The notes beneath the pieces are model-generated. The model was given only the letters and a program-made list of their open reading frames with translations. It did no database searches and was not told the DNA's origin. 64,000 bases of DNA from an uncultured delta proteobacterium. GTDB lineage: Bacteria; Myxococcota; Myxococcia; Myxococcales; Myxococcaceae. A program made the translations under genes and the position numbers. Below are positions 1 through 64,000 of this stretch, piece by piece (position 1 is the first letter of the stretch; every line of letters starts with the position of its first letter). The stretch covers positions 3,552,001-3,616,000 of the forward strand of contig CAWCKH010000004.1 of the NCBI GenBank assembly GCA_963796055.1. Direction: 5' to 3'.

Positions 1-582
1 GGCTTCTCCATCGGCGGCGGGCACGTGCCGCACGCCATCCGCCGCAACGTGGACCTCACCTATCTGGTCATGGACAACCAGGTGTACGGGCTCACCAAGG
101 GACAGCTTTCGCCCACCTCGGCGCGCGGGCTGAAGACGGTCACCTCGCCCTACGGCAGCTTCGAGCAGCCGATCAACCCCTTGCTCACGGTGCTGGCCTA
201 CGGCGCGGGCTTCGTGGCCCAGGCCACGCCGGCGGACATGCCGGGCATGACCGCGCTCATCGAGGAGGCGATCCGCTACCCCGGGTTCTCCTTCGTGAAC
301 ATCCAGTCGCCCTGCGTGACGTTCGGGGAGGAGGAGCAGCAGCTCCGCGCCCACAAGGCCAGGATGAAGCCGCTGGCCAGCCTGGGGCACGACCCGGCAA
401 ACCAGCTCGCCGCGCTCGACCTGGCCCGGGCCTACGGAGAGGAGCTGTACACCGGAGTCTTCTACCGGAACCCCCGACCCCCGCCGACCTACGACGCGCT
501 GGTGCGGCAGCGACAGGTCGAGCTCCAGCGGGGTGAGCCCAGACCTCGGGCGCGGGTGCTCGAGGCCTATCTCAAGACGTGA
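1..582 (+). CDS. korB: 2-oxoacid:ferredoxin oxidoreductase beta subunit (5'-truncated by window edge)
   Basis: Frame open from base 1: GFSIGGGHVPHAIRRN...MDNQVYGLTKGQLSPT, the TPP-binding motif of OFOR beta; also NIQSPCVTF. Confidence 0.9.
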   Translation, partial: GFSIGGGHVPHAIRRNVDLTYLVMDNQVYGLTKGQLSPTSARGLKTVTSPYGSFEQPINPLLTVLAYGAGFVAQATPADMPGMTALIEEAIRYPGFSFVNIQSPCVTFGEEEQQLRAHKARMKPLASLGHDPANQLAALDLARAYGEELYTGVFYRNPRPPPTYDALVRQRQVELQRGEPRPRARVLEAYLKT

Positions 583-592
583 GGAGGGCACC

Positions 593-1117
593 ATGGGTCC
601 CATCGTTGGCATCGACTTCGAGCGGATGACGCTCCGGGACGCCCTCGACCTGGCGGTGCTGATCGAGGAGGAGGCGGCCGATCGCTACCGGGAGTTCGCC
701 GAGCAGCTCGCCACCCACGACACCCCCGAGGTAGCCGCCTTCTTCGCCCGGATGGCGCGCATCGAGGACCACCACCGCAGCGAGCTGCTGCAGCGGCGAC
801 GGACGATGTTCGGCGACGCGCCGTCGACGGTGCAGCGGCGGCAGATCTTCGACGTGGAGGCGCCGGCCTACGACGAGGCCCGGGCCTTCATGGGGGTTCG
901 CCAGGCGCTGGAGACCGTGCTCGCCGCGGAGGTCAAGGCCCACGACTTCTTCGACGAGGCGCTGCCCCGCGTCAAGGACCCCGAGTTGCGGGCCCTCTTC
1001 AAGCAGCTCCGGGATGAGGAGGTACACCACCAGTCCCTGGTGAAGGCCGAGCTGGCGCGTTGCCCGGAGAAGTCGGACGATTCGGAGGCCTATGCGGACG
1101 ACCCGAACGCGCAGTAG
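593..1117 (+). CDS. Rubrerythrin/ferritin-like di-iron protein
   Basis: GAGGAGG RBS before ATG 593; two E..Y/F + ExxH repeats ([13 protein letters not shown] and [14 protein letters not shown]). Confidence 0.85.
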
Positions 1118-1141
1118 GACGTTCCCCTCGGGAGCACATTC

Positions 1142-1501
1142 ATGACCCAGGGCCTCGCCCTCCTCGCTTTCCTCGTCGTCTCCTTCCTCGCCGTGGGCAG
1201 CCTGCTCGTCTTGGCGCGGCTGCTCCGGGTGCACGCCCGCGTCGACAGCCCGCTGAAGCGCGAGACCTACGAGTGCGGCGAGACGCCCCGGGGCATGGCC
1301 TGGGTGCGCTTCCACGCCCGCTACTACGTGGTGGCGCTGTTCTTCGTCCTCTTCGACATCGAGGCGGCGCTCATCCTCCCCTGGGGCACCATCGTCCGGG
1401 AGGTGGGGACCACGGGGCTGGTCGCGGTGGGCACGTTCGTCGGGGTGCTGATGCTCGGCTGGGCCTGGGCGATCCGGAAGGGGGCGCTGGAGTGGGTGTG
1501 A
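1142..1501 (+). CDS. nuoA: NADH-quinone oxidoreductase subunit A
   Basis: YECGE...[15 protein letters not shown]...KGALEW motifs. Confidence 0.95.
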
Positions 1502-2682
1502 GGACGGTCGACGACGGGGCGGCGTTCGAGCACCCGCTCTACAAGACGCTGCTCAGCGTGCCAGGGCTGACGGTGGCCACCACCGCGCTGGACCAGGTGC
1601 TCACCTGGGGGATGAGTAACGCGCTCTGGGTGTTCCCCATGGCCACCAGCTGCTGCGGCATCGAGTTCATGGCCACCGCCGCGAGCCGGGTGGACATCGA
1701 CCGGATGGGGACCATCGTCCGGGCCACCCCGCGGCAAGCGGACGTGATGGTGGTGGCCGGGACCATCACCGTGAAGATGGCGTCGCGGGTGAAGAAGCTC
1801 TGGGACCAGATGCCCGAGCCCAAGTGGTGCATCGCCATGGGCTCCTGCGCCATCTCCGGCGACTTCTACCGGAACCTCTACTCGGTGGTTCCGGGCGTGG
1901 ACACGTTCCTTCCCGTCGACGTCTACGTGCCGGGCTGTCCGCCGAACCCGGAGGCCCTGATGCACGGGTTTCTCCGGCTGCAAGAGAAGATCCGCAAGAG
2001 CCGCAAGGGCGAGACCGTCACGCCCGAGACCAACTCGGAGCTGCTCCGCGTCACGCGCCCGTCCATCCCGCGGATGGTCGACCACGAGCGGACCCCCGAG
2101 ATGGACCGCGCGCAGATCGAGTCGGCGGACATTGCCACCGAGGTGGAGGTCACCCCGGCGGTCCACGCCTCGCTCGCGCCCGAGCCCACGGAGCTCGCCT
2201 CCAATATCTCCGGTCCGGACCTGCCGGCGGTGCTCACCGAGCTGGGTATCGCGGCGACGGGCGAGCTCGGCCCTCCGCTCGTCCCGGCGCGGCGGCACCT
2301 CGAGGTCGCGAGCCGGCTCAAGTCCCGCGGGTACCGGCAGCTGGTGTCGGTGGTGGCGACGCACTGGGTGGCGGGCACGGCCCGGAAGGGGAAGGTCCCG
2401 GACGAGCCCGAGCACTTCGAGGTCAGCTATCTGCTCCGGACGGTGGGGGCCGGCTCGCGGGTGGCAACGTGGGCGGTCCGGCTCGCGCCGGGTGAGCCCG
2501 TCTCGTCGCTGTTCCAGCTCTTCGCAGGGGCGGACTGGCAGGAGCGCGAGCAGTACGACCTGGTCGGCGTGGTGTTCGCCGACCACCCGGACCTCCGCCG
2601 GCTGATGATGCCGGAGAACTACGATCGCCATCCCCTCCGGCGGGACCTGCCGGCCAATCTCCCGTACGCCCCCTGGAGATGA
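1498..2682 (+). CDS. nuoBC: Fused NADH-quinone oxidoreductase subunits B and C
   Basis: GTG overlaps the nuoA stop. N-terminal half has TSCCGIE, TPRQAD, GSCA, PGCPP (N2 cluster); C-terminal half has [28 protein letters not shown]...HPLRRD (NuoC). Confidence 0.9.
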
Positions 2683-3869
2683 CCGCGTTGCAGACGGTGC
2701 AGATCACCCGGCGGGTCGACCCGCACCTCTCCATCGACCGGTACGACCCCGAGGGGGAGCTGATGCTCCTGCACTTCGGGCCGCAGCACCCGTCCACGCA
2801 CGGCGTGTTCCGGATGGACCTCTACCTGGACGGGGAGAAGGTGGTGAAGGTGATTCCGCACGTGGGCTACCTCCACCGGGCGGTGGAGAAGCTCTGCGAG
2901 ACTCTGGCCTACGTGCAGATCACCCCCATCGTCGACAAGAACGACTACGTCGCGCCGATGACCAACGAGCAGGCCCTGAACATGGCCTTCGAGGCGGCGC
3001 TCAAGCTCGAGGTGCCGCGCCGGGCGCGGTGGATGCGGACCCTCTTCGCCGAGCTCCAGCGCATCGCCTCGCACCTGCTCTGGCTCGGGACCTTCGCCCT
3101 GGACCTGGGGGGCGCCCTGGGCGGCGGGTCGACGGTGTTTATCCACTGCTTCCGCGAGCGCGAGCTGGTGCTGGACCTCTTCGAGGAGGTCACCGGGGCG
3201 CGGTTCCACTACAACACCCACACCATCGGCGGGAACCGGCACGACCTGCCCGCGGGCTGGAGCGCGAAGGTGCACGCCGCGCTGGACGTCATCGGCCCCC
3301 GGCTCGACGAGTACGAGGCCATGACGCTGGAGAACCGCATCTTCCTCGACCGGACGGTGGGAGTGGGGAAGCTGGACGCGGAGCTGGCGCTCGAGCTGGG
3401 CATCACCGGCCCCATCCTCCGTGCCTGCGGGGTGGACCACGACCTCCGCCGCGACGCTCCCTTCCACGCCTACGACGAAGTGAAGGTGAACGTGGTGACC
3501 GCGCAGGGCGGGGACTGCCTGGCCCGCGCCCAGGTGCGGCTGGGCGAGATGCGCGAGAGCGTCCGCCTGGTGCGCGAGATGGTGGATTCGGTGCCCGAGG
3601 GCAGCATCAACTCCGGCAAGCCGGTGAAGCTCCCGGTGCAGACCAAGATTCCACCGGGTCAGGTCTACGTGGCGATCGAGACCCCGCGGGGCGAGCTCGG
3701 CACCTACTTGGTCTCGGACGGCACGCAGTTCCCGTACCGCCTGAAGATCCGCCCGCCGAGCCTGCACGCGCTCTCCGCGCTGCCGTACATCATCCCCGGG
3801 GGCACGGTGAGCGACGCGGTGGCGATCCTCGGCTCGGTGGACCCGATCATGGGCGAGGTGGACCGGTGA
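2679..3869 (+). CDS. nuoD: NADH-quinone oxidoreductase subunit D
   Basis: [27 protein letters not shown] and C-terminal GEVDR; no NiFe CxxC pairs. Confidence 0.95.
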
Positions 3870-4837
3870 ACGAGGGGCTCCTGCACGGAGCGGTGTACTC
3901 GGTGCTCATCGTCACGGTGGTGCTCACGGCGACGGCGATGGCCCTCTGGTTCGAGCGGAAGTTCGCCGCCCGGCTCCAGACCCGGCTGGGCCCGACCATC
4001 GTGGGGCCCATCGGGCTGCTGCAGCCGGTGGCAGATCTCCTGAAGCTCCTCCAGAAGGAGGACATCGTCCCGGACAACGCGGATGCAGCCATCTTCAACC
4101 TGGTGCCTCCGCTGGCTGCCCTGGCCGCGCTCGGCGCCGCCGCGGTGGTGCCGTTCTCGCCGTCGGTGGTGGCCTCGGACCTGGACGTGGGCGTGCTCTA
4201 CGTCCTCGCCATCGGGGCGGTGACCGTGCTCCCGATCTTCGGGGCGGGGTGGTCGAGCAACAACAAGCTCGCGCTGCTCGGCGGGATGAGGGCCGTTGCC
4301 CAGTCCATCTCCTACGAGGTGCCGCTGCTTCTCTCCGCCATGGTGCCAGTCATCCTCTCCGGGTCGCTGCGGCTGGGCACCATCGTCCAGATGCAGGCCG
4401 ACCACCACTGGTTCGTGGTCTGGCCCTTCTTCATCGGCTTGCCGGCCTTCGGGATCTTCATGCTGGCCATGCTGGCCGAGGCGAACCGCATCCCCTTCGA
4501 CATCCCGGAGGCGGAGAGCGAGCTCGTGGCCGGCGTCACCACCGAGTACACCGGAATGAAGTTCGCGCTGTTCTACATGGCCGAATACATCCACACGATC
4601 GTGGCCTCGGCGGTGGGGGCGGCGCTCTTCCTCGGCGGCTGGGACGGGCCGTTCTTCCCGGGTCTGCACTGGATGGTGCTGAAGACGCTGCTCCTCTTCA
4701 CCGCGGTGTACTGGATCCGCTGGACGCTCCTCCGCTTCCGGTCGGATCAGCTGATGGGACTGTGCTGGAAGTGGCTGGTGCCGATGGGCGTGCTCCTGGT
4801 GGGTGCGGCCGCGACCTGGGTGGTGGTGTTCCCGTGA
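3866..4837 (+). CDS. nuoH: NADH-quinone oxidoreductase subunit H
   Basis: ERKFAARLQTRLGP, GLLQPVADLLKLLQKED, RIPFDIPEAESELVAG; GTG overlaps the nuoD stop. Confidence 0.95.
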   Translation: MNEGLLHGAVYSVLIVTVVLTATAMALWFERKFAARLQTRLGPTIVGPIGLLQPVADLLKLLQKEDIVPDNADAAIFNLVPPLAALAALGAAAVVPFSPSVVASDLDVGVLYVLAIGAVTVLPIFGAGWSSNNKLALLGGMRAVAQSISYEVPLLLSAMVPVILSGSLRLGTIVQMQADHHWFVVWPFFIGLPAFGIFMLAMLAEANRIPFDIPEAESELVAGVTTEYTGMKFALFYMAEYIHTIVASAVGAALFLGGWDGPFFPGLHWMVLKTLLLFTAVYWIRWTLLRFRSDQLMGLCWKWLVPMGVLLVGAAATWVVVFP

Positions 4838-5955
4838 AGGACTACCTGACGACGGCGGTCCGGGCGCTGGCCACCAGCTTCACCAACTTCTTCCGCCGTT
4901 CGGTCACGGTGGAGTTCCCCGATGTCATCCGACCGCGCGCCGAGCGCTACCGGGCGAGCTTCGCCCTGCTCCACGAGGAGGACGGGGACGAGGCATGCAT
5001 CGGGTGCCTGCAGTGCGAGCGCATCTGCCCCTCGGAGGTCATCTCCATCAAGGCGGGCGGCAAGCGCGAGTCACCCATCACCGGGAAGAAGCGCGGGTAC
5101 GCCGACGACTTCGTGCTCGACCTGAACGCCTGCATCTACTGCGAGCTGTGCGTCCAGGTCTGCCCGACGGACGCGATCGTGATGACCCGTGAGCCAGAGC
5201 TGCCCGCGTTCGGGCGCGAGGACCTGGTACTGACGATGGCCAAGCTCTATGCCAACGAGAAGTCGAAGCAGCGGGCGTGGGGCGATGCGACTCGGCTGAA
5301 CGCGATGCAGACGCCGCCGAAGCCTCCGAAGGCCGCGACCCCCGCGGCGGGGAGCGCGGCTCCAACAGCGGGCGCTCAGCCGGCGGCTTCGAGCGCTCGT
5401 GCTGCCGCTCCGGCCGCGGCGAGTCCGGCCGCAGCGAGCTCATCGACTGCACCCGCCGGTGCCCCCGCTCCGGCTCCCGCGGCGAGTCCGGCCGCGTCGG
5501 GCACAGCGAGCGCACCCGTCGGTGCCCGGCCTCCGGCTGCCGCGGCGAGTCCGGCCGCAGCGAGCTCATCTACTGCCCCTGCCGCTGCTCGCGCTCCGGC
5601 TGCCGCGGCGAGTTCGGCAGCATCTGGCTCGCCGAGCGCACCCGTCGCTGCCCCCGCTCCGGCTGCCGCGGCGAGTCCGGCCGCATCGGGCAGCCCGAGC
5701 GCACCCGTCGCTGCCCCCGCTCCGGCGGCCGCGGCGAGTCCGGCCGCATCGGGCCCGTCGGCCGCCTCTGGTGCTCCTGCCTCGGCCGAGGCAGCCACTC
5801 CGCCGGTGCCTGTGGTGCCCCTGCCAGCGCCGGCCCCGGCATCCGCGCCGTCCAGCCAGGGTGCGTCTGCCGAGACCGGCGAGACCCGTCCGGTGGCTTC
5901 GACCGCCGAGCGAGGTTCCACGCCGCCGGGCTCGAGCGGGGAGGGCACGCCGTGA
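4834..5955 (+). CDS. nuoI: NADH-quinone oxidoreductase subunit I with long Ala/Pro/Ser-rich C-terminal tail
   Basis: CIGCLQCERICP and CIYCELCVQVCP (two [4Fe-4S] motifs), followed by a ~200-aa low-complexity tail. Confidence 0.9.
   Translation: MKDYLTTAVRALATSFTNFFRRSVTVEFPDVIRPRAERYRASFALLHEEDGDEACIGCLQCERICPSEVISIKAGGKRESPITGKKRGYADDFVLDLNACIYCELCVQVCPTDAIVMTREPELPAFGREDLVLTMAKLYANEKSKQRAWGDATRLNAMQTPPKPPKAATPAAGSAAPTAGAQPAASSARAAAPAAASPAAASSSTAPAGAPAPAPAASPAASGTASAPVGARPPAAAASPAAASSSTAPAAARAPAAAASSAASGSPSAPVAAPAPAAAASPAASGSPSAPVAAPAPAAAASPAASGPSAASGAPASAEAATPPVPVVPLPAPAPASAPSSQGASAETGETRPVASTAERGSTPPGSSGEGTP
5405..5770 (+). repeat. Six imperfect 63-bp (21-aa) tandem repeats within nuoI
   Basis: Core GCGGCGAGT starts at 5416, 5479, 5542, 5605, 5668 and 5731 (period 63); encodes APAAAASPAAS-type units. 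Confidence 0.9.
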
Positions 5956-6503
5956 CGGCCGAGCTGGGCTTCGGTGTGTTCGCATTCCTCCTGGTGGGCT
6001 TTCCCGCCCTCCGGGTGGTGACCAGCCGGGACCTGGTCAGGGCGGTCCTCTGGCTCGCGGTGACGCTGCTCGGCACCGCGGTGCTGTATGCGCTGCTGCA
6101 CGCCCCCTTTCTCGCCGGCGTCCAGGTACTCACCTATGTGGGCGGGGTGGTGACGCTGATGGTGTTCGGGGTGATGGTGACCCACAAGCACGACGGGACG
6201 ACCGTCGCCATCGACGGCGCCAACCGCGTCCGGGGTGCGCTGGCGGCCCTGGCCTTCTTCGGCGTGGTGGCCTTCGCCATCGTCCGGACCGACCTCTCGT
6301 CGCTCACCCCGGTGGAGACGCCGTCCACCCAGGAGCTCGCGATGGCTCTGCTGGATCGCTACCTGATCGCCTTCGAGGTCGCCTCGGTCCTGCTCCTCGC
6401 CGCCATCATCAGCGCGGTGGTGCTCGCCCGCCGCCGCGACCCTCTGCCCGAGGGGACCGAGCCTGCCGACGGAGCCAGGCTCCAGGAAGGGAGCGTGCCG
6501 TGA
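5952..6503 (+). CDS. nuoJ: NADH-quinone oxidoreductase subunit J
   Basis: APFLAGVQVLTYVGGVVTLMVFGVM, YLIAFEVASVLLLAA. Confidence 0.93.
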   Translation: MTAELGFGVFAFLLVGFPALRVVTSRDLVRAVLWLAVTLLGTAVLYALLHAPFLAGVQVLTYVGGVVTLMVFGVMVTHKHDGTTVAIDGANRVRGALAALAFFGVVAFAIVRTDLSSLTPVETPSTQELAMALLDRYLIAFEVASVLLLAAIISAVVLARRRDPLPEGTEPADGARLQEGSVP

Positions 6504-6796
6504 CGCTCCGCGCGCTCCTCCTGGTGGCGACCGCACTCTTCAGCATCGGCATCTACGGCCTGGTCACCCGGCGCCAGGCGGTGGCCCTGCTCCTCTCCAT
6601 CGAGGTGATGGCCAACGCCGCAAATCTGGTGTTCGTCGCCTTCGCCCGGTACGGCGGCGCGCCGGGCCATCCGCTGGTGCTCTTCGCCCTGGCAATCACC
6701 GTGGCCGAGGTCGCGGTCGGTCTCGCCCTGGTGCTGCTCTTCTACCGCCGGCACGGGGACACCTTGCTGGAGATGGCCAGCGAGGCGAAGGGATGA
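6500..6796 (+). CDS. nuoK: NADH-quinone oxidoreductase subunit K
   Basis: LFSIGIYG...IEVMANAANL...VAEVAVGLAL. Confidence 0.93.
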   Translation: MTLRALLLVATALFSIGIYGLVTRRQAVALLLSIEVMANAANLVFVAFARYGGAPGHPLVLFALAITVAEVAVGLALVLLFYRRHGDTLLEMASEAKG

Positions 6797-8592
6797 GTTC
6801 CTCCGTCGTCCTGGCCCTGGTGACGCTCGTCGCTCCCCTAGGCGCGGCGCTCCTCTCGGTGGTCATCCCCCCGCTGCGCCACCGCGGCGCCCCCGCCGCG
6901 ATGCTCACCATCGTCAGCAGCCTGCTGGCCACCGGCGCGGCGGCGATGCTCTTGACCCAGGACCTGGCGGGCCGTGCCATCCGCGCCACGGTGCCCTGGA
7001 TGGTGCTGCAGGGCCGCGGACTGGGCCAGGTGGGCGTCCGACTCGATGCGGTCTCCGTCCCGATGCTGGCGGTGGTGTGCCTGGTCGCGCTGGCGGTCCA
7101 GGTCTACTCGATCGCCTACATGCACGACGAGACGCCGCGCTCGTACGGGCGGTACTTCGCCTACCACGCCCTCTTCCTCTTCAGCATGAACACCCTGGTC
7201 CTGGCGCCGGACCTGCTCCAGGCGTTCGCCGGGTGGGAGCTGGTCGGCCTGGTCAGCTACCTCCTCATCGGTTTCCACTTCGACCGCCCCAGCGCGGCGC
7301 GGGCGGCGGTGAAGGCGTTCTGGATGACCAAGCTCGCGGACATGGGCTTCCTGTTCGCGCTCCTGCTCCTCTTCACCCGCACCGGCGCGTTCTCCTGGGA
7401 CGTGGCGCTCCGCCCCGAGGTGGCCGAGGCGACCGCGGCGCTGATCTTCCTGGCGGTGATGGGCAAGTCGGCCCAGTTCCCGCTCCACGTGTGGCTCCCC
7501 GACGCGATGGAGGGTCCCACCCCGGTGTCCGCCCTGCTCCACGCAGCCACGATGGTCGCCGCCGGCGTCTACCTGGTGGTCCGCGCGGATCCGCTCTTCG
7601 CCCAGGCGCACTGGGTCCAGGGCGGGATGCTCTGGGTGGGGACCATCACCGCGGTCTTCGCCGCGCTCCTCGGCCTGGTGCAGAACGACATCAAACGCGT
7701 GCTGGCGTACTCCACCTGCTCGCAGCTCGGCTTCATGGTCGCGGCGCTCGGCGCAGGCTCGGCCTTCGCCGGGTACTTCCACCTCGGAACGCACGCCTTC
7801 TTCAAGGCACTGCTCTTCCTCGGCGCGGGCAGCGTCATCCACGCCGTTCACTCCAACGACGTGAGCGACATGGGCGGTCTCGCTCGAAAGATGCCGGTGA
7901 CCGCCATCACCTTCGCCGCCGGAGCGCTCTCACTCTCCGGCGTTCCCCCGTTCGCCGGCTTCGCCTCCAAGGACGCGATCCTCACCGCGGTGGAGGGAAG
8001 GGCAGGGTGGGTTCCTTGGGCGCTCCTGCTGGCCACGGCGTTCCTCACCGCCTTCTACATGGGGCGGGTGCTGGTGCTGACCTTCCTGGGCAAACCGTCC
8101 GCCGCCGCGGCCCATGCGCACGAGTCGCCCCCGGTGATGACTGGCCCGCTGCTCGCCCTCGCCATCCCCACCGTGGCCGGGGGGTTGCTCGGCCCGTGGC
8201 TCGCGCGCGGACTCGGCACCGAGATGCACCTCCACCTCGGTCTCACCCCGGTGCTGGCAAGCACGGCCGCGCTCGGCGGGCTCGCGCTCTCCGTGATGAT
8301 CTACGCGCGGGGAGGTGAGGCGCCGCTCGCCGGCACCATCGCCGCCCTGGACCGGCGCTCGATCATCGACCGGACCTGGGCCTTCGGCTACCGCGGGCTC
8401 CTGCTTCCGCTCGGGGGGGCGTTGCGCTGGGTGGACCGCTACCTCGTCGACGGGCTGATGAACGGGCTCGGCTTCGGGACCCTCGAGGCCGGGCAGGCGC
8501 TCCGTCCGATCCAGACCGGCCGCACCCGCGACTACGCCCTGGCGGTGGTGGTGGGGGCGGTGGTCCTCCTGATCCTCGGGACCTGGCGATGA
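6793..8592 (+). CDS. nuoL: NADH-quinone oxidoreductase subunit L
   Basis: GKSAQFPLHVWLPDAMEGPTPVSALLHAATMV, DIKRVLAYST, HAFFKALLFL. Confidence 0.95.
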   Translation: MSSSVVLALVTLVAPLGAALLSVVIPPLRHRGAPAAMLTIVSSLLATGAAAMLLTQDLAGRAIRATVPWMVLQGRGLGQVGVRLDAVSVPMLAVVCLVALAVQVYSIAYMHDETPRSYGRYFAYHALFLFSMNTLVLAPDLLQAFAGWELVGLVSYLLIGFHFDRPSAARAAVKAFWMTKLADMGFLFALLLLFTRTGAFSWDVALRPEVAEATAALIFLAVMGKSAQFPLHVWLPDAMEGPTPVSALLHAATMVAAGVYLVVRADPLFAQAHWVQGGMLWVGTITAVFAALLGLVQNDIKRVLAYSTCSQLGFMVAALGAGSAFAGYFHLGTHAFFKALLFLGAGSVIHAVHSNDVSDMGGLARKMPVTAITFAAGALSLSGVPPFAGFASKDAILTAVEGRAGWVPWALLLATAFLTAFYMGRVLVLTFLGKPSAAAAHAHESPPVMTGPLLALAIPTVAGGLLGPWLARGLGTEMHLHLGLTPVLASTAALGGLALSVMIYARGGEAPLAGTIAALDRRSIIDRTWAFGYRGLLLPLGGALRWVDRYLVDGLMNGLGFGTLEAGQALRPIQTGRTRDYALAVVVGAVVLLILGTWR

Positions 8593-10138
8593 GTGGCCAC
8601 CTCCTGCTGGCGATGGTTGGCTCGCCGGCGATCGCCGCCGCGGTGCTGCTGCTCGTCCCTGGCCGGATGCGACAGCTGGTGCGCTGGGTGTCGCTGGTCG
8701 GAGCGGGCGGTGGCCTCGTCGGCGCGGTGGCCGCCGCGCTGGCCTGGGACAAGGGCGTGGGCGGGTTCCAGCTGGCCGAGCGGTACCCGCTGGTGCCCTC
8801 GATGGGCATCTCCTTCTCGCTCGCCGCGGACGGCTGGAGCATCGCCCTGGTGCTCCTCACCGGCATCATCATCGTCACCGGCGTGCTCGCCAGCTGGACG
8901 GTGCAGCGGCGCGACAAGGAGTTCTTCGTCCTCCTGCTCACGCTGGTGACCGGCGTCTTCGGAGTCTTCGTCAGCCAGGACCTCTTCGTCTTCTTCCTCT
9001 TCTACGAGATCGCCGTCCTCCCCATGTACCTGCTGATCGGGATCTGGGGGAGCAGCCACCAAGTCCCGCCCCGGGGGCCATTCCGGATCGCCTGGAGGCG
9101 GTTCGCGGTGGGAAGCCGCGAGTACGCGGCAATGAAGCTCACCCTGATGCTCCTGGTGGGCTCGGCGGCCATCCTGGTGGCCATCCTCGGCCTCTGGTCG
9201 CGCGCCGGTGCCCGGACCTTCGACCTGGGCCAGCTCGCCGCGGTGCCCTTCCCGCGCTCGACGCAGATGTGGGTCTTCCCTCTGCTCTGGCTCGGCTTCG
9301 GGACGCTGGCGGGCGTGTTCCCCTTCCACACCTGGAGCCCGGACGGCCATGCCTCGGCGCCCACCGCGGTCAGCATGCTGCACGCCGGGGTGTTGATGAA
9401 GCTGGGCGCGTTCGGGGTGATGCGGGTGGGGATGGTGCTCGCGCCCGAGGCCGCGGTGACCTGGGCGCCGCTCGTCGGCGCGGTGGCGGTGGTGAACATC
9501 CTCTATGGCGCGCTCTGCGCCGCGGCCCAGGACGACCTCAAGTACATCGTGGCCTACTCCTCTGTGAGCCACATGGGCGTGGTGATGCTCGGCGCGGCCA
9601 CTCTCACTCCGGTGGGCTGGAACGGGGCGGTGTTCCAGATGTTCGCCCACGGGATCATGACCGGCCTGTTCTTCGCCCTGGTCGGCCTGGTCTACGAGCG
9701 GGCGCACACCCGAGATCTCGCAAAGATGGGCGGGTTCGCCCACGCGATGCCGGCGATCGCCGTCTTCTTCACCCTCGGCGCGCTCTCCTCGCTGGGGCTC
9801 CCCGGGACCGCTGGCTTCGTCGCCGAGTTCCTGGTCTTCCTCGGAGCGGCGACGGGGCGGAGCTCCTGGTGGACCGTTCCCGCCGTGCTCGGCGCCTTCG
9901 TGACCGCGGTCTACGTGCTCCGGGCCTCGAAGATCATCTTCTGGGGTCCCCGGCCCGCAGGGCGGACGTGTCCCACCTGTCCGACCCGCGGCGCACCGAG
10001 TGGGCGGCGCCGGTGGTCCTCTGCGCCTGCCTGGTGGTGTTCGGCTTCTGGCCGCGGCTACTCCTCGACGTCATCGACGCCACCACCTCGGGCTACCTCA
10101 ACCGCGTGGCCCTGGTGGCGGAGGCGCTCCGCCGATGA
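8589..10138 (+). CDS. nuoM: NADH-quinone oxidoreductase subunit M, apparent 1-nt frameshift near 9960
   Basis: FPFHTWSPDGH, LKYIVAYSSVSHMG, GLPGTAGFVAEF. The NuoM C-terminus (LSDPRRTEWAAPVVL...GFWPRLLLD) lies in another frame and ends at 10138, overlapping the nuoN ATG. Confidence 0.88.
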
Positions 10139-11595
10139 ATCCCTGGTTCCAGCTGCTCGGGCCGGCGATGGCGGTGGCGGCGCTCGGGGCGGTGGTGCTC
10201 GCCGGCGACACCCTGCTGCCCGGGCGCGGGCGGCTCTGGGGCTGGCTGGCGGTGGTGCTCCTGCTGGCGCTGCTGGTGCTGTCGCTGAGCATGAACTCGG
10301 CAGGGGTCGCGCCCCACCGGGCCTACGTCGCCGGTCCGTGGAGCCTCTTCCTCCAGCGGGTCTTCGTCTGCGCTGCGCTGCTCGCCGTGCTCGGATCGAT
10401 GGACTGGCTCGAGTCGAGCGCCGGAGGCCGTCAGGCCGAGTACCTGGCCCTGGTCCTCTTCAGCACCTCGGGGATGATGATGCTCCCCGGCGCCAGGGAC
10501 TGGGCGTTGCTGGTCGTCTCGTTCGAGCTGATGGGCATTCCGCTGTACGCGCTTTCCGCCTGGGCGAAGAACGACGGCCCCCCCGACCGCCCGCGGCTCG
10601 GGGCGGAGGCAGGTCTGAAGCTGTTCGTCACCGGGACCGCCAGCTCGGCGCTGACCTTCTTCGGGCTCGGGCTGGTGGTGGGGCTGAGCCGGACCACCCA
10701 GATCGACCTGGTGGCGGATCCAGCCCGGGCGCCGCTGGTCGCGGCGGGGATGCTCCTCATCGTCGCCGGGTTCGGCTTCAAGATCGGCGCGGTTCCGTTC
10801 CACTTCTGGATCCCGGACACCTACCAGGGCGCGCCCACTCCGTTCGTGGCGTTCCTCTCGGTGGCGCCGAAGCTGGGCGGGGTCGCCGCGCTGGCGGTCA
10901 TCCTCCTGCACGGCTGGGCGGGGCAGGCCGGGCTGTGGGGGCCGGCGGTGGTGCTGCTGTCGGCGGCGAGCATGCTGGTGGGAAACTTCTTCGCCTTGAA
11001 CCAGGGCGACGTGCGGCGGCTGCTGGGTTTCTCCGGCATCGCCCAGATGGGCTACGTGCTCATCGGGCTCGCCGCGCGAACGCGGACCGGGCTGGCCATG
11101 GCGCTGTTCTTCATGGCCACCTACGTCTTCACCAACCTCGGCGCCTTCCTGGTGCTCCACGCCGGTGCCGAGGCCTCGGGTGGGCACAGCATCCCCAAGC
11201 TGGCCGGGCTTTCCCGCCGGGCACCGGTGCTCGGGGCCGCGCTGCTGATCTTCCTGCTCTCGCTGGCCGGCATCCCCTTCGTGGCCGGGTTCTGGGCAAA
11301 GCTCTTCGTGCTGCTCGCGGGGTACCGCGCCGGCCTCGGGTGGCTGGTGGTGCTGGGCGTGGCGCTCGCGGTGCTGGGGCTCTTCTATTACCTGAGCGTG
11401 GCCCGCTCGACGTTCATGGCCGAGGGGGAGGGGAGCGCGCCGGTGGCGACCCGACTCCCGCTGCGGCTGGCGATCGGCGTGTGCCTGGTGGCGGTGGTGG
11501 GGCTCGGGCTCTGGCCACGGCCGCTGCTCGAGGCCGCCGAGGTCGCGGCGGCAGATCTCCTCGGCGAGCCGGTGGCGCTGTCGCTCCGGCGCTGA
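10135..11595 (+). CDS. nuoN: NADH-quinone oxidoreductase subunit N
   Basis: GFKIGAVPFHFWIPDTYQGAPTP, SLAGIPFVAGFWAK. Confidence 0.95.
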   Translation: MNPWFQLLGPAMAVAALGAVVLAGDTLLPGRGRLWGWLAVVLLLALLVLSLSMNSAGVAPHRAYVAGPWSLFLQRVFVCAALLAVLGSMDWLESSAGGRQAEYLALVLFSTSGMMMLPGARDWALLVVSFELMGIPLYALSAWAKNDGPPDRPRLGAEAGLKLFVTGTASSALTFFGLGLVVGLSRTTQIDLVADPARAPLVAAGMLLIVAGFGFKIGAVPFHFWIPDTYQGAPTPFVAFLSVAPKLGGVAALAVILLHGWAGQAGLWGPAVVLLSAASMLVGNFFALNQGDVRRLLGFSGIAQMGYVLIGLAARTRTGLAMALFFMATYVFTNLGAFLVLHAGAEASGGHSIPKLAGLSRRAPVLGAALLIFLLSLAGIPFVAGFWAKLFVLLAGYRAGLGWLVVLGVALAVLGLFYYLSVARSTFMAEGEGSAPVATRLPLRLAIGVCLVAVVGLGLWPRPLLEAAEVAAADLLGEPVALSLRR

Positions 11596-11615
11596 GCGCG
11601 CCTTCGGCGGACGTC

Positions 11616-12068
11616 TCAACCCATGAAGGTGTCGATGACGATGATGTCGTCGCGGAGCACTTCCTCGCTCAGGGCGTGGTGCTCCTCACCTTCCATGTCC
11701 GCGCGAAGTCTCCGGACGAACTCCTCGATGCGCCGGACCGTCCCATCCACGTCCTGGTCGAGCGCCAGGCGGCTCAGCTCGGACAGCGCCACCCGCTGCG
11801 CCTTGTGCTCCTCGTCCATCGCCTCGACCCGGGCCGGCCCCCAGGCATCGACGTCGACCAGCAGCGGACGGAGCACCGTCTCCTCGTGGACGAGATGACG
11901 GAGGAAAGCGTCCTGGAGCGTGCGGAGACTTGCCCGGAGCCGTCCGATGGCGCCCGGGACTCGCCGCGTCATCTCTCCCAGTGTCTCGTCGATCTCCTCC
12001 AGGACATCCCGGATCACGGCGTGCTCGTCGAGGATGAGGCTGCGGACCTGACTCGCGCTCAGCTCCAT
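11616..12068 (-). CDS. Hemerythrin (HHE) domain protein
   Basis: DEHAVIR, RHLVHEETVL, EEHK, MEGEE pattern; AGGAGG RBS. Confidence 0.75.
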   Translation of the reverse strand: MELSASQVRSLILDEHAVIRDVLEEIDETLGEMTRRVPGAIGRLRASLRTLQDAFLRHLVHEETVLRPLLVDVDAWGPARVEAMDEEHKAQRVALSELSRLALDQDVDGTVRRIEEFVRRLRADMEGEEHHALSEEVLRDDIIVIDTFMG

Positions 12069-12189
12069 GGGAGTCCCTCCTGGTGCGGACCCGCAATCCC
12101 TTCGGTCGCCGGGCCGCCGTTCAGCCGCAGGCGCACCGCTTGCGCGACGGAGGCGACGGTCCGAGCACTTCGCTGATCATGCCAGAAGC

Positions 12190-12360
12190 ATGCGCGCCCC
12201 GCGCCCACGCTCAAGGACTCGATGCTGAAGTTGTTCCGCCACTGCACGAGCATGATCGGGCAGGGGGCGCGCCGGACGGCATCACGCAGGACTCGCCGCA
12301 CCTCCGCCGAGCGGGACCATGAGCCCGCGGCAGCTGCGAAGGTGACTGCCGCCCCGGATC
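12190..12360 (-). pseudogene. Possible remnant of a dienelactone-hydrolase-like alpha/beta hydrolase
   Basis: AAVTFAAAAGSWSRSAEVRRVLRDAVRRAPCPIMLVQWRNNFS resembles the C-terminal half of such hydrolases; no nucleophile motif or clear start is visible. Confidence 0.3.
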
Positions 12361-12570
12361 GTCGGATCTCGCGCCGCAGCGCGAGCCACCCGGCAGGCGG
12401 CGTGTGCGTGCCCCGGTCGCGCGGTGCCGCCGCGTCGCACCACCCCCACCTGCCCCGGGGGCCATGCCGCAGTGCATGCGGCCTGGAAACCGAGACCCAC
12501 CGTCCCGCGCAGGCCTTGCGCCAACGGAGCCCTCTGGCACCGGGCATGTCCCGTGCTACCGCGGAAGGGC

Positions 12571-15500
12571 ATGAGCACGCCTCGCCTTCTCACCATCGAC
12601 GGAAACGAGGCCGTGGCCTCCGTTGCCCACCGGCTGTCCGAGACCATCGCCATCTACCCGATCACTCCGTCTTCGGCGATGGCCGAGCTGGCCGACGAGT
12701 GGTCGGCGCACGGTCAGCAGAACATCTGGGGAGTGGTCCCGCGGGTGGTGCAGCTCCAGTCCGAGGCCGGCGTGGCGGGGGCGGTCCACGGGGCGCTGCA
12801 GGCCGGCGCGCTGACCACGACCTTCACCGCCTCGCAGGGCCTGCTGCTGATGATTCCCAACCTCTACAAGATCGCCGGCGAGCTCACGGCGTTCTGCATG
12901 CACGTGGCGGCCCGGACGCTGGCCACCCACGCGCTGAGCATCTTCGGGGACCACTCGGACGTGATGGCCTGCCGGCAGATCGGGCTGGGGCTCCTGGCCT
13001 CCGGCTCGGTCCAGGAGGCGCACGACCTCGCCGCGGTGGCCCATGCGGCGACGCTCAAGGCGCGCGTCCCGTTCCTCCACTTCTTCGACGGCTTCCGCAC
13101 CTCGCACGAGGTGTCGAAGATCGCCGAGCTCTCGGACGATCAGCTCCGGGCGATGGTGGACGAGGGGGCGATCGCCGCGCATCGCGCCCGCGCGCTGGAC
13201 CCCGAGCACCCTGTGCTCCGCGGCACCGCACAGAACCCGGACGCGTTCTTCCAGGCTCGCGAGGCCTGCAACCCGTTCTACGCCGCCTGCCCCGAGATCG
13301 TGCAGGAGGAGATGGACCGGCTCGGGAAGCTCACCGGCCGGCAGTACCACCTCGTCGACTACCATGGTCACCCCGACGCCGAGCGGGTGGTGGTGGCGAT
13401 GGGCTCGGGCGCCGAGGTGACACACGAGACCGTCGACTGGTTGCTGGCGAAGGGCGAGCGGGTCGGCGTCCTGAAGGTCCGTCTCTACCGTCCGTTCCCG
13501 GCGGAGGCCTTCCTCGCCGCCCTGCCGCGGACGGTCCGTGCGATCTCCGTGCTCGATCGCACCAAGGAGCCGGGGGCCCCCGGCGAGCCGCTCTACCTCG
13601 ACGTGCTCACCACGCTCGCCGAGGCCCGCGCGGGGCGGCCGATGCCGACGGTGGTGGGTGGGAGGTACGGCCTCTCCTCGAAGGAGTTCGATCCGGGGAT
13701 GGTCCGCGCGGTCTTCGAGAACCTTGGTCGCCCCGAGCCGAAGAACCACTTCACGGTGGGCATCGTCGACGACGTCAGCCGGACCTCGCTGGAGTGGAAG
13801 CGTGATTTCGAGATCTCGGTGCCCGGCCGCACCCAGGCGGTGTTCTACGGGCTCGGCTCGGACGGGACGGTGGGGGCGAACAAGGCCTCGATCAAGATCA
13901 TCGGCGAGGAGACCGACCACGCGGCCCAGGGCTACTTCGTCTACGACTCGAAGAAGTCGGGGGCGATGACCATCAGCCACCTCCGCTTCGGGCCCGGACC
14001 CATCCGCTCGTCGTACCTGGTCAAGCAGGCCGGCTTCGTGGGCGTGCACCAGTTCCAGCTCATCGACCGGCTGGACGTGCTCGAGCTCGCGGCGCCGGGC
14101 GGGGTGGTGCTGGTCAATGCGCCGTACCCCCCGGACCAGCTCTGGGACCAGCTGCCGCGCGAGTTCCAGGAGACGGTGCTGGAGAAGAAGCTGCAGCTGC
14201 ACGTCATCGACGCGGTGAAGGTCGCGCAGACGGCAGGGATGGGCGGGCGGATCAACGCGGTGATGCAGGCTTGCTTCTTCGCCCTCTCGGGGGTGCTCGC
14301 CCGCGACGAGGCGATCGCCCAGATCAAGAAATCCATCGAGAAGACCTACAAGAAGAAGGGCGCCGAGGTGGTGCGGCGGAACCATGCCGCGGTCGATGCC
14401 TCGCTCGCCGCGCTGTTCCCGGTGAAGGTCCCCGGGAAGATGACCTCGACCCGCGGCCGACCGCCGGTCGTCGCACCGGAGGCGCCGGACTTCGTGCGCC
14501 GGGTCACCGCGGTGATGCTGGAGAACAAAGGCGACCTGCTCCCGGTCAGCGCCTTCCCGGTGGACGGAACCTGGCCCACGGCCACGGCGAGGTGGGAGAA
14601 GCGGAACCTCACCCTGGAGATCCCCGTCTGGGACGCGCCGATCTGCATCCAGTGCAACAAGTGCGCGCTGGTCTGCCCGCACGCCGCCATCCGGACCAAG
14701 GTCTACGGCGAGGGGGCGGTGGCGACCGCGCCGCAGGGCTTCAAGCACATGGCCTTCAAGGGCCAGGCCGGGAGTGCGTACACGGTCCAGGTGGCTCCGG
14801 AGGACTGCACGGGCTGTGGGCTGTGCATCGAGGTCTGCCCGGCCAAGGACAAGGCGAACCCACGCCACAAGGCGCTGGAGCTCGCGTCACAGCCGCCGCT
14901 GCGGGAGCAAGAGAAGAGGTCGTTCGACTTCTTCCTCGACCTGCCCGAGGTGGACCGGACCACGCTCCGGATGGACGTGAAGGGCTCGCAGTTCCTCCAG
15001 CCGCTGTTCGAGTTCTCCGGCGCCTGCTCCGGGTGCGGCGAGACGCCGTACATCAAGCTCGTGACCCAGCTCTTCGGCGACCGGCTGATCATCGCCAACG
15101 CCACCGGCTGCTCGTCGATCTACGGCGGGAACCTCCCGACCACGCCGTACACCGTGAACCGCGAGGGCCGCGGCCCGGCCTGGGCCAACTCGCTGTTCGA
15201 GGACAACGCCGAGTTCGGTTTCGGCATCCGGCTCGGGACCGACGCCCTCCGGCATCTCGCCGAGACCGTGCTGAAGCGCCAGGCCCCGGCCCTCGGGGAC
15301 GCGTTCGTCACCGCCCTGCTCGAGGCGGACCAGTCCACCGAGGCCGGGATCGCCGCCCAGCGGAAGCGGGTGGCGGAGCTGAAGACCCGCCTGAACCGCG
15401 AGACCCCCGACGGCCGGACCGTCCTCGCCCTCGCCGACCACCTGGTGAAGAAGAGCGTGTGGATCGTCGGTGGTGACGGCTGGGCCTACGACATCGGGTA

Positions 15501-16152
15501 CGGCGGGCTCGACCACGTGCTCTCCACGGACGTGGACGTGAACATCCTGGTGCTGGACACCGAGGTGTACTCCAACACCGGCGGCCAGCAGTCGAAGGCC
15601 ACCCCGCTGGGCGCCGCGGCCAAGTTCGCCGCGGCGGGCAAGTCGACCGGAAAGAAGGACCTCGGGCTCCTGGCGATGGGTTACCGGACCGCCTATGTGG
15701 CCCAGGTCGCCTTCGGGGCGAAGGACGCCCAGGTGGTCAAGGCGATGCTCGAGGCCGAGAGCTACCGCGGACCCTCGCTGGTCATCGCCTACAGCCACTG
15801 CATCGCCCACGGCTATGACCTGGTGCACGGGCTCGAGCAGCAGAAGCGGGCGGTGGACTCGGCCACCTGGCCGCTCTACCGCTTCGACCCACGGCGCATC
15901 GCCGCCGGGCAGCCGCCGCTGGTGCTCGACTCGGGCCCGGCGAAGATTCCGCTGCGCGACTACATGCGCGAGGAGGCCCGCTTCCGGATCACCGAGACGC
16001 TGGACCCCGAGCGGTACAAGCAGCTGCTGGCCTGGGCGCAGCAGAACGTGACCCAGCGCTACGGGGTCTACGAGCAGCTGGCCAAGATCGTCGTCCCGCA
16101 GGCCACCGCCATCCCCGATGTCCGGCCGCCGCCTGCGGCCGCGCTGGAGTGA
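12571..16152 (+). CDS. nifJ: Pyruvate:ferredoxin (flavodoxin) oxidoreductase
   Basis: IDGNEAVA, YPITPSS, QSEAG, two 4Fe-4S motifs, FSGACSGCGETPY, GGDGWAYDIG. Confidence 0.97.
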   Translation: MSTPRLLTIDGNEAVASVAHRLSETIAIYPITPSSAMAELADEWSAHGQQNIWGVVPRVVQLQSEAGVAGAVHGALQAGALTTTFTASQGLLLMIPNLYKIAGELTAFCMHVAARTLATHALSIFGDHSDVMACRQIGLGLLASGSVQEAHDLAAVAHAATLKARVPFLHFFDGFRTSHEVSKIAELSDDQLRAMVDEGAIAAHRARALDPEHPVLRGTAQNPDAFFQAREACNPFYAACPEIVQEEMDRLGKLTGRQYHLVDYHGHPDAERVVVAMGSGAEVTHETVDWLLAKGERVGVLKVRLYRPFPAEAFLAALPRTVRAISVLDRTKEPGAPGEPLYLDVLTTLAEARAGRPMPTVVGGRYGLSSKEFDPGMVRAVFENLGRPEPKNHFTVGIVDDVSRTSLEWKRDFEISVPGRTQAVFYGLGSDGTVGANKASIKIIGEETDHAAQGYFVYDSKKSGAMTISHLRFGPGPIRSSYLVKQAGFVGVHQFQLIDRLDVLELAAPGGVVLVNAPYPPDQLWDQLPREFQETVLEKKLQLHVIDAVKVAQTAGMGGRINAVMQACFFALSGVLARDEAIAQIKKSIEKTYKKKGAEVVRRNHAAVDASLAALFPVKVPGKMTSTRGRPPVVAPEAPDFVRRVTAVMLENKGDLLPVSAFPVDGTWPTATARWEKRNLTLEIPVWDAPICIQCNKCALVCPHAAIRTKVYGEGAVATAPQGFKHMAFKGQAGSAYTVQVAPEDCTGCGLCIEVCPAKDKANPRHKALELASQPPLREQEKRSFDFFLDLPEVDRTTLRMDVKGSQFLQPLFEFSGACSGCGETPYIKLVTQLFGDRLIIANATGCSSIYGGNLPTTPYTVNREGRGPAWANSLFEDNAEFGFGIRLGTDALRHLAETVLKRQAPALGDAFVTALLEADQSTEAGIAAQRKRVAELKTRLNRETPDGRTVLALADHLVKKSVWIVGGDGWAYDIGYGGLDHVLSTDVDVNILVLDTEVYSNTGGQQSKATPLGAAAKFAAAGKSTGKKDLGLLAMGYRTAYVAQVAFGAKDAQVVKAMLEAESYRGPSLVIAYSHCIAHGYDLVHGLEQQKRAVDSATWPLYRFDPRRIAAGQPPLVLDSGPAKIPLRDYMREEARFRITETLDPERYKQLLAWAQQNVTQRYGVYEQLAKIVVPQATAIPDVRPPPAAALE

Positions 16153-16160
16153 GGTCTCAC

Positions 16161-17168
16161 ATGGATTTCTCGGTCGAGTACCTGGGACTGAAGCTGGCCC
16201 ACCCGCTGTTGCCGGGGGCCTCGCCCCTGGCAGACGAGGTGGGGACGGTGCGGGCGCTGGAGGATGCCGGAGCGCCGGCCATCGTGATGCGCTCGCTGTT
16301 CGAGGAGCAGCTGACCCAGGAGCAGCTGTCCACCTTCATGGCCACCGAGCAGCACCGCGAGCTCTCGGCCGAGGCCTCGAGCGTGTTGCCGGAGCCGGCC
16401 GACTACCGCATGGGCCCGGACCGGTATCTGGAGCAGCTCCGGAAGATCCGCGCCGCGGTGAAGGTGCCGGTCATCGCCTCGCTGAACGGGACCACGCTCG
16501 GCGGGTGGATCGACTTCGCCCGCCTCATCGAGCAGGCGGGGGCCTCGGCGCTGGAGCTGAACCTGTACGCGGTCCCCACCGATCCGTCGCGCGACGCCGC
16601 GGCAGTGGAGAAGGACACCCTGGAGCTGGTCCGGACGCTGAAGGGGCGGGTGAAGATCCCGGTCGCGGTGAAGCTCTCGCCCTTCTACACCTCGGTGGCG
16701 AGCGTGGCCCGCGGGCTGGAAGAGGCGGGGGCGGATGCGCTGGTGCTCTTCAACCGCCTGTTCGAGCCGGAGATCGACGTGGAGGCGCTGGAGGTGAGGC
16801 GGGTTCTCCACCTCTCGGACAGCTCCGAGCTCCCGCTCCGGCTGCGGTGGCTGGCCATCCTCTCCGCGCAGCGGAAGATCCCCCTGGCGATCAGCGGGGG
16901 GGTGCACGAGACGGTGGACGTGGTTCGGGCGCTGATGGCGGGTGCCACGGCGGTGCAGCTGGTGTCGACCTTGCTGCGGAACGGGCCCTCGCGGCTGCTC
17001 TCGCTCCGGGCCTCGCTGGAGCGCTGGCTGGTGGAGCGCGAGTACACCTCGGTCCGCCAGCTCCGGGGGAGCATGAACCTCAAGGCCTGCCCGGACCCGT
17101 CGGCGTATGAGCGGGCAAACTACATCCATTTGCTGCACGGGTGGCGGGAGCACCCGGGCGTCGCCTGA
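16161..17168 (+). CDS. Dihydroorotate dehydrogenase-like FMN protein (PFOR-associated)
   Basis: ASPL, RSLFEEQ, PVIASLNG, VAVKLSPF, LFNR, SGGVH, YERANY; directly follows nifJ. Confidence 0.88.
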   Translation: MDFSVEYLGLKLAHPLLPGASPLADEVGTVRALEDAGAPAIVMRSLFEEQLTQEQLSTFMATEQHRELSAEASSVLPEPADYRMGPDRYLEQLRKIRAAVKVPVIASLNGTTLGGWIDFARLIEQAGASALELNLYAVPTDPSRDAAAVEKDTLELVRTLKGRVKIPVAVKLSPFYTSVASVARGLEEAGADALVLFNRLFEPEIDVEALEVRRVLHLSDSSELPLRLRWLAILSAQRKIPLAISGGVHETVDVVRALMAGATAVQLVSTLLRNGPSRLLSLRASLERWLVEREYTSVRQLRGSMNLKACPDPSAYERANYIHLLHGWREHPGVA

Positions 17169-17252
17169 AGCCGCAAGGCGCACGTTCTCCCCCCGCGGGC
17201 GTCAGCTTCGCCGATCGCGGCCGCCCCTGCAGCAGTATGGTGCCCTTCGGCG

Positions 17253-18089
17253 GTGACCCGACCCGAGTCAGAACCGACGACGCTCGACCCCTGGACCGTA
17301 GGAGCCATCGCCGTCGTCGCCTACGCCGTCAGCAACGTCGTGCACGAGGGCCTCGGCCATGGCGGGGCGTGTCTCCTCGTGGGCGGCCGTCCGGAGACCC
17401 TGAACGCCATCTTCTTCGAGTGCTCGGTGGACGGCCTCCCGGCCTCCGCCGGGCGCTGGCTCGCCGCCGGAGGCAGCCTGGCGAACCTCGTGGCCGCCGC
17501 GCTCGCCTGGGTGGCGCTGAGGTCGTTGCCCGCCGGGTGGGGCAGGGCGCGCGACTTCGCCTGGCTGATGCTGGCCATCAACCTGCTCCAGCCCTTCGGC
17601 TATCTGCTGTTCTCGGGACTCGGTGGCATCGGCGACTGGGCGGTCGTCGTCTCCGGGCTGGAGCCGGCGGTGGCCTGGCGGCTCGGGCTGACAGCGCTCG
17701 GAGCCGCGCTCTATTTCTGGTGGGCGCCCCGGGTGCTCATGCCCCCGCTGAAGCCCTTCGTGGGAGCGGTCCCCGAGGAGCGCGCACGCCGGACCCGGAC
17801 GCTCACCTTGCTCCCGTACCTGGTCGGCGGAGTGACCTTCGTCGTCGCCGGTCTGCTGAACCCGCACGGGTTCGTGCTGGTGCTGATCTCGGCGGCGGCG
17901 GCCTCGTTCGGCGGGACCTCGCTCCTCGCCTGGTACCCCGGAGTGTGGGCACGGCGTGCGCCGGCGGGTCTGGCTGGTCCTCGTCTCGGCGTGTCCCGCA
18001 GCGTGCCCTGGCTCCTGCTCGGGGCGATCGTCCTCGCCGTCTTCGTGGGCATGCTCGGCCCCGGGGTCGCGCTCGGCCCGGGCCATTGA
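17253..18089 (+). CDS. Multi-pass membrane protein with HEGLGH motif (M50-like putative Zn peptidase)
   Basis: About 7-8 hydrophobic segments; VHEGLGHG, GYLLFSG...GDW. Confidence 0.6.
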   Translation: MTRPESEPTTLDPWTVGAIAVVAYAVSNVVHEGLGHGGACLLVGGRPETLNAIFFECSVDGLPASAGRWLAAGGSLANLVAAALAWVALRSLPAGWGRARDFAWLMLAINLLQPFGYLLFSGLGGIGDWAVVVSGLEPAVAWRLGLTALGAALYFWWAPRVLMPPLKPFVGAVPEERARRTRTLTLLPYLVGGVTFVVAGLLNPHGFVLVLISAAAASFGGTSLLAWYPGVWARRAPAGLAGPRLGVSRSVPWLLLGAIVLAVFVGMLGPGVALGPGH

Positions 18090-18212
18090 CCTGGAGCGCG
18101 GGCGCCTCACGCGCCGAGCAGAGAAGCTCCAGTCATCGGGCCGAGCGGTCAGTCGAGGGGACTCTCGATGCGCGCGCGCGACACCTGGTGCGCGCGGGTA
18201 GAGCCCCTCCAC

Positions 18213-19610
18213 TCACACCGGCTGGACCGTGAGGACGTTGGTGTTGCCCGGCTCGTTCAGCGGGACGCCGGCGACGATGGCCATGCGCTGTCCCGGATCC
18301 GCGAGCCCGCGCCGACGCACCTCGGCCCGGGCCCGGGACATCACCGCGTCCGTCGAGCGCAGCCGCGGCACCCGGTGCGCCTCCATTCCCCAGGCCAGGG
18401 CGAGCTGATGCACCACCCGCTCGTTCGGGGTGAGCGCCAGGATGGGCACCGGCGGACGGAACGCTGCCACCAGGCGCGCGGTGTAGCCGCTCTCGGTGTA
18501 CGCGACGATGACCCTCGCCCCCACGCTCCGTGCCGCCTCCACCGCCGCGGCCGCGATGCCGGGCGAGACCTCCGTCCCGTCGAGGGCCGGGCGGACCCGG
18601 GCCGGCGGCGAGCGCTCGGCTTCCTCCACGATGCGGGCCATCGTCGCCACCGCGGCCACCGGGTCGTGCCCCACGGCCGTCTCCGCGGAGAGCATCACCG
18701 CATCGGCGCCGTCCAGCACCGCATTCGCCACGTCCGAGACCTCGGCACGGGTGGGGCGGGGCGACTGGATCATGCTCTCCAGCATCTCGGTGGCCACGAT
18801 GCAGGGACGGCCCAGGAGGTTGGCCTGCCGCACCAGCCGCTTCTGGATGCCCGGCACCTGCTCCAGCGGCAGCTCCACACCGAGGTCGCCGCGGGCCACC
18901 ATCACTCCGTCCGCGGTGCGGACGATCGCCTCGAGGTTCTCGATGGCCTGCGGCTTCTCCATCTTCGCGATCAGCGGCGTGCCCGGGGCGAGGTGCCGTC
19001 GGGCGCGCTCCAGGTCGCGCGCGGTCCGCACGAAGGACATCGCCACCAGGTCCACGCCCAGGGTGCGTCCCAGCGCCGCGTCGCGCCGGTCCTTGGGGGT
19101 GAAGGCGGGGATCGAGGCCGCCGCGCCGGGCAGGCTCACCCCCTTGTGGTCGGAGATGGGACCGCCGACCTCGACCTCGGCCTCGACGTCCGGGCCTCGG
19201 ACCCGGCGGACGCGCAGCCGCACCCGCCCGTCGTCCAGGAGCACGGGGTCTCCGGCGCGGCAGTCACGGGCCAGCGAGGGGAGCGGAACAGGGATGATGC
19301 GTGGGCTGCCCACCACACCGGACCGGGTCACGAGGAGCACGGTCTCGCTGGCGACGAGCTCCACCCGGCCCTCGGCGAAGACGCCCAGCCGCAGCTTGGG
19401 CCCCTGGAGATCCTGCAGGATCGCCACGTTGCGCCGGGCCCGGGCTGCCTCCCGGCGCACCGCCTCCGCACGGGTCCGGTGCTCGGCGGCGGTCCCGTGG
19501 GAGAAGTTGAGGCGGGCCACGTCCATCCCCGCAGCGATCATGCCGGCGAGCACGCGAGGAGCATCGGACGCCGGACCGAGAGTGCAGACAATCTTCGAGC
19601 GACGCGTCAC
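18213..19610 (-). CDS. pyk: Pyruvate kinase
   Basis: RSKIVCTLGPAS, ARLNFSHG, DLQGPKLR, MVARGDLGVE, GADAVMLSAETA; GTG start at 19610. Confidence 0.96.
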   Translation of the reverse strand: MTRRSKIVCTLGPASDAPRVLAGMIAAGMDVARLNFSHGTAAEHRTRAEAVRREAARARRNVAILQDLQGPKLRLGVFAEGRVELVASETVLLVTRSGVVGSPRIIPVPLPSLARDCRAGDPVLLDDGRVRLRVRRVRGPDVEAEVEVGGPISDHKGVSLPGAAASIPAFTPKDRRDAALGRTLGVDLVAMSFVRTARDLERARRHLAPGTPLIAKMEKPQAIENLEAIVRTADGVMVARGDLGVELPLEQVPGIQKRLVRQANLLGRPCIVATEMLESMIQSPRPTRAEVSDVANAVLDGADAVMLSAETAVGHDPVAAVATMARIVEEAERSPPARVRPALDGTEVSPGIAAAAVEAARSVGARVIVAYTESGYTARLVAAFRPPVPILALTPNERVVHQLALAWGMEAHRVPRLRSTDAVMSRARAEVRRRGLADPGQRMAIVAGVPLNEPGNTNVLTVQPV

Positions 19611-19640
19611 GGCACGTTTCAAGTATTGCCCGCCAGCTCC

Positions 19641-19670
19641 TTGACACTCTGTCACCGGGCGGAATACGAA
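19641..19670 (+). promoter_or_regulatory. Putative sigma70 promoter (TTGACA -35)
   Basis: Perfect TTGACA at 19641-19646 and a weak -10 (TACGAA) 18 nt downstream, divergent from pyk. Confidence 0.4.
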
Positions 19671-19810
19671 CAGGCTCCCACGTTGGAGCAGGGCCGACGC
19701 TGTTCCACCTGACTCGTCACCCCAACCAGGAAGTCCGGGGGGGCGATGCCCCATTGGAGTTTGCCTCGCGAAAGCCCGGCTTCCCTTGGGAGGGGGGGCC
19801 GGGCTTTCCG
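19671..19810 (+). ncRNA. Candidate structured small RNA
   Basis: Closing stem CAGGCTCC/GGAGTTTG; internal stems GGAGCAG/CTGTTCC and CGTCACCCC/GGGGCGATG; followed by a terminator hairpin. Confidence 0.35.
19770..19809. terminator. Probable bidirectional intrinsic terminator
   Basis: GAAAGCCCGGC...GCCGGGCTTTC 11-bp perfect stem just downstream of the 19827..20435 (-) gene. Confidence 0.7.
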
Positions 19811-19826
19811 GTCCCTGGCGTCCTCT

Positions 19827-20435
19827 TCAGAGCTCCACGGGCTTGCGGGCGGGTGACTTCGCAGCCTGGTTCGGAGCCGGCTGGGGCACGAGCGGCGCCG
19901 GCGTGGTCTCCGCGCTGCCGCTCCCTCCGACCCCGGGCCCGGGATCGGCGGGCTCGTTACCGAGGGCATCGATCTCCGCCCGGGTGATCCCGCCCTCCGC
20001 CATCACCTGACGGGTGGTGTACACCGGCACCTTTGCCGCCAGGGCCATCGCCACCGCGTCGGACGGGCGGGCCTCGATGACCAGCTGGCGATTCGCCTGC
20101 TGGATGAAGACGTGGCTCGAGTAGAAGTGGTCCTTGAGCCCATCGATGCGCACCTCGGTCAGCTTCCCGCCGAGGGTGGGGACGATCCGGTCGAGCAGGT
20201 CGTGCGCCAGCGGGTGAGGGGTGGGCCGACCCATCAACCGGAAGGCGATGGCCACCGCCGCGGTCTCGTCCACGAACAGCGGCAGCACCGTGCCATCCTC
20301 CCTGGAGACCAGCACCACCGCATGCTGCTTCAGCTCCTTGAGCGGGACGACGTCCTTGACCTCCATCCGCACCAGCGGAGAGGGGACCGGGTCGGCGGAG
20401 AGCAGCAGGGGCAACAGGAGCAGGGCGGGGCGCAC
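19827..20435 (-). CDS. Bifunctional nuclease (DUF151) family protein with signal peptide
   Basis: VLPLFVD...AVAIAFRL...PLAHDLL...IEARPSDAVAMAL. Confidence 0.85.
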   Translation of the reverse strand: MRPALLLLPLLLSADPVPSPLVRMEVKDVVPLKELKQHAVVLVSREDGTVLPLFVDETAAVAIAFRLMGRPTPHPLAHDLLDRIVPTLGGKLTEVRIDGLKDHFYSSHVFIQQANRQLVIEARPSDAVAMALAAKVPVYTTRQVMAEGGITRAEIDALGNEPADPGPGVGGSGSAETTPAPLVPQPAPNQAAKSPARKPVEL

Positions 20436-20506
20436 CCCCGGACGCTCCTCATGCGACCGGTGTTCCGCCAGTCAATCGAACGGTGGGCGACAGTCCGGGG
20501 TGTCCG

Positions 20507-20872
20507 CTACTTCTCGTCGTCCTCGTCCTCGAGGTCCTCGTCGTCCTCGTCGAGGTCCTCGTCGTCGTCGTCGTCGTCCTCGTCGACGTCCTCGTCGTCC
20601 TCGTCGTCTTCCTCGTCTTCGTCTTCGTCCTCGTCGGCGTCGAGCTCGGCCAGGTCCTCGCTCTCCAGGGTGGTGGAGACGGTGAACCGCTTGCTCAGCG
20701 CCGCCACCTGCGCCCGCATCTCGGTGAGCGCGGCGACGAAGTCATCGACCGCGGCCGCCGGTGCGCGGGTGTTGCAGTGCGGGCACTCGAGCTTCTCGCT
20801 CCCGTCGACGAGATCCTGGGCGTCGATCTCGAAGGTGCCCTCGCACTTCTGGCAGGTGAAGTCGAGCGTCAT
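20507..20872 (-). CDS. Zinc-ribbon protein with highly acidic C-terminal tail
   Basis: CQKC and CPHC pairs, then ~45 almost pure Asp/Glu residues; follows gltA. Confidence 0.75.
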   Translation of the reverse strand: MTLDFTCQKCEGTFEIDAQDLVDGSEKLECPHCNTRAPAAAVDDFVAALTEMRAQVAALSKRFTVSTTLESEDLAELDADEDEDEDEEDDEDDEDVDEDDDDDDEDLDEDDEDLEDEDDEK

Positions 20873-20882
20873 GGTCCTGTGG

Positions 20883-22175
20883 TCAGCGCTTGTCGAACGG
20901 GACGTAGTCCCGGCGCTTGTGGCCCGTGTAGATCTGGCGCGGGCGGGCGATCTTCTGCTCGGGGTCGAGCACCATCTCCTCCCACTGGGCGGCCCAGCCG
21001 ACCGTGCGGGGGATGGCGAACAGCACGGTGAAGAAATCGCTGGGGAAGCCCAGGGCCTCGTAGATCAACCCGGAGTAGAAGTCGACGTTGGGGTACAGCT
21101 TCCGCTTCACGAAGTAGTCGTCCTGAAGCGCGATGCGCTCCAGCTCCAGCGCGATGTCCAGGAGCGGGTTCTTCCCGGTGACCTCGAAGACCTCGTCGGC
21201 GACCCGCTTGATGACCTTCGCCCGCGGGTCGTAGCTCTTGTAGACCCGGTGCCCGAAGCCCATCAGCCGGGTCTCGCCGTCGCCCTCCTTCACCTCCTTG
21301 ATGAACTCGGGGACCTTGCTCAGGTCGCCGATGCTCTTGAGCATCCGGAGCACCGCCTCGTTCGCTCCCCCGTGTAGCGGGCCGTAGAGGGCGTTGATGC
21401 CCGCGGCCACCGCCGAGAACGGGTCCACCTGGCTGCTGCCCACCAGCCGGACCGCGGTGGTGCTGCAGTTTTGCTCGTGGTCGGCGTGGAGGATGAACAG
21501 CACCTCCAGCGCGTGCTCCAATACGGGATTGACCTTGTAGGTGTCGGTGCCGATCTTCTTGATCATCGCCAGGAAGTTCCCGACGAAGCTCAGGTCGTTG
21601 TTCGGGTAGACGTAGGGCAGCCCCATCGAGTGGCGGAAGCTGAAGGCAGCGATGGTCGGCATCTTGGCGACCATCCGGATCTGCTGGATCCGGCGGTTCG
21701 TCGCGTCCTTGATGTTCTTCGCCTCCGGGTAGAACGAGGAGAGCGCGGACACGGTCGCCGCCAGCATCGACATCGGGTGGGCGTTGTAGCGGAACCCGTC
21801 CAGGTACTCCGTGATGTTCTCGTGGACGTACGTGTGGTGGGTGACCGTGTAGACGAAATCGTCGAGCTGCTTCCGGGTCGGCAGCTCGCCGTTCAGGAGC
21901 AGGTAGGCGACCTCGAGGTAGCTGGACTTCTCCGCCAGCTGCTCGATGGGGTACCCGCGGTACTCGAGGATGCCCTTGTCGCCGTCGATGAAGGTGATGG
22001 CGCTGCGGCAGTTGGCGGTGTTGAGGAACGCCGGGTCGTAGCCCATGAGCCCGAAGTCGTGGTCATCGAGGCGGATCTGCCGGAGATCCGCCGTCTTGAT
22101 GCACCCGTCCTTGATCGGAATCTCGTAGGACTTCCCGGTGCGGTTGTCGGTGATGCTCAGCGTGTCTTTGGCCAT
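20883..22175 (-). CDS. gltA: Citrate synthase
   Basis: [37 protein letters not shown]; alternative start at 22190. Confidence 0.97.
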
Positions 22176-22310
22176 GGCGTAAGGCGTCATTTCACCCTGG
22201 AGAGGCTCGATTCAACCAAAAAGAGTACGCCCTTGTTCCAGGTTGCGGACCCGTTGTCGCGTCCCGTATACCCCCCGACCGTCAGGGGGAATTCCACCCC
22301 GGAGGACGCC

Positions 22311-23612
22311 ATGAGCAACCCCGTTCCCGCAGGTGAGCGAATCACGTTGTCCGGGGGAACACTGTCCGTCCCGGACCGGCCGATCCTCCCCTTCATCGAG
22401 GGTGACGGGACGGGGCGCGACATCTGGCGCGCCTCGCAGGCGGTGTTCGACGCGGCGGTGGCGAAGGCCTACGGCGGCAAGCGGAGCATCGCCTGGATGG
22501 AGGTGCTCGCCGGCGAGAAGGCGTTCAAGCAGACCAAGAACTGGCTCCCCGACGAGACGATCGAGGCGTTCCGCACCTACCTGGTGGGGATCAAGGGGCC
22601 GCTGACCACGCCGGTGGGCGGCGGGATCCGCAGCCTCAACGTGGCGCTGCGCCAGCTGCTCGACCTGTACGTCTGCCTCCGCCCGGTGCGCTACTTCAAG
22701 GGCGTCCCGAGCCCGGTGAAGGCTCCGGAGAAGGTGGACATGGTCATCTTCCGGGAGAACACCGAGGACATCTACGCGGGCATCGAGTTCGAGGCCGGCT
22801 CCGAGTCGGCCACGGCGTTCCTCGCCATGTTCCGCGAGCACTTCCCCAAGGAGTTCAAGAAGATTCGCTTCCCCCAGGAGTGCGGGATCGGCATCAAGGC
22901 CGTGTCGCGCGAGGGGAGCGAACGGCTGATTCGCGCCGCCATCCGCTACGCCCTGGAGCACAAGCGCAAGAGCGTCACCTTCGTGCACAAGGGCAACATC
23001 ATGAAGTTCACCGAGGGCGCGTTCCGAGGCTGGGGCTACGCCCTCGCCGAGCGCGAGTTCGGGGCGAAGGTCTACACCTGGGAGCAGTGGGAGGAGACCA
23101 AGGCCAAGAAGGGCGAGGACGCGGCCAACGTCGAGCAGAAGGCGGCGCTCGCCTCGGGGAAGCTCCTGGTCAAGGACGCCATCGCCGACATCACGCTTCA
23201 ACAAGTCCTCACCCGGCCCGACGAGTTCGACGTCATCGCCACCCTGAACCTCAACGGCGACTACCTGAGCGACGCCCTGGCCGCGCAGGTGGGCGGTATC
23301 GGGATCGCCCCGGGCGGGAACATCAATTACGTGACGGGGCACGCGGTGTTCGAGGCGACGCACGGCACCGCGCCCAAGTATGCGGACCTGGACAAGGTGA
23401 ACCCGGGGAGCGTGATCCTCTCCGGCGACATGATGTTCCGGCACCTCGGGTGGAACGAGGCGGCGGACCTGATCGTCAAGGGGATGAACGGCGCCATCGC
23501 GGCGCGCACCGTCACCTACGACTTCGCCCGGCAGATGAAGGGCGACGGGCAGGGTGAGGTGAAGGAACTGAAGTGCTCGGAGTTCGGCCAGGCCATCATC
23601 CGGCACATGTGA
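22311..23612 (+). CDS. icd: NADP-dependent isocitrate dehydrogenase
   Basis: [52 protein letters not shown]. Confidence 0.97.
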
Positions 23613-23629
23613 CGAGGGGCAGGGAAACC

Positions 23630-24568
23630 ATGGGCGGCAAGCGGAAGATCGGACTCATCGGCGGCGGACAGATCGGCGGAAATCTCGCATTGCTCTCCGT
23701 GCAGAAGCAGCTCGGGGACGTGGTGCTCTACGACATCCCCGCCGCCGAGGGGCTGGTGAAGGGGAAGGCGCTGGACATCAACCAGCTGGCGGCGGTCGAC
23801 GGGTACGACTGCCGGGTCACCGGCACCACCGAGTGGAAGGACGTGGCCGGCAGCGACGTGCTGATCATCACCGCCGGCATGCCCCGGAAGCCGGGGATGA
23901 CCCGCGAGGACCTGCTGGAGGTCAATCTCAAGATCATGAAGGACGTGGCGAGCAACGTGAAGGCTCACTGCCCGAACGCCTTCGTGATCAACGTGGCCAA
24001 CCCCCTGGACGCGATGGTGTACGCGCTGTTCAAGATCACCGGCTTCAAGAAGCACCAGGTGATCGGCATGGCAGGGGTGCTGGACACCGCGCGGTTCAAG
24101 TTCTTCGTCGCCGAGGCGCTGAACGTCTCCATCCGGGACATCGAGGCGCTGGTGCTCGGCGGTCACGGCGATGACATGGTGCCGCTGCTCCGCTCCGCGA
24201 CGGTGGGCGGCGTGCCCTTGACCCAGATGCTCCCCAAGGAGAAGCTCGACCCCATCGTCGACCGGACCCGGAAGGGCGGGGGAGAGCTCGTGGCGCTCTA
24301 CAAGACCGGCTCGGCGTACTTCGGCCCGGCGGCCTCGGCCATCGCCATGGCGGAGAGCTACGTGTTCGACCGGAAGCGGGTGCTCCCGGCGGCCGCGCTG
24401 CTCGAGGGCCAGTACGGGATCAACGGCTTCTTCATGGGCGTGCCGGTGCAGATCGGGGCCGGTGGGGTGGAGAAGATCATCGAGGTGGAGCTGAGCGAGG
24501 CGGAGAAGGCCGAGCTGCAGAAGTCGTTCGCCTCGGTGAAGAAGACCGTGGACGAGGTGAAGCTGTAG
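23630..24568 (+). CDS. mdh: Malate dehydrogenase (LDH-like)
   Basis: [29 protein letters not shown]. Confidence 0.96.
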
Positions 24569-24795
24569 AGGTTGGTGTCGGGCGGTGGGGGCATCCGGCA
24601 CGCACCGTCCGGGCGCATTCCTCGTTGCGTGGGGGTGCCTCGAGGGAGTCCGGGCCTGCGGGTACGGAGCCGGCGGCAGACCGGCGGGCCTGCGCGATTT
24701 CGGAGCGCTCCGGAGAGGCACAAGCCCGCCCCACCCGGCTCGGCGTGCGTCGCCGGTGGACGCGAGCCCATGTGCGTGGCAGCCCGCGCCCCGAA

Positions 24796-24885
24796 GCCCC
24801 TCCAGCCCGGCCGTCCGGTTCGGTATGTGGAAGAGCTCACCACATACAGAACCGGTCGCGGACGCGCGACGCGCCAGGAGGGCTC
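24796..24885. repeat. Long inverted repeat in the mdh-sdhC intergenic region
   Basis: CCGGTTCGGTATGTGG (24815-24830) pairs with CCACATACAGAACCGG (24840-24855) with one mismatch; outer arms CCCTCC/GGAGGG. Confidence 0.65.
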
Positions 24886-25126
24886 CCCGGGCAGTCCATG
24901 CGCCTGGGCGTGCTCCGTTGAAACCCGCCGGGCCGGGAGACCAGGCCAGTGGCGTGCCGGGCACACCGCCCCCGTCACCGGGCCGCCGACCCCCGATTCT
25001 CCTTGCCTCCGCACCCCCTGGCGCTGGAAGACAGGGCGACTCCTGTCCACCATGAAAGCCCCTGATTTTCCGGGAACTCCCCCGATGGTCACGTCCCGCC
25101 CCGGGAGGTAATCAGGAGACTCACCC

Positions 25127-25351
25127 ATGGCCGACGCTGCCACCACCGCCGATGCCGTCCGCACGGGCATTGGCACCCCGGACGACCATTCGTTCCTCTG
25201 GCGCCGGCTCCACTCCCTCTCGGGCGTGCTGCCGCTCGGCGCCTTCCTCTGCTACCACGTGTTCGAGAACCTCTCGGCGCTGCGCGGCGCGCTCCTGTCG
25301 GTGGCAACCTTGAGCGTCCTCTTCCAGATGCGCTTCGGCGCCGTCGGCTGA
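25127..25351 (+). pseudogene. sdhC: Succinate dehydrogenase cytochrome b558 subunit, internally deleted (74 aa)
   Basis: N-terminus FLWRRLHSLSGVLPLGAFLCYH is Bacillus-type SdhC helix 1 and jumps in frame to a terminal hydrophobic stretch; AGGAG RBS. Confidence 0.8.
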
Positions 25352-25365
25352 TTGCAGGGGGTCAC

Positions 25366-27237
25366 ATGGCGGAACCTCGATTCACGGTGGTTGGCGGCGG
25401 GCTGGCGGGGCTGATGACGGTCGTCAAGCTCTGCGAGGCCGGCCACAAGGTGGACCTCCTCTCCTTCGTCCCGGTGAAGCGCTCGCACTCGGTCTGCGCC
25501 CAGGGCGGCATCAATGGCGCGGTGAACACCAAGGGCGAGGGTGACCACCCGGACATCCACGTCCGGGACACGCTCCGCGGCGGCGACTTCCTGGCCGAGC
25601 AGACCAGCGTGAAGGGCATGTGCTACGCCGCGCCGGGCATCATCTACCTGCTCGACCGGATGGGCGTCCCGTTCAACCGGACCCCCGAGGGGCTGCTCGA
25701 CTTCCGCCGCTTCGGCGGCACCCTGCACCACCGGACCGCGTTCGCCGGCGCCACCACCGGGCAGCAGCTGCTCTACGCGCTCGACGAGCAGGTCCGCCGC
25801 TTCGAGGCGGACGGCCTGGTGGACAAGTACGAGTACTGGGAGTGGCTGGGTACGGTGAAGGACGACTCCGGGCGGGTGGTGGGCAGCGTGGCCATGGACC
25901 TGCGGACGATGGAGATCCGCGCGCTCCCGGCGGAGGCGGTGATGCTCGCCACCGGCGGCCCGGGCATCGTCTTCGGCCGCTCGACCAATTCGATCATCAA
26001 CACCGGCACCGCCGCCGGCCGCGCCTACCTCGAGGGGGCAATCTACGCCAACGGCGAGTTCATCCAGGTGCACCCCACGTCCATCCCCGGCGAGGACAAG
26101 CTGCGGCTGATGTCGGAGTCGGTCCGCGGCGAGGGCGGCCGGGTCTGGGTGCCGAAGAAGAAGGGTGACACCCGCGATCCCCTCTCCATCCCCGAGGAGG
26201 AGCGCTGGTACTTCCTCGAGGAGAAGTACCCCAAGTACGGGAACCTGGTTCCCCGCGACGTCGCCACCCGGGAGATCTTCCACGTCTGCCGCGAGCTGGG
26301 CATGGGCATCGGCGGGCGGGACGGGGTGTACCTCGACGTCACCCACATTCCGCCCTCGGTCCTCGACGCGAAGATCAAGGGAGTGATGGAGATCTACGAG
26401 AAGTTCGTGGGTGACGACCCGCGCCGCCATCCCATGGTCATCTTCCCGGGAATGCACTACTCGATGGGCGGCCTGTACGTGACCTTCGAGCCCGGGCCGA
26501 ACCTCGAGCCGCTCGCCGGCAGCCCGAAGAACCAGGCCACCAACATCCCCGGCCTCTTCGCGTCGGGCGAGGCGGAATACGCCTACCACGGCGCGAACCG
26601 GCTCGGTGCCAACTCGCTGCTCTCCTGCATCTACGGGGGAATGATCGGCGGTCCGGCGATGGTGAGCTACGCCAAGAACAGCCCCCGGAGCTCCACTGCG
26701 CTGCCCTCCAAGGTCTTCGAGGACGCGAAGAAGGAGTGGACCGAGCGCTTCGCCGGCATCGACCGGATGAGCGGGACCGAGAACCCGTATGTGCTGGCCC
26801 GGGAGCTGGGCGAGGTGATGACCGAGAACGTCACCGTGGTCCGGCGCAACGACCGGCTCCGGAAGACGCTGGAGAAGCTGGAGGAGCTGAAGGATCGCTG
26901 GAAGCGGATCAACGTCCTTGACCACGGGCACAGCAGCAACCGCCCGCTGAGCTTCGTCAACCAGCTGTGGAACATGTTCGCCCTGGGCGAGGTGATCACC
27001 AAATCCGCGCTGCTCCGCGACGAGTCGCGCGGGGCGCACTACAAGCCCGAGTTCCAGCTCCCCGAGCCCAAGACCAAGGACCCGACCCAGGACCCGGACT
27101 GGATGCGGGCCTGGAAGGAGCGCCACCAGAGGTGGGCCAAGACCACCATCGCCCGGTGGACGCCGCAGGGCTCGGACATCACCTACGAGGCCATCCCCAC
27201 GCCGGTGCTCGACCCCGAGCCGCGCTGGTACGCCTGA
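25366..27237 (+). CDS. sdhA: Succinate dehydrogenase flavoprotein subunit
   Basis: GGGLAGL, RSHSVCAQGG, QVHPT, HYSMGG, HGANRLGANSL. Confidence 0.97.
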   Translation: MAEPRFTVVGGGLAGLMTVVKLCEAGHKVDLLSFVPVKRSHSVCAQGGINGAVNTKGEGDHPDIHVRDTLRGGDFLAEQTSVKGMCYAAPGIIYLLDRMGVPFNRTPEGLLDFRRFGGTLHHRTAFAGATTGQQLLYALDEQVRRFEADGLVDKYEYWEWLGTVKDDSGRVVGSVAMDLRTMEIRALPAEAVMLATGGPGIVFGRSTNSIINTGTAAGRAYLEGAIYANGEFIQVHPTSIPGEDKLRLMSESVRGEGGRVWVPKKKGDTRDPLSIPEEERWYFLEEKYPKYGNLVPRDVATREIFHVCRELGMGIGGRDGVYLDVTHIPPSVLDAKIKGVMEIYEKFVGDDPRRHPMVIFPGMHYSMGGLYVTFEPGPNLEPLAGSPKNQATNIPGLFASGEAEYAYHGANRLGANSLLSCIYGGMIGGPAMVSYAKNSPRSSTALPSKVFEDAKKEWTERFAGIDRMSGTENPYVLARELGEVMTENVTVVRRNDRLRKTLEKLEELKDRWKRINVLDHGHSSNRPLSFVNQLWNMFALGEVITKSALLRDESRGAHYKPEFQLPEPKTKDPTQDPDWMRAWKERHQRWAKTTIARWTPQGSDITYEAIPTPVLDPEPRWYA

Positions 27238-27252
27238 GGACCCGAGAACGCC

Positions 27253-28086
27253 ATGGACGAAGCCACACAGGCTGGACGGACCACCCAGAGCCGGGTCGAG
27301 GCGGGGGAGAAGTGGATCACCTTCCGCATCTGGCGGCAGGAGAGCGCGAGCAAGCCGGGCGGCTTCGAGGAGTTCCGCGTTCCCTACCGGAAGGGCGCCA
27401 ACGTCATCTCCTGCCTCATGGAGATCCAGCGCAACCCGGTGAACGCCGCCGGCCAGGCGACCACCCCGGTGACCTGGGATGCCGCCTGCCTGGAGGAGGT
27501 CTGCGGCAGCTGCGCGATGAACATCAACGGGCGGGTGCGGATGGCCTGCTCGGCGCTGGTGGACAAGCTGGAGTGGCCCATCACCCTCGAGCCGATGCGC
27601 AAGTTCCCGATGGTGCGGGACCTCGCCGTCGACCGGAGCCGGATGTTCGAGTCGCTGAAGAAGGTGAAGGCCTGGATCGAGCTCGACGGGACGCACAATC
27701 TCGGTCCGGGTCCGCGGCAGAGCCAGAGCGAGCAGGCCCAGCGCTACGTGCTCTCCACCTGCATCACGTGCGGGAGCTGCCTCGAGGCCTGTCCCCAGAT
27801 CACCCAGGACAACGACTTCATGGGCGCTGCCCCCATCAGCCAGGTGCGGCTCTTCAACCTGCACCCCACCGGGGCGATGCACGCCGAGGACCGCCTCCAC
27901 GGACTGATGGGTCCGGGTGGAATCCAGGACTGCGGCAAGGCGCAGAACTGCGTCCAGGTCTGCCCGAAGGAGATCCCGCTCACCACCTCCATCGCGGCGA
28001 TGAACCGAGAGGTCACGAAGCTGGTGGTCAAGGACCTGTTTCTCAAGGACGAGGAGAGCGAGACTCCCGCCGGCGGCCCGGCCTGA
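27253..28086 (+). CDS. sdhB: Succinate dehydrogenase iron-sulfur subunit
   Basis: [33 protein letters not shown]. Confidence 0.96.
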
Positions 28087-28102
28087 GCTCACCCTCGCTG
28101 CT

Positions 28103-30721
28103 TCACCGGGCGCGCCGCACCTCCCGGCCATCGAAGGCGAGGTCGGCCGCTGCGCTGCACGGGACCGAGTGCGCTCCCCACACCAGCTCGAAGGTGTGGT
28201 CCGCCATCCACGTCCCGAGCGGGCTGCAGTTGGCGACCACCCGCGGCGCGTCGGCGGTGAAGACCGGGCGCTCCCCGGCGTAGAGCCAGTAGAGGGGGTC
28301 CTGGTCCGCGTGCTTCGGCACCGGGAAGAACACCCAGGCGACGGCCACCGCCGCGGCGATGAGCACGCGTTCCGGTCGGAGCCAGCGCATGACCCGTTCT
28401 CCGAGCAGGCCTGCCCCCAGCGCCCCGAGCACCCAGGCGCACCCGGCCATCGCCGCGTGCACGTACCAGGGGTTCTTCTGGATCGGCACCGAGAAGCCCA
28501 CCACCACGACGCCCAGCAGCAACGCCCCGAGTACCAGCAGCCGCTGGTCGCCCTGCGCGGCACGCCGCCACCATCCGGGCCAGAGCGCCAGAGGAGCGAC
28601 CAGCAGGACGGGAAGGTACCAGCGGCCGAGCACGCCCAGGAAGTACAGCGAATCGTGCACCGGTCGCCCGCGCCCTTGGAGGGCAGAGGGGAGCAGCTGG
28701 TCGTGGAGGTACCGCGGGAGGAACGCCGGCTCGCCCACACCGGCGCGCCACAGCTCCAGCGCGCCGAATCCCGCCGCCACCACTGCCAGGGCCGAGCCGG
28801 CGGCCAGTGCCGTCCACCGCGCGGGGAGTCGCTGGCGCCAGGCCACCCAGGCCAGCACGGCGAAGGTCGCCAGCGCCGGTGGGCCCTTCACCCAGGCGGC
28901 GAAGGCGGTACCGCCGACGAAGAGCAACCAGCCCGTCCGCGGGGTCTCCCGGAGGAGCCCGGCCCCGACCACGGCGACCGCCAGCCCGAGGGCGAGCGGC
29001 GTCTCGAGCATCGGGTTCTGCGACTCGGAGAGAAACCCCGGGAGGCTGCACAGTCCCACGAGGGCGAGGCCTCCGGTGGTGGGCCCGCCGAACCGGCACG
29101 CCCCGAGGCCGATGACCGCGACCAGCAGCGTCCCGAGCAGCTGCGCCCATCTCCACGCCGAGGCCGGCCCTGGTCCCACGGCGCGCATCCAGGCCGCCTC
29201 CAGCCAGAACCCGAGCGGAGGGTGCTCGTCGAAGCGGGCGCCGTCGAGCCGGGGGCTCGCCCACTGCACGACCGGCACTGCCGCCAGACCCTCGGCGAGC
29301 CGCGCATAGCAGGCTGCATCGGTCCCGCGGAGGATCGCCGGCCCGGGCCGCACCCAGACGGTCCCCAGCGCGAGCAGCACCGCCGCCGCCAGGAATGCCC
29401 AGGAACGCCCGGGGAAGGCCGGCCGCGTCGGGCGATCGAGGCCGGACGGACGCGGCGGCTCCATGCCCACCGGCACCGCTGGTGCGCGCCAGAGCCCCGT
29501 CCGGCGCGCCGTCACCACCACTGCGCAGCCGGCAATCACCAGACCGAGGAGCGCGTGGTACCGCATCCGCAGCAGCAGGTGGAAGCCCCGGTCCCCGAGC
29601 ACGTCCCAGTTCAGCGCCACGGCGGTGAACGCCAGCACCCAGCCGCACAGGCGCCGCACACGGGCCCGCACCGGATCGGCTCCGGGATGGCGGGCGAAGA
29701 CCAGAGTCAGCGCAGGGAGCAGGGCCAGGAGGTTCGTCCTCCATCCCAGCGGAGAGAGCAGCGCGGTCCCGTGAAGGACCAGCGCCAGCGCCAGGGCATC
29801 CGCCCCGGGAGGGTGATGGCGCGCCACGGCCCGGACAGACGCCGCCGCGGCGGCGACCAGCCCCGTGGCCAGCAGCGCTGCGCTGGCGGCAAAGACGGGG
29901 GACCCGGGCGCCACACCGCTGTAGGTGCACACCAGCGCGGCGACGCTCTGGTTCTGCGGGTCACAGAGCCCACCGGGCGTGGTGGCCGTCAGCAGCTGCA
30001 CCCACGCCTCGGTCTGGTGGAGCGCCTCGGTTGGGCCCAGCGCCAGTCCCAGCACGCCGAAGGCGGCGGCGATGCCCAGGAGGAACCCGTCGGCACGGCG
30101 CGCCTCCCCGCGCCAGACCACCAGCAGGCCCAGGAGGAGGAACGGCGGCTTCACCAGGCAGGCCAGCGCCCAGAGCATGCCCGAGCGGAGCGGTGCGGTC
30201 TTCCGGCGGTGCTCGCTCTCCGCGACGAGCCAGAGGAGCAGCGCATCGCACTGCCCGAGGGCGAAGAGGTGGGCGATGAGCGGGAACACCGCGAGCAGCA
30301 GCAGCGCCTCCCCCCGGGCATCGGCGCCCGCGCCCAGCGCGCGGTGGCTCCAGCGCACCACCCGGAGAATCGCCAGAGCGGAGACCACCAGCCATGCCAG
30401 GTATCCGATCCGCTCCGGCAGCCAGCCCAGGGGGACGAGCGGAAGCGCCACGGGCGGGGCGTACTTGAAGGGCATCAGCCCATCGGACGCCTGGTAGGGG
30501 CTCACGCCGTGCCAGAGGCGCCAGCCCGCGAGCCGGAAGACGTCGAAGTCGCTGCCTGCCTTGAGCAGCCAGGCATGGGCGACGAGGCCGAAGAGCAGCA
30601 GGACGGCGGCCGCCCGCCACCCGCCGTCGGAAGCCGAGACCGGGACCGAACCCGGAAACGTCCCCGCGGGGTGCCGCGGTGCGTTTCCCCCTTGCCTCGC
30701 CCCGGTTTCTGCGTGAGACAT
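28103..30721 (-). CDS. Fused GT-C glycosyltransferases: GT87/DUF2029 domain + ArnT/GT39-like domain
   Basis: N-terminal half [25 protein letters not shown]-terminal half [22 protein letters not shown]. No stop between halves; start uncertain. Confidence 0.7.
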
Positions 30722-30745
30722 GCGCGCCCCCCGGGCGAACATCCC

Positions 30746-31921
30746 ATGAAGATCCACGAGTATCAGGGCAAAGAGCTGTTCCGGAAATACGGGGTGCCCA
30801 CCCCACGCGGCGTCCTGGCCACTACTCCCGAGGAGGCCGAGAAGGCCGCGACTTCCCTGGGGACCCCGGTGGTGGTGGTGAAAGCGCAGATCCACGCCGG
30901 CGGGCGGGGCAAGGGGGGCGGGGTGAAGCTCGCCCGGAGCCCGGCCGAGGCGAAGGCGCTCGCCACCCAGCTGCTGGGGATGATGCTCAAGACCCACCAG
31001 ACCGGCCCCGAGGGGCAGAAGGTCAACAAGGTCTACGTCGAGGAGGGGCTCCCCATCGAGCGGGAGTTCTACCTGGGCATGACCCTCGACCGTGCCACCT
31101 CGCGCCTGTCGCTCATGGCCTCGAGCGAGGGTGGGGTGGAGATCGAGGAGGTCGCCGCCAAGCACCCCGAGAAGATCCTCGTCGAGTCGATCGACCCGGT
31201 GGTGGGGCTGGCAGACTACCAGGCCCGGAAGCTCGCCTTCGGCCTGGGTCTGAAGGGCGACAGCGTCGGCAAGTTCGTGGTGTTCGCCCGGGCCCTCTAC
31301 CGCTGCTACCTCGAGACCGACGCCTCGCTGGCGGAGGTCAATCCCCTGGTGCTCCTCAAGGACGGCTCGGTGGTGGCGCTCGACGCCAAGCTGAACTTCG
31401 ACGACAACGCCCTCTACCGGCACAAGGACCTGGTCGCCTACCGCGACGTCGCGGAGGAGGACCCGATCGAGGCCCAGGCCAAGGAGTTCGACCTGGCCTA
31501 CATCTCGCTCGACGGCAACATCGGCTGCATGGTGAACGGCGCCGGCCTGGCGATGGCGACGATGGACACCATCAAGCTGGTGGGCGGGCAGCCGGCGAAC
31601 TTCCTCGACGTGGGCGGCGGGGCGAGCAAGGAGAAGGTGACCGCGGCGTTCAAGCTCATCCTCAGCTCGCCGGCGGTGAAGGCGGTGCTGATCAACATCT
31701 TCGGCGGGATCATGAAGTGCGACGTCATCGCCGAGGGCGTGGTGGCCGCCGCCCGCGAGGTGCACTTGAAGATCCCCCTGGTGGTCCGCCTCGAGGGCAC
31801 CAACGTGGAGCAGGGCAAGGAGATCCTCCGGCACTCCGCGCTGGCGATCATCGCGGCCGACAACCTTCGCCAGGCGGCGGAGAAGGCCGTGGCCGCGGTC
31901 CGGGGAGAGAAGGTGTCATGA
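30746..31921 (+). CDS. sucC: Succinyl-CoA synthetase beta subunit
   Basis: [37 protein letters not shown]. Confidence 0.97.
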
Positions 31922-32808
31922 GCATCCTGGTCGATCAGAACACCCGGGTGCTGATGCAGGGCATCACCGGCTCGGCCGGCTCGTTCCACGCTGGCCAGAT
32001 GCTGGACTACGGGACGCAGCTCGTCGCCGGCGTGACTCCCGGCAAGGGCGGGACCGAGTTCCAGGACGAGGTGCCCATCTTCAACACCGTGGCCGACGCG
32101 GTGAAGCACACCGGCGCCAACGCCAGCGTCATCTTCGTCCCGCCCCCCTTCGCCGGGGACGCCATCCTCGAGTCGGCCGATGCCGGCGTTCCGCTGATCA
32201 TCGTCATCACCGAGGGGATCCCGGTGCTGGACATGGTGAAGGTGAAGCGGGCGCTCCAGGGGCGGCCGGTGCGGCTGGTGGGCCCCAACTGCCCGGGCGT
32301 CATCACCCCAGGGGCGAAGTGCAAGATCGGCATCATGCCCGGCCACATTCACCGGCCCGGGCGGATCGGCGTCGTCTCCCGCTCGGGGACCCTGACCTAC
32401 GAGGCGGTGTTCCAGCTCACCCAGCTCGGGCTCGGGCAGTCGACGGCGGTGGGGATCGGCGGCGACCCGGTGAACGGGACCGACTTCGTCGATTGCCTGA
32501 AGCTGTTCCATGCCGACCCCGAGACCGACGCGGTCATCATGATCGGCGAGATCGGCGGGAGCGCCGAGGAGACCGCGGCGCAGTACATCGCCAAGGAGTT
32601 CAAGAAGCCCATCGCCGGGTTCATCGCCGGCGTCTCGGCCCCCCCCGGCAAGCGGATGGGGCACGCCGGGGCGATCATCGCCGGGGGCAAGGGAACCGCG
32701 GCGGAGAAGATCCGGGCGATGGAGGCGGCCGGCGTGCTGATGGCGCCGTCGCCGGCAGAGCTCGGCACCACCCTGCAGGCCGCGCTGCAGCGCGGTCGCA
32801 CTCGCTGA
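31918..32808 (+). CDS. sucD: Succinyl-CoA synthetase alpha subunit
   Basis: [27 protein letters not shown]. Confidence 0.97.
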
Positions 32809-32830
32809 GGAAGAAGGAAACGGAACGGAC

Positions 32831-33268
32831 ATGGCCACTGAGCGCACCCTCTCCATCATCAAGCCCGATGGACTGGAGAAAGGAATCATCGGGAAGATCA
32901 TCAGCCGCTTCGAGGAGGCTGGCCTCAAGCCGGTGGCGGTGCGGATGCAGCACCTCTCGCAGCGCGACGCCGAGGGGTTCTACGCCGTCCACAAGGCCCG
33001 ACCCTTCTTCAAGGACCTGGTCACCTTCATGACCTCGGGGCCGGTGGTGCTGATGGTGCTCGAGGGCGAGAACGCCGTCGCGCGCAATCGTGAAATCATG
33101 GGTGCGACCAACCCGGCCAACGCCGCCCCCGGGACCATCCGCAAGGACTTCGCCACCGACGTGGAGAAGAACACCGTGCACGGCTCCGACAGCCCCGAGA
33201 ACGCCAAGGTCGAGATCGCCTACTTCTTCCGGGAGACGGAAATCACCCCGTACGCCTCGAAGCGCTGA
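32831..33268 (+). CDS. ndk: Nucleoside diphosphate kinase
   Basis: [24 protein letters not shown]. Confidence 0.98.
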
Positions 33269-33291
33269 TCAGCCGAAGGCGGGGCCACCTC

Positions 33292-33990
33292 TCACCCTGC
33301 CTCCACGCTCAGCCCCAGCGCGTCACGGAGCCCCCGCGCGCCCTCGACGCTGACCCGCAGCGCCCGGGTTCCGGTCCTGCGGCGGACCCAGCCGAGCTCC
33401 AGGAGGCCCTCGGCCAGGCCAATCCCGAGCGGGCCGGCCAGGTGGTCGCGGCGCTCGGTCCAGTCCAGGCATGGCGTTCCCTCGAGGGGATCCGGGGCAG
33501 GCTCCAGAAGTCCGAGCGACGCGCCGGTCCGGCGTCCGGCCGCGGTGAGGAGGAACCGGGCACCCTCGCGGCGCACCAGCCGTCCGCGGAGGAGGGCGTC
33601 CAGGAGCCCCACCCCGAGCGCACCCGCGAGGTGCCGATAGCAGGTCCGGGCGCGCCGGAACGCCGCCTCCTCCGGGTCGACGCTCGCGGGCCGCACCGGC
33701 CGGGTGGTGAGGAGCGACAGGCTCTCGAAGGCCCGGGCGACGGCGTCGCTCGCCAGCCGGTGGTAGCGGTGACGGCCGTGCTGCTCGACGCGGAGCAGGC
33801 CGCCGCGGGTCAGGAGCGCCAGGTGCTCGCTCCCGGTGGAGGGCGAGACCCCGGCGATGCGGGCCAGCTCCGTGGCTGGCCGTGCCTGCCCGTCCATCAG
33901 GGCGGAGACGATCGAGACCCGCGCCGGCTCCGAGAGCAGGGCGGCCGCGGCGGCAATGTCCAGGCGGCTGGCCGGGCGGAGGTCGTCCAT
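33292..33990 (-). CDS. ArsR-family winged-helix regulator (long type)
   Basis: PATELA...STGSEHL...GRHRYHRL; ARTCYRHLAG; CLDWTERRDHLAG. Confidence 0.88.
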   Translation of the reverse strand: MDDLRPASRLDIAAAAALLSEPARVSIVSALMDGQARPATELARIAGVSPSTGSEHLALLTRGGLLRVEQHGRHRYHRLASDAVARAFESLSLLTTRPVRPASVDPEEAAFRRARTCYRHLAGALGVGLLDALLRGRLVRREGARFLLTAAGRRTGASLGLLEPAPDPLEGTPCLDWTERRDHLAGPLGIGLAEGLLELGWVRRRTGTRALRVSVEGARGLRDALGLSVEAG

Positions 33991-34024
33991 GCCCCGGAGA
34001 CTAGCCCCGGGGCCACGGTGATGC

Positions 34025-34040
34025 TTCGGCCGCGACCGAA
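34025..34040. promoter_or_regulatory. Palindromic putative ArsR operator TTCGG-N6-CCGAA
   Basis: Inverted repeat 35 nt upstream of the ArsR start. Confidence 0.5.
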
Positions 34041-34047
34041 ACGTGCT

Positions 34048-35184
34048 TCAGCTCTTCGGGAGATCGACCAGCCGGCCGCGCTCGCCGATCCAGCGCTTGC
34101 GGTCGAAGGACGACTTGTTCTTGTTGCAGACCAGCTGGAAGGCGGTGGAGCCGCCGCGCTCGGAGACCAGCACCGACCAGGCGAGGAAGATCTCCCAGAG
34201 CCGGAACCAGCGCTCGCCGTAGCTCTTCACCACCGCGTCCCGGTTCCTGAGCCAGTTGCGGTACCAGCGCTCGAGGGTGAGCGAGTAGTGGATGCCGATG
34301 TTCTCCACGCTGTGAATCTCGAAACCCGCCCGCTCGAGGTTGTTGCAGACGAAGCTCAGCGGCATCGAGGCATCCGCGCCGGGGAAGACGTACTTCGACA
34401 TGAACATCCCCCAGGTGAAGTCCTCGGCGGTCCAGTTGCGGCGGAGGCCGGCGATCTGGAGGAAGAGAATGCCGTCCTCCTCGAGCATGCTGTTCAGCTG
34501 GCGCATGAACTTCTGGAACTTCCGGATTCCCACGTGCTCGGCCATCTCCAGCACGGTGATCTTGTTCCACTTCTCGTGGGGGATGTCCCGGTAGTCCATG
34601 GTCAGGATCCGGGCGCGCTGCTGCAGGCCCTTCTGGGAGATGCGCTCGGTCCCGAATTCGGCCTGACGCGCGGCGAGGGTGACGCCGGTCGCGTCCGCCC
34701 CGTGCTTCTCGGCCATGTGGGCGACCAGGGTTCCCCAGCCGCAGCCGATGTCCAGGAGGCGCTCGCCGGGCTTGAGCTGGATCTTCTGCGCCACCACCTC
34801 CAGCTTCCGGCGCTGAGCGTCCTCCAGCGTGTCGGCGGGGTTCTCGAAGAAAGCCGAGGTGTAGATCATGATGTCGCCGAGGAACGCATTGAAGAAGTCG
34901 TTCCCGCGATCGTAGTGGCCGGTGACCGTCTTCCGATCCGCGGCCTGGGTGTGAATCAGCACCGAGGGGATGAACCCGCCGACCAGGAACTTCATCTGCT
35001 CCCAGGTCATCCGGTAGTTGAGGACGTCCTCCTTGCGCCGGAAGAAGGCATGCAAGTCCCCGCTGACCTGGATCTCGCCCTTGACGTACTTCTCCACGAA
35101 AGCGGCCATCGGGAGCTTCTTCCCGTTGGGGGGGGCGAGATCGATGTTCGGTGCGGCCGCGGTGGGCTGCAGGGCAGTCGTCAT
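34048..35184 (-). CDS. CFA-family SAM-dependent methyltransferase resembling sphingolipid C9-methyltransferase
   Basis: HYDRGNDFF, LDIGCGWG, LEMAEHVG, KYVFPGADAS, HYSLTLERWYRNW. Confidence 0.85.
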   Translation of the reverse strand: MTTALQPTAAAPNIDLAPPNGKKLPMAAFVEKYVKGEIQVSGDLHAFFRRKEDVLNYRMTWEQMKFLVGGFIPSVLIHTQAADRKTVTGHYDRGNDFFNAFLGDIMIYTSAFFENPADTLEDAQRRKLEVVAQKIQLKPGERLLDIGCGWGTLVAHMAEKHGADATGVTLAARQAEFGTERISQKGLQQRARILTMDYRDIPHEKWNKITVLEMAEHVGIRKFQKFMRQLNSMLEEDGILFLQIAGLRRNWTAEDFTWGMFMSKYVFPGADASMPLSFVCNNLERAGFEIHSVENIGIHYSLTLERWYRNWLRNRDAVVKSYGERWFRLWEIFLAWSVLVSERGGSTAFQLVCNKNKSSFDRKRWIGERGRLVDLPKS

Positions 35185-35315
35185 GGAGGCTCCAGAGATT
35201 GGAAAGTGGGAGTGAAACGCGGCCGGACACAGAGCAGACCGCCGAGAGTGGCGCACACTACCAGCGTTCGCCGTTCGACGTTGCTAAACCTGGGGCCGCC
35301 TGCCGAATGCCGGGC

Positions 35316-35930
35316 TCAGAAGGCGAGCAGGATGAGGGGGGCGATTCCCCAGGCCTTGTAGGGAGTATCGACGATCGTGTCGTAGGTGACGCTCAGGCCG
35401 AGGGCGAACGACGGGCTGAAGAACAGCATGAAGCCTGCCCCCCCGCGCACTGCGAGCCCACCGGCGGAGTAGTTGAGCGGCCCTCCGACATGCCCGTAGC
35501 CCAGGGCGGCCTCCACGTACGGGCCGAAGTTGCCGAGCGGGAGGGTAACGCGCAGCCCGCCGAGGCCGGAGTAGACGTTCCAGTCGGAGCTCCAGCTGCC
35601 CTGGCCGATCACCCCGGGAGTCAGGATGATCGGGCCCAGGTCGAAGCCGTAGCCGCCGATGATCCCGAGCGTGAAGCCCGCGCTGCCGGTCGAGGGGATG
35701 AAGATGCCCGGGGCGATGATGAGCCGCGGCCCCACCGCGTAGCGGCGCACGAGGCTCGGTTCGGGGGCGGGTGCGGGCTGGGGCGCCTGGGCCGCGTAGT
35801 CCGGCGTGGCGACGCCTGGAGGCGGCTGGGTCGCCGAGTCCGGCGGGGGAGCCGGCCCGGTCTGCGCCATGACCACCGTCGAGAGGAGCAGCAGGCATCC
35901 CGAAGGGCCCGTCCGGACGTGGATTCGCAT
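35316..35930 (-). CDS. Putative outer-membrane beta-barrel protein
   Basis: Signal peptide, Pro-rich linker, alternating Gly/aromatic beta strands, C-terminal Phe. Confidence 0.6.
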   Translation of the reverse strand: MRIHVRTGPSGCLLLLSTVVMAQTGPAPPPDSATQPPPGVATPDYAAQAPQPAPAPEPSLVRRYAVGPRLIIAPGIFIPSTGSAGFTLGIIGGYGFDLGPIILTPGVIGQGSWSSDWNVYSGLGGLRVTLPLGNFGPYVEAALGYGHVGGPLNYSAGGLAVRGGAGFMLFFSPSFALGLSVTYDTIVDTPYKAWGIAPLILLAF

Positions 35931-36014
35931 GGCGCGGCAGCCTGCCCGTCCGGCCCCCCCCACGGCAATCTGAACGTTGTACCAGCCGGCCCGAACGGCG
36001 AGAGTCCCCAGGCG

Positions 36015-36791
36015 ATGGACCCCGTGGCCCTGTTCATCCCCTGCTACGTGGACCAGCTCTACCCGGAGGTGGGGCTGGCCACCGCGCGGGTGCTGCAGCG
36101 GCTGGGGGTGAAGGTCGAGTTCCCCGAGGCCCAGACGTGCTGCGGACAGCCCATGGCGAACGCCGGAGTCACCTCCGCCGCGGCGCCGCTGGCGCGTCAT
36201 CACCTCGAGGTGTTCGAGAGGTACGCCCAGGTGGTCTGCCCCTCCGGGAGCTGCACGGCGATGGTGCGTCACCACTACACCGACGTGCTCCCGGGGGACC
36301 CCCGGGTCGAGGCGGTGGGCGGCCGGACCTACGAGCTCTGCGAGTTCATCACCGACGTGCTGGGGATCCGCCGGATCGAGGGGAGCTACCCCCGCCGGGT
36401 GGGGCTGCACCAGAGCTGCCACGGCCTCCGGGAGCTCCGCCTCGGGACCGGAACCGAGCGGATGGTGGAGCCGTGGAACAAGGTTCGTTCGCTGGTGGGT
36501 TCGCTGGCCGGCGTCCGGCTGGTGGACCTCACCCGCCCGGACGAGTGCTGTGGATTCGGCGGCATGTTCTCCATCGACGAATCGGAGGTGTCCGGGGCGA
36601 TGGGCCGGGACCGGCTCGCCGACCACGCCAAGGCCGGAGCCGAGGTGGTGACCGCCGTCGACGTCTCCTGCCTCATGCACCTGGAGGGCATCGCCCGGCG
36701 CGGACGCTCACCGCTGCAATTCCTCCACGTGGCCCAGGTGCTCGACGAGGCCATGTCCGGCGGGGCAACTCAGCGGGCGCGGAGCTTGTGA
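36015..36791 (+). CDS. lutA: Lactate utilization protein A (CCG Fe-S protein)
   Basis: LFIPCYVD, QTCCGQP, SGSC, HQSCH, ECCGFGG, SCLMH. Confidence 0.9.
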   Translation: MDPVALFIPCYVDQLYPEVGLATARVLQRLGVKVEFPEAQTCCGQPMANAGVTSAAAPLARHHLEVFERYAQVVCPSGSCTAMVRHHYTDVLPGDPRVEAVGGRTYELCEFITDVLGIRRIEGSYPRRVGLHQSCHGLRELRLGTGTERMVEPWNKVRSLVGSLAGVRLVDLTRPDECCGFGGMFSIDESEVSGAMGRDRLADHAKAGAEVVTAVDVSCLMHLEGIARRGRSPLQFLHVAQVLDEAMSGGATQRARSL

Positions 36792-37000
36792 GGCCATGGA
36801 AGGGGCTTCGGGCACTGGCAGGTCGCACGGGGGCAGCGCCAGGGAAGCGGTCCGAGGGTCTGGCCGGCACAGACCCGTCCGCATTGCTCGATCTCGCTCG
36901 GACAGGGGTGCACCAGCGGCTCGGCCATCAGGGTGGCCGCCACCAGCACGGCGAGGATCAACAGGCTCGCCACCAGGGCGATGCGCGCATTCCGGCTCAT
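36770..37000 (-). CDS. Small secreted six-cysteine peptide, CS-alpha-beta defensin-like spacing
   Basis: 76 aa; signal peptide then C-X6-C-X3-C-X11-C-X4-C-X-C; fills the lutA-lutB gap antisense. Confidence 0.55.
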   Translation of the reverse strand: MSRNARIALVASLLILAVLVAATLMAEPLVHPCPSEIEQCGRVCAGQTLGPLPWRCPRATCQCPKPLPWPHKLRAR

Positions 37001-37028
37001 GGCGAGTGCGTCTGGAGGATAGTCAGCG

Positions 37029-38393
37029 ATGAACGCCCACGCCCGCGCCGCATCGACGCTGGTCCGGAACGAGGAACGGCTCCACTGGCACGACGCGGCG
37101 GTGTGGAACATGCGCACCAAGCGCGATCGCGCCGCCCACGCCGTGCCCGACTGGGAGGCCCTGCGGGACGCCGGCTCGCGCATCAAGCTCCACACCCTGT
37201 CGCGGCTGCCGGACTACCTGGAGGAGTTCGAGCGCAAGGCGCTGGCCCTGGGCGCCCAGGTGCACTGGGCCGCCGATGCGGCGGAGCACAACGCCATCGT
37301 CCTCGGGCTGCTCCAGAAGCGCGGGGTCACCCGGCTGGTGAAGAGCAAGTCGATGCTCACCGAGGAGTGCCACCTCAACGAGGTGCTCGAGCACGCGGGG
37401 ATCGAGGTGATCGACACCGACCTCGGCGAGCGCATCGTGCAGCTCGCCCATGAGCCCCCCAGTCACATCGTGCTGCCCGCGGTCCACAAGAAGCGCGAGG
37501 AGATCGGCGAGCTCTTCCACCGCACCATCGGGACCCCGGCCGGAGTCTCCGACCCCACGCAGCTCACCGAGGCAGCGCGGCAGCATCTGCGCGAGAAGTT
37601 CCTCGCCGCCCAGGCCGGCCTCACAGGGGTGAACTTCGCCATCGCCGAGACCGGGGGGTTCGTCGTCTGCACCAACGAGGGGAACGCCGACCTCGGCGTC
37701 TCGCTGCCGCCCATCCACATCGCCTGCATGGGGGTGGAGAAGCTGGTGCCTCGGGCAACGGACCTCGCGGTCTTTCTCCGGCTCCTCGCCCGGAGCGGGA
37801 CGGGCCAACCCATCACCACCTACACCTCGCACTTTCACGGCCCCCGGCCGGGCGGCGAGCTGCACATCGTCCTGGTGGACAACGGCCGGAGCGTGCTCCT
37901 GGCCAGCGAGACGCACCGCCGCGCCCTGTGCTGCATCCGCTGTGGCGCATGCATGAACACCTGCCCGGTCTACCGGCGGAGCGGGGGGCACAGCTACGGG
38001 ACCACCGTGCCCGGGCCCATCGGATCGGTGCTCTCGCCCGCGGCGGACGCGGTACGGAACATGGCGCTGCCGTTCGCCTCCAGCCTGTGCGGATCGTGCA
38101 GCGACGTCTGCCCGGTGCGGATCGACCTCCACAACCAGCTGCTCGCCTGGCGGCGCGAGCTGAACGCGCGTGGCCTCACCCCGCGGACGAAGCGCTGGGG
38201 CGTCGGGATGGCCAGCTGGGTCTTCCAGCGGCCCTGGCTCTACCGGCTGACCGGGCGGATGGTCCGGTTCTTCGGGAGGCTCCTGCCCGGGGGGCTGCTC
38301 CGGGTCCTCTCCGGAGGCTGGGGCCGGGAGCGCGAGGTCCCCAGCCTCCCGGCACGGAGCTTCCGCGAGCAGTGGAGGCGCCGTGCGACCTAG
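37029..38393 (+). CDS. lutB: Lactate utilization protein B
   Basis: KSKSMLTEE, TDLGE, TNEGN, CIRCGACMNTCPVY, SLCGSCSDVCPV. Confidence 0.92.
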   Translation: MNAHARAASTLVRNEERLHWHDAAVWNMRTKRDRAAHAVPDWEALRDAGSRIKLHTLSRLPDYLEEFERKALALGAQVHWAADAAEHNAIVLGLLQKRGVTRLVKSKSMLTEECHLNEVLEHAGIEVIDTDLGERIVQLAHEPPSHIVLPAVHKKREEIGELFHRTIGTPAGVSDPTQLTEAARQHLREKFLAAQAGLTGVNFAIAETGGFVVCTNEGNADLGVSLPPIHIACMGVEKLVPRATDLAVFLRLLARSGTGQPITTYTSHFHGPRPGGELHIVLVDNGRSVLLASETHRRALCCIRCGACMNTCPVYRRSGGHSYGTTVPGPIGSVLSPAADAVRNMALPFASSLCGSCSDVCPVRIDLHNQLLAWRRELNARGLTPRTKRWGVGMASWVFQRPWLYRLTGRMVRFFGRLLPGGLLRVLSGGWGREREVPSLPARSFREQWRRRAT

Positions 38394-38979
38394 CCGGGAG
38401 AAGGTGCTGGAGGCACTCCGTCAGGCCCGCCCCTCGCCGGTGCCGTTGCCCGACGTTCCCGCCTCCCCGGTGCGGTTCGAGGACCTGCCGGCGCGCTTCG
38501 CCCAGGCCGTGACCGAGGTCGCCGGGTCGTGCATCCGGGTCCCCGGGCTGGCCGAGGCCGCCGCGGCGGTCCGCGCGCTCCCGGTGGCGCAGTCGGCCCG
38601 GCAGATCGTCTCCCTGCTGCCGGAGGTGCTCCCCGGCACCGTGGCCATCGACGCAGTGGACGATCCGCACGCGCTGGCTGGAGTGGACCTGGCGGTGGTC
38701 CCCGGCGAGTTCGGGGTGGCCGAGAACGGGGCGGTGTGGCTGACCGATGCGGTGCTGAAGCAGCGGCGGGCGGTGCTCTTCGTCACCCAGCACCTGGTGC
38801 TGGTGGTCCCGGCGCGCGAGCTGGTGCACACCCTGCACGAGGCCTACGGGCGCATCCTCCTCGGCGCGCCCGGCTTCGGCCTCTTCATCGCCGGTCCTTC
38901 GAAGACCGCCGACATCGAGCAGGCCCTGGTCATCGGCGCGCACGGGGCCCGGTCGGCGACCATCGTGCTGGTCGGATGA
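38383..38979 (+). CDS. lutC: Lactate utilization protein C (LUD domain)
   Basis: GVAENGAVW, IAGPSKTADIEQALVIGAHG. Confidence 0.9.
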   Translation: MRPSREKVLEALRQARPSPVPLPDVPASPVRFEDLPARFAQAVTEVAGSCIRVPGLAEAAAAVRALPVAQSARQIVSLLPEVLPGTVAIDAVDDPHALAGVDLAVVPGEFGVAENGAVWLTDAVLKQRRAVLFVTQHLVLVVPARELVHTLHEAYGRILLGAPGFGLFIAGPSKTADIEQALVIGAHGARSATIVLVG

Positions 38980-39554
38980 AGACCGGACGGCTCGAGGCCT
39001 TCAGCGACGGCGTGCTGGCCATCGTCATCACGATCATGGTGCTGGAGCTCAAGGTGCCGCATGGCAGCGACCTGGGTGCGCTCCGGCCGATGGTGCCGGT
39101 GTTCCTCAGCTACGGCCTGAGCTTCGTGTACGTCGGCATCTACTGGAACAACCACCACCATCTGCTCCAGGCCACGAAGGAGATCGGGGGCGGGGTGCTG
39201 TGGGCGAACCTCGTGCTGCTCTTCTGCCTCTCGCTCATCCCGGTGGTGACGGCCTGGGTGGGCGACAATCCCCACGGGCGCTGGCCGGCGGCCCTCTACG
39301 GGGTGGTGCTGCTGCTCTCCGGGCTCGCCTACGTGTTGCTGGAGCGGGCGATCATCGTCCACGAGGGGCCGCAGTCCGAGGTGGCACGGGCGGTGAGCGG
39401 CACGCTCAAGGACAAGCTCTCCCCGGTGGCCTACCTGGTCGGCATCGCGCTGGCGTTCGTCCATCCGTGGCTGGGCGAGCTGGTGTACGCGGGCGTGGCC
39501 CTCGCCTGGATCGTCCCCGACCGGCGCATCGAGTCGAGGCTTCACCGCCGCTGA
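38976..39554 (+). CDS. TMEM175-family potassium channel
   Basis: RLEAFSDGVLAIVITIMVL, YWNNHHH; ATGA overlap with lutC. Confidence 0.9.
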   Translation: MKTGRLEAFSDGVLAIVITIMVLELKVPHGSDLGALRPMVPVFLSYGLSFVYVGIYWNNHHHLLQATKEIGGGVLWANLVLLFCLSLIPVVTAWVGDNPHGRWPAALYGVVLLLSGLAYVLLERAIIVHEGPQSEVARAVSGTLKDKLSPVAYLVGIALAFVHPWLGELVYAGVALAWIVPDRRIESRLHRR

Positions 39555-39658
39555 TCCGCTGGCCCGGCGGCTGCACCGTTCGGTACCCCGGGGCACCGCC
39601 CCAGAGCAGAATACGCCCGGGGCACGCACCGCCGAGCTCCGGGGGAGGACGCCACGCC

Positions 39659-42600
39659 GTGAGGCATGCATCGACCCGTCTCGTCTGCGCCGCCATGCTC
39701 GTCGCCGTCGCGCTCACCGCCTGCAAGGAGAAGCCATCGGGGCAGGCACCGCTGCAGCCGCTCCCACCGCCACCCGCGCTCTCCATCGCGCCGGAGGCGC
39801 TCCCGAGCTCCGGCCTCACCGTCGTGGCCGCCCGCCCGCACGAGGTGGTGGGCGCGGACGCACGGCCGACCATCACCTTCTCCCGTCCGGTGGTGGCGCT
39901 GATGTCCATCGAGGAGCAGAAGGCGCTCGCCCCGCCTGCGTCCCTGAGCCCCGCGGTGGAGGGGGAGTGGCGGTGGATTGGCTCGGCCAGCGTGGAGTTC
40001 GTCCCCAGGACGCCGCTGCCGTTCGCCACCCGCTTCACGGTCACCGTCCCCGCCGGTCTCAAGGGCGTGGACGGCTCGAGCCTCCAGGAGGCCTACAGCT
40101 GGTCCTTCGACACACCCGGACCACGCCTCGAGTCCGTCCAGCCCGCGGGCCAGTGGCGCTGGCTTCGCCCCACCGAGGACATCGTCCTGGTCTTCAACCA
40201 GGCGGTGGTCGAACCCGAGAAGTCCATCTCGCTCCGCGTGGGGAACGAGGGGACGCCCTGGCCCATCACCGTGAGCACTGCCGCTGCGCCCGCGGCACCG
40301 GAGGAGGTGGAGCGGCCGGGCCGGAACTTCGTCCCGAGCCGCCGCACCACCGTCACGGTCAAGGTCGGAAAGCCGCTGCCCCTGGCCACCGACGTCCTGC
40401 TGGTGGTTGCCACGACGCTCCGGGCCAAGGAGGGGCCGCTCGCGCTCGACCAGGAGCAACGCATCGCCTACCGGACCTACGGGCCCGCCCGCATCGGGAG
40501 CATGTCGGCCTGCTTTGGAGGGTACGACTGCCCCTACGGCCCTCTGGTCATCGAGAGCACGAATCCCCTGTCCGTCGCCTCCTTGAAATCAAACCTCAGG
40601 ATCGAGCCGGCGGTGGAGCTCGACTGGGGGCACGCCTCGAGTCCCCCCGGCGCTCGAGGTGACCGGCACGAGGCCGTCACCGTGGTCCCGGGCAAGTTCC
40701 GCCCCGGGACCTCCTACAGCGTCTCCATCGCCTCCGGGGTCAACGACGCGTTCGGACAGACTGCGCCCGCGGCCCGGGGGCAGATGCGGACCGACGACCT
40801 GCGGCCGGAGTACGAGCTGGGACCGGACGTGGCGCTGCTGGAGGCGAGGGGAGACGGGGCGCTTCCGGTGCGCTTCACCAACGTCACTCAGCTGGACGTG
40901 CAGCTCTGGCCGCTCGGGCCCGCGGAGATGGCCCGCTTCCTCTCGGGGCGCCGCTCGGCGCAGACGGTTCCCTCCGGACAGCCGGTCACCACCCAGCTGG
41001 TGCTGGACGGCACGCACAACCTCCCCGGCACCCGGCCGGTGAAGGTGCGCGAGCTGCTCGCGGGCAAGAACACCGGCCTCTTCCACCTGGTCACCAGCGC
41101 ACCGGAGATCGACGTCAAGCACCAGTGGCAGCGAACCCAGCGCGTCACGGGGCAGATCACCGACCTCGCGGTGCACACCAAGCTCGGGGCCACCTCGGGC
41201 GTGGTCTGGGTCACCCGGGTCTCGGACGGCACCGTGGTCCCCGGCGCCGCGCTCTCACTCTACGACGCCGACGGTGCGGTGAAGTGGCACGGAAAGACGG
41301 ACGGCGACGGTCTGGCCCGGGTGCCGGGTCTCGCCTCGCTGGTCGGGCCGGGGAGGGGCGCCGGTCGGCGAAACCGGGACCTCGACAGCGGCCCGCCGTT
41401 CGCGCTGGTCGCCGCCGCGCTCGGTGGCGACACCGGGGTCACCCTGGCCGACTGGTCCGGAGGGTTCGGCCCCTGGGCGTTCGGGGTGGAAGGGGCGTGG
41501 GACGGGAAGCGCCCGCAGTCGATGGGCTTCGCCACCGCCGAGCGCGGCATCTACCGGCCGGGTGACACCGTGCTGGTGAAGGGGATGCTCCGCTACCGGC
41601 GCCTGGGCGTCGTGACCTCGCCGCCCAAGGGGACGCAGGCCGAGGTGGTGGTCACCGACTCGCACGGAAAGCAGATCTGGTCGCGCAGCGTCCCGCTGAG
41701 CGACTACGGCACCTTCTCGGCCGAGGTGGCGATTGATGCCGCGGCCGCTCTGGGGACCTATTCCCTCCGGGCGAACGCGAACGTCCCCTCGGGCAAGGTC
41801 GACACCGGCACGGCCTTCCGGGTCGAGGAGTACCGGCCGCCCCAATTCAAGGTGGACGTCACCACCCGGTCCGCCGACGCGTTCGCCGGGCAGCCGCTCG
41901 AGGGGCGGGTGGTGGCCCGCTACCTCTTCGGCGGAGCGATGCCGGGCGCGACGGTGCGCTGGACGGCGACCCGGACGACCGATGATTTCCAGCCACCCGA
42001 CAACGCTGGCTTTGCCTTCGGCGTCGCCACCTGGGAGTGGAGCGACGAGTCGCCGCAGCCCAGCACCGAGGTCATCGGCGCCGGTGAGGGGAAGACCGAT
42101 GCCCAGGGCGTGCTGGACCTCACCGCCGGGCAGGTCGAGACCCCCGGAGGCCGGTCGTCGCTGGTGACGCTCGAGGCCGAGGTGGCGGACGTCAACCGCC
42201 AGCGCATCGCCAACCGGACGCAGATCCAGGTGCACCCCGCCGCGCTCTACGCCGGCATTCGCCAGCGGAACGTGGAGGGCTTCGCCGAGGTGGGCAAGCC
42301 GGTCTCGCTGGAGGCGGTGGCGGTGTCGCCCGACGGCAAGCGCCAGAAGGCACAGGTCCAGGTGACCGTTCTCCGGCGCGACTGGAAGTTCGTCCGGAAG
42401 AAGACCGCCGGGGACCGCTGGGAGACTCTCAGCGAGCCGGTGGAGGAGTCGGTGGCCTCCTGCGCGGTGAAGGTCGAGGGCCTGCCCGGCGCCTGCACCT
42501 TCACCCCGAAGGCCCCCGGGTACCACGTGCTGCAGGCCGAGGTCGTCGACGCCCAGAAGCGGAAGCAGGTTTCTCGAAGTTCGCTGTATGTCGTCGGCGA

Positions 42601-45499
42601 CGGCTGGGTCTCCTGGCAGCGCAACGACTCGGACCGCATCGATCTCGTGACCGACAAGGCGGTCTACGACCCGGGCGAGACGGCGAAGGTCCTGGTCAAG
42701 AGCCCGTTCCCGGCGGCCGAGGCGGTGCTCACCGTGGAGCGGGAGGGCGTCAGCTCGGTCCGCCACGTCAGGCTCAAGGGCGCCGCCACGGCGCTCGACG
42801 TCCCGCTGGGCGAGGCGGGAATCCCGGACGTCTACGTGGGGGTGGTGCTGGTGCGCGGGCGCGTGGCCCAGGGCGACGCACCCGAGGCCGGCGAGGATCC
42901 AGGGCGGCCTCAGGTCAGGATCGGCTACGCGAAGCTGAAGGTGGAGCGGAAGAGCAAGCGGCTGGCGGTGGAGGTGACGCCCGGTCGGACGCAGTACCGG
43001 CCGCGCGAGACGGTGAAGGTGGCCCTGCGGACGACCGACTGGAAGGGTGCGCCGGTGCCCGCCGAGGTCGCGGTGTGGGCGGTGGACGAGGGCGTGCTCC
43101 GCCTCACGTCGTACGAGCCGCCGGATCCGCTCGACGCGCTCCAGCCGGAGCGAGGCCTGTCGGTCCGGATCGGCGAGCCGCTCATCCACCTGGTGCGCCG
43201 GATGGTCTACGCCGACAAGGGGATGACGACGGGCGGCGGAGGTGGCGCCGAGGGCGGGGGAGGGATCCGCTCCCGGTTCAAGACCACCGTGCTCTTCGCC
43301 CCCGCGGTGGTGACCGGCACGGACGGACGGGCCGAGGTCGAGTTCACGCTCCCCGACAACCTCACCACCTACCGCATCATGGCCCTGGCGCTGGACAAGG
43401 GAGACCGGGGCGGGAAGGGCGGCAGCAGCTTCCAGGTCGCCAAGCCGCTCCTGGCCATGCCGGCGCTGCCGCGGTTCGCGCGCGTGGGAGACACGGTGGA
43501 GGCGGGGGTCGTCGTCCACGCGCCCTCGGGGAAGATCAAGGAGGTGGAGGTCACGGCCACCGCCAGCGGTCCGCTCAAGCTGCAGGGCGAGACCCGGCGT
43601 GTCCTCGCGCTCCCCGAGGGAAAGCCTCGCGAGGTGCGGTTCCGGTACCTGGCAGAGGGGTCGGGAGAGGCAGTGCTCCGCTACGCGGTCAAGGGCGGCG
43701 GCGAGCAGGACGCGGTGGAGCAGCGGATCCCGGTGCGCATCCCCACCCAGATGGAGGCGGTGGCAATCGCCGGCGAGAGCAAGGACGTGGCGCGCGAGCA
43801 GCTCTCGAGCCCCTCCGGGGTGCGGCCGGACGTGGGCGGCCTCGAGGTGACGATGGCCTCCACCGTGCTCGGCGGGTACGGGGAAGCGATGCGGCAGCTG
43901 GTGGACTACCCCTACGGTTGCCTCGAGCAGCTCTCGTCCCGTCTCGTTCCCTTCGTCGCGCTCCGCGAGCTGCACGGGGTCTTCAAGCTGCCGTGGCGCC
44001 CGGACAGCGCCCGGACCTGGGTGGGGGAGGACGCCATCGCCCGCTGGGGAACGACCGACCCCGACGAGGTCACCACCAGGACGGTGAAGGCCATCGAGGC
44101 GCTGCAGCGGTACGACGGCGGGTACGGCTACTGGAGCTCGGACAGCTGCAGCTCGCCCCATGGCTCGGCGTACGCGGTCCTGGCCCTCGGGCGCGCCGCG
44201 GAGGTGGGTTACCCCGTCGACCGGGAGGCGCTCCGGAGAGGCCAGCAGTTCCTGTCCAGGGTCGCGGCGGGCAACGTCCAGACCTGCTCCTGGTGGGTCC
44301 GGCAGGTCGACCCCGGCACCCGGGCCTTCGCGCTCTACGCGCTGGCGCGCACCCGGGCCCCCCAGGCCTCGAGCGCCACGGCGCTGTTCGCCCGCCGCTC
44401 GGAGCTCCCCTTCTACGGCAAGGCGATGCTCGCCGACGCGCTGTGGATGGGTGGTGGCGACCGGGCCGCGGCACGGCTCCTCACCACCGAGCTGCTGGAC
44501 CGGGCGAAGGAGACGTCGGGCACGCTCCACCTCGAGGAGATGAATGCGGTGACCTACCAGTCCGACTGGTCGAGCGACCTGCGCACCACGGCGATCGCGC
44601 TGCAGACGCTGGTGGACGTCACGCCCGACCATCCCTACGTGGGGAAGATGGCCCGCTACCTGGTCGAGAGTCGGGGAGCAAACGGGCGCTACAAGACGAC
44701 GCAGGAGGCGGCCTTCGCGCTGATGGCACTGACCGAGGTGGTCCGGACCCGGGAGAAGGACGCGCCGGACTTCGTGGGCAAGGTGCTCGTCGGCGGCAAG
44801 CAGGTCGCCGAGTCCGAGTTCCACGGCCGGAGCATGGACGTGCGGCGGACGGTGCTCCCGATGTCGCAGCTCCCGCAGCTCGGGAAGTCGGCGGCCTTCG
44901 AGTTCCTCCGCGACGGGAAGACCGGTCTCCTGTCGTACACTGCGGTGCTGCGCTACGCGCCGGCGGAGATGCCCCGCGACGCGCTGGACCGGGGGCTGGT
45001 CGTCCAGCGGTGGATCGAGCCGTACTCGGGCGGCGGACAGCTCAAGGCGGTCAAGGCCGGCGAGCTGGTACGGATCAAGGTCCGGGTCGGCACCCCGGCG
45101 GCGCGGGCCAACGTGGCGCTGGAGATTCCGCTGCCCGCGGGCCTGGAGGCGGTGGACACCAGTCTTTCGACCACGGCCCGGCTCTCCCGGGGGGAGCCGT
45201 CGGCGGACACCGAGACCGACGAGATGGAGGACGCCCGCGAGGCAGGCGTTCCCCCCTGGGTGCTCGGTTTCTGGAACCCCTTCAACCACACCGAGCTGCG
45301 CGACGACCGGGCCCTGTTCTTCTCCAACGAGCTGCCCCCGGGCGTCCACACCGTCTCGGTGGTCGCCCGGGCGACGAGCCCCGGTGACTACCTGCTGGTC
45401 CCGGCTCGGGCGGAGGCGATGTACGCGCCCGAGGTGTTCGGCCGATCGGAGGGAGGCAACTTCCAGGTGCTCGACGAGGGGAACGTCGCGGCCCGCTGA
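39659..45499 (+). CDS. Bacterial alpha-2-macroglobulin (lipoprotein)
   Basis: Lipobox LTAC, IYRPGD (MG2), FRVEEY, LPDNLTTYR, thioester YPYGCLEQ (CLEQ at 43919-43930), AEAMYAPEVFGRS. Confidence 0.93.
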   Translation: MRHASTRLVCAAMLVAVALTACKEKPSGQAPLQPLPPPPALSIAPEALPSSGLTVVAARPHEVVGADARPTITFSRPVVALMSIEEQKALAPPASLSPAVEGEWRWIGSASVEFVPRTPLPFATRFTVTVPAGLKGVDGSSLQEAYSWSFDTPGPRLESVQPAGQWRWLRPTEDIVLVFNQAVVEPEKSISLRVGNEGTPWPITVSTAAAPAAPEEVERPGRNFVPSRRTTVTVKVGKPLPLATDVLLVVATTLRAKEGPLALDQEQRIAYRTYGPARIGSMSACFGGYDCPYGPLVIESTNPLSVASLKSNLRIEPAVELDWGHASSPPGARGDRHEAVTVVPGKFRPGTSYSVSIASGVNDAFGQTAPAARGQMRTDDLRPEYELGPDVALLEARGDGALPVRFTNVTQLDVQLWPLGPAEMARFLSGRRSAQTVPSGQPVTTQLVLDGTHNLPGTRPVKVRELLAGKNTGLFHLVTSAPEIDVKHQWQRTQRVTGQITDLAVHTKLGATSGVVWVTRVSDGTVVPGAALSLYDADGAVKWHGKTDGDGLARVPGLASLVGPGRGAGRRNRDLDSGPPFALVAAALGGDTGVTLADWSGGFGPWAFGVEGAWDGKRPQSMGFATAERGIYRPGDTVLVKGMLRYRRLGVVTSPPKGTQAEVVVTDSHGKQIWSRSVPLSDYGTFSAEVAIDAAAALGTYSLRANANVPSGKVDTGTAFRVEEYRPPQFKVDVTTRSADAFAGQPLEGRVVARYLFGGAMPGATVRWTATRTTDDFQPPDNAGFAFGVATWEWSDESPQPSTEVIGAGEGKTDAQGVLDLTAGQVETPGGRSSLVTLEAEVADVNRQRIANRTQIQVHPAALYAGIRQRNVEGFAEVGKPVSLEAVAVSPDGKRQKAQVQVTVLRRDWKFVRKKTAGDRWETLSEPVEESVASCAVKVEGLPGACTFTPKAPGYHVLQAEVVDAQKRKQVSRSSLYVVGDGWVSWQRNDSDRIDLVTDKAVYDPGETAKVLVKSPFPAAEAVLTVEREGVSSVRHVRLKGAATALDVPLGEAGIPDVYVGVVLVRGRVAQGDAPEAGEDPGRPQVRIGYAKLKVERKSKRLAVEVTPGRTQYRPRETVKVALRTTDWKGAPVPAEVAVWAVDEGVLRLTSYEPPDPLDALQPERGLSVRIGEPLIHLVRRMVYADKGMTTGGGGGAEGGGGIRSRFKTTVLFAPAVVTGTDGRAEVEFTLPDNLTTYRIMALALDKGDRGGKGGSSFQVAKPLLAMPALPRFARVGDTVEAGVVVHAPSGKIKEVEVTATASGPLKLQGETRRVLALPEGKPREVRFRYLAEGSGEAVLRYAVKGGGEQDAVEQRIPVRIPTQMEAVAIAGESKDVAREQLSSPSGVRPDVGGLEVTMASTVLGGYGEAMRQLVDYPYGCLEQLSSRLVPFVALRELHGVFKLPWRPDSARTWVGEDAIARWGTTDPDEVTTRTVKAIEALQRYDGGYGYWSSDSCSSPHGSAYAVLALGRAAEVGYPVDREALRRGQQFLSRVAAGNVQTCSWWVRQVDPGTRAFALYALARTRAPQASSATALFARRSELPFYGKAMLADALWMGGGDRAAARLLTTELLDRAKETSGTLHLEEMNAVTYQSDWSSDLRTTAIALQTLVDVTPDHPYVGKMARYLVESRGANGRYKTTQEAAFALMALTEVVRTREKDAPDFVGKVLVGGKQVAESEFHGRSMDVRRTVLPMSQLPQLGKSAAFEFLRDGKTGLLSYTAVLRYAPAEMPRDALDRGLVVQRWIEPYSGGGQLKAVKAGELVRIKVRVGTPAARANVALEIPLPAGLEAVDTSLSTTARLSRGEPSADTETDEMEDAREAGVPPWVLGFWNPFNHTELRDDRALFFSNELPPGVHTVSVVARATSPGDYLLVPARAEAMYAPEVFGRSEGGNFQVLDEGNVAAR

Positions 45500-45505
45500 G
45501 GGAGG

Positions 45506-47803
45506 ATGGTTCCATCGGCCATGAGAACTCGTGTGGGCCGCGCGCTGGTCGCAGCCGTCGGGGCACTGGTGCTCGGGTGTCTCGGCTTCGTCGCCGGGCC
45601 GCTGCCCCCCGGGCTGCTCGACCCGGCCGGCACGCTGAGTGTCCGCGTGCTCGACCGCGACGGCCAGCTCCTCCGGGAGCTTCCCTCCCGCCGAAGCTCG
45701 CGCAGCATCTCGCTCCCGACGGATGCGCCCGTGCCCGCCGTGCTGCGCGACGCCTTCATCGCCTCGGAGGACCGGCGCTTCGAGTGGCACCCCGGGGTGG
45801 ACCCACTGGCCATCGCCCGCGCGGCGGTGAGCAACCTCCGGGCGGGTCGGGTGGTGAGTGGCGCGTCGACCCTCACCCAGCAGCTCGCGCGGCTGGTCGT
45901 CCCGCGCCGGCGGACGCTCGCCGGCAAGGCGGGGGAGGCGCTCTGGGCCCTGCGGCTGTCGGCACACCTGTCGCGTGAGGACATCCTCCGCGCCTACCTG
46001 GACCGGGTGGCGCTGGGGCACGACCTCGTCGGGGTCGAGGCGGCCGCACAGGCTTACTTCGGTCGGCCGGCGAGCGCGCTGTCGGCCGGGCAGGCGGCGC
46101 TGCTCGCGGCCATCGCCCGTTCCCCGGCCCGGGTGGACCCGTGGGGAGATCCCGGGGTCACCATGGAGGCGATGCGCGAGGTGCTCGCACGGATGCGCCG
46201 GGGCGGACGGCTCGACGCCCAGCTGGAGCGGGTGGCCGCGACCGCGGACCTCGACGTCGTCCCCCCGGCCCGGCCGTTCGGCGCCCCGCACCTGGTGGTC
46301 GACCTCGCCGGAAAGCTCGGCACGCTCGGCCTCGGCGGCGCGGTGGAGGTGCGGACCACCCTCGACCCGGCACTCCAGCGCGACGTCGAGCGCGCGGTGC
46401 GCTCGGAGCTGGCCGCGGACCCGCGTCTCGGCCAGGCCGCGGTGCTCGTCCTGGACAACGCCTCGGGCGAGGTGCTCGCCTACGTGGGCTCGGCGGATTT
46501 CCGGGACGACGCCCACGAGGGTCAGAACGACGGGGTCCGTGCCCGCCGCCAGCCCGGGAGCGCGCTGAAGCCCTTCGCCTACGGGCTGGCGCTCGCCAGC
46601 GGCTGGACCCCGGCCTCGGTGCTGAGCGACGTGGATCTCGAGGTGGGCACCGCCGGCGGTGCCTGGCTCCCGCGCAACTACGACCGGCGCCAGCACGGAC
46701 CGGTGCGCCTGCGGGCCGCGCTGGCCAACAGCTACAACGTCCCGGCGGTCGAGCTGACCGACGCGCTCGGCCCCGAGCGAGTTCTCGACGTGCTCCGCGA
46801 GGCGGGTTTCTCCGCCCTGGATGCCAGCGCCGAGCACTACGGCGCCGGGCTGGTCCTCGGGAACGGCGACGTGTCGCTCTGGGAGCTGGCCCGGGCCTAC
46901 CGTGGGCTGGCCCGCGGAGGCATCGTCGAGCCGCTCCGGCTGGTGCGTGCGGCGACGGACCCGCTGGGCGAGCGGGTCGAGGCCAGGGCCGAGCTCGCCC
47001 CCCGGCGCTTCCTGCCCGCGGACGCGGTGGCGCTGCTGACCGACCTCCTCTCGGACGAGATGGCCCGCGCGCCGGCGTTCGGCCTGGACAACGCGCTCCG
47101 GCTGCCCTTCCCGGTGGCGGCGAAGACCGGCACCAGCCGGGCGTACGTGGACAACTGGACCGTGGGCTTCACCCGCGAGCGCACGGTGGCGGTGTGGGTG
47201 GGGAACTTCGATGGCCGGCCGATGCAGCGGGTCTCGGGCATCACCGGGGCGGGGCCTCTCTTTGCCCGGGTCATGCGCCGGGCGATGGTCGGCCTGCGTC
47301 CGGCGCCGCTCGTGGACCGCGCGCGGTTCCAGCGGGTGCGCATCTGTCCGCTCTCGGGTCATCGAGCCGGGGAGGCCTGCCCGGGCTCGTTCGAGGAGGT
47401 CTTCCTCCCCGGGACCGCGCCGACCGAGCCGTGCGTGATGCACCGGATCGCGGACGGTCGGCGGGTGCTCGCCCTCGACGCGCGGTACAGCGGCTGGGCC
47501 GAGCGCGAGCGGCTCGAGGTCGCGGCCGGGGAAGGTGGCGGCGCTTCCCCGGGCTTCATCACCCCGCGTGACGGGGACGAGTTCCTGGTGGAGGCCGGCA
47601 TCCCGACCACGTCGCAGACCATCCCGGTCCGGGTACGGGGCGGCGGGGCCGCCCGGTTGTGGGTCGATGGACGGGCGGTGGAGCTTGACGCCGGCCGCTC
47701 GGTGCGGCTCCCCCTGAGCGGCGGGACGCACGCGCTGGAGCTCAGGGCCCCAGGCTCACCGGACCCCGTCCAGCGCATCCAGGTCCGTGTGCGGGGGCCG
47801 TGA
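45506..47803 (+). CDS. pbpC: Penicillin-binding protein 1C
   Basis: EDRRF, GASTLTQQ (transglycosylase); SALK, SYN, KTG (transpeptidase); canonical A2M partner. Confidence 0.93.
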   Translation: MVPSAMRTRVGRALVAAVGALVLGCLGFVAGPLPPGLLDPAGTLSVRVLDRDGQLLRELPSRRSSRSISLPTDAPVPAVLRDAFIASEDRRFEWHPGVDPLAIARAAVSNLRAGRVVSGASTLTQQLARLVVPRRRTLAGKAGEALWALRLSAHLSREDILRAYLDRVALGHDLVGVEAAAQAYFGRPASALSAGQAALLAAIARSPARVDPWGDPGVTMEAMREVLARMRRGGRLDAQLERVAATADLDVVPPARPFGAPHLVVDLAGKLGTLGLGGAVEVRTTLDPALQRDVERAVRSELAADPRLGQAAVLVLDNASGEVLAYVGSADFRDDAHEGQNDGVRARRQPGSALKPFAYGLALASGWTPASVLSDVDLEVGTAGGAWLPRNYDRRQHGPVRLRAALANSYNVPAVELTDALGPERVLDVLREAGFSALDASAEHYGAGLVLGNGDVSLWELARAYRGLARGGIVEPLRLVRAATDPLGERVEARAELAPRRFLPADAVALLTDLLSDEMARAPAFGLDNALRLPFPVAAKTGTSRAYVDNWTVGFTRERTVAVWVGNFDGRPMQRVSGITGAGPLFARVMRRAMVGLRPAPLVDRARFQRVRICPLSGHRAGEACPGSFEEVFLPGTAPTEPCVMHRIADGRRVLALDARYSGWAERERLEVAAGEGGGASPGFITPRDGDEFLVEAGIPTTSQTIPVRVRGGGAARLWVDGRAVELDAGRSVRLPLSGGTHALELRAPGSPDPVQRIQVRVRGP

Positions 47804-47812
47804 CGAGCCGGT

Positions 47813-47962
47813 TCACACCGACGCGACCACCGCCCCCGCCCGCTGCACATCCGCGCGGACGAGGACGAGGAAGGGCAGCCCCATCAGGCAGAGGAAGCAC
47901 GCCACCGCGCACCGTACCCGCGCCCAGCTGCGGAACTCGGTCCGGTCGAGTTGGATCATCAT
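47813..47962 (-). CDS. Small membrane/secreted peptide, paralog 1 (truncated, 49 aa)
   Basis: AGGAGG RBS; WARVRCAVACFLCLMGLP...ADVQ aligns with 48885..49124. Confidence 0.65.
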   Translation of the reverse strand: MMIQLDRTEFRSWARVRCAVACFLCLMGLPFLVLVRADVQRAGAVVASV

Positions 47963-48013
47963 GGCCACTCCCTCCTTTCTGAACAGGCAGGTCGCCCGTG
48001 CACGCCTGGAGGT

Positions 48014-48029
48014 TGCACCCGCCGTGCCG
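48014..48029 (-). promoter_or_regulatory. Sigma54 promoter of paralog 1
   Basis: CGGCACGGCGGGTGCA (GG-N10-GC). Confidence 0.7.
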
Positions 48030-48123
48030 GATCCACGTTGCTGAAAACACGGGGGAGTCCGCTCGGCCGGTGTGACCTCCACGTCCACCCTGGGCCGGCG
48101 CCTGTTGCGGCTCAGGCAAGAGA

Positions 48124-48770
48124 TCAGCGCGGAGCCGTCGGAAGGTCTCGCAGTACGTAGAGGTGCCCCAGGGTTCGGCCGAACATCAACGCCAGCTCCT
48201 GGCCGTCCGGTGACACCGCCACGTGCGCCGTGCCGAGCCAGCCCGTCGGGTCGACGGGCCCGAGGCTGCGCTCCTCCAGCACCTGCCCGCGAGTGAGGTC
48301 GATCCGGAAGAGCCGGGCCAGCTGACCGGCCCAGGACCTGCGCTGGCGATCCGTCCACCCGCGCATGACCACCAGGGCCGGCTGCAGCCCGGTGAGGGTG
48401 GGGAGCGGGCTCGCGACCGAAAAGAGGATTCTCCGGTCACGGGAAAAGGAGGCGAGGGTGTTGCTCCAGTCGGTCCACGACAGCAGCGTCTGCTTCCCGG
48501 TCCGGTCGAAGTGGACGACCTCGGACCGTTCGAACTGGTTCTCCAGGAGCACGCTCCATCGGGACCGATGTCCTCGAGATGGATGTCGGACGGGGCCTGG
48601 TACACCTCCCGCTGCCGCCCGCGTGGGTCCACCGCGAGGAGGGTGTTCCGCCCCAGCTCTCCGGTGGTGACCCATACCTCCGCGTCGTCCGGGGACCAGG
48701 CCAGTCCCTCGGCGCCGAGGACCGAGACGATCTGGTAAGGCCCGACCTGGTCACCCGGGCTCAGCTGCAC
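48124..48770 (-). pseudogene. Ser/Thr kinase-beta-propeller gene remnant (internal deletion plus frameshift)
   Basis: VQLSPGDQVGPYQIVSVLGA (kinase N-terminus) joins directly to EGLAWSPD (PD40/TolB-like); frameshift near 48557; ends VSPDGQELA...LYVLRDL. Confidence 0.7.
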
Positions 48771-48884
48771 GTCGACCGAGCCCAGCCGAGGTCGCTCCGG
48801 CGCGACGGACCCAGAAACGAGAGCGGGGCCACCGACACGCCCCCGTGTCCGTGGCCCCGCGTTCACTCTCTCCTATGGAGAGCC

Positions 48885-49124
48885 TCAGCGATTCGAAGGG
48901 GACATCGCCAGCAGGGCCTCGTCCGAGCCCGGGCCGATGTCCAGCCCCGCCTGGGCCACGTGCACCACGCCAGGCACCGACTCCGTGAAGACGGGGGCCA
49001 CGGCGGCCTCGGAAGGCTGAACGTCCGCCAGCGCAAGCGCAATCGGGAGCCCCATCACGCAGAGAAATCCCGCCGCCACGCTCCGCACTCGCATCCAGCT
49101 GCTGCCCTCGGTCTCGTTCATCAT
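48885..49124 (-). CDS. Small membrane/secreted peptide, paralog 2 (79 aa)
   Basis: GGAGGAG RBS; N-terminal hydrophobic helix; C-terminal AGLDIGPGSDEALLAMSP. Confidence 0.75.
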   Translation of the reverse strand: MMNETEGSSWMRVRSVAAGFLCVMGLPIALALADVQPSEAAVAPVFTESVPGVVHVAQAGLDIGPGSDEALLAMSPSNR

Positions 49125-49177
49125 GGCCTGCTCCTCCGTGGCGCCGTTTGCTTCGGCGCCCGACAGGTTCCGGGGAC

Positions 49178-49193
49178 TGCAGCCCTGGTGCCT
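49178..49193 (-). promoter_or_regulatory. Sigma54 promoter of paralog 2
   Basis: AGGCACCAGGGCTGCA (GG-N10-GC). Confidence 0.7.
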
Positions 49194-49313
49194 GGCTCAA
49201 GTCGTTGAAATCACACTTCTTTCAACACGATTCCGTCGCGCCGGTATCTACAGGAGGCCCCGGGCGTTGCCGGCGAGGCAACATGTCGACCGGGGTTGGC
49301 ACAGGAGGGGTCG

Positions 49314-50288
49314 ATGTCGGAGGAGCGGCTGCGGTACCTCGCTGAGGCGGATGTGCGCGCGGCGGGGCCGCCGCTGCCGGAGCTCGTCCGGGCCCTCGAG
49401 GCGGCCTTTCGTGACCTGGGGGAGGGCCGAGCCGAGGTGCCAGCGAAGCTCGGCGTGCATCCGTCGGCCGGCTCCTTCTTCCACGCCATGCCAGCGCTGT
49501 GGCTGGGAGCATCCGCCGCGGCGGTCAAGTGGGTGGGCTCCTTCCCGGGGAATCGGAGCCGTGGCCAGCCGAGCATCTCGGCGCTGCTCGTCCTGAGCGA
49601 TCCGGACGACGGCCGGCCGCTGGCGATCATGGACGCACGCTGGCTCACCGTGCAACGCACGGCGGCGTGCTCCGCGCTCTCGGCGAGGTTCCTTGCCCGG
49701 CCCTCGGCGCGCAGCCTCGGAGTGCTGGGGTGCGGGCTCCAGGCGCGAGCGCACGTGGAGGCGTTCCGGGCGCTCCTTCCGCTCGAACGGGTGCGGGCGT
49801 TCGACCGTCACCCGGAGCGGGCAGCCGCGTTCGCCGAGGAGGTCGCGCGTGCGCACGGCGTCGATGCCAGCGCGCATGCCTCGGTGCAGGAGGTGGTGGA
49901 GGACATGGACGTCGTCTTGACCGCGGGCGCCATCGGCACCCTTCCGGACCCGCCCATCGCCGCGGGCTGGCTCGCGCCGGGAGCCTTCGCCTGCAGCATC
50001 GATTACGCGAGCCCCTGGAGCGGGGGTGCGCTTCGCGAGCTCGATCTGGTGTCCACGGACGACCGGGCGCAGCTCGAGGCGGCGCGGAAGACCGGGCCTC
50101 TGGCCCGGCTCCCACCCGTGCACGCCGACCTCGCCGAGCTGGTCACCGGGCGCAGGACGGGGCGAACGGCCGAAGCCCAGCGCACGATGGCGTGCAACCT
50201 CGGATTCGCGCTCGCCGACCTCGCCGCGGCGGCGCTCGTGGTCCGGCGTGCCCGGGACGCCGGGCTGGGGACCCTCCTTCCCCTCTGA
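49314..50288 (+). CDS. Ornithine cyclodeaminase/mu-crystallin family protein
   Basis: KWVGSFPGN, RTAACSAL, GCGLQA, GFALADLA; AGGAGG RBS. Confidence 0.9.
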   Translation: MSEERLRYLAEADVRAAGPPLPELVRALEAAFRDLGEGRAEVPAKLGVHPSAGSFFHAMPALWLGASAAAVKWVGSFPGNRSRGQPSISALLVLSDPDDGRPLAIMDARWLTVQRTAACSALSARFLARPSARSLGVLGCGLQARAHVEAFRALLPLERVRAFDRHPERAAAFAEEVARAHGVDASAHASVQEVVEDMDVVLTAGAIGTLPDPPIAAGWLAPGAFACSIDYASPWSGGALRELDLVSTDDRAQLEAARKTGPLARLPPVHADLAELVTGRRTGRTAEAQRTMACNLGFALADLAAAALVVRRARDAGLGTLLPL

Positions 50289-50309
50289 ACGCTCACCGAT
50301 GGGTGGCGT

Positions 50310-50540
50310 TCACTCGGGCATGGGCGAGGTCACCAGCAGCGCCTCGTCCGAACCCGGCCCCACGTCGATTCCCGCCGCCGCCTCGTGCATCGAGGGAGGC
50401 ACGTATCCACTGACCGAGGAGGTCGCCTCCGGTGCCGCCGGGTGAACCCCCGCGGTCGCCAGGGTGACGAGCGCCGTCACCGACAGGAACCCCAACAGCA
50501 CGTTCCGCACCCACCTCGGCCCATCATTCGCATTGCTCAT
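50310..50540 (-). CDS. Small membrane/secreted peptide, paralog 3 (76 aa)
   Basis: GGAGGA RBS; hydrophobic N-terminal helix; C-terminal AGIDVGPGSDEALLVTSP. Confidence 0.75.
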   Translation of the reverse strand: MSNANDGPRWVRNVLLGFLSVTALVTLATAGVHPAAPEATSSVSGYVPPSMHEAAAGIDVGPGSDEALLVTSPMPE

Positions 50541-50597
50541 CGCCGTTCCTCCAGCACGGGCGCCGTGTCCAGTCGGTCGCCCTCATGCAGGCACGGC

Positions 50598-50613
50598 TGC
50601 AGAGTCGGTGCCT
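50598..50613 (-). promoter_or_regulatory. Sigma54 promoter of paralog 3
   Basis: AGGCACCGACTCTGCA (GG-N10-GC). Confidence 0.7.
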
Positions 50614-50782
50614 CGCGCAAGTGCCCGGGCTCAGCGCAGGCTCAACACGGTGGTGTGACTTCGCAGGCTGCAGCCGCGCGGAGGATGTCGCGGCGGCGGC
50701 AACCGCACGCCTCGTGCGGCGCGCGATCGCACACAGCGCCGTGTCGCAGAGAGGCCCCTGAACGCGCAGGGACGAGCACCCG

Positions 50783-51775
50783 TCAGAGCGGGCGGCGCAG
50801 GACCCGCGACAGCTCGCCGATGATGCCCCGGCGGAACGCCAGCACGCAGACCACGAACAGCGCACCCTCCACCACCGTCACCCAGCCGCCGAGCTGGGCC
50901 AGGTAGCTCTCCACACAGACGATCACCACCGCGCCGACGATGGGGCCGAACACCGTCCCCAGGCCCCCGAGCAGCACCATGAGAATCACCTCGCCCGAGG
51001 TTCCCCAGTGCACGTCGGTCAGCGAGGCCAGCTCGAAGACGATGGACTTGGTGCCACCGGCAAGCCCGGAGAGCGCCGCCGAGAGCACGAAGGCGATGAG
51101 CTTGTACTGGTCGGACTTGTAGCCGAGCGACACCGCCCGCGGCTCGTTCTCGCGCACCGCCTTGAGCACCTGCCCGAAAGGCGAATGGACGACCCGGAAG
51201 ATGAAGAAGAAGCCGAAGAGGAAGATCGCCAGGACGACGAAGTACATCGCCAGGTCGTTCTCCAGTGACAGCAACCCGAGCAGCTTCCCGCGCGGCACTC
51301 CCTGGATGCCGTCCTCGCCGCCGGTGAAGGGGGCGCGAAGGCAGAAGAAGTAGAACATCTGCGCGAGCGCCAGGGTGATCATCGCGAAGTAGATCCCCTG
51401 GCGGCGGATGGCGAGCCACCCCACCGCCAGCCCCAGCAGGGCGGCGGTGACGGTCCCGGTGAGCACCGCCAGCTCGAAGGGCAGCCCCCAGACCTTCGCC
51501 GCATGGGCCGCCAGGTACCCCGCGCCCCCGAAGAACAGCGCGTGCCCGAACGAGAGCAGGCCCACGTACCCGATGAGGAGGTTGAACGCGCAGGCGAACA
51601 GCGCCCAGCACAGCATCTTCATCAGGAACACCGGGTAGACGACGAACGGCGCCCCCAGGGCCAGGACGATCAGGATCGCCATCGGGATGCGCAGGGAGCG
51701 GAGCTCCTCCCTCGCCTTGGTACGGTCGCGGATGCCGGCGCTCGTCTCCGCCCCGGTTGCCCCGTGCGCGGTCAC
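50783..51775 (-). CDS. livM: Branched-chain amino acid-type ABC transporter permease (LivM-like)
   Basis: GLLSFGHALFFG, YFAMITLA, TGGEDG, AVRENE. Confidence 0.88.
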   Translation of the reverse strand: MTAHGATGAETSAGIRDRTKAREELRSLRIPMAILIVLALGAPFVVYPVFLMKMLCWALFACAFNLLIGYVGLLSFGHALFFGGAGYLAAHAAKVWGLPFELAVLTGTVTAALLGLAVGWLAIRRQGIYFAMITLALAQMFYFFCLRAPFTGGEDGIQGVPRGKLLGLLSLENDLAMYFVVLAIFLFGFFFIFRVVHSPFGQVLKAVRENEPRAVSLGYKSDQYKLIAFVLSAALSGLAGGTKSIVFELASLTDVHWGTSGEVILMVLLGGLGTVFGPIVGAVVIVCVESYLAQLGGWVTVVEGALFVVCVLAFRRGIIGELSRVLRRPL

Positions 51776-52659
51776 GTGGTCCTCCCGAAGAGCCCGGCCG
51801 GCTTCACCAGCAGCACCAGGGCCATGATCACGAACACCACCGTGTTCGACGCCTCCGGGTAGTAGACCTTGGTCAGCCCCTCGATGACCCCCAGCCCGAA
51901 GCCGGTGATGATCGAGCCGAGGATCGACCCCATCCCGCCAATGACCACCACCGCGAACACCACGATGATCAGGTCGGCGCCCATCAGCGGATTGACCCGG
52001 TAGATGGGTGCGGCCATCACCCCCGCCAGCGCGGCCAGCGCCACGCCCAGCCCGTAGGTGATGGTGATGAGGCGCGGGACGTTGATCCCGAACGCCTGGA
52101 CCAATAGTGGATTCTCGGTGGCGGCGCGCAGGTACGAGCCCATCCGGGTGCGCTCGGTCACGAACCAGGTCAGCGCGCAGATCAGCACCGAGACCAGCAC
52201 CACCCAGGCCCGGTAGTTGGGGAGGAACATGAAGCCCAGGCTCTTCCCCCCGCTGAGCTGCGGCGGGATCTCGTATGGCTCGCCCGAGACCCCGAAGTAG
52301 TTGCGGGCGACGCCCTGGATGACCAGCGCCAGGCCGAAGGTGAGGAGCAATCCGTAGAGCGGATCGAGCCCGGCGATCCGCTTGATCATCGTCTTCTCGA
52401 TGAGCATCCCGAAGGCGCCCACCACGATGGGAGAGATGAGCAGCGCCGGCCAGTACCCGATGCCCAGGTGCTCGAGCATCAGCCATGCCACCAGCGCCCC
52501 GAGCATGTACAGGGCGCCGTGGCAGAAGTTGATGACGTTCAGCAGCCCGAAGATGATCGCCAGGCCGAGGCTGAGCAGCGCGTAGAACGAGCCGTTGATC
52601 AGCCCCACCAGGAGCTGGCTGAACAGCGCCTGCACCGGCACTCCGAAGACGGTGGTCAT
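51772..52659 (-). CDS. livH: ABC transporter permease (LivH-like)
   Basis: GSFYALLSLGLAIIFGLLNVINFCHG, VVIGGMGS. Confidence 0.9.
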   Translation of the reverse strand: MTTVFGVPVQALFSQLLVGLINGSFYALLSLGLAIIFGLLNVINFCHGALYMLGALVAWLMLEHLGIGYWPALLISPIVVGAFGMLIEKTMIKRIAGLDPLYGLLLTFGLALVIQGVARNYFGVSGEPYEIPPQLSGGKSLGFMFLPNYRAWVVLVSVLICALTWFVTERTRMGSYLRAATENPLLVQAFGINVPRLITITYGLGVALAALAGVMAAPIYRVNPLMGADLIIVVFAVVVIGGMGSILGSIITGFGLGVIEGLTKVYYPEASNTVVFVIMALVLLVKPAGLFGRTT

Positions 52660-52678
52660 CGGCCTGGCGGAGCGAGGG

Positions 52679-53884
52679 CTACTTCTTGGCGACCAGCGGG
52701 CACTCGCCTTGGTCCAGTGGACGGAATGCCTCGGCGGCGGGGATCTCGTGGATCAGCTTGTAGTAGTCCCATGGTCCCTTGGACTCGGAGGGCTTCTTCA
52801 CCTCGTAGAGGTACATGGGATGGATCTTCCGGCCGTCGGCACGGATGGTGCCCTTGCCGAAGAGGGGGTCGTCCGTCGGCATCGCCTTCATCTTGGCCAC
52901 CACCGCCTTGCCGTCCTGGTCCGACTTGAGGGCCTGCACCGCCTTCAGGTAGTGCAGCACGCCGGCGTAGACGCCAGCCTGGACCATGGTGGGCATGCTG
53001 CCCCCGTGCCGCGCGGCGAACTTCTTCGACCAGGCGCGGGTCTTGTCGTCCCGGTCCCAGTAGAAGGCGGAGGTCAGCTGCAGGCCGTTGGCGGCCTTGA
53101 GACCCAGAGCGTGAATGTCGCTGATGAAGACCAGCAGACCGGCCAGCTTCTGGCCGCCCTGGACGATGCCGAACTCGGCTGCGGACTTGATGGAGTTGAT
53201 GGTGTCGCCGCCGGCGTTGGCCAGGCCGATGATCTTCGCCTTCGAGGCCTGGGCCTGGAGCAGGAAGGAGGAGAAGTCGGAGGTGTTCAGCGGGTGGAGC
53301 ACCGAGCCGAGAACCTTGCCGCCGTTGGCCTCCACCACCGCGCGGGTGTCCTTCTCCAGCGCCTTGCCGAAGGCGTAGTCCGCGGTGAGGAAGAACCAGG
53401 TGTTACCCCCGGCCTTCACCACGGCCTTGCCGGTGCCGTTGGCCAGCGACCAGGTGTCGTAGGTCCAGTGGACGGTGTTGGGGGTGCAGGCCTTCCCGGT
53501 GAGGTCGGAGGTCGCCGCGCCCGAGTCGATGAAGACCTTGTTCTTGTCCGCGGTGATCTTGGCGAGGGCCAGCGCCACGCCCGAGTTGGGGACGTCGACG
53601 ACGACGTCCACCCCGTCCACGTCGTACCACTTGGTGGCGATGCCCGAGCCGATGTCCGGCTTGTTCTGGTGATCGGCGCCGATGACCTGGATCGGCATCC
53701 CCGCCACCTTGTTGCCGAACTCCTCGGCCGCCATCTTCGCGGCCTCCACCGAGCCGGAGCCGCTGAGGTCCGCATAGAGCCCGGACATGTCGTTGAGGAC
53801 GCCGATCTTCACCACCTTCTCCTGGGCCATCGCGGCCAGGGGCAGAAGACAGGTGAGGGCGAGAAGCCGTGAAGCGATTCGCAT
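52679..53884 (-). CDS. ABC transporter substrate-binding protein (Liv/PBP1 family)
   Basis: Signal peptide; KIGVLNDMSG, ADHQNKPD, TADYAFG. Confidence 0.9.
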   Translation of the reverse strand: MRIASRLLALTCLLPLAAMAQEKVVKIGVLNDMSGLYADLSGSGSVEAAKMAAEEFGNKVAGMPIQVIGADHQNKPDIGSGIATKWYDVDGVDVVVDVPNSGVALALAKITADKNKVFIDSGAATSDLTGKACTPNTVHWTYDTWSLANGTGKAVVKAGGNTWFFLTADYAFGKALEKDTRAVVEANGGKVLGSVLHPLNTSDFSSFLLQAQASKAKIIGLANAGGDTINSIKSAAEFGIVQGGQKLAGLLVFISDIHALGLKAANGLQLTSAFYWDRDDKTRAWSKKFAARHGGSMPTMVQAGVYAGVLHYLKAVQALKSDQDGKAVVAKMKAMPTDDPLFGKGTIRADGRKIHPMYLYEVKKPSESKGPWDYYKLIHEIPAAEAFRPLDQGECPLVAKK

Positions 53885-53922
53885 GAGGACGCTCCTGGGG
53901 CGAGGGGAGTGAGAGGAGACGG

Positions 53923-54672
53923 CTAGACACCGAGGTACGTCTGCAGCTGGGGCAAGCTCGACTGAAATCGGTCGGCGGGAATCTGGTCCACCACGCGGCC
54001 GCGGTCCATCACGTAATGACGGTCCGCGATGGACGAGGCGAACTTGAGGTTCTGTTCCACCAGAAGGATGGTGAAGCCTTCGGTCTTGAGCCGGCGGATA
54101 GTGGCGCCGATCTGCTGGACGATGACCGGGGCCAGGCCCTCGGTGGGCTCGTCCAGGAGCAGCAGCCGCGCGCCGGTGCGGAGGATGCGGCCGATGGCCA
54201 GCATCTGCTGTTCTCCGCCCGAAAGCTTCGTCCCCTGGCTGCCCATCCGCTCCCGGAGGTTGGGGAACAGCTCCAGCACCGCGTTGAGCGGCATGCCCCC
54301 TGGCCTGACCGGCGGCGGGAGCAAAAGGTTCTCCTCCACCGTCAGGCTGGCGAAGATGCCCCGCTCCTCCGGGCAGATCTCCATCCCCAGCCGGGCAATC
54401 CGGTGCGGGGGGAGCCCGATGGTCTCGTTGCCCGCCAGCACCACCGAGCCCTCGCGGCGCGGCACCATCCCCATCAGCGAGCGCAGGGTGGTGGTCTTGC
54501 CTGCCCCGTTCCGGCCCAGCAAGGTCACCAGCTCGCCGGGAAGGATCTCGAAGTTGACGCCGTGGAGGATGTGGGACTCGCCGTACCAGGCCTGCAGCCC
54601 CTCGACGTGGAGGAGCGGCCGGGTTCCCGCCTCGGGCGCCGGGCCCGTGCTGGCCATGGCGAGCTCAGGCAT
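53923..54672 (-). CDS. livF: ABC transporter ATP-binding protein (LivF-like)
   Basis: GRNGAGKT, LSGGEQQML, DEPTEGLAP, VEQN. Confidence 0.92.
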   Translation of the reverse strand: MPELAMASTGPAPEAGTRPLLHVEGLQAWYGESHILHGVNFEILPGELVTLLGRNGAGKTTTLRSLMGMVPRREGSVVLAGNETIGLPPHRIARLGMEICPEERGIFASLTVEENLLLPPPVRPGGMPLNAVLELFPNLRERMGSQGTKLSGGEQQMLAIGRILRTGARLLLLDEPTEGLAPVIVQQIGATIRRLKTEGFTILLVEQNLKFASSIADRHYVMDRGRVVDQIPADRFQSSLPQLQTYLGV

Positions 54673-55438
54673 GTTCGGACCCCATGTAGGCCTGGATGAC
54701 GTCCTTGTTCTTGGAGACCGCGGCGTAGTCGCCCTCGGCCAGCACCTCGCCGCGGGCGAGCACGGTGATGATGTGCGAGAGGTTGGCGACCACGTTCAGG
54801 TTGTGCTCGACCATCAGCACCGTCCGGCTGGCGCCCACGCGCTGGATGAGGGTGGCAATCCGGTTCACGTCCTCGTGGCCCATTCCGGCGGTGGGCTCGT
54901 CCAGCAGCAGCAGCTCGGGGTCCAGCGCCAGGGTGGTGGCGATCTCCAGGGCGCGCTTGCGGCCGTAGGACAGCTCCACCGCCTGCGTGTGCAAAAAGTC
55001 TTGCAGACCCACCGCCTCGGCCAGCTCGAGCGCCCGCGGCTCGAGGTCCTTGAGCGCCCGCTCCGAGCGCCAGAAGTCGAAGGACTGGCCGCGCTTCCGC
55101 TGCAGCGCCACCCGGATGTTCTCCAGCACGGTCAGGTGGGGGAACACCGCCGAGATCTGGAACGAGCGCACCACGCCGCGTCGGGCCACGTCGGCCGGTC
55201 GGTCGGAAGTGATGTTCTGCCCCTTGAACTTGATGGTGCCGGCGGAGGGCGTGAGGAACTTGGTCAGCAGATTGAAGCAGGTCGTCTTGCCTGCGCCGTT
55301 CGGGCCGATCAACGCGTGAATGCTTCCGGCGCGGACGGTGAGGCTCACGTTCTTCACCGCCACGAACCCGCGGAATTCCTTGGTGAGACCTTGGGTCTCG
55401 AGAAGCGGCTCACCAGTCTGACGCGCTGAATCGAGCAT
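54665..55438 (-). CDS. livG: ABC transporter ATP-binding protein (LivG-like)
   Basis: GPNGAGKT, RSFQ, LSYGRKR, DEPTAG, VEH. Confidence 0.92.
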   Translation of the reverse strand: MLDSARQTGEPLLETQGLTKEFRGFVAVKNVSLTVRAGSIHALIGPNGAGKTTCFNLLTKFLTPSAGTIKFKGQNITSDRPADVARRGVVRSFQISAVFPHLTVLENIRVALQRKRGQSFDFWRSERALKDLEPRALELAEAVGLQDFLHTQAVELSYGRKRALEIATTLALDPELLLLDEPTAGMGHEDVNRIATLIQRVGASRTVLMVEHNLNVVANLSHIITVLARGEVLAEGDYAAVSKNKDVIQAYMGSEHA

Positions 55439-55525
55439 GTGCGCTGACCTAGAAAAACGGAGGAGGGCGCAGCAAGACACGTTGCGTCGCCCAGGTCGAG
55501 CGCTTCCGACGCGGGACGAGCCCGC

Positions 55526-57289
55526 TCAGCGTTCGGTGACGTACAGCCCCGGAGCGTCCGCCAGCGGCGGGTACTCCTCGCTCCCGATCATCGCCGGAGG
55601 TGGCCGGCGCTCCCCGGCCCGGGCTTCGATCCATCGGGCCCAGGCGTGCCACCAGGTGTCCGTGTGGCGCGTCGACGCAATGCGCCATGCCTCCGGCGAC
55701 TCGTGGAGATGCTCGTGCAGCCAGTAAGCGGCACTCTTGCTCGGCGGGTTCACCACCCCGGCGATGTGGCCCGAGCTGCTCAGCACGAACTGGACCTTCC
55801 CCCCCAGCAGGCTCGTGGTCCGGAAGGCCGCCCGCCACGGGGTGATGTGGTCCTCCACGGCGGCGACGATGAACGTGTCCTGCTCGATGGAGGAGAGGCG
55901 GAGCCGCTGCCCGCGGACGACCATCTCGTCGCGGGCGAGCGCGTTGTCCAGGTAGCAGCCACGCAGGTACTCGGAGAGGAGCCGGGCCGGGATGCGCGTG
56001 CCGTCGTCGTTCCAGGCCAGCAGGTCGAAGCCGGGCGGTTCCTCGCCCATCATCCACGCCGAGCCGAAGTAGTTGAAGTACAGGTCGTTGGGGCGGAGCA
56101 GGTTGAAAGTGCGGGCCATCTCGAACGACTCGAGGAGGCCAGTGCGCTGCACCCGGCGGAGGAGGCGCTCGATGGTGGGCCGGTCGGTGAACGCTCCCAG
56201 CGGGCCGGGGTCGCTGAAGTCCACCAGGGTGTTCATCAGGGTCAGCGAGTTGAGCGAGCGGTCCCCGATGGCCTCGAGGTACGCGGCGAGCATCGTGGCC
56301 AGCGTGCCGCCCACGCACAGGGCGGCGACGTTGACCTTCGGCGCACCGGTGATCTCCTTGACCACCCGCAGTGCCTCCAGCGGACCCTCGACGAGGTAGT
56401 CCCCGTACCCCACATCACGCAGGCTCTGGTCCGGGTTCCGGTAGCTCATGCAGAACGTGGTGTGGCCGTTCTTCACCGCCCACTCCACGAAGCTGCGGCC
56501 GGGGGCGAGGTCCATGATGTAGTACTTGTTGATGAACGGCGGGCTGCAGAGGAGTGGGACGGAGAACGTGGTCTCGGTCTGCGGCGAGTACTGGATCAGC
56601 TCGAAGAGCCGGTTCCGGTAGACGACTTTCCCCGGCGTCGCCGCCAGGTTCTTGCCCACCTCGAAGCCGGAGTGGTCCACCAGCCGCGGCCAGCCCTCGC
56701 GGGTGCGGAGGTCGTCGAGCCACTTGCGCAGCCCCCGCACCGCGCTCAGCCCGCCGGACTCGAAGGCTCGCCGCAGCGCGACCGGGTTGGTGAGGAAGAA
56801 GTTGGTGGGGGCGAAGGCGTCCACCAGCAGCTGGCTCGCCATGCTTGCCTTTCGGGTGGAGACCTCGCCCAGTCCGGCGGCGGCGAGGAGGTCGCGGGCG
56901 AGTTGCTCGCGGAGCAGGTGCTGCTGGAGCAACCAGAAGAAGAGCGCGTTCTCGTTCCAGATCCGGTCGCCGAACCGCCGGTCCTTGGCCGGGATCGGCA
57001 TCGGGCCCTCGGCGGTGGCGCCCACCGCGCGGCCCGCGCTCACCCCCGCGGCGACCAGTGCGCCGTTCGCCCAGCGCACCAGAGCCCTGGCGGTGGCGAG
57101 CGGATGCCGTGCCAGCCCCGCGGCCTCGATGCTCAGGGCCCGGCCGAAGCCCACCGGGTCCACCCGATCGAGGAGCTCGTCCACCGCCCGGCGCAGCCCG
57201 CCGCGCACCTTGCTCGGAGGAGCGGGGGAGGGCAGCGGCGGCTCGACGTCGACCGGCGGGGCGCGCTGCGGAAGCTCGAGCACCTTCAT
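55526..57289 (-). CDS. phaC: Polyhydroxyalkanoate synthase (class I/II type)
   Basis: DRRF, PTNF, ATPGKVV, PPFINKYYIMDL, lipase-like box ALCVGG, DHITPW, GHIAG. Confidence 0.93.
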   Translation of the reverse strand: MKVLELPQRAPPVDVEPPLPSPAPPSKVRGGLRRAVDELLDRVDPVGFGRALSIEAAGLARHPLATARALVRWANGALVAAGVSAGRAVGATAEGPMPIPAKDRRFGDRIWNENALFFWLLQQHLLREQLARDLLAAAGLGEVSTRKASMASQLLVDAFAPTNFFLTNPVALRRAFESGGLSAVRGLRKWLDDLRTREGWPRLVDHSGFEVGKNLAATPGKVVYRNRLFELIQYSPQTETTFSVPLLCSPPFINKYYIMDLAPGRSFVEWAVKNGHTTFCMSYRNPDQSLRDVGYGDYLVEGPLEALRVVKEITGAPKVNVAALCVGGTLATMLAAYLEAIGDRSLNSLTLMNTLVDFSDPGPLGAFTDRPTIERLLRRVQRTGLLESFEMARTFNLLRPNDLYFNYFGSAWMMGEEPPGFDLLAWNDDGTRIPARLLSEYLRGCYLDNALARDEMVVRGQRLRLSSIEQDTFIVAAVEDHITPWRAAFRTTSLLGGKVQFVLSSSGHIAGVVNPPSKSAAYWLHEHLHESPEAWRIASTRHTDTWWHAWARWIEARAGERRPPPAMIGSEEYPPLADAPGLYVTER

Positions 57290-59265
57290 CGTTCACTCCC
57301 TGATGGCGAATGCCGCGACTGTCGCCGGCGCTTGAGGGACTCGAGCGCGTGGCGCTGGGTGTCGAAGAGCTCGGGGTCCACGTGGTGTGCCTGCAGTGAC
57401 GCGCCCAGCTTGAGGCGCAGGAAGGCGCTGGAGGTGTAGCGGGTCACCCGCTCGTAGTAGCGCTCCGTGAGCTGCCGGACCAGCTCTGCGTACGAATCCG
57501 TCAGGTGGGCGGGCACATTGAAGCCGTCGTAGTCCACCACCGCCCGGACGCGCCGGCCCAGCGGCTTGCACACCTCCTCCACCGTCTCGGCGATCCGGCG
57601 GAGGTCCTCCTCGCTCCGGAGGGTGAGCCCGGCGAAGTTGATGAACAGCACCTCGCGCCGGGGGTCGAACTCGAAGCGCGAGGCGAGCGGGCGCTCCTCG
57701 AGCATCGCCCGCAGCCCCATTGCCTCGGCGCGGAAGAGCCGGGGGTCCATGGTCCTCAGCGGCCGCTTGATCTCCGGGGTGAAGTCCATCTGACCGAGCA
57801 CCTCGTGCTCCAGGTCGATGCCCGGGGCAATCTCCTCCAGCCGAATGCCGGAATCGGTGAGCCGGAACACCGCGCGCTCGGTGACGTACATCGTCTCGTG
57901 GCCGGTCTCTCTGGCGCGCTGGCCGCTGAACGTGACCTGCTCGACGGCAGGGATGAATTTCCGGCTCCGGCCCTCCTGGAGGATGCGGAGCCGCCCGTCG
58001 CCGATCTCCAGGGTGAGGCCGCCGCAGGTGAAGGTACCGACGAACACGACCTTGCGGGCGTTCTGGCTGATGTTGATGAACCCGCCACAGCCGGCGAAGG
58101 TCGACCCGAAGCGGCTGACGTTGACGTTACCCTTGGCGTCCACCTGGGCCATGCCCAGGTAGGCCTGGTCGAGCCCGCCCCCGTCGTAGAAGTCGAACTG
58201 CTGGTTCTGGTCCACCAGAGCCTCGGTGTTCACCGCCGCGCCGAAGTTGAGCCCCGAGGCGGGCAGCCCCCCGATGACCCCGGGCTCGGCGGTCAGGGTG
58301 AGCAGGGGCAACAGGCCTTCCTCCGCCGCCACGCCGGCCACCGACTCGGGCATGCCGATGCCGAGGTTGATCAGCGTGCCGGGGACGAGCTCGGACGCCG
58401 CTCGGCGGCCGATGACCTTCCGCCCGTCCAGGTGGGGAGGGGGAAGGGTCTCCAGCGGGACGCGCAGCTCGCCGGAGAAGGCAGGGCTGTACGGCGTGGC
58501 GTAGGTCTGCGCGTGGTACTCGGCCGGGGCCACCGCCACGCAGTCCACCAGCGCGCCAGGAATCTTCACGCTCCGTGCAGGGATGGAGCCGGCCTGCGCG
58601 AGGCGCTCCACCTGGACGATGACCACCCCCCCGCTGTTCTTCGCCGCCATGGCCATCGCCAGGTTGTCGAGGGTGAGCGCCTCTCGCTCCATGCTCACGT
58701 TTCCGTGCGGGTCCGCCGTCGTACCCCGGAGGAAGACCACGTCGATGGGGAAGGTGCGGTAGAGGAGCCAGTCCTCGCCGTGGATCTGCACCAGCTCCAC
58801 CAGGTCCTCGGTGGAGCGGGAGTTCACCTTGCCGCCCCCGTTTCGCGGGTCGACGAACGTGCCGAGGCCGACGCGGGAGATCGTGCCTGGCTTGCCGGCG
58901 GCGATGTCCCGGTACAGGTGCGAGATGCAGCCCTGGGGGAAGTTGTAGGCCTCGATCTCCCCGGCGAGCGCCAGCGCGCCCACCCGCGGGATGAGGCCCC
59001 AGTGTCCGCCCACCACCCGGCGCAGTAGGCCGGGGATGGCCAGGCGATTCAGTCCCCGCGTCTTGCCGTCACCCTGACCGGCGGCGAAGACCAGGGTGAG
59101 CCCGCCCGGCCGTCCGTGGGTCTGGTAAGCGCGAGCCAGCGCATCGAGCAGCCCGTCGGGGGTGCCAATGCCCACGAACCCCGAGGTGGCGATGGTGTTG
59201 CCTGGCTGCACCAAGGCCACTGCCTCGTCGAGGCTCGCGACCTTGCTCACCGACGTGGGCGACAT
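57286..59265 (-). CDS. Acyl-CoA:acetate/propionate CoA-transferase (Pct/YdiF family) with ~130-aa C-terminal extension
   Basis: AAGQGD, GLGTFVDPR, NLGIGMP, catalytic EPG, QFDFYDGGG, GFINISQ. Confidence 0.9.
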   Translation of the reverse strand: MSPTSVSKVASLDEAVALVQPGNTIATSGFVGIGTPDGLLDALARAYQTHGRPGGLTLVFAAGQGDGKTRGLNRLAIPGLLRRVVGGHWGLIPRVGALALAGEIEAYNFPQGCISHLYRDIAAGKPGTISRVGLGTFVDPRNGGGKVNSRSTEDLVELVQIHGEDWLLYRTFPIDVVFLRGTTADPHGNVSMEREALTLDNLAMAMAAKNSGGVVIVQVERLAQAGSIPARSVKIPGALVDCVAVAPAEYHAQTYATPYSPAFSGELRVPLETLPPPHLDGRKVIGRRAASELVPGTLINLGIGMPESVAGVAAEEGLLPLLTLTAEPGVIGGLPASGLNFGAAVNTEALVDQNQQFDFYDGGGLDQAYLGMAQVDAKGNVNVSRFGSTFAGCGGFINISQNARKVVFVGTFTCGGLTLEIGDGRLRILQEGRSRKFIPAVEQVTFSGQRARETGHETMYVTERAVFRLTDSGIRLEEIAPGIDLEHEVLGQMDFTPEIKRPLRTMDPRLFRAEAMGLRAMLEERPLASRFEFDPRREVLFINFAGLTLRSEEDLRRIAETVEEVCKPLGRRVRAVVDYDGFNVPAHLTDSYAELVRQLTERYYERVTRYTSSAFLRLKLGASLQAHHVDPELFDTQRHALESLKRRRQSRHSPSGSER

Positions 59266-59393
59266 CCATGACCCCCTTCCGCAACGCCCCGAGGATCGAC
59301 AAAAAACGGCGGGTCGACCCGGGGCGCCGATGACGCCAGGGGACCCGCCGGGGTGTCAACCGGTGCTTCCCGGCCGACCGGTTCTTCGGGGAA

Positions 59394-59666
59394 CTAGTTC
59401 TTGGGGGTGATGAGGTCGAGCGTGCGCTGGGCGTACTCATTCATCGCCTTCCGCCACTGCGCGCTGATCTGCTCGCCGGCGGTGATGGCCTCCTTGGCCA
59501 CGCGGCCGGCCTCGTCCACGGCCGACACGGCCTGGGCGACGCCCTGCTTCTCAAACTTCTCCACCTCGGACAGCGCCGCGGTGAAGCGGCTGGTGGACTC
59601 CGCCATCAGCTTGAGCCACTCACTGCCGAACTGCTGCATCTGCGTGAAAACGGTCTTCTGGTCCAT
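59394..59666 (-). CDS. Putative phasin (PHA granule protein); in-frame upstream start at 59843
   Basis: 90-aa amphipathic helical, Ala/Gln/Glu-rich; GGGAGGAGA RBS; within PHA cluster behind PhaR-like boxes. Confidence 0.6.
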   Translation of the reverse strand: MDQKTVFTQMQQFGSEWLKLMAESTSRFTAALSEVEKFEKQGVAQAVSAVDEAGRVAKEAITAGEQISAQWRKAMNEYAQRTLDLITPKN

Positions 59667-59736
59667 GGTCTTCTCCTCCCGAAACTCCGGGTTCCCCCCT
59701 CGTGTAACACCTGGCAAACGCGAGTCAAGGGTCTTT

Positions 59737-59751
59737 TGTTGCGGTGCAGCA
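59737..59751. promoter_or_regulatory. Putative PhaR operator
   Basis: TGTTGCGGTGCAGCA near-palindrome just upstream of a minus-strand TTGACT -35. Confidence 0.65.
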
Positions 59752-59912
59752 AAATCAGCTGGCTGTGCGGCATTCTCCGCCGCGGGCCGCTGACTTCCGC
59801 CCGGCGTGCGCCGGGTCTGTCCTGAGCCGTTCTTCCGAGACATCGTGGTCTCCTCCCGGGTGCTGGGTCACTGGTCTGTCGCACCCCAGGCCGGTGGAGT
59901 CAAGTCCCGGTA

Positions 59913-59927
59913 TGTTGCAGTGCAACA
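59913..59927. promoter_or_regulatory. Putative PhaR operator
   Basis: Perfect palindrome TGTTGCA-G-TGCAACA upstream of a second minus-strand TTGACT. Confidence 0.7.
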
Positions 59928-59931
59928 GAAT

Positions 59932-60426
59932 TCATTTTCGGCGCGGTGCCCGGCGCTTCAGGCTGCGGCGGAGCGCGGCCACCTCCCGGCGGAGCTCCCC
60001 GAGCTCGTCCGGGGCTCCCGGGGCTCCCGGGGCGGCTGGCTCGGGTGGACGCGGGCGCTCCGGCGACGCCAGGGCGGGGAAGGGGCGGAGACCGGCGAAG
60101 GGGTTGTAGAGGCCTCCCAGCCCGGACCTGGCCTGGAGGTACATCTCCAGTGCCCAGCTCACGTACCGGCCCAGGAAGTCGGCCAGCGGCTCGTCTCCCA
60201 TGCGGATCAGTTGCAGCAGCAACGGAACGGGGAGGAGCCGGGCGGCGTTCCGGTCCTCGAAGATGATCTGGGCCAGGGTCGGGGCGGTCAGATCCGCGCC
60301 GCTCTTGGCATCCACGACCTGCACGTCCGCCCCGGCGCGAATCCGCTCGGCGATCTCGTCGAGCCGGACGTAGCGGCTTTGCTCGGTGTCGTAGAGGCGG
60401 CGGTTGCCGTACTTCTTCACCAGCAT
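59932..60426 (-). CDS. phaR: PHA synthesis regulator PhaR/PhaF DNA-binding protein
   Basis: KKYGNRRLYDTEQSRYV...VVDAKSGADLT...LAQIIFE; AGGAGG RBS. Confidence 0.92.
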   Translation of the reverse strand: MLVKKYGNRRLYDTEQSRYVRLDEIAERIRAGADVQVVDAKSGADLTAPTLAQIIFEDRNAARLLPVPLLLQLIRMGDEPLADFLGRYVSWALEMYLQARSGLGGLYNPFAGLRPFPALASPERPRPPEPAAPGAPGAPDELGELRREVAALRRSLKRRAPRRK

Positions 60427-60466
60427 GGGTCGCCTCCTATCAGGGACTTGGCCCTGTGCCACTTCC

Positions 60467-60481
60467 TGTGCAGTTGCAGCA
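60467..60481. promoter_or_regulatory. Putative PhaR operator in the phaR/phaZ divergent region
   Basis: TGTGCAGTTGCAGCA, a TGC/GCA box similar to the other two. Confidence 0.5.
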
Positions 60482-60542
60482 AATGTGGGACGACGAACAA
60501 AGGCTGGACCGGCGGGCAGAGGGTCAATAGATTCTCGAATCA

Positions 60543-61757
60543 ATGTACTTCGCCCACGACCTCGGCCGGGCGTTCGCCCTCCCAATTCACACCTGGGCGT
60601 CGATGCTCCGGACGGCGTGGACCCATCCCTTCAACCCGGTCTCGGTGCTGCCCCCGGTACGGGCGATGGCCGCGGCGGCCGAGATGGTCGAGCGGGCCAC
60701 GGCCGCGTACCCCAAGCCCTCCTTCGCCCTCGACTCCACGGTCATCGACGGCCAGGAGGTCGCGGTCCGGGAGCAGCTGGTCCACGAGACGCCCTTCTGC
60801 CGGCTGCTCCACTTCGAGCGGGACGTCCCCCGCGACGACCCGAAGGTCCTCCTCGTCGCTCCGCTCTCCGGTCACCACGCCACGCTCCTCCGCGAGACGG
60901 TGCGCGAGCTGCTGCCGGACCATGACCTCTACGTCACCGACTGGGTGGACGCGCGCCTGGTGCCGCTCGGCGGCGGGAAGTTCGACCTCGCCGACTACGT
61001 CGACCTCCTCATCGCTCACTTGCGGGAGCTCGGGCCCGAGGTGCACATCCTGTCGGTCTGCCAGCCGGCGGTGCCGGTGCTGATCGCCACCGCGATGCTT
61101 GCCGAGGCGGACGACCCGGTGCAGCCGGCGAGCATGGTTCTGATCTCGGGCCCGGTGGACACCCGGGTGAACCCGTCGTCGGTGAACCAGTTCGCCCGGG
61201 TGCACTCGCTGAAGGCGCTCGAGGCGCTGGTGGTCCACCGGGTGCCGGTCGGTCACCCCGGATCAGGCCGGCGGGTGTACCCGGGAATCTTGCAGCTGTG
61301 GTCCTTCATGTCGCTCGATCCGCACCGGCACGTGGACGCCCACGTGGGCTTGTTCAAGGACCTCATGAGGGGCGAGCTCGAGTCCGCCGACAAGCGCCGC
61401 AAGTTCTACGACGAGTACTTCGCGGTGATGGACCTGCCCGCGGAGTTCTATCTGGAGACGGTGCACCACGTGTTCCACCGGCACAGCCTGCCGGAGGGGA
61501 AGATGCTGCACCGCGGGAAGCCCGTGCGTCTGGACGCGATCCGCCGGACGGCGCTGATGACGATCGAGGGTGGGGAGGACGACATCACCGCCCCGGGGCA
61601 GACGTACGCCGCCCACGGCCTGCTCGCGTCCGTCCCCGCCGGCTGGAAGGACCACCTGCTGCTGGAGGGGGCAGGGCACTACGGGACCTTCAGCGGCCGG
61701 CGGTTCCGGGAGCGCGTCGCCCCACGGATGCGGGCGTTCTTCCGCGCGAGACGCTGA
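60543..61757 (+). CDS. phaZ: Intracellular PHB depolymerase
   Basis: VAPLSGHHATLLR, YVTDW, SVCQPAVP, DEYFAVMDL, EGGEDDI, GHYGTFSG. Confidence 0.93.
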   Translation: MYFAHDLGRAFALPIHTWASMLRTAWTHPFNPVSVLPPVRAMAAAAEMVERATAAYPKPSFALDSTVIDGQEVAVREQLVHETPFCRLLHFERDVPRDDPKVLLVAPLSGHHATLLRETVRELLPDHDLYVTDWVDARLVPLGGGKFDLADYVDLLIAHLRELGPEVHILSVCQPAVPVLIATAMLAEADDPVQPASMVLISGPVDTRVNPSSVNQFARVHSLKALEALVVHRVPVGHPGSGRRVYPGILQLWSFMSLDPHRHVDAHVGLFKDLMRGELESADKRRKFYDEYFAVMDLPAEFYLETVHHVFHRHSLPEGKMLHRGKPVRLDAIRRTALMTIEGGEDDITAPGQTYAAHGLLASVPAGWKDHLLLEGAGHYGTFSGRRFRERVAPRMRAFFRARR

Positions 61758-61893
61758 GCCGCGGGGTCGGCGTCCGCCATGTCGCCGGACGTTGGTCTGC
61801 CCCTGGGCGGCGGTCGGAGAGCGCCGGCGCCCTGCCGGGCACCCCTGACTGCCTCGCGCCGGGCTCCAGTTCCCTCGTACTCTCCGGGCCGTC

Positions 61894-63174
61894 ATGAGCA
61901 CCGGACGGATCGAGGAGCTCGGGGCGGCCGCGGCCGTTGCTTTGCTGCAGCGGGGCGCGCTCACCGCCGAGGCGCTGGTGCGCGCCTGCCTGGACCGCAT
62001 CGCCCGGGACGAGCCGCAGATCCACGCCTGGGCCTGGCTCGACCCCGACCAGGCGCTCGCCGCGGCGCGCGCGGTCGATGCCGGGCCCCGCAGGCCTCCG
62101 CTCTACGGGCTCCCGGTCGGCATCAAGGACATCATCGATACCGCCGATGCACCGACCGAGTGCGGAACGCTCCTCTACCGCGGTCGCCGCCCGACGAAGG
62201 ACGCCGCCTGTGTGACCGCGCTGCGACAGGCGGGCGGCGTGGTGCTCGGGAAGACCGTCACCACCGAGCTGGCCTTCTTTGCGCCGGGGCCGACGCGCAA
62301 TCCGCGAAACCCCGCCCACACCCCGGGGGGGTCCTCCAGCGGATCCGCGGCGGCGGTGGCGGACTGCATGGTCCCTGCGGCGCTCGGGACCCAGACCGCC
62401 GGGTCGATCATCCGTCCCGCCGCCTACTGCGGGGTGGTGGGGTTCAAGCCGTCGCACGGCCTGCTCTCGCTCGAGGGCATCCACCCCTTCGCTCCGTCCC
62501 TCGACACCCTCGGCGTGTTCGTTCGCACCGTGGCCGACGTTCCGCCGCTGCTCACCGCGCTCGGGGCACCGGTCGAGGTTCGACAGCTCTCACGGCCCCC
62601 GCGGATCGGGTTGTGGCGGAGCGCCCAGTGGTCGTGCGCCACCCGGGCGATGCAGGAGCGGCTCGAGCACGTCGCCTCCGAGCTGACGCGGGCCGGAGCC
62701 GAGGTGCGCGAGGTGGGGCCGCTTCCGGACGAGCCGGTGCTGGCCGACGACCAGGCGCTGATCATGGCGGCCGAGGCGGCTCGGACCTTCGGGTCGCTGC
62801 GAAGGACCGCGGGTTCGTCCCTCAGCCCCCAGCTGACGGCCCTGCTCGACCGGGGTGTGGCCGCATCTCCCGAAGAGCTCCAGGCGGCGAAGGTCCGCGC
62901 CGGCCGGGCGTGGACCGCGGCCACTGCGCTCCTGGCCGAGCTCGATGTCTTGATGACGCCGAGCGCCCCGGGCGAGGCCCCCGAAGGACTCGCCAGCACC
63001 GGAGACCCGGTCTTCAACCGGGTGGTGACGATGCTCGGCTTCCCTTGCCTCTCCGTGCCTGCCGGCACCGGTCCGTCTGGCCTTCCGCTCGGAGTCCAGC
63101 TGGTCGGAGCGCCCCGCGCAGAGCCGGCGCTCCTCGCCGTCGCCGCCTGGGTCGAGGCGCGGCTATCCCCCTAG
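61894..63174 (+). CDS. Amidase signature family protein
   Basis: GLPVGIKD, GKTVTTE, GGSSSGS, GTQTAGSIIRPA. Confidence 0.92.
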   Translation: MSTGRIEELGAAAAVALLQRGALTAEALVRACLDRIARDEPQIHAWAWLDPDQALAAARAVDAGPRRPPLYGLPVGIKDIIDTADAPTECGTLLYRGRRPTKDAACVTALRQAGGVVLGKTVTTELAFFAPGPTRNPRNPAHTPGGSSSGSAAAVADCMVPAALGTQTAGSIIRPAAYCGVVGFKPSHGLLSLEGIHPFAPSLDTLGVFVRTVADVPPLLTALGAPVEVRQLSRPPRIGLWRSAQWSCATRAMQERLEHVASELTRAGAEVREVGPLPDEPVLADDQALIMAAEAARTFGSLRRTAGSSLSPQLTALLDRGVAASPEELQAAKVRAGRAWTAATALLAELDVLMTPSAPGEAPEGLASTGDPVFNRVVTMLGFPCLSVPAGTGPSGLPLGVQLVGAPRAEPALLAVAAWVEARLSP

Positions 63175-63698
63175 GGCCCGAGGTGCAGGCGGCAGAGGCG
63201 AACCGATCCGTCGTCCGGATCCGGGGCGATGCTGAACCCGAGGCGCTTCGCCAGGCGCAGCATCGGCTGGTTCACGGCGAGCACGAAACCGTCCATCGTG
63301 CGCAACCCCTGCCGCTTCGCGGCGTCGATGAGCGCGGTCATGAGCGTGGTCGCCAGTCCGACACCGGCGAAGCTGGAAGCGACGATGATCGCAAACTCGC
63401 AGCGCGTCCGATCTTCCTCGATGAAGTAGACGGCATGTCCCACGATGTCGATGCCGTCGTCCGCCGGGACCGTTGCCACGATCCCGATGCCGCCTTCGGG
63501 GAATGCTGCGATCGCCTTGCGCAATCGCTCGACGTCGAGCTCGCCGACCGAACCCATGAAGCGCATGTACCGCGCCTCCGCGCTCAGCCGGCCGAAGGCC
63601 TGCACCAGCTCTGCCTCGTCCGTCGCGTCGACGGCGCGGAGGTGGACGACCCGCCCATCGCTCAAGGAGACGTCGTAGTCCTTGAAGGTGGAGTCCAT
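63171..63698 (-). CDS. GNAT N-acetyltransferase (resembles acyl-CoA synthetase acetyltransferase GNAT domain)
   Basis: LSDGRVVHLR, LSAEARYMRF, CEFAIIV, GVGLA, NQPMLRLAKRLGF. Confidence 0.85.
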   Translation of the reverse strand: MDSTFKDYDVSLSDGRVVHLRAVDATDEAELVQAFGRLSAEARYMRFMGSVGELDVERLRKAIAAFPEGGIGIVATVPADDGIDIVGHAVYFIEEDRTRCEFAIIVASSFAGVGLATTLMTALIDAAKRQGLRTMDGFVLAVNQPMLRLAKRLGFSIAPDPDDGSVRLCRLHLGP

Positions 63699-63773
63699 AG
63701 GTCACCTGCCGGAGCAAACCTGGGGCGCCTGGCTTCTGCGCTTCCGCGCATCCCATGTTAGACGCCCCGCAGG

Positions 63774-64000
63774 ATGCCGTCCTCCGCACCGGCCCACCCG
63801 CTCGACCTCCTGGGCCTCCCGCTCGAGCAGCTGACCCGCCTCGTCGTCGACGAGCTCGGAGAGCGTCCGTTCCACGCCCGGCAGCTCTATCGGTGGATCC
63901 ACCAGCGAGGCGTCACCGACTTCGACCAGATGACCGACCTCTCCAGGGCGCTCCGGGCAAAGCTCGGTGAGCGGTGCGCGCTCGAGCCGCTCTCCAAGGA
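63774..64000 (+). CDS. rlmN: 23S rRNA m2A2503/tRNA methyltransferase RlmN (3'-truncated by window edge; absent from ORF track)
   Basis: Manual translation [20 protein letters not shown]...[36 protein letters not shown] matches the RlmN N-terminus. Confidence 0.85.

Follow-up and report, generated by a model that had tools for sequence, protein, structure and literature searches.

The window, meaning the whole 64,000-nucleotide stretch of DNA that was analysed, comes from an uncultured member of the Myxococcaceae and carries three short minus-strand ORFs, termed c1, c2 and c3, which are genuine selected genes of an unnamed family. A preliminary description had proposed them as paralogous peptide genes, and all three proved to be real and under selection (49, 79 and 76 aa). 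The features of the locus, in window positions, are as follows.

47813..47962, minus strand: c1, a 49-aa helix-only paralogue
48014..48028, minus strand: sigma54-type -24/-12 site of c1 (GG-N10-GC)
48104..48120, no strand: enhancer-like palindrome of c1 (CTTGC-N7-GCAAC)
48142..48770, minus strand: remnant of a Ser/Thr kinase-TM-WD40-type gene, a frameshifted fusion of its N-terminal stub and C-terminal third
48823..48861, minus strand: terminator-like GC-rich hairpin after c2 (z -4.8), also found after several orthologues
48885..49124, minus strand: c2, 79 aa, with a near-invariant helix, a variable linker and the GPG motif; the best-conserved member
49140..49160, minus strand: predicted 5'-leader hairpin upstream of the c2 ribosome-binding site (z -2.7)
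49178..49192, minus strand: sigma54-type -24/-12 site of c2 (GG-N10-GC)
49266..49282, no strand: enhancer-like palindrome of c2 (GTTGC-N7-GCAAC)
49296..50288, plus strand: OCD/mu-crystallin family gene, divergent from c2
50310..50540, minus strand: c3, 76 aa, with a hydrophobic helix, a linker and the GPG motif
50558..50582, minus strand: predicted 5'-leader hairpin just upstream of the c3 ribosome-binding site (z -2.3; both arms conserved)
50598..50612, minus strand: sigma54-type -24/-12 site of c3 (GG-N10-GC)
50687..50703, no strand: enhancer-like palindrome of c3 (GTTGC-N7-GCGAC)

The GC3 of the three genes is 0.87-0.94 and each is preceded by a GGAGG-type ribosome-binding site, in agreement with the strong sites described earlier. 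A tblastn search of the organism's own genome placed the paralogy beyond chance (c2-c3, E=4e-13; c1-c2, E=6e-8; next matches, E at least 0.14), and repeats at the DNA level, 80 nt (74%) and 69 nt (78%) long, also join the genes. Copy c1 does end ahead of the motif, which is absent from every downstream frame, and c1-type genes are short at two further loci as well (L015 and L016; 50 and 46 aa).

No match to a characterised family was found for c1-c3 in Pfam or NCBIfam, nor for the co-regulated small proteins scanned against the same databases. A PDB sequence search returned one match (E=7.5), and the best ESM Atlas scores, for c2 and a lipoprotein member, were 0.85, the lead level being 0.9. 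The family had been called unannotated; it has no name, but its homologues already stand as 'hypothetical protein' in NCBI/JGI records. Members were present in 13/13 genomes of the organism's own Myxococcaceae genus and in six of the seven from a sister genus, and no convincing member was found outside these two genera. When the wider motif was searched for as a degenerate DNA pattern, 54 GTDB loci matched; three were small family genes, all from Myxococcaceae, and at none of the other 51 was a small helix-encoding gene seen. Viral contigs gave 87 pattern matches and 0 relatives. Weak matches in other genera or phyla (L027, L032, L036, L063 and L065) were rejected, being without the motif or in other reading frames. 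The literature yielded no match for the family or for the palindrome, a search that could overlook a published EBP motif of M. xanthus or an entry in a small-protein catalogue.

The family proteins are built from a short N terminus, one hydrophobic helix, a variable linker and a C-terminal HxAx[AS][GD]xDxGPGxxE motif. The KD19 is 2.1-2.3, basic residues lie ahead of the helix, the C terminus is acidic, and we infer an N-in/C-out topology with the C terminus outside. In sister-genus members a lipoprotein signal can replace the hydrophobic helix, and these lipobox versions retain the C-terminal motif. Purifying selection was present, the c2 orthologues having dN/dS values of 0.04 for the helix, 0.73 for the linker and 0.21 for the motif. 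A 25-residue stretch is common to 94/119 c2-type proteins, V/I alone varying, and 27-37 residues separate helix and motif in 162 of 163 proteins, although the homologue sets were chosen by sequence words or regexes, so that conservation is inflated, and the relatives are not independent. A structure model of c2 contains helices at residues 4-33 and 67-73, with low confidence at 40-53 (pTM 0.28). The preliminary description had taken GPGSDEALL as the active core. The GPG is indeed part of the conserved motif, but the real motif is longer and the S-D-A-L-L residues vary; further, in c2 the helix is under tighter constraint than the motif, and c1 and most of the co-regulated genes encode a helix only. 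A candidate helix-only c2 (P0117) was dropped, as the matching L222 ORF has the motif following in another frame. In type IV/Flp prepilins the cleavage site is a Gly, after which come ~20 hydrophobic residues and Glu5; assignment of c2 to this class was rejected, as it has 14 hydrophobic residues after the Gly, Met at +5 and no Pfam match.

Export and signal peptidase cleavage of the family proteins are plausible, an A-x-A-type site being located at the helix end in 117/119 c2-type proteins and visible in c3 types too. It could be, though this is rather unlikely, that the genes encode secreted signal precursors, whose helix would be removed as a signal peptide, whose linker would act as a pro-region and whose last ~20 residues would be set free as a cell-to-cell signal. 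The linker is near-neutral, the motif lies 7-15 residues from the C terminus whatever the N terminus, and a c2-like N terminus and promoter also head a lipoprotein ORF (C2:209080), all of which would fit, as would the amino-acid ABC transporter adjoining the c1-c3 locus and the M1 peptidase beside sister-genus copies. However, a signal that is discarded would not usually be under stronger constraint than the motif, as the c2 helix is; some members are lipid-anchored, the tether length is constant, no conserved processing site lies ahead of the motif, and c1 is without cargo. The exported Phr/PapR signal precursors likewise have a signal-like N terminus, a variable middle, a conserved C-terminal segment and several paralogues; the present family differs in its Gram-negative host, invariant c2 helix and lipid-anchored members, and no cognate RRNPP receptor was found next door among the neighbours scanned.

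The composition of the motif brings metal binding into consideration. Among 146 motif windows the His is present in 122, the Asp in 144 and the Glu in 146 (the last partly by selection of the windows), C-x-x-C and single-Cys variants exist, and the C-terminal parts of c2 and c3 carry net charges of -5 and -6. Acidic residues in EF-hands are spaced 1, 3, 5, 12, and D-x-D-x-D-x-G-P-G-x-x-E variants of the motif give a similar spacing. The proteins may be periplasm-facing peptides whose His/Asp/Glu (in some, Cys) motif chelates a cation, for instance Ca, Zn or Cu, and buffers or presents it in envelope or metal stress, a reading that we consider quite unlikely. Some members do resemble the DxDxDG calcium loops, including Excalibur, in acid spacing and extracytoplasmic location, but V/I/T/N stands for Gly6, Pro occupies position 8, and the first two acids are unconserved in c2 and c3, where Q/N/E and G predominate at positions 1 and 3 and position 6 is V/I. 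The EF-hand/Excalibur D-x-[DN]-x-D-G motif and profile gave no match (Pfam, PDB), and NCBIfam likewise offered no support for metal binding; no recurring metal-handling genes were seen among the neighbours scanned, and the invariant helix and helix-only regulon members would be left unexplained. Metal binding could nevertheless coexist with the role as tethered regulators considered below.

Upstream of the three genes, the sequence GGCAC-N6-TGCA ends 51, 53 and 57 nt before the ATGs, with the C of the GC at -53, -55 and -59, in keeping with the promoter spacing first reported. This sequence occurs just 34 times on both strands of the 5.5 Mb genome. The published consensus is TGGCACG-4N-TTGC(T/A) (PMC7910581). 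In the c1-c3 sites GG is not preceded by the textbook T, nor GC by TT; the sites of sister-genus copies, TGGCA(C/T)-N5-T(T/C)GC, come close to the textbook form. Conservation of the promoters was borne out by held-out family promoters, 46/47 of which score as -24/-12 sites. The genome encodes RpoN together with 33 strong bEBP matches, and a sigma70 scan detected 0 promoters.

A shared upstream enhancer had been suggested as something to look for, and the palindrome GTTGC-N7-GC(A/G)AC, missed at first, was found at all three promoters. It is also present in 44/47 held-out promoters, at -91 to -94 in 28 and at -81/-82 in 16, a near-helical spacing; the usual range for an upstream dimer site is 80-150 bp (PMC7910581). 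Genome-wide, palindrome and promoter coincide at 9 sites where ~0.8 would be expected, and nine offset control windows gave 0-3. Only matrix-filtered sites were used, since a loose palindrome-plus-promoter regex gave just a mild excess over its reversed control in the two genera (23 vs 12) and fewer matches than the control outside them (18 vs 36); of 18 pattern matches from five genomes of other genera, none passed both matrices. Taken together, the promoters and palindromes indicate that c1-c3 are very probably under sigma54 control with a shared enhancer.

A small hydrophobic ORF is found downstream of 8/9 combined sites, compared with 7/484 promoter-only sites, and most predicted regulon members are a basic patch and one hydrophobic helix with little else. 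One switch thus appears to turn on the family and other tiny membrane proteins together. The family and the regulon overlap only partly, as three full-length motif-bearing paralogues in the same genome are without the promoter pattern. The proposal of co-regulated, family-less, envelope-targeted small proteins behind sigma54-type promoters is supported at the level of sequence. The simple build of the regulon members is what would be expected of membrane-active hydrophobic peptides, such as TisB and Hok, or of structural envelope fillers, which, induced together, would reduce the membrane potential or reshape the envelope for dormancy. This is very unlikely: the ribosome-binding sites are strong and unobstructed in the predicted c2 leader folds, no RNA family was matched in the region (Rfam, positions 47500-51000, 0 matches), and the conserved periplasmic motif and lipoprotein variants would be superfluous in such a role.

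FHA-domain EBPs are known in M. xanthus, and one such protein was found in the present genome.

G000:C4:506574-507980: FHA-domain bEBP, candidate activator

The palindrome, the promoter and a small hydrophobic gene adjoin the FHA-bEBP gene at 7/8 loci of the genus and 6/6 of the sister genus; in other genera, 1/11 FHA-bEBP loci has the palindrome and promoter, there ahead of a 272-aa ORF. Such co-occurrence is weak evidence, because bEBP relatedness also tracks taxonomy, and we regard this candidate as the probable activator of the c1-c3 promoters, with considerable room for doubt. In canonical FHA domains an Arg binds phosphothreonine; here a Ser is found at that position, which weakens the case for kinase input to the protein. 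The M. xanthus sigma54/EBP regulons of Nla28 and NmpR also combine a -24/-12 promoter with an upstream dimer site, but their sites, a CT(C/G)CG(C/G)AG repeat and GCGCA-N5-TGCGC, both differ from the palindrome, and the targets of the predicted regulon are almost all tiny membrane proteins.

The neighbours named earlier, the OCD/mu-crystallin gene, pbpC and A2M, were confirmed, and a LivM-type permease was also found. The OCD/mu-crystallin gene is a frequent but dispensable neighbour (36/59 metagenome loci; L004 and L017 lack all or part of it). The kinase remnant is indeed what is left of a membrane Ser/Thr kinase with a WD40-type C-terminal region after internal deletion and frameshifting, and locus L018 holds an intact relative, with a c3-type gene adjacent to it. 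Distant family copies often adjoin ECF sigma/anti-sigma or kinase-ECF genes. In L051 an extra c2-type copy is oriented divergently to a YcaO-TfuA pair, in L058 one adjoins YcaO, and the same neighbours recur at 1/59 metagenome loci. These copies recall precursors of thioamide RiPPs, and the GPG motif might be modified, for example thioamidated by YcaO-TfuA, along the lines of the RiPP-like option raised in the preliminary description. That option is highly improbable: YcaO is present in 3/13 genus genomes and was not found in the organism's own, the enzymes being missing in 10/13, while the family occurs in all 13; no recurring tailoring enzyme, protease or exporter was seen, and an export signal precedes the motif where the leader would be.

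The best interpretation of these data, to which we assign a probability of roughly 0.45, is that c1-c3 are outputs of one sigma54 regulon and act as membrane-tethered small envelope regulators, by analogy with SafA and MgrB. The FHA-bEBP, possibly under Ser/Thr kinase control, would bind GTTGC-N7-GC(A/G)AC, loop to the sigma54 holoenzyme and open the promoters. Each small protein would then insert N-in/C-out, the near-invariant helix of c2 packing against a membrane partner. The disordered linker of ~30 residues would hold the HxAx[AS][GD]xDxGPGxxE segment in the periplasm, where this short linear motif, formed of a turn and a short helix, would dock onto a domain of the partner; c1 and the other helix-only members would act via the membrane segment alone. 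The likeliest class of partner would be membrane sensors.

SafA and MgrB, both small bitopic proteins, regulate the sensor kinase PhoQ. They resemble c1-c3 in size (47-65 aa vs 49-79 aa), in having one membrane helix and a short periplasmic part and, as we infer for c1-c3, in acting on a membrane partner. SafA (65 aa) binds a cavity of the PhoQ periplasmic domain and MgrB binds both the periplasmic and TM domains of PhoQ (PMC12648545), and MgrB is transcribed by the system on which it feeds back (PMC2789325, PMC12648545). The present genes differ in being under sigma54/bEBP control rather than a PhoP-type regulator, and in their many paralogues and lipoprotein variants; no homology to the MgrB or SafA families was found (Pfam, NCBIfam), and they are not members.

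Several observations count against c1-c3 being tethered regulators. The c3 helix is weakly constrained (dN/dS 0.48), the paralogues lacking the promoter pattern fall outside the predicted control, no partner is consistently linked to the family, the kinase adjoining c2 has decayed here, and a family gene was present at 1/30 kinase-type loci (flanks 1.5 kb). The reading is also weakened by the A-x-A-type site, at which signal peptidase I could free the C-terminal part. A more specific and distinctly unlikely proposal is that transmembrane Ser/Thr receptor kinases with propeller-type domains in the periplasm recognise the GPG motif as a peptide ligand and signal via the FHA-bEBP back to the peptides' own sigma54 promoters. 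A Gram-negative bacterium would then possess a feedback loop between peptide and receptor kinase whose entire output is a dozen small membrane proteins.

For this soil lineage, known here from metagenome-assembled records alone, the analysis yields a small-protein family without a name, along with a predicted regulon and candidates for the bEBP site and the activator. Promoter architecture can group small genes that pipelines leave 'hypothetical'. FHA-domain bEBPs are common in Myxococcaceae, and the activator-site-target set is testable in vitro or in a laboratory host, with no need to culture the organism. A sigma54 regulon with almost exclusively tiny membrane proteins as its output is unusual, and its purpose is probably the tuning of cell envelope proteins.

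The three small-protein ORFs c1, c2 and c3 (49, 79 and 76 aa) lie as follows.

47813-47962, minus strand: c1, short paralogue
48885-49124, minus strand: c2, motif-bearing paralogue
50310-50540, minus strand: c3, motif-bearing paralogue

Their preliminary description, with an RBS and a GGCAC-N6-TGCA site each, was correct, and their paralogy was borne out by mutual similarity far over background and by DNA repeats in common. Domain matches gave the same neighbours (OCD/mu-crystallin, pbpC, A2M and a LivM-type permease), and the kinase remnant between c2 and c1 was recovered as a deleted and frameshifted piece of a kinase-TM-WD40-type gene. In locus L018 an intact relative lies downstream of a c3-type gene; the linkage is weak, a family gene being present in the fetched flank of 1/30 kinase loci. 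The window also holds a polyhydroxyalkanoate cluster (55526-60585) of a PhaC-type synthase, a CoA transferase, a small unmatched ORF that we take to be phasin-like, and a PHB accumulation regulator.

Homologues made up 118 of 120 candidates for c2 and 8 of 12 for c3, both counts taking in the query's own entry, and where named were hypothetical proteins from Myxococcaceae MAGs. Pairwise dN/dS was 0.04 in the helix, 0.73 in the linker and 0.21 in the motif for c2 (15 genes), 0.48, 0.69 and 0.14 for c3 (8 genes), while for c1 (3 genes) it was 0.45 overall and 0.17 across aligned codons 1-25; these values are indicative, because the regexes that picked the gene sets cover some of the c2 helix and of the c3 motif, and because pairs are non-independent. 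A search seeded with the motif only nonetheless recovered c2 genes carrying that same helix. Purifying selection was thus indicated for regions of c2, c3 and c1 (dN/dS <1), and, judged by sequence, all three are real genes. Three genomes share the short form of c1, its promoter and palindrome kept in each, so it is no fresh nonsense mutation; it may be a duplicate in slow decay.

Searching 1.84 billion representatives with a profile returned 22 matches, several of them frameshifted or noise, and a widened profile matched in 13/13 genomes of the source genus. Within a 401-genome sample of the phylum, 18 matched: the source genome (G000), 8/8 of its genus, 6/7 of a sister genus, and three weak singles outside both genera, which lay in long frames and showed no small motif gene where inspected. 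Elsewhere in G000 there are two remnants and three further full-length members, located near C4:3653878, 1161577 and 117695. The family, as delimited by these searches, is wider than c1-c3, yet restricted to its lineage, and searches of Pfam, NCBIfam, PDB and Atlas yielded no family, as the preliminary description had anticipated.

The constant element is HxAx[AS][GD]xDxGPGxxE-x-x-L (146 windows). It sits 27-37 residues downstream of the hydrophobic segment in 162/163 proteins, and 7-15 residues separate it from the stop. A 25-residue stretch of the c2 helix, with V/I alone varying, is common to 94/119 c2-type proteins. In the AlphaFold model (pLDDT 62.5, pTM 0.28), two helices, the C-terminal one short, are joined by a linker of low confidence. 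Some sister-genus members have a lipobox signal in place of the usual N-terminus, which puts the motif on the extracytoplasmic side. Such lipoprotein members (L088, L089, L098, L100, L238) are in some cases tandem and mostly have two upstream palindromes; an M1 peptidase gene adjoins two loci and DUF899 several. Distant members (L025, L026, L087; L045/L098, L046/L099, L071) either come after kinase and ECF sigma genes or lie next to pairs of ECF sigma and zf-HC2 anti-sigma genes.

Alternative functions of the protein rank below the membrane-regulator reading given further on. Release of a peptide signal, kept in play by an A-x-A site, is rather unlikely; metal binding by the motif, kept in play by its His/Asp/Glu/Cys content, is marginally less likely still, and membrane-active peptides are improbable. 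That the proteins are RiPP precursors is very improbable, YcaO being present in 3/13 genus genomes and not found in G000, even with an extra c2-type copy beside YcaO in two of the three YcaO loci and in 1/59 metagenome loci, counts that overlap with each other and with L051 and L058. A YcaO-TfuA pair is divergent from the extra c2-type gene at L051:3458-5787, and YcaO adjoins one at L058 and L280.

The GGCA(C/T) and TGCA blocks were invariant among orthologue and paralogue promoters while the spacer varied, so that the proposed sigma54 promoters proved conserved; sister-genus sites are near-textbook by the consensus in PMC7910581. Alignment of upstream regions revealed a palindrome, GTTGC-N7-GC(A/G)AC, ahead of c1, c2, c3 and most orthologues, an enhancer-like element of the shared kind that had been suggested. 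Training of the matrices drew on 29 promoters and 26 palindromes, G000's own excluded. Of 47 held-out promoters (51 from 59 metagenome loci, minus 4 already in training), some closely related to one another or to training sequences, 46 scored as -24/-12 sites and 44 also had the palindrome. Its 19-mer offset from the GG was -91 to -94 in 28 and -81/-82 in 16, two spacings about one helical turn apart, which would fit a looping activator. The palindrome is unlike the Nla28 and NmpR sites as given in PMC7910581 and PMC11841059; TGT-N-ACA palindromes are one class among D. vulgaris EBP motifs in PMC4641369. Short AT-containing blocks (such as TGTTGA, TGATT and CACTTG) recur in ~11-13-nt steps between palindrome and promoter (49193-49265, 50613-50686, 48029-48103). 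These blocks may be a site for a bending protein such as IHF.

Palindrome and promoter were combined at nine G000 sites vs ~0.8 expected, with 0-3 in nine control offset windows; three of the nine are c1-c3, whose recovery is partly built into the method. Of the six others, five lie ahead of 51-139-aa ORFs with a hydrophobic N-terminus, and a small hydrophobic ORF lay downstream of 8/9 combined sites vs 7/484 promoter-only sites. In five more genomes of both genera, 12/23 pattern matches passed both matrices, 11 ahead of 46-76-aa hydrophobic ORFs and the twelfth ahead of a frameshifted family gene; in five genomes of other genera, 0/18 passed. The three full-length motif-bearing G000 paralogues without palindrome or sigma54 promoter lie divergent from an ECF sigma/anti-sigma pair (one) or after HD-domain genes (two). 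Those at L069 and L070 (near C4:3653878 and 1161577) have a C-x-x-C within the family motif and sit between HD-domain and alpha/beta-hydrolase genes, with no sigma54 site.

The combined-site ORF at C2:209080 is a lipobox ORF (C2:208400-209300, L105) headed by a c2-like promoter, palindrome and N-terminus, an arrangement that suggests shuffling of a promoter and N-terminus module; it appears frameshifted into a longer Ser/Thr-rich repeat protein and may represent the beginning of a larger lipoprotein. At C2:55503-57990, two alike small hydrophobic ORFs (63-64 aa), one with palindrome and sigma54 site, flank a divergent gene that we take to resemble threonyl-tRNA synthetase.

G000 encodes RpoN and has 33 strong matches to bEBPs; in addition to the main rpoN gene, there is one further, partial match to Sigma54_DBD (C5:237688-237879). 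Two of the nine combined sites lie directly downstream of an FHA-AAA+-HTH gene with GAFTGA intact. Palindrome, promoter and small gene adjoin this FHA-bEBP in 7/8 genus and 6/6 sister-genus loci; among 11 loci from other genera, palindrome and promoter occurred in one, ahead of a larger ORF. Because combined sites adjoin its gene in both genera, the FHA-bEBP is the candidate activator predicted for palindrome-bearing promoters. Its FHA domain lacks the usual Arg, part of the canonical FHA pattern, which counts against this role. FHA-EBPs in M. xanthus are reportedly the subject of a published paper. Around the gene (C4:505866-508831; L104, L109) are four small hydrophobic ORFs (54-62 aa), without a Pfam match and each with its own sigma54-type site, a cluster kept across the genus and reduced to one such gene in the sister genus.

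Neither small membrane regulators nor sigma54 regulons are new as kinds; the open literature searched, mostly at title and abstract level, gave no match for this family, its palindrome or a predicted regulon of almost only tiny membrane proteins. The regulatory anatomy is well supported at the sequence level, and the protein function we infer. Tentatively (probability about 0.45), the family would be small membrane regulators working in the mode of SafA and MgrB, as described in PMC12648545 and PMC2789325, to which it has no homology. An envelope or starvation-type signal would activate the bEBP, which would simultaneously induce the set of small membrane proteins. The near-invariance of the c2 helix suggests that this segment is retained and packs onto a partner, and the motif, borne on a linker that changes little in length, may dock onto a periplasmic domain.
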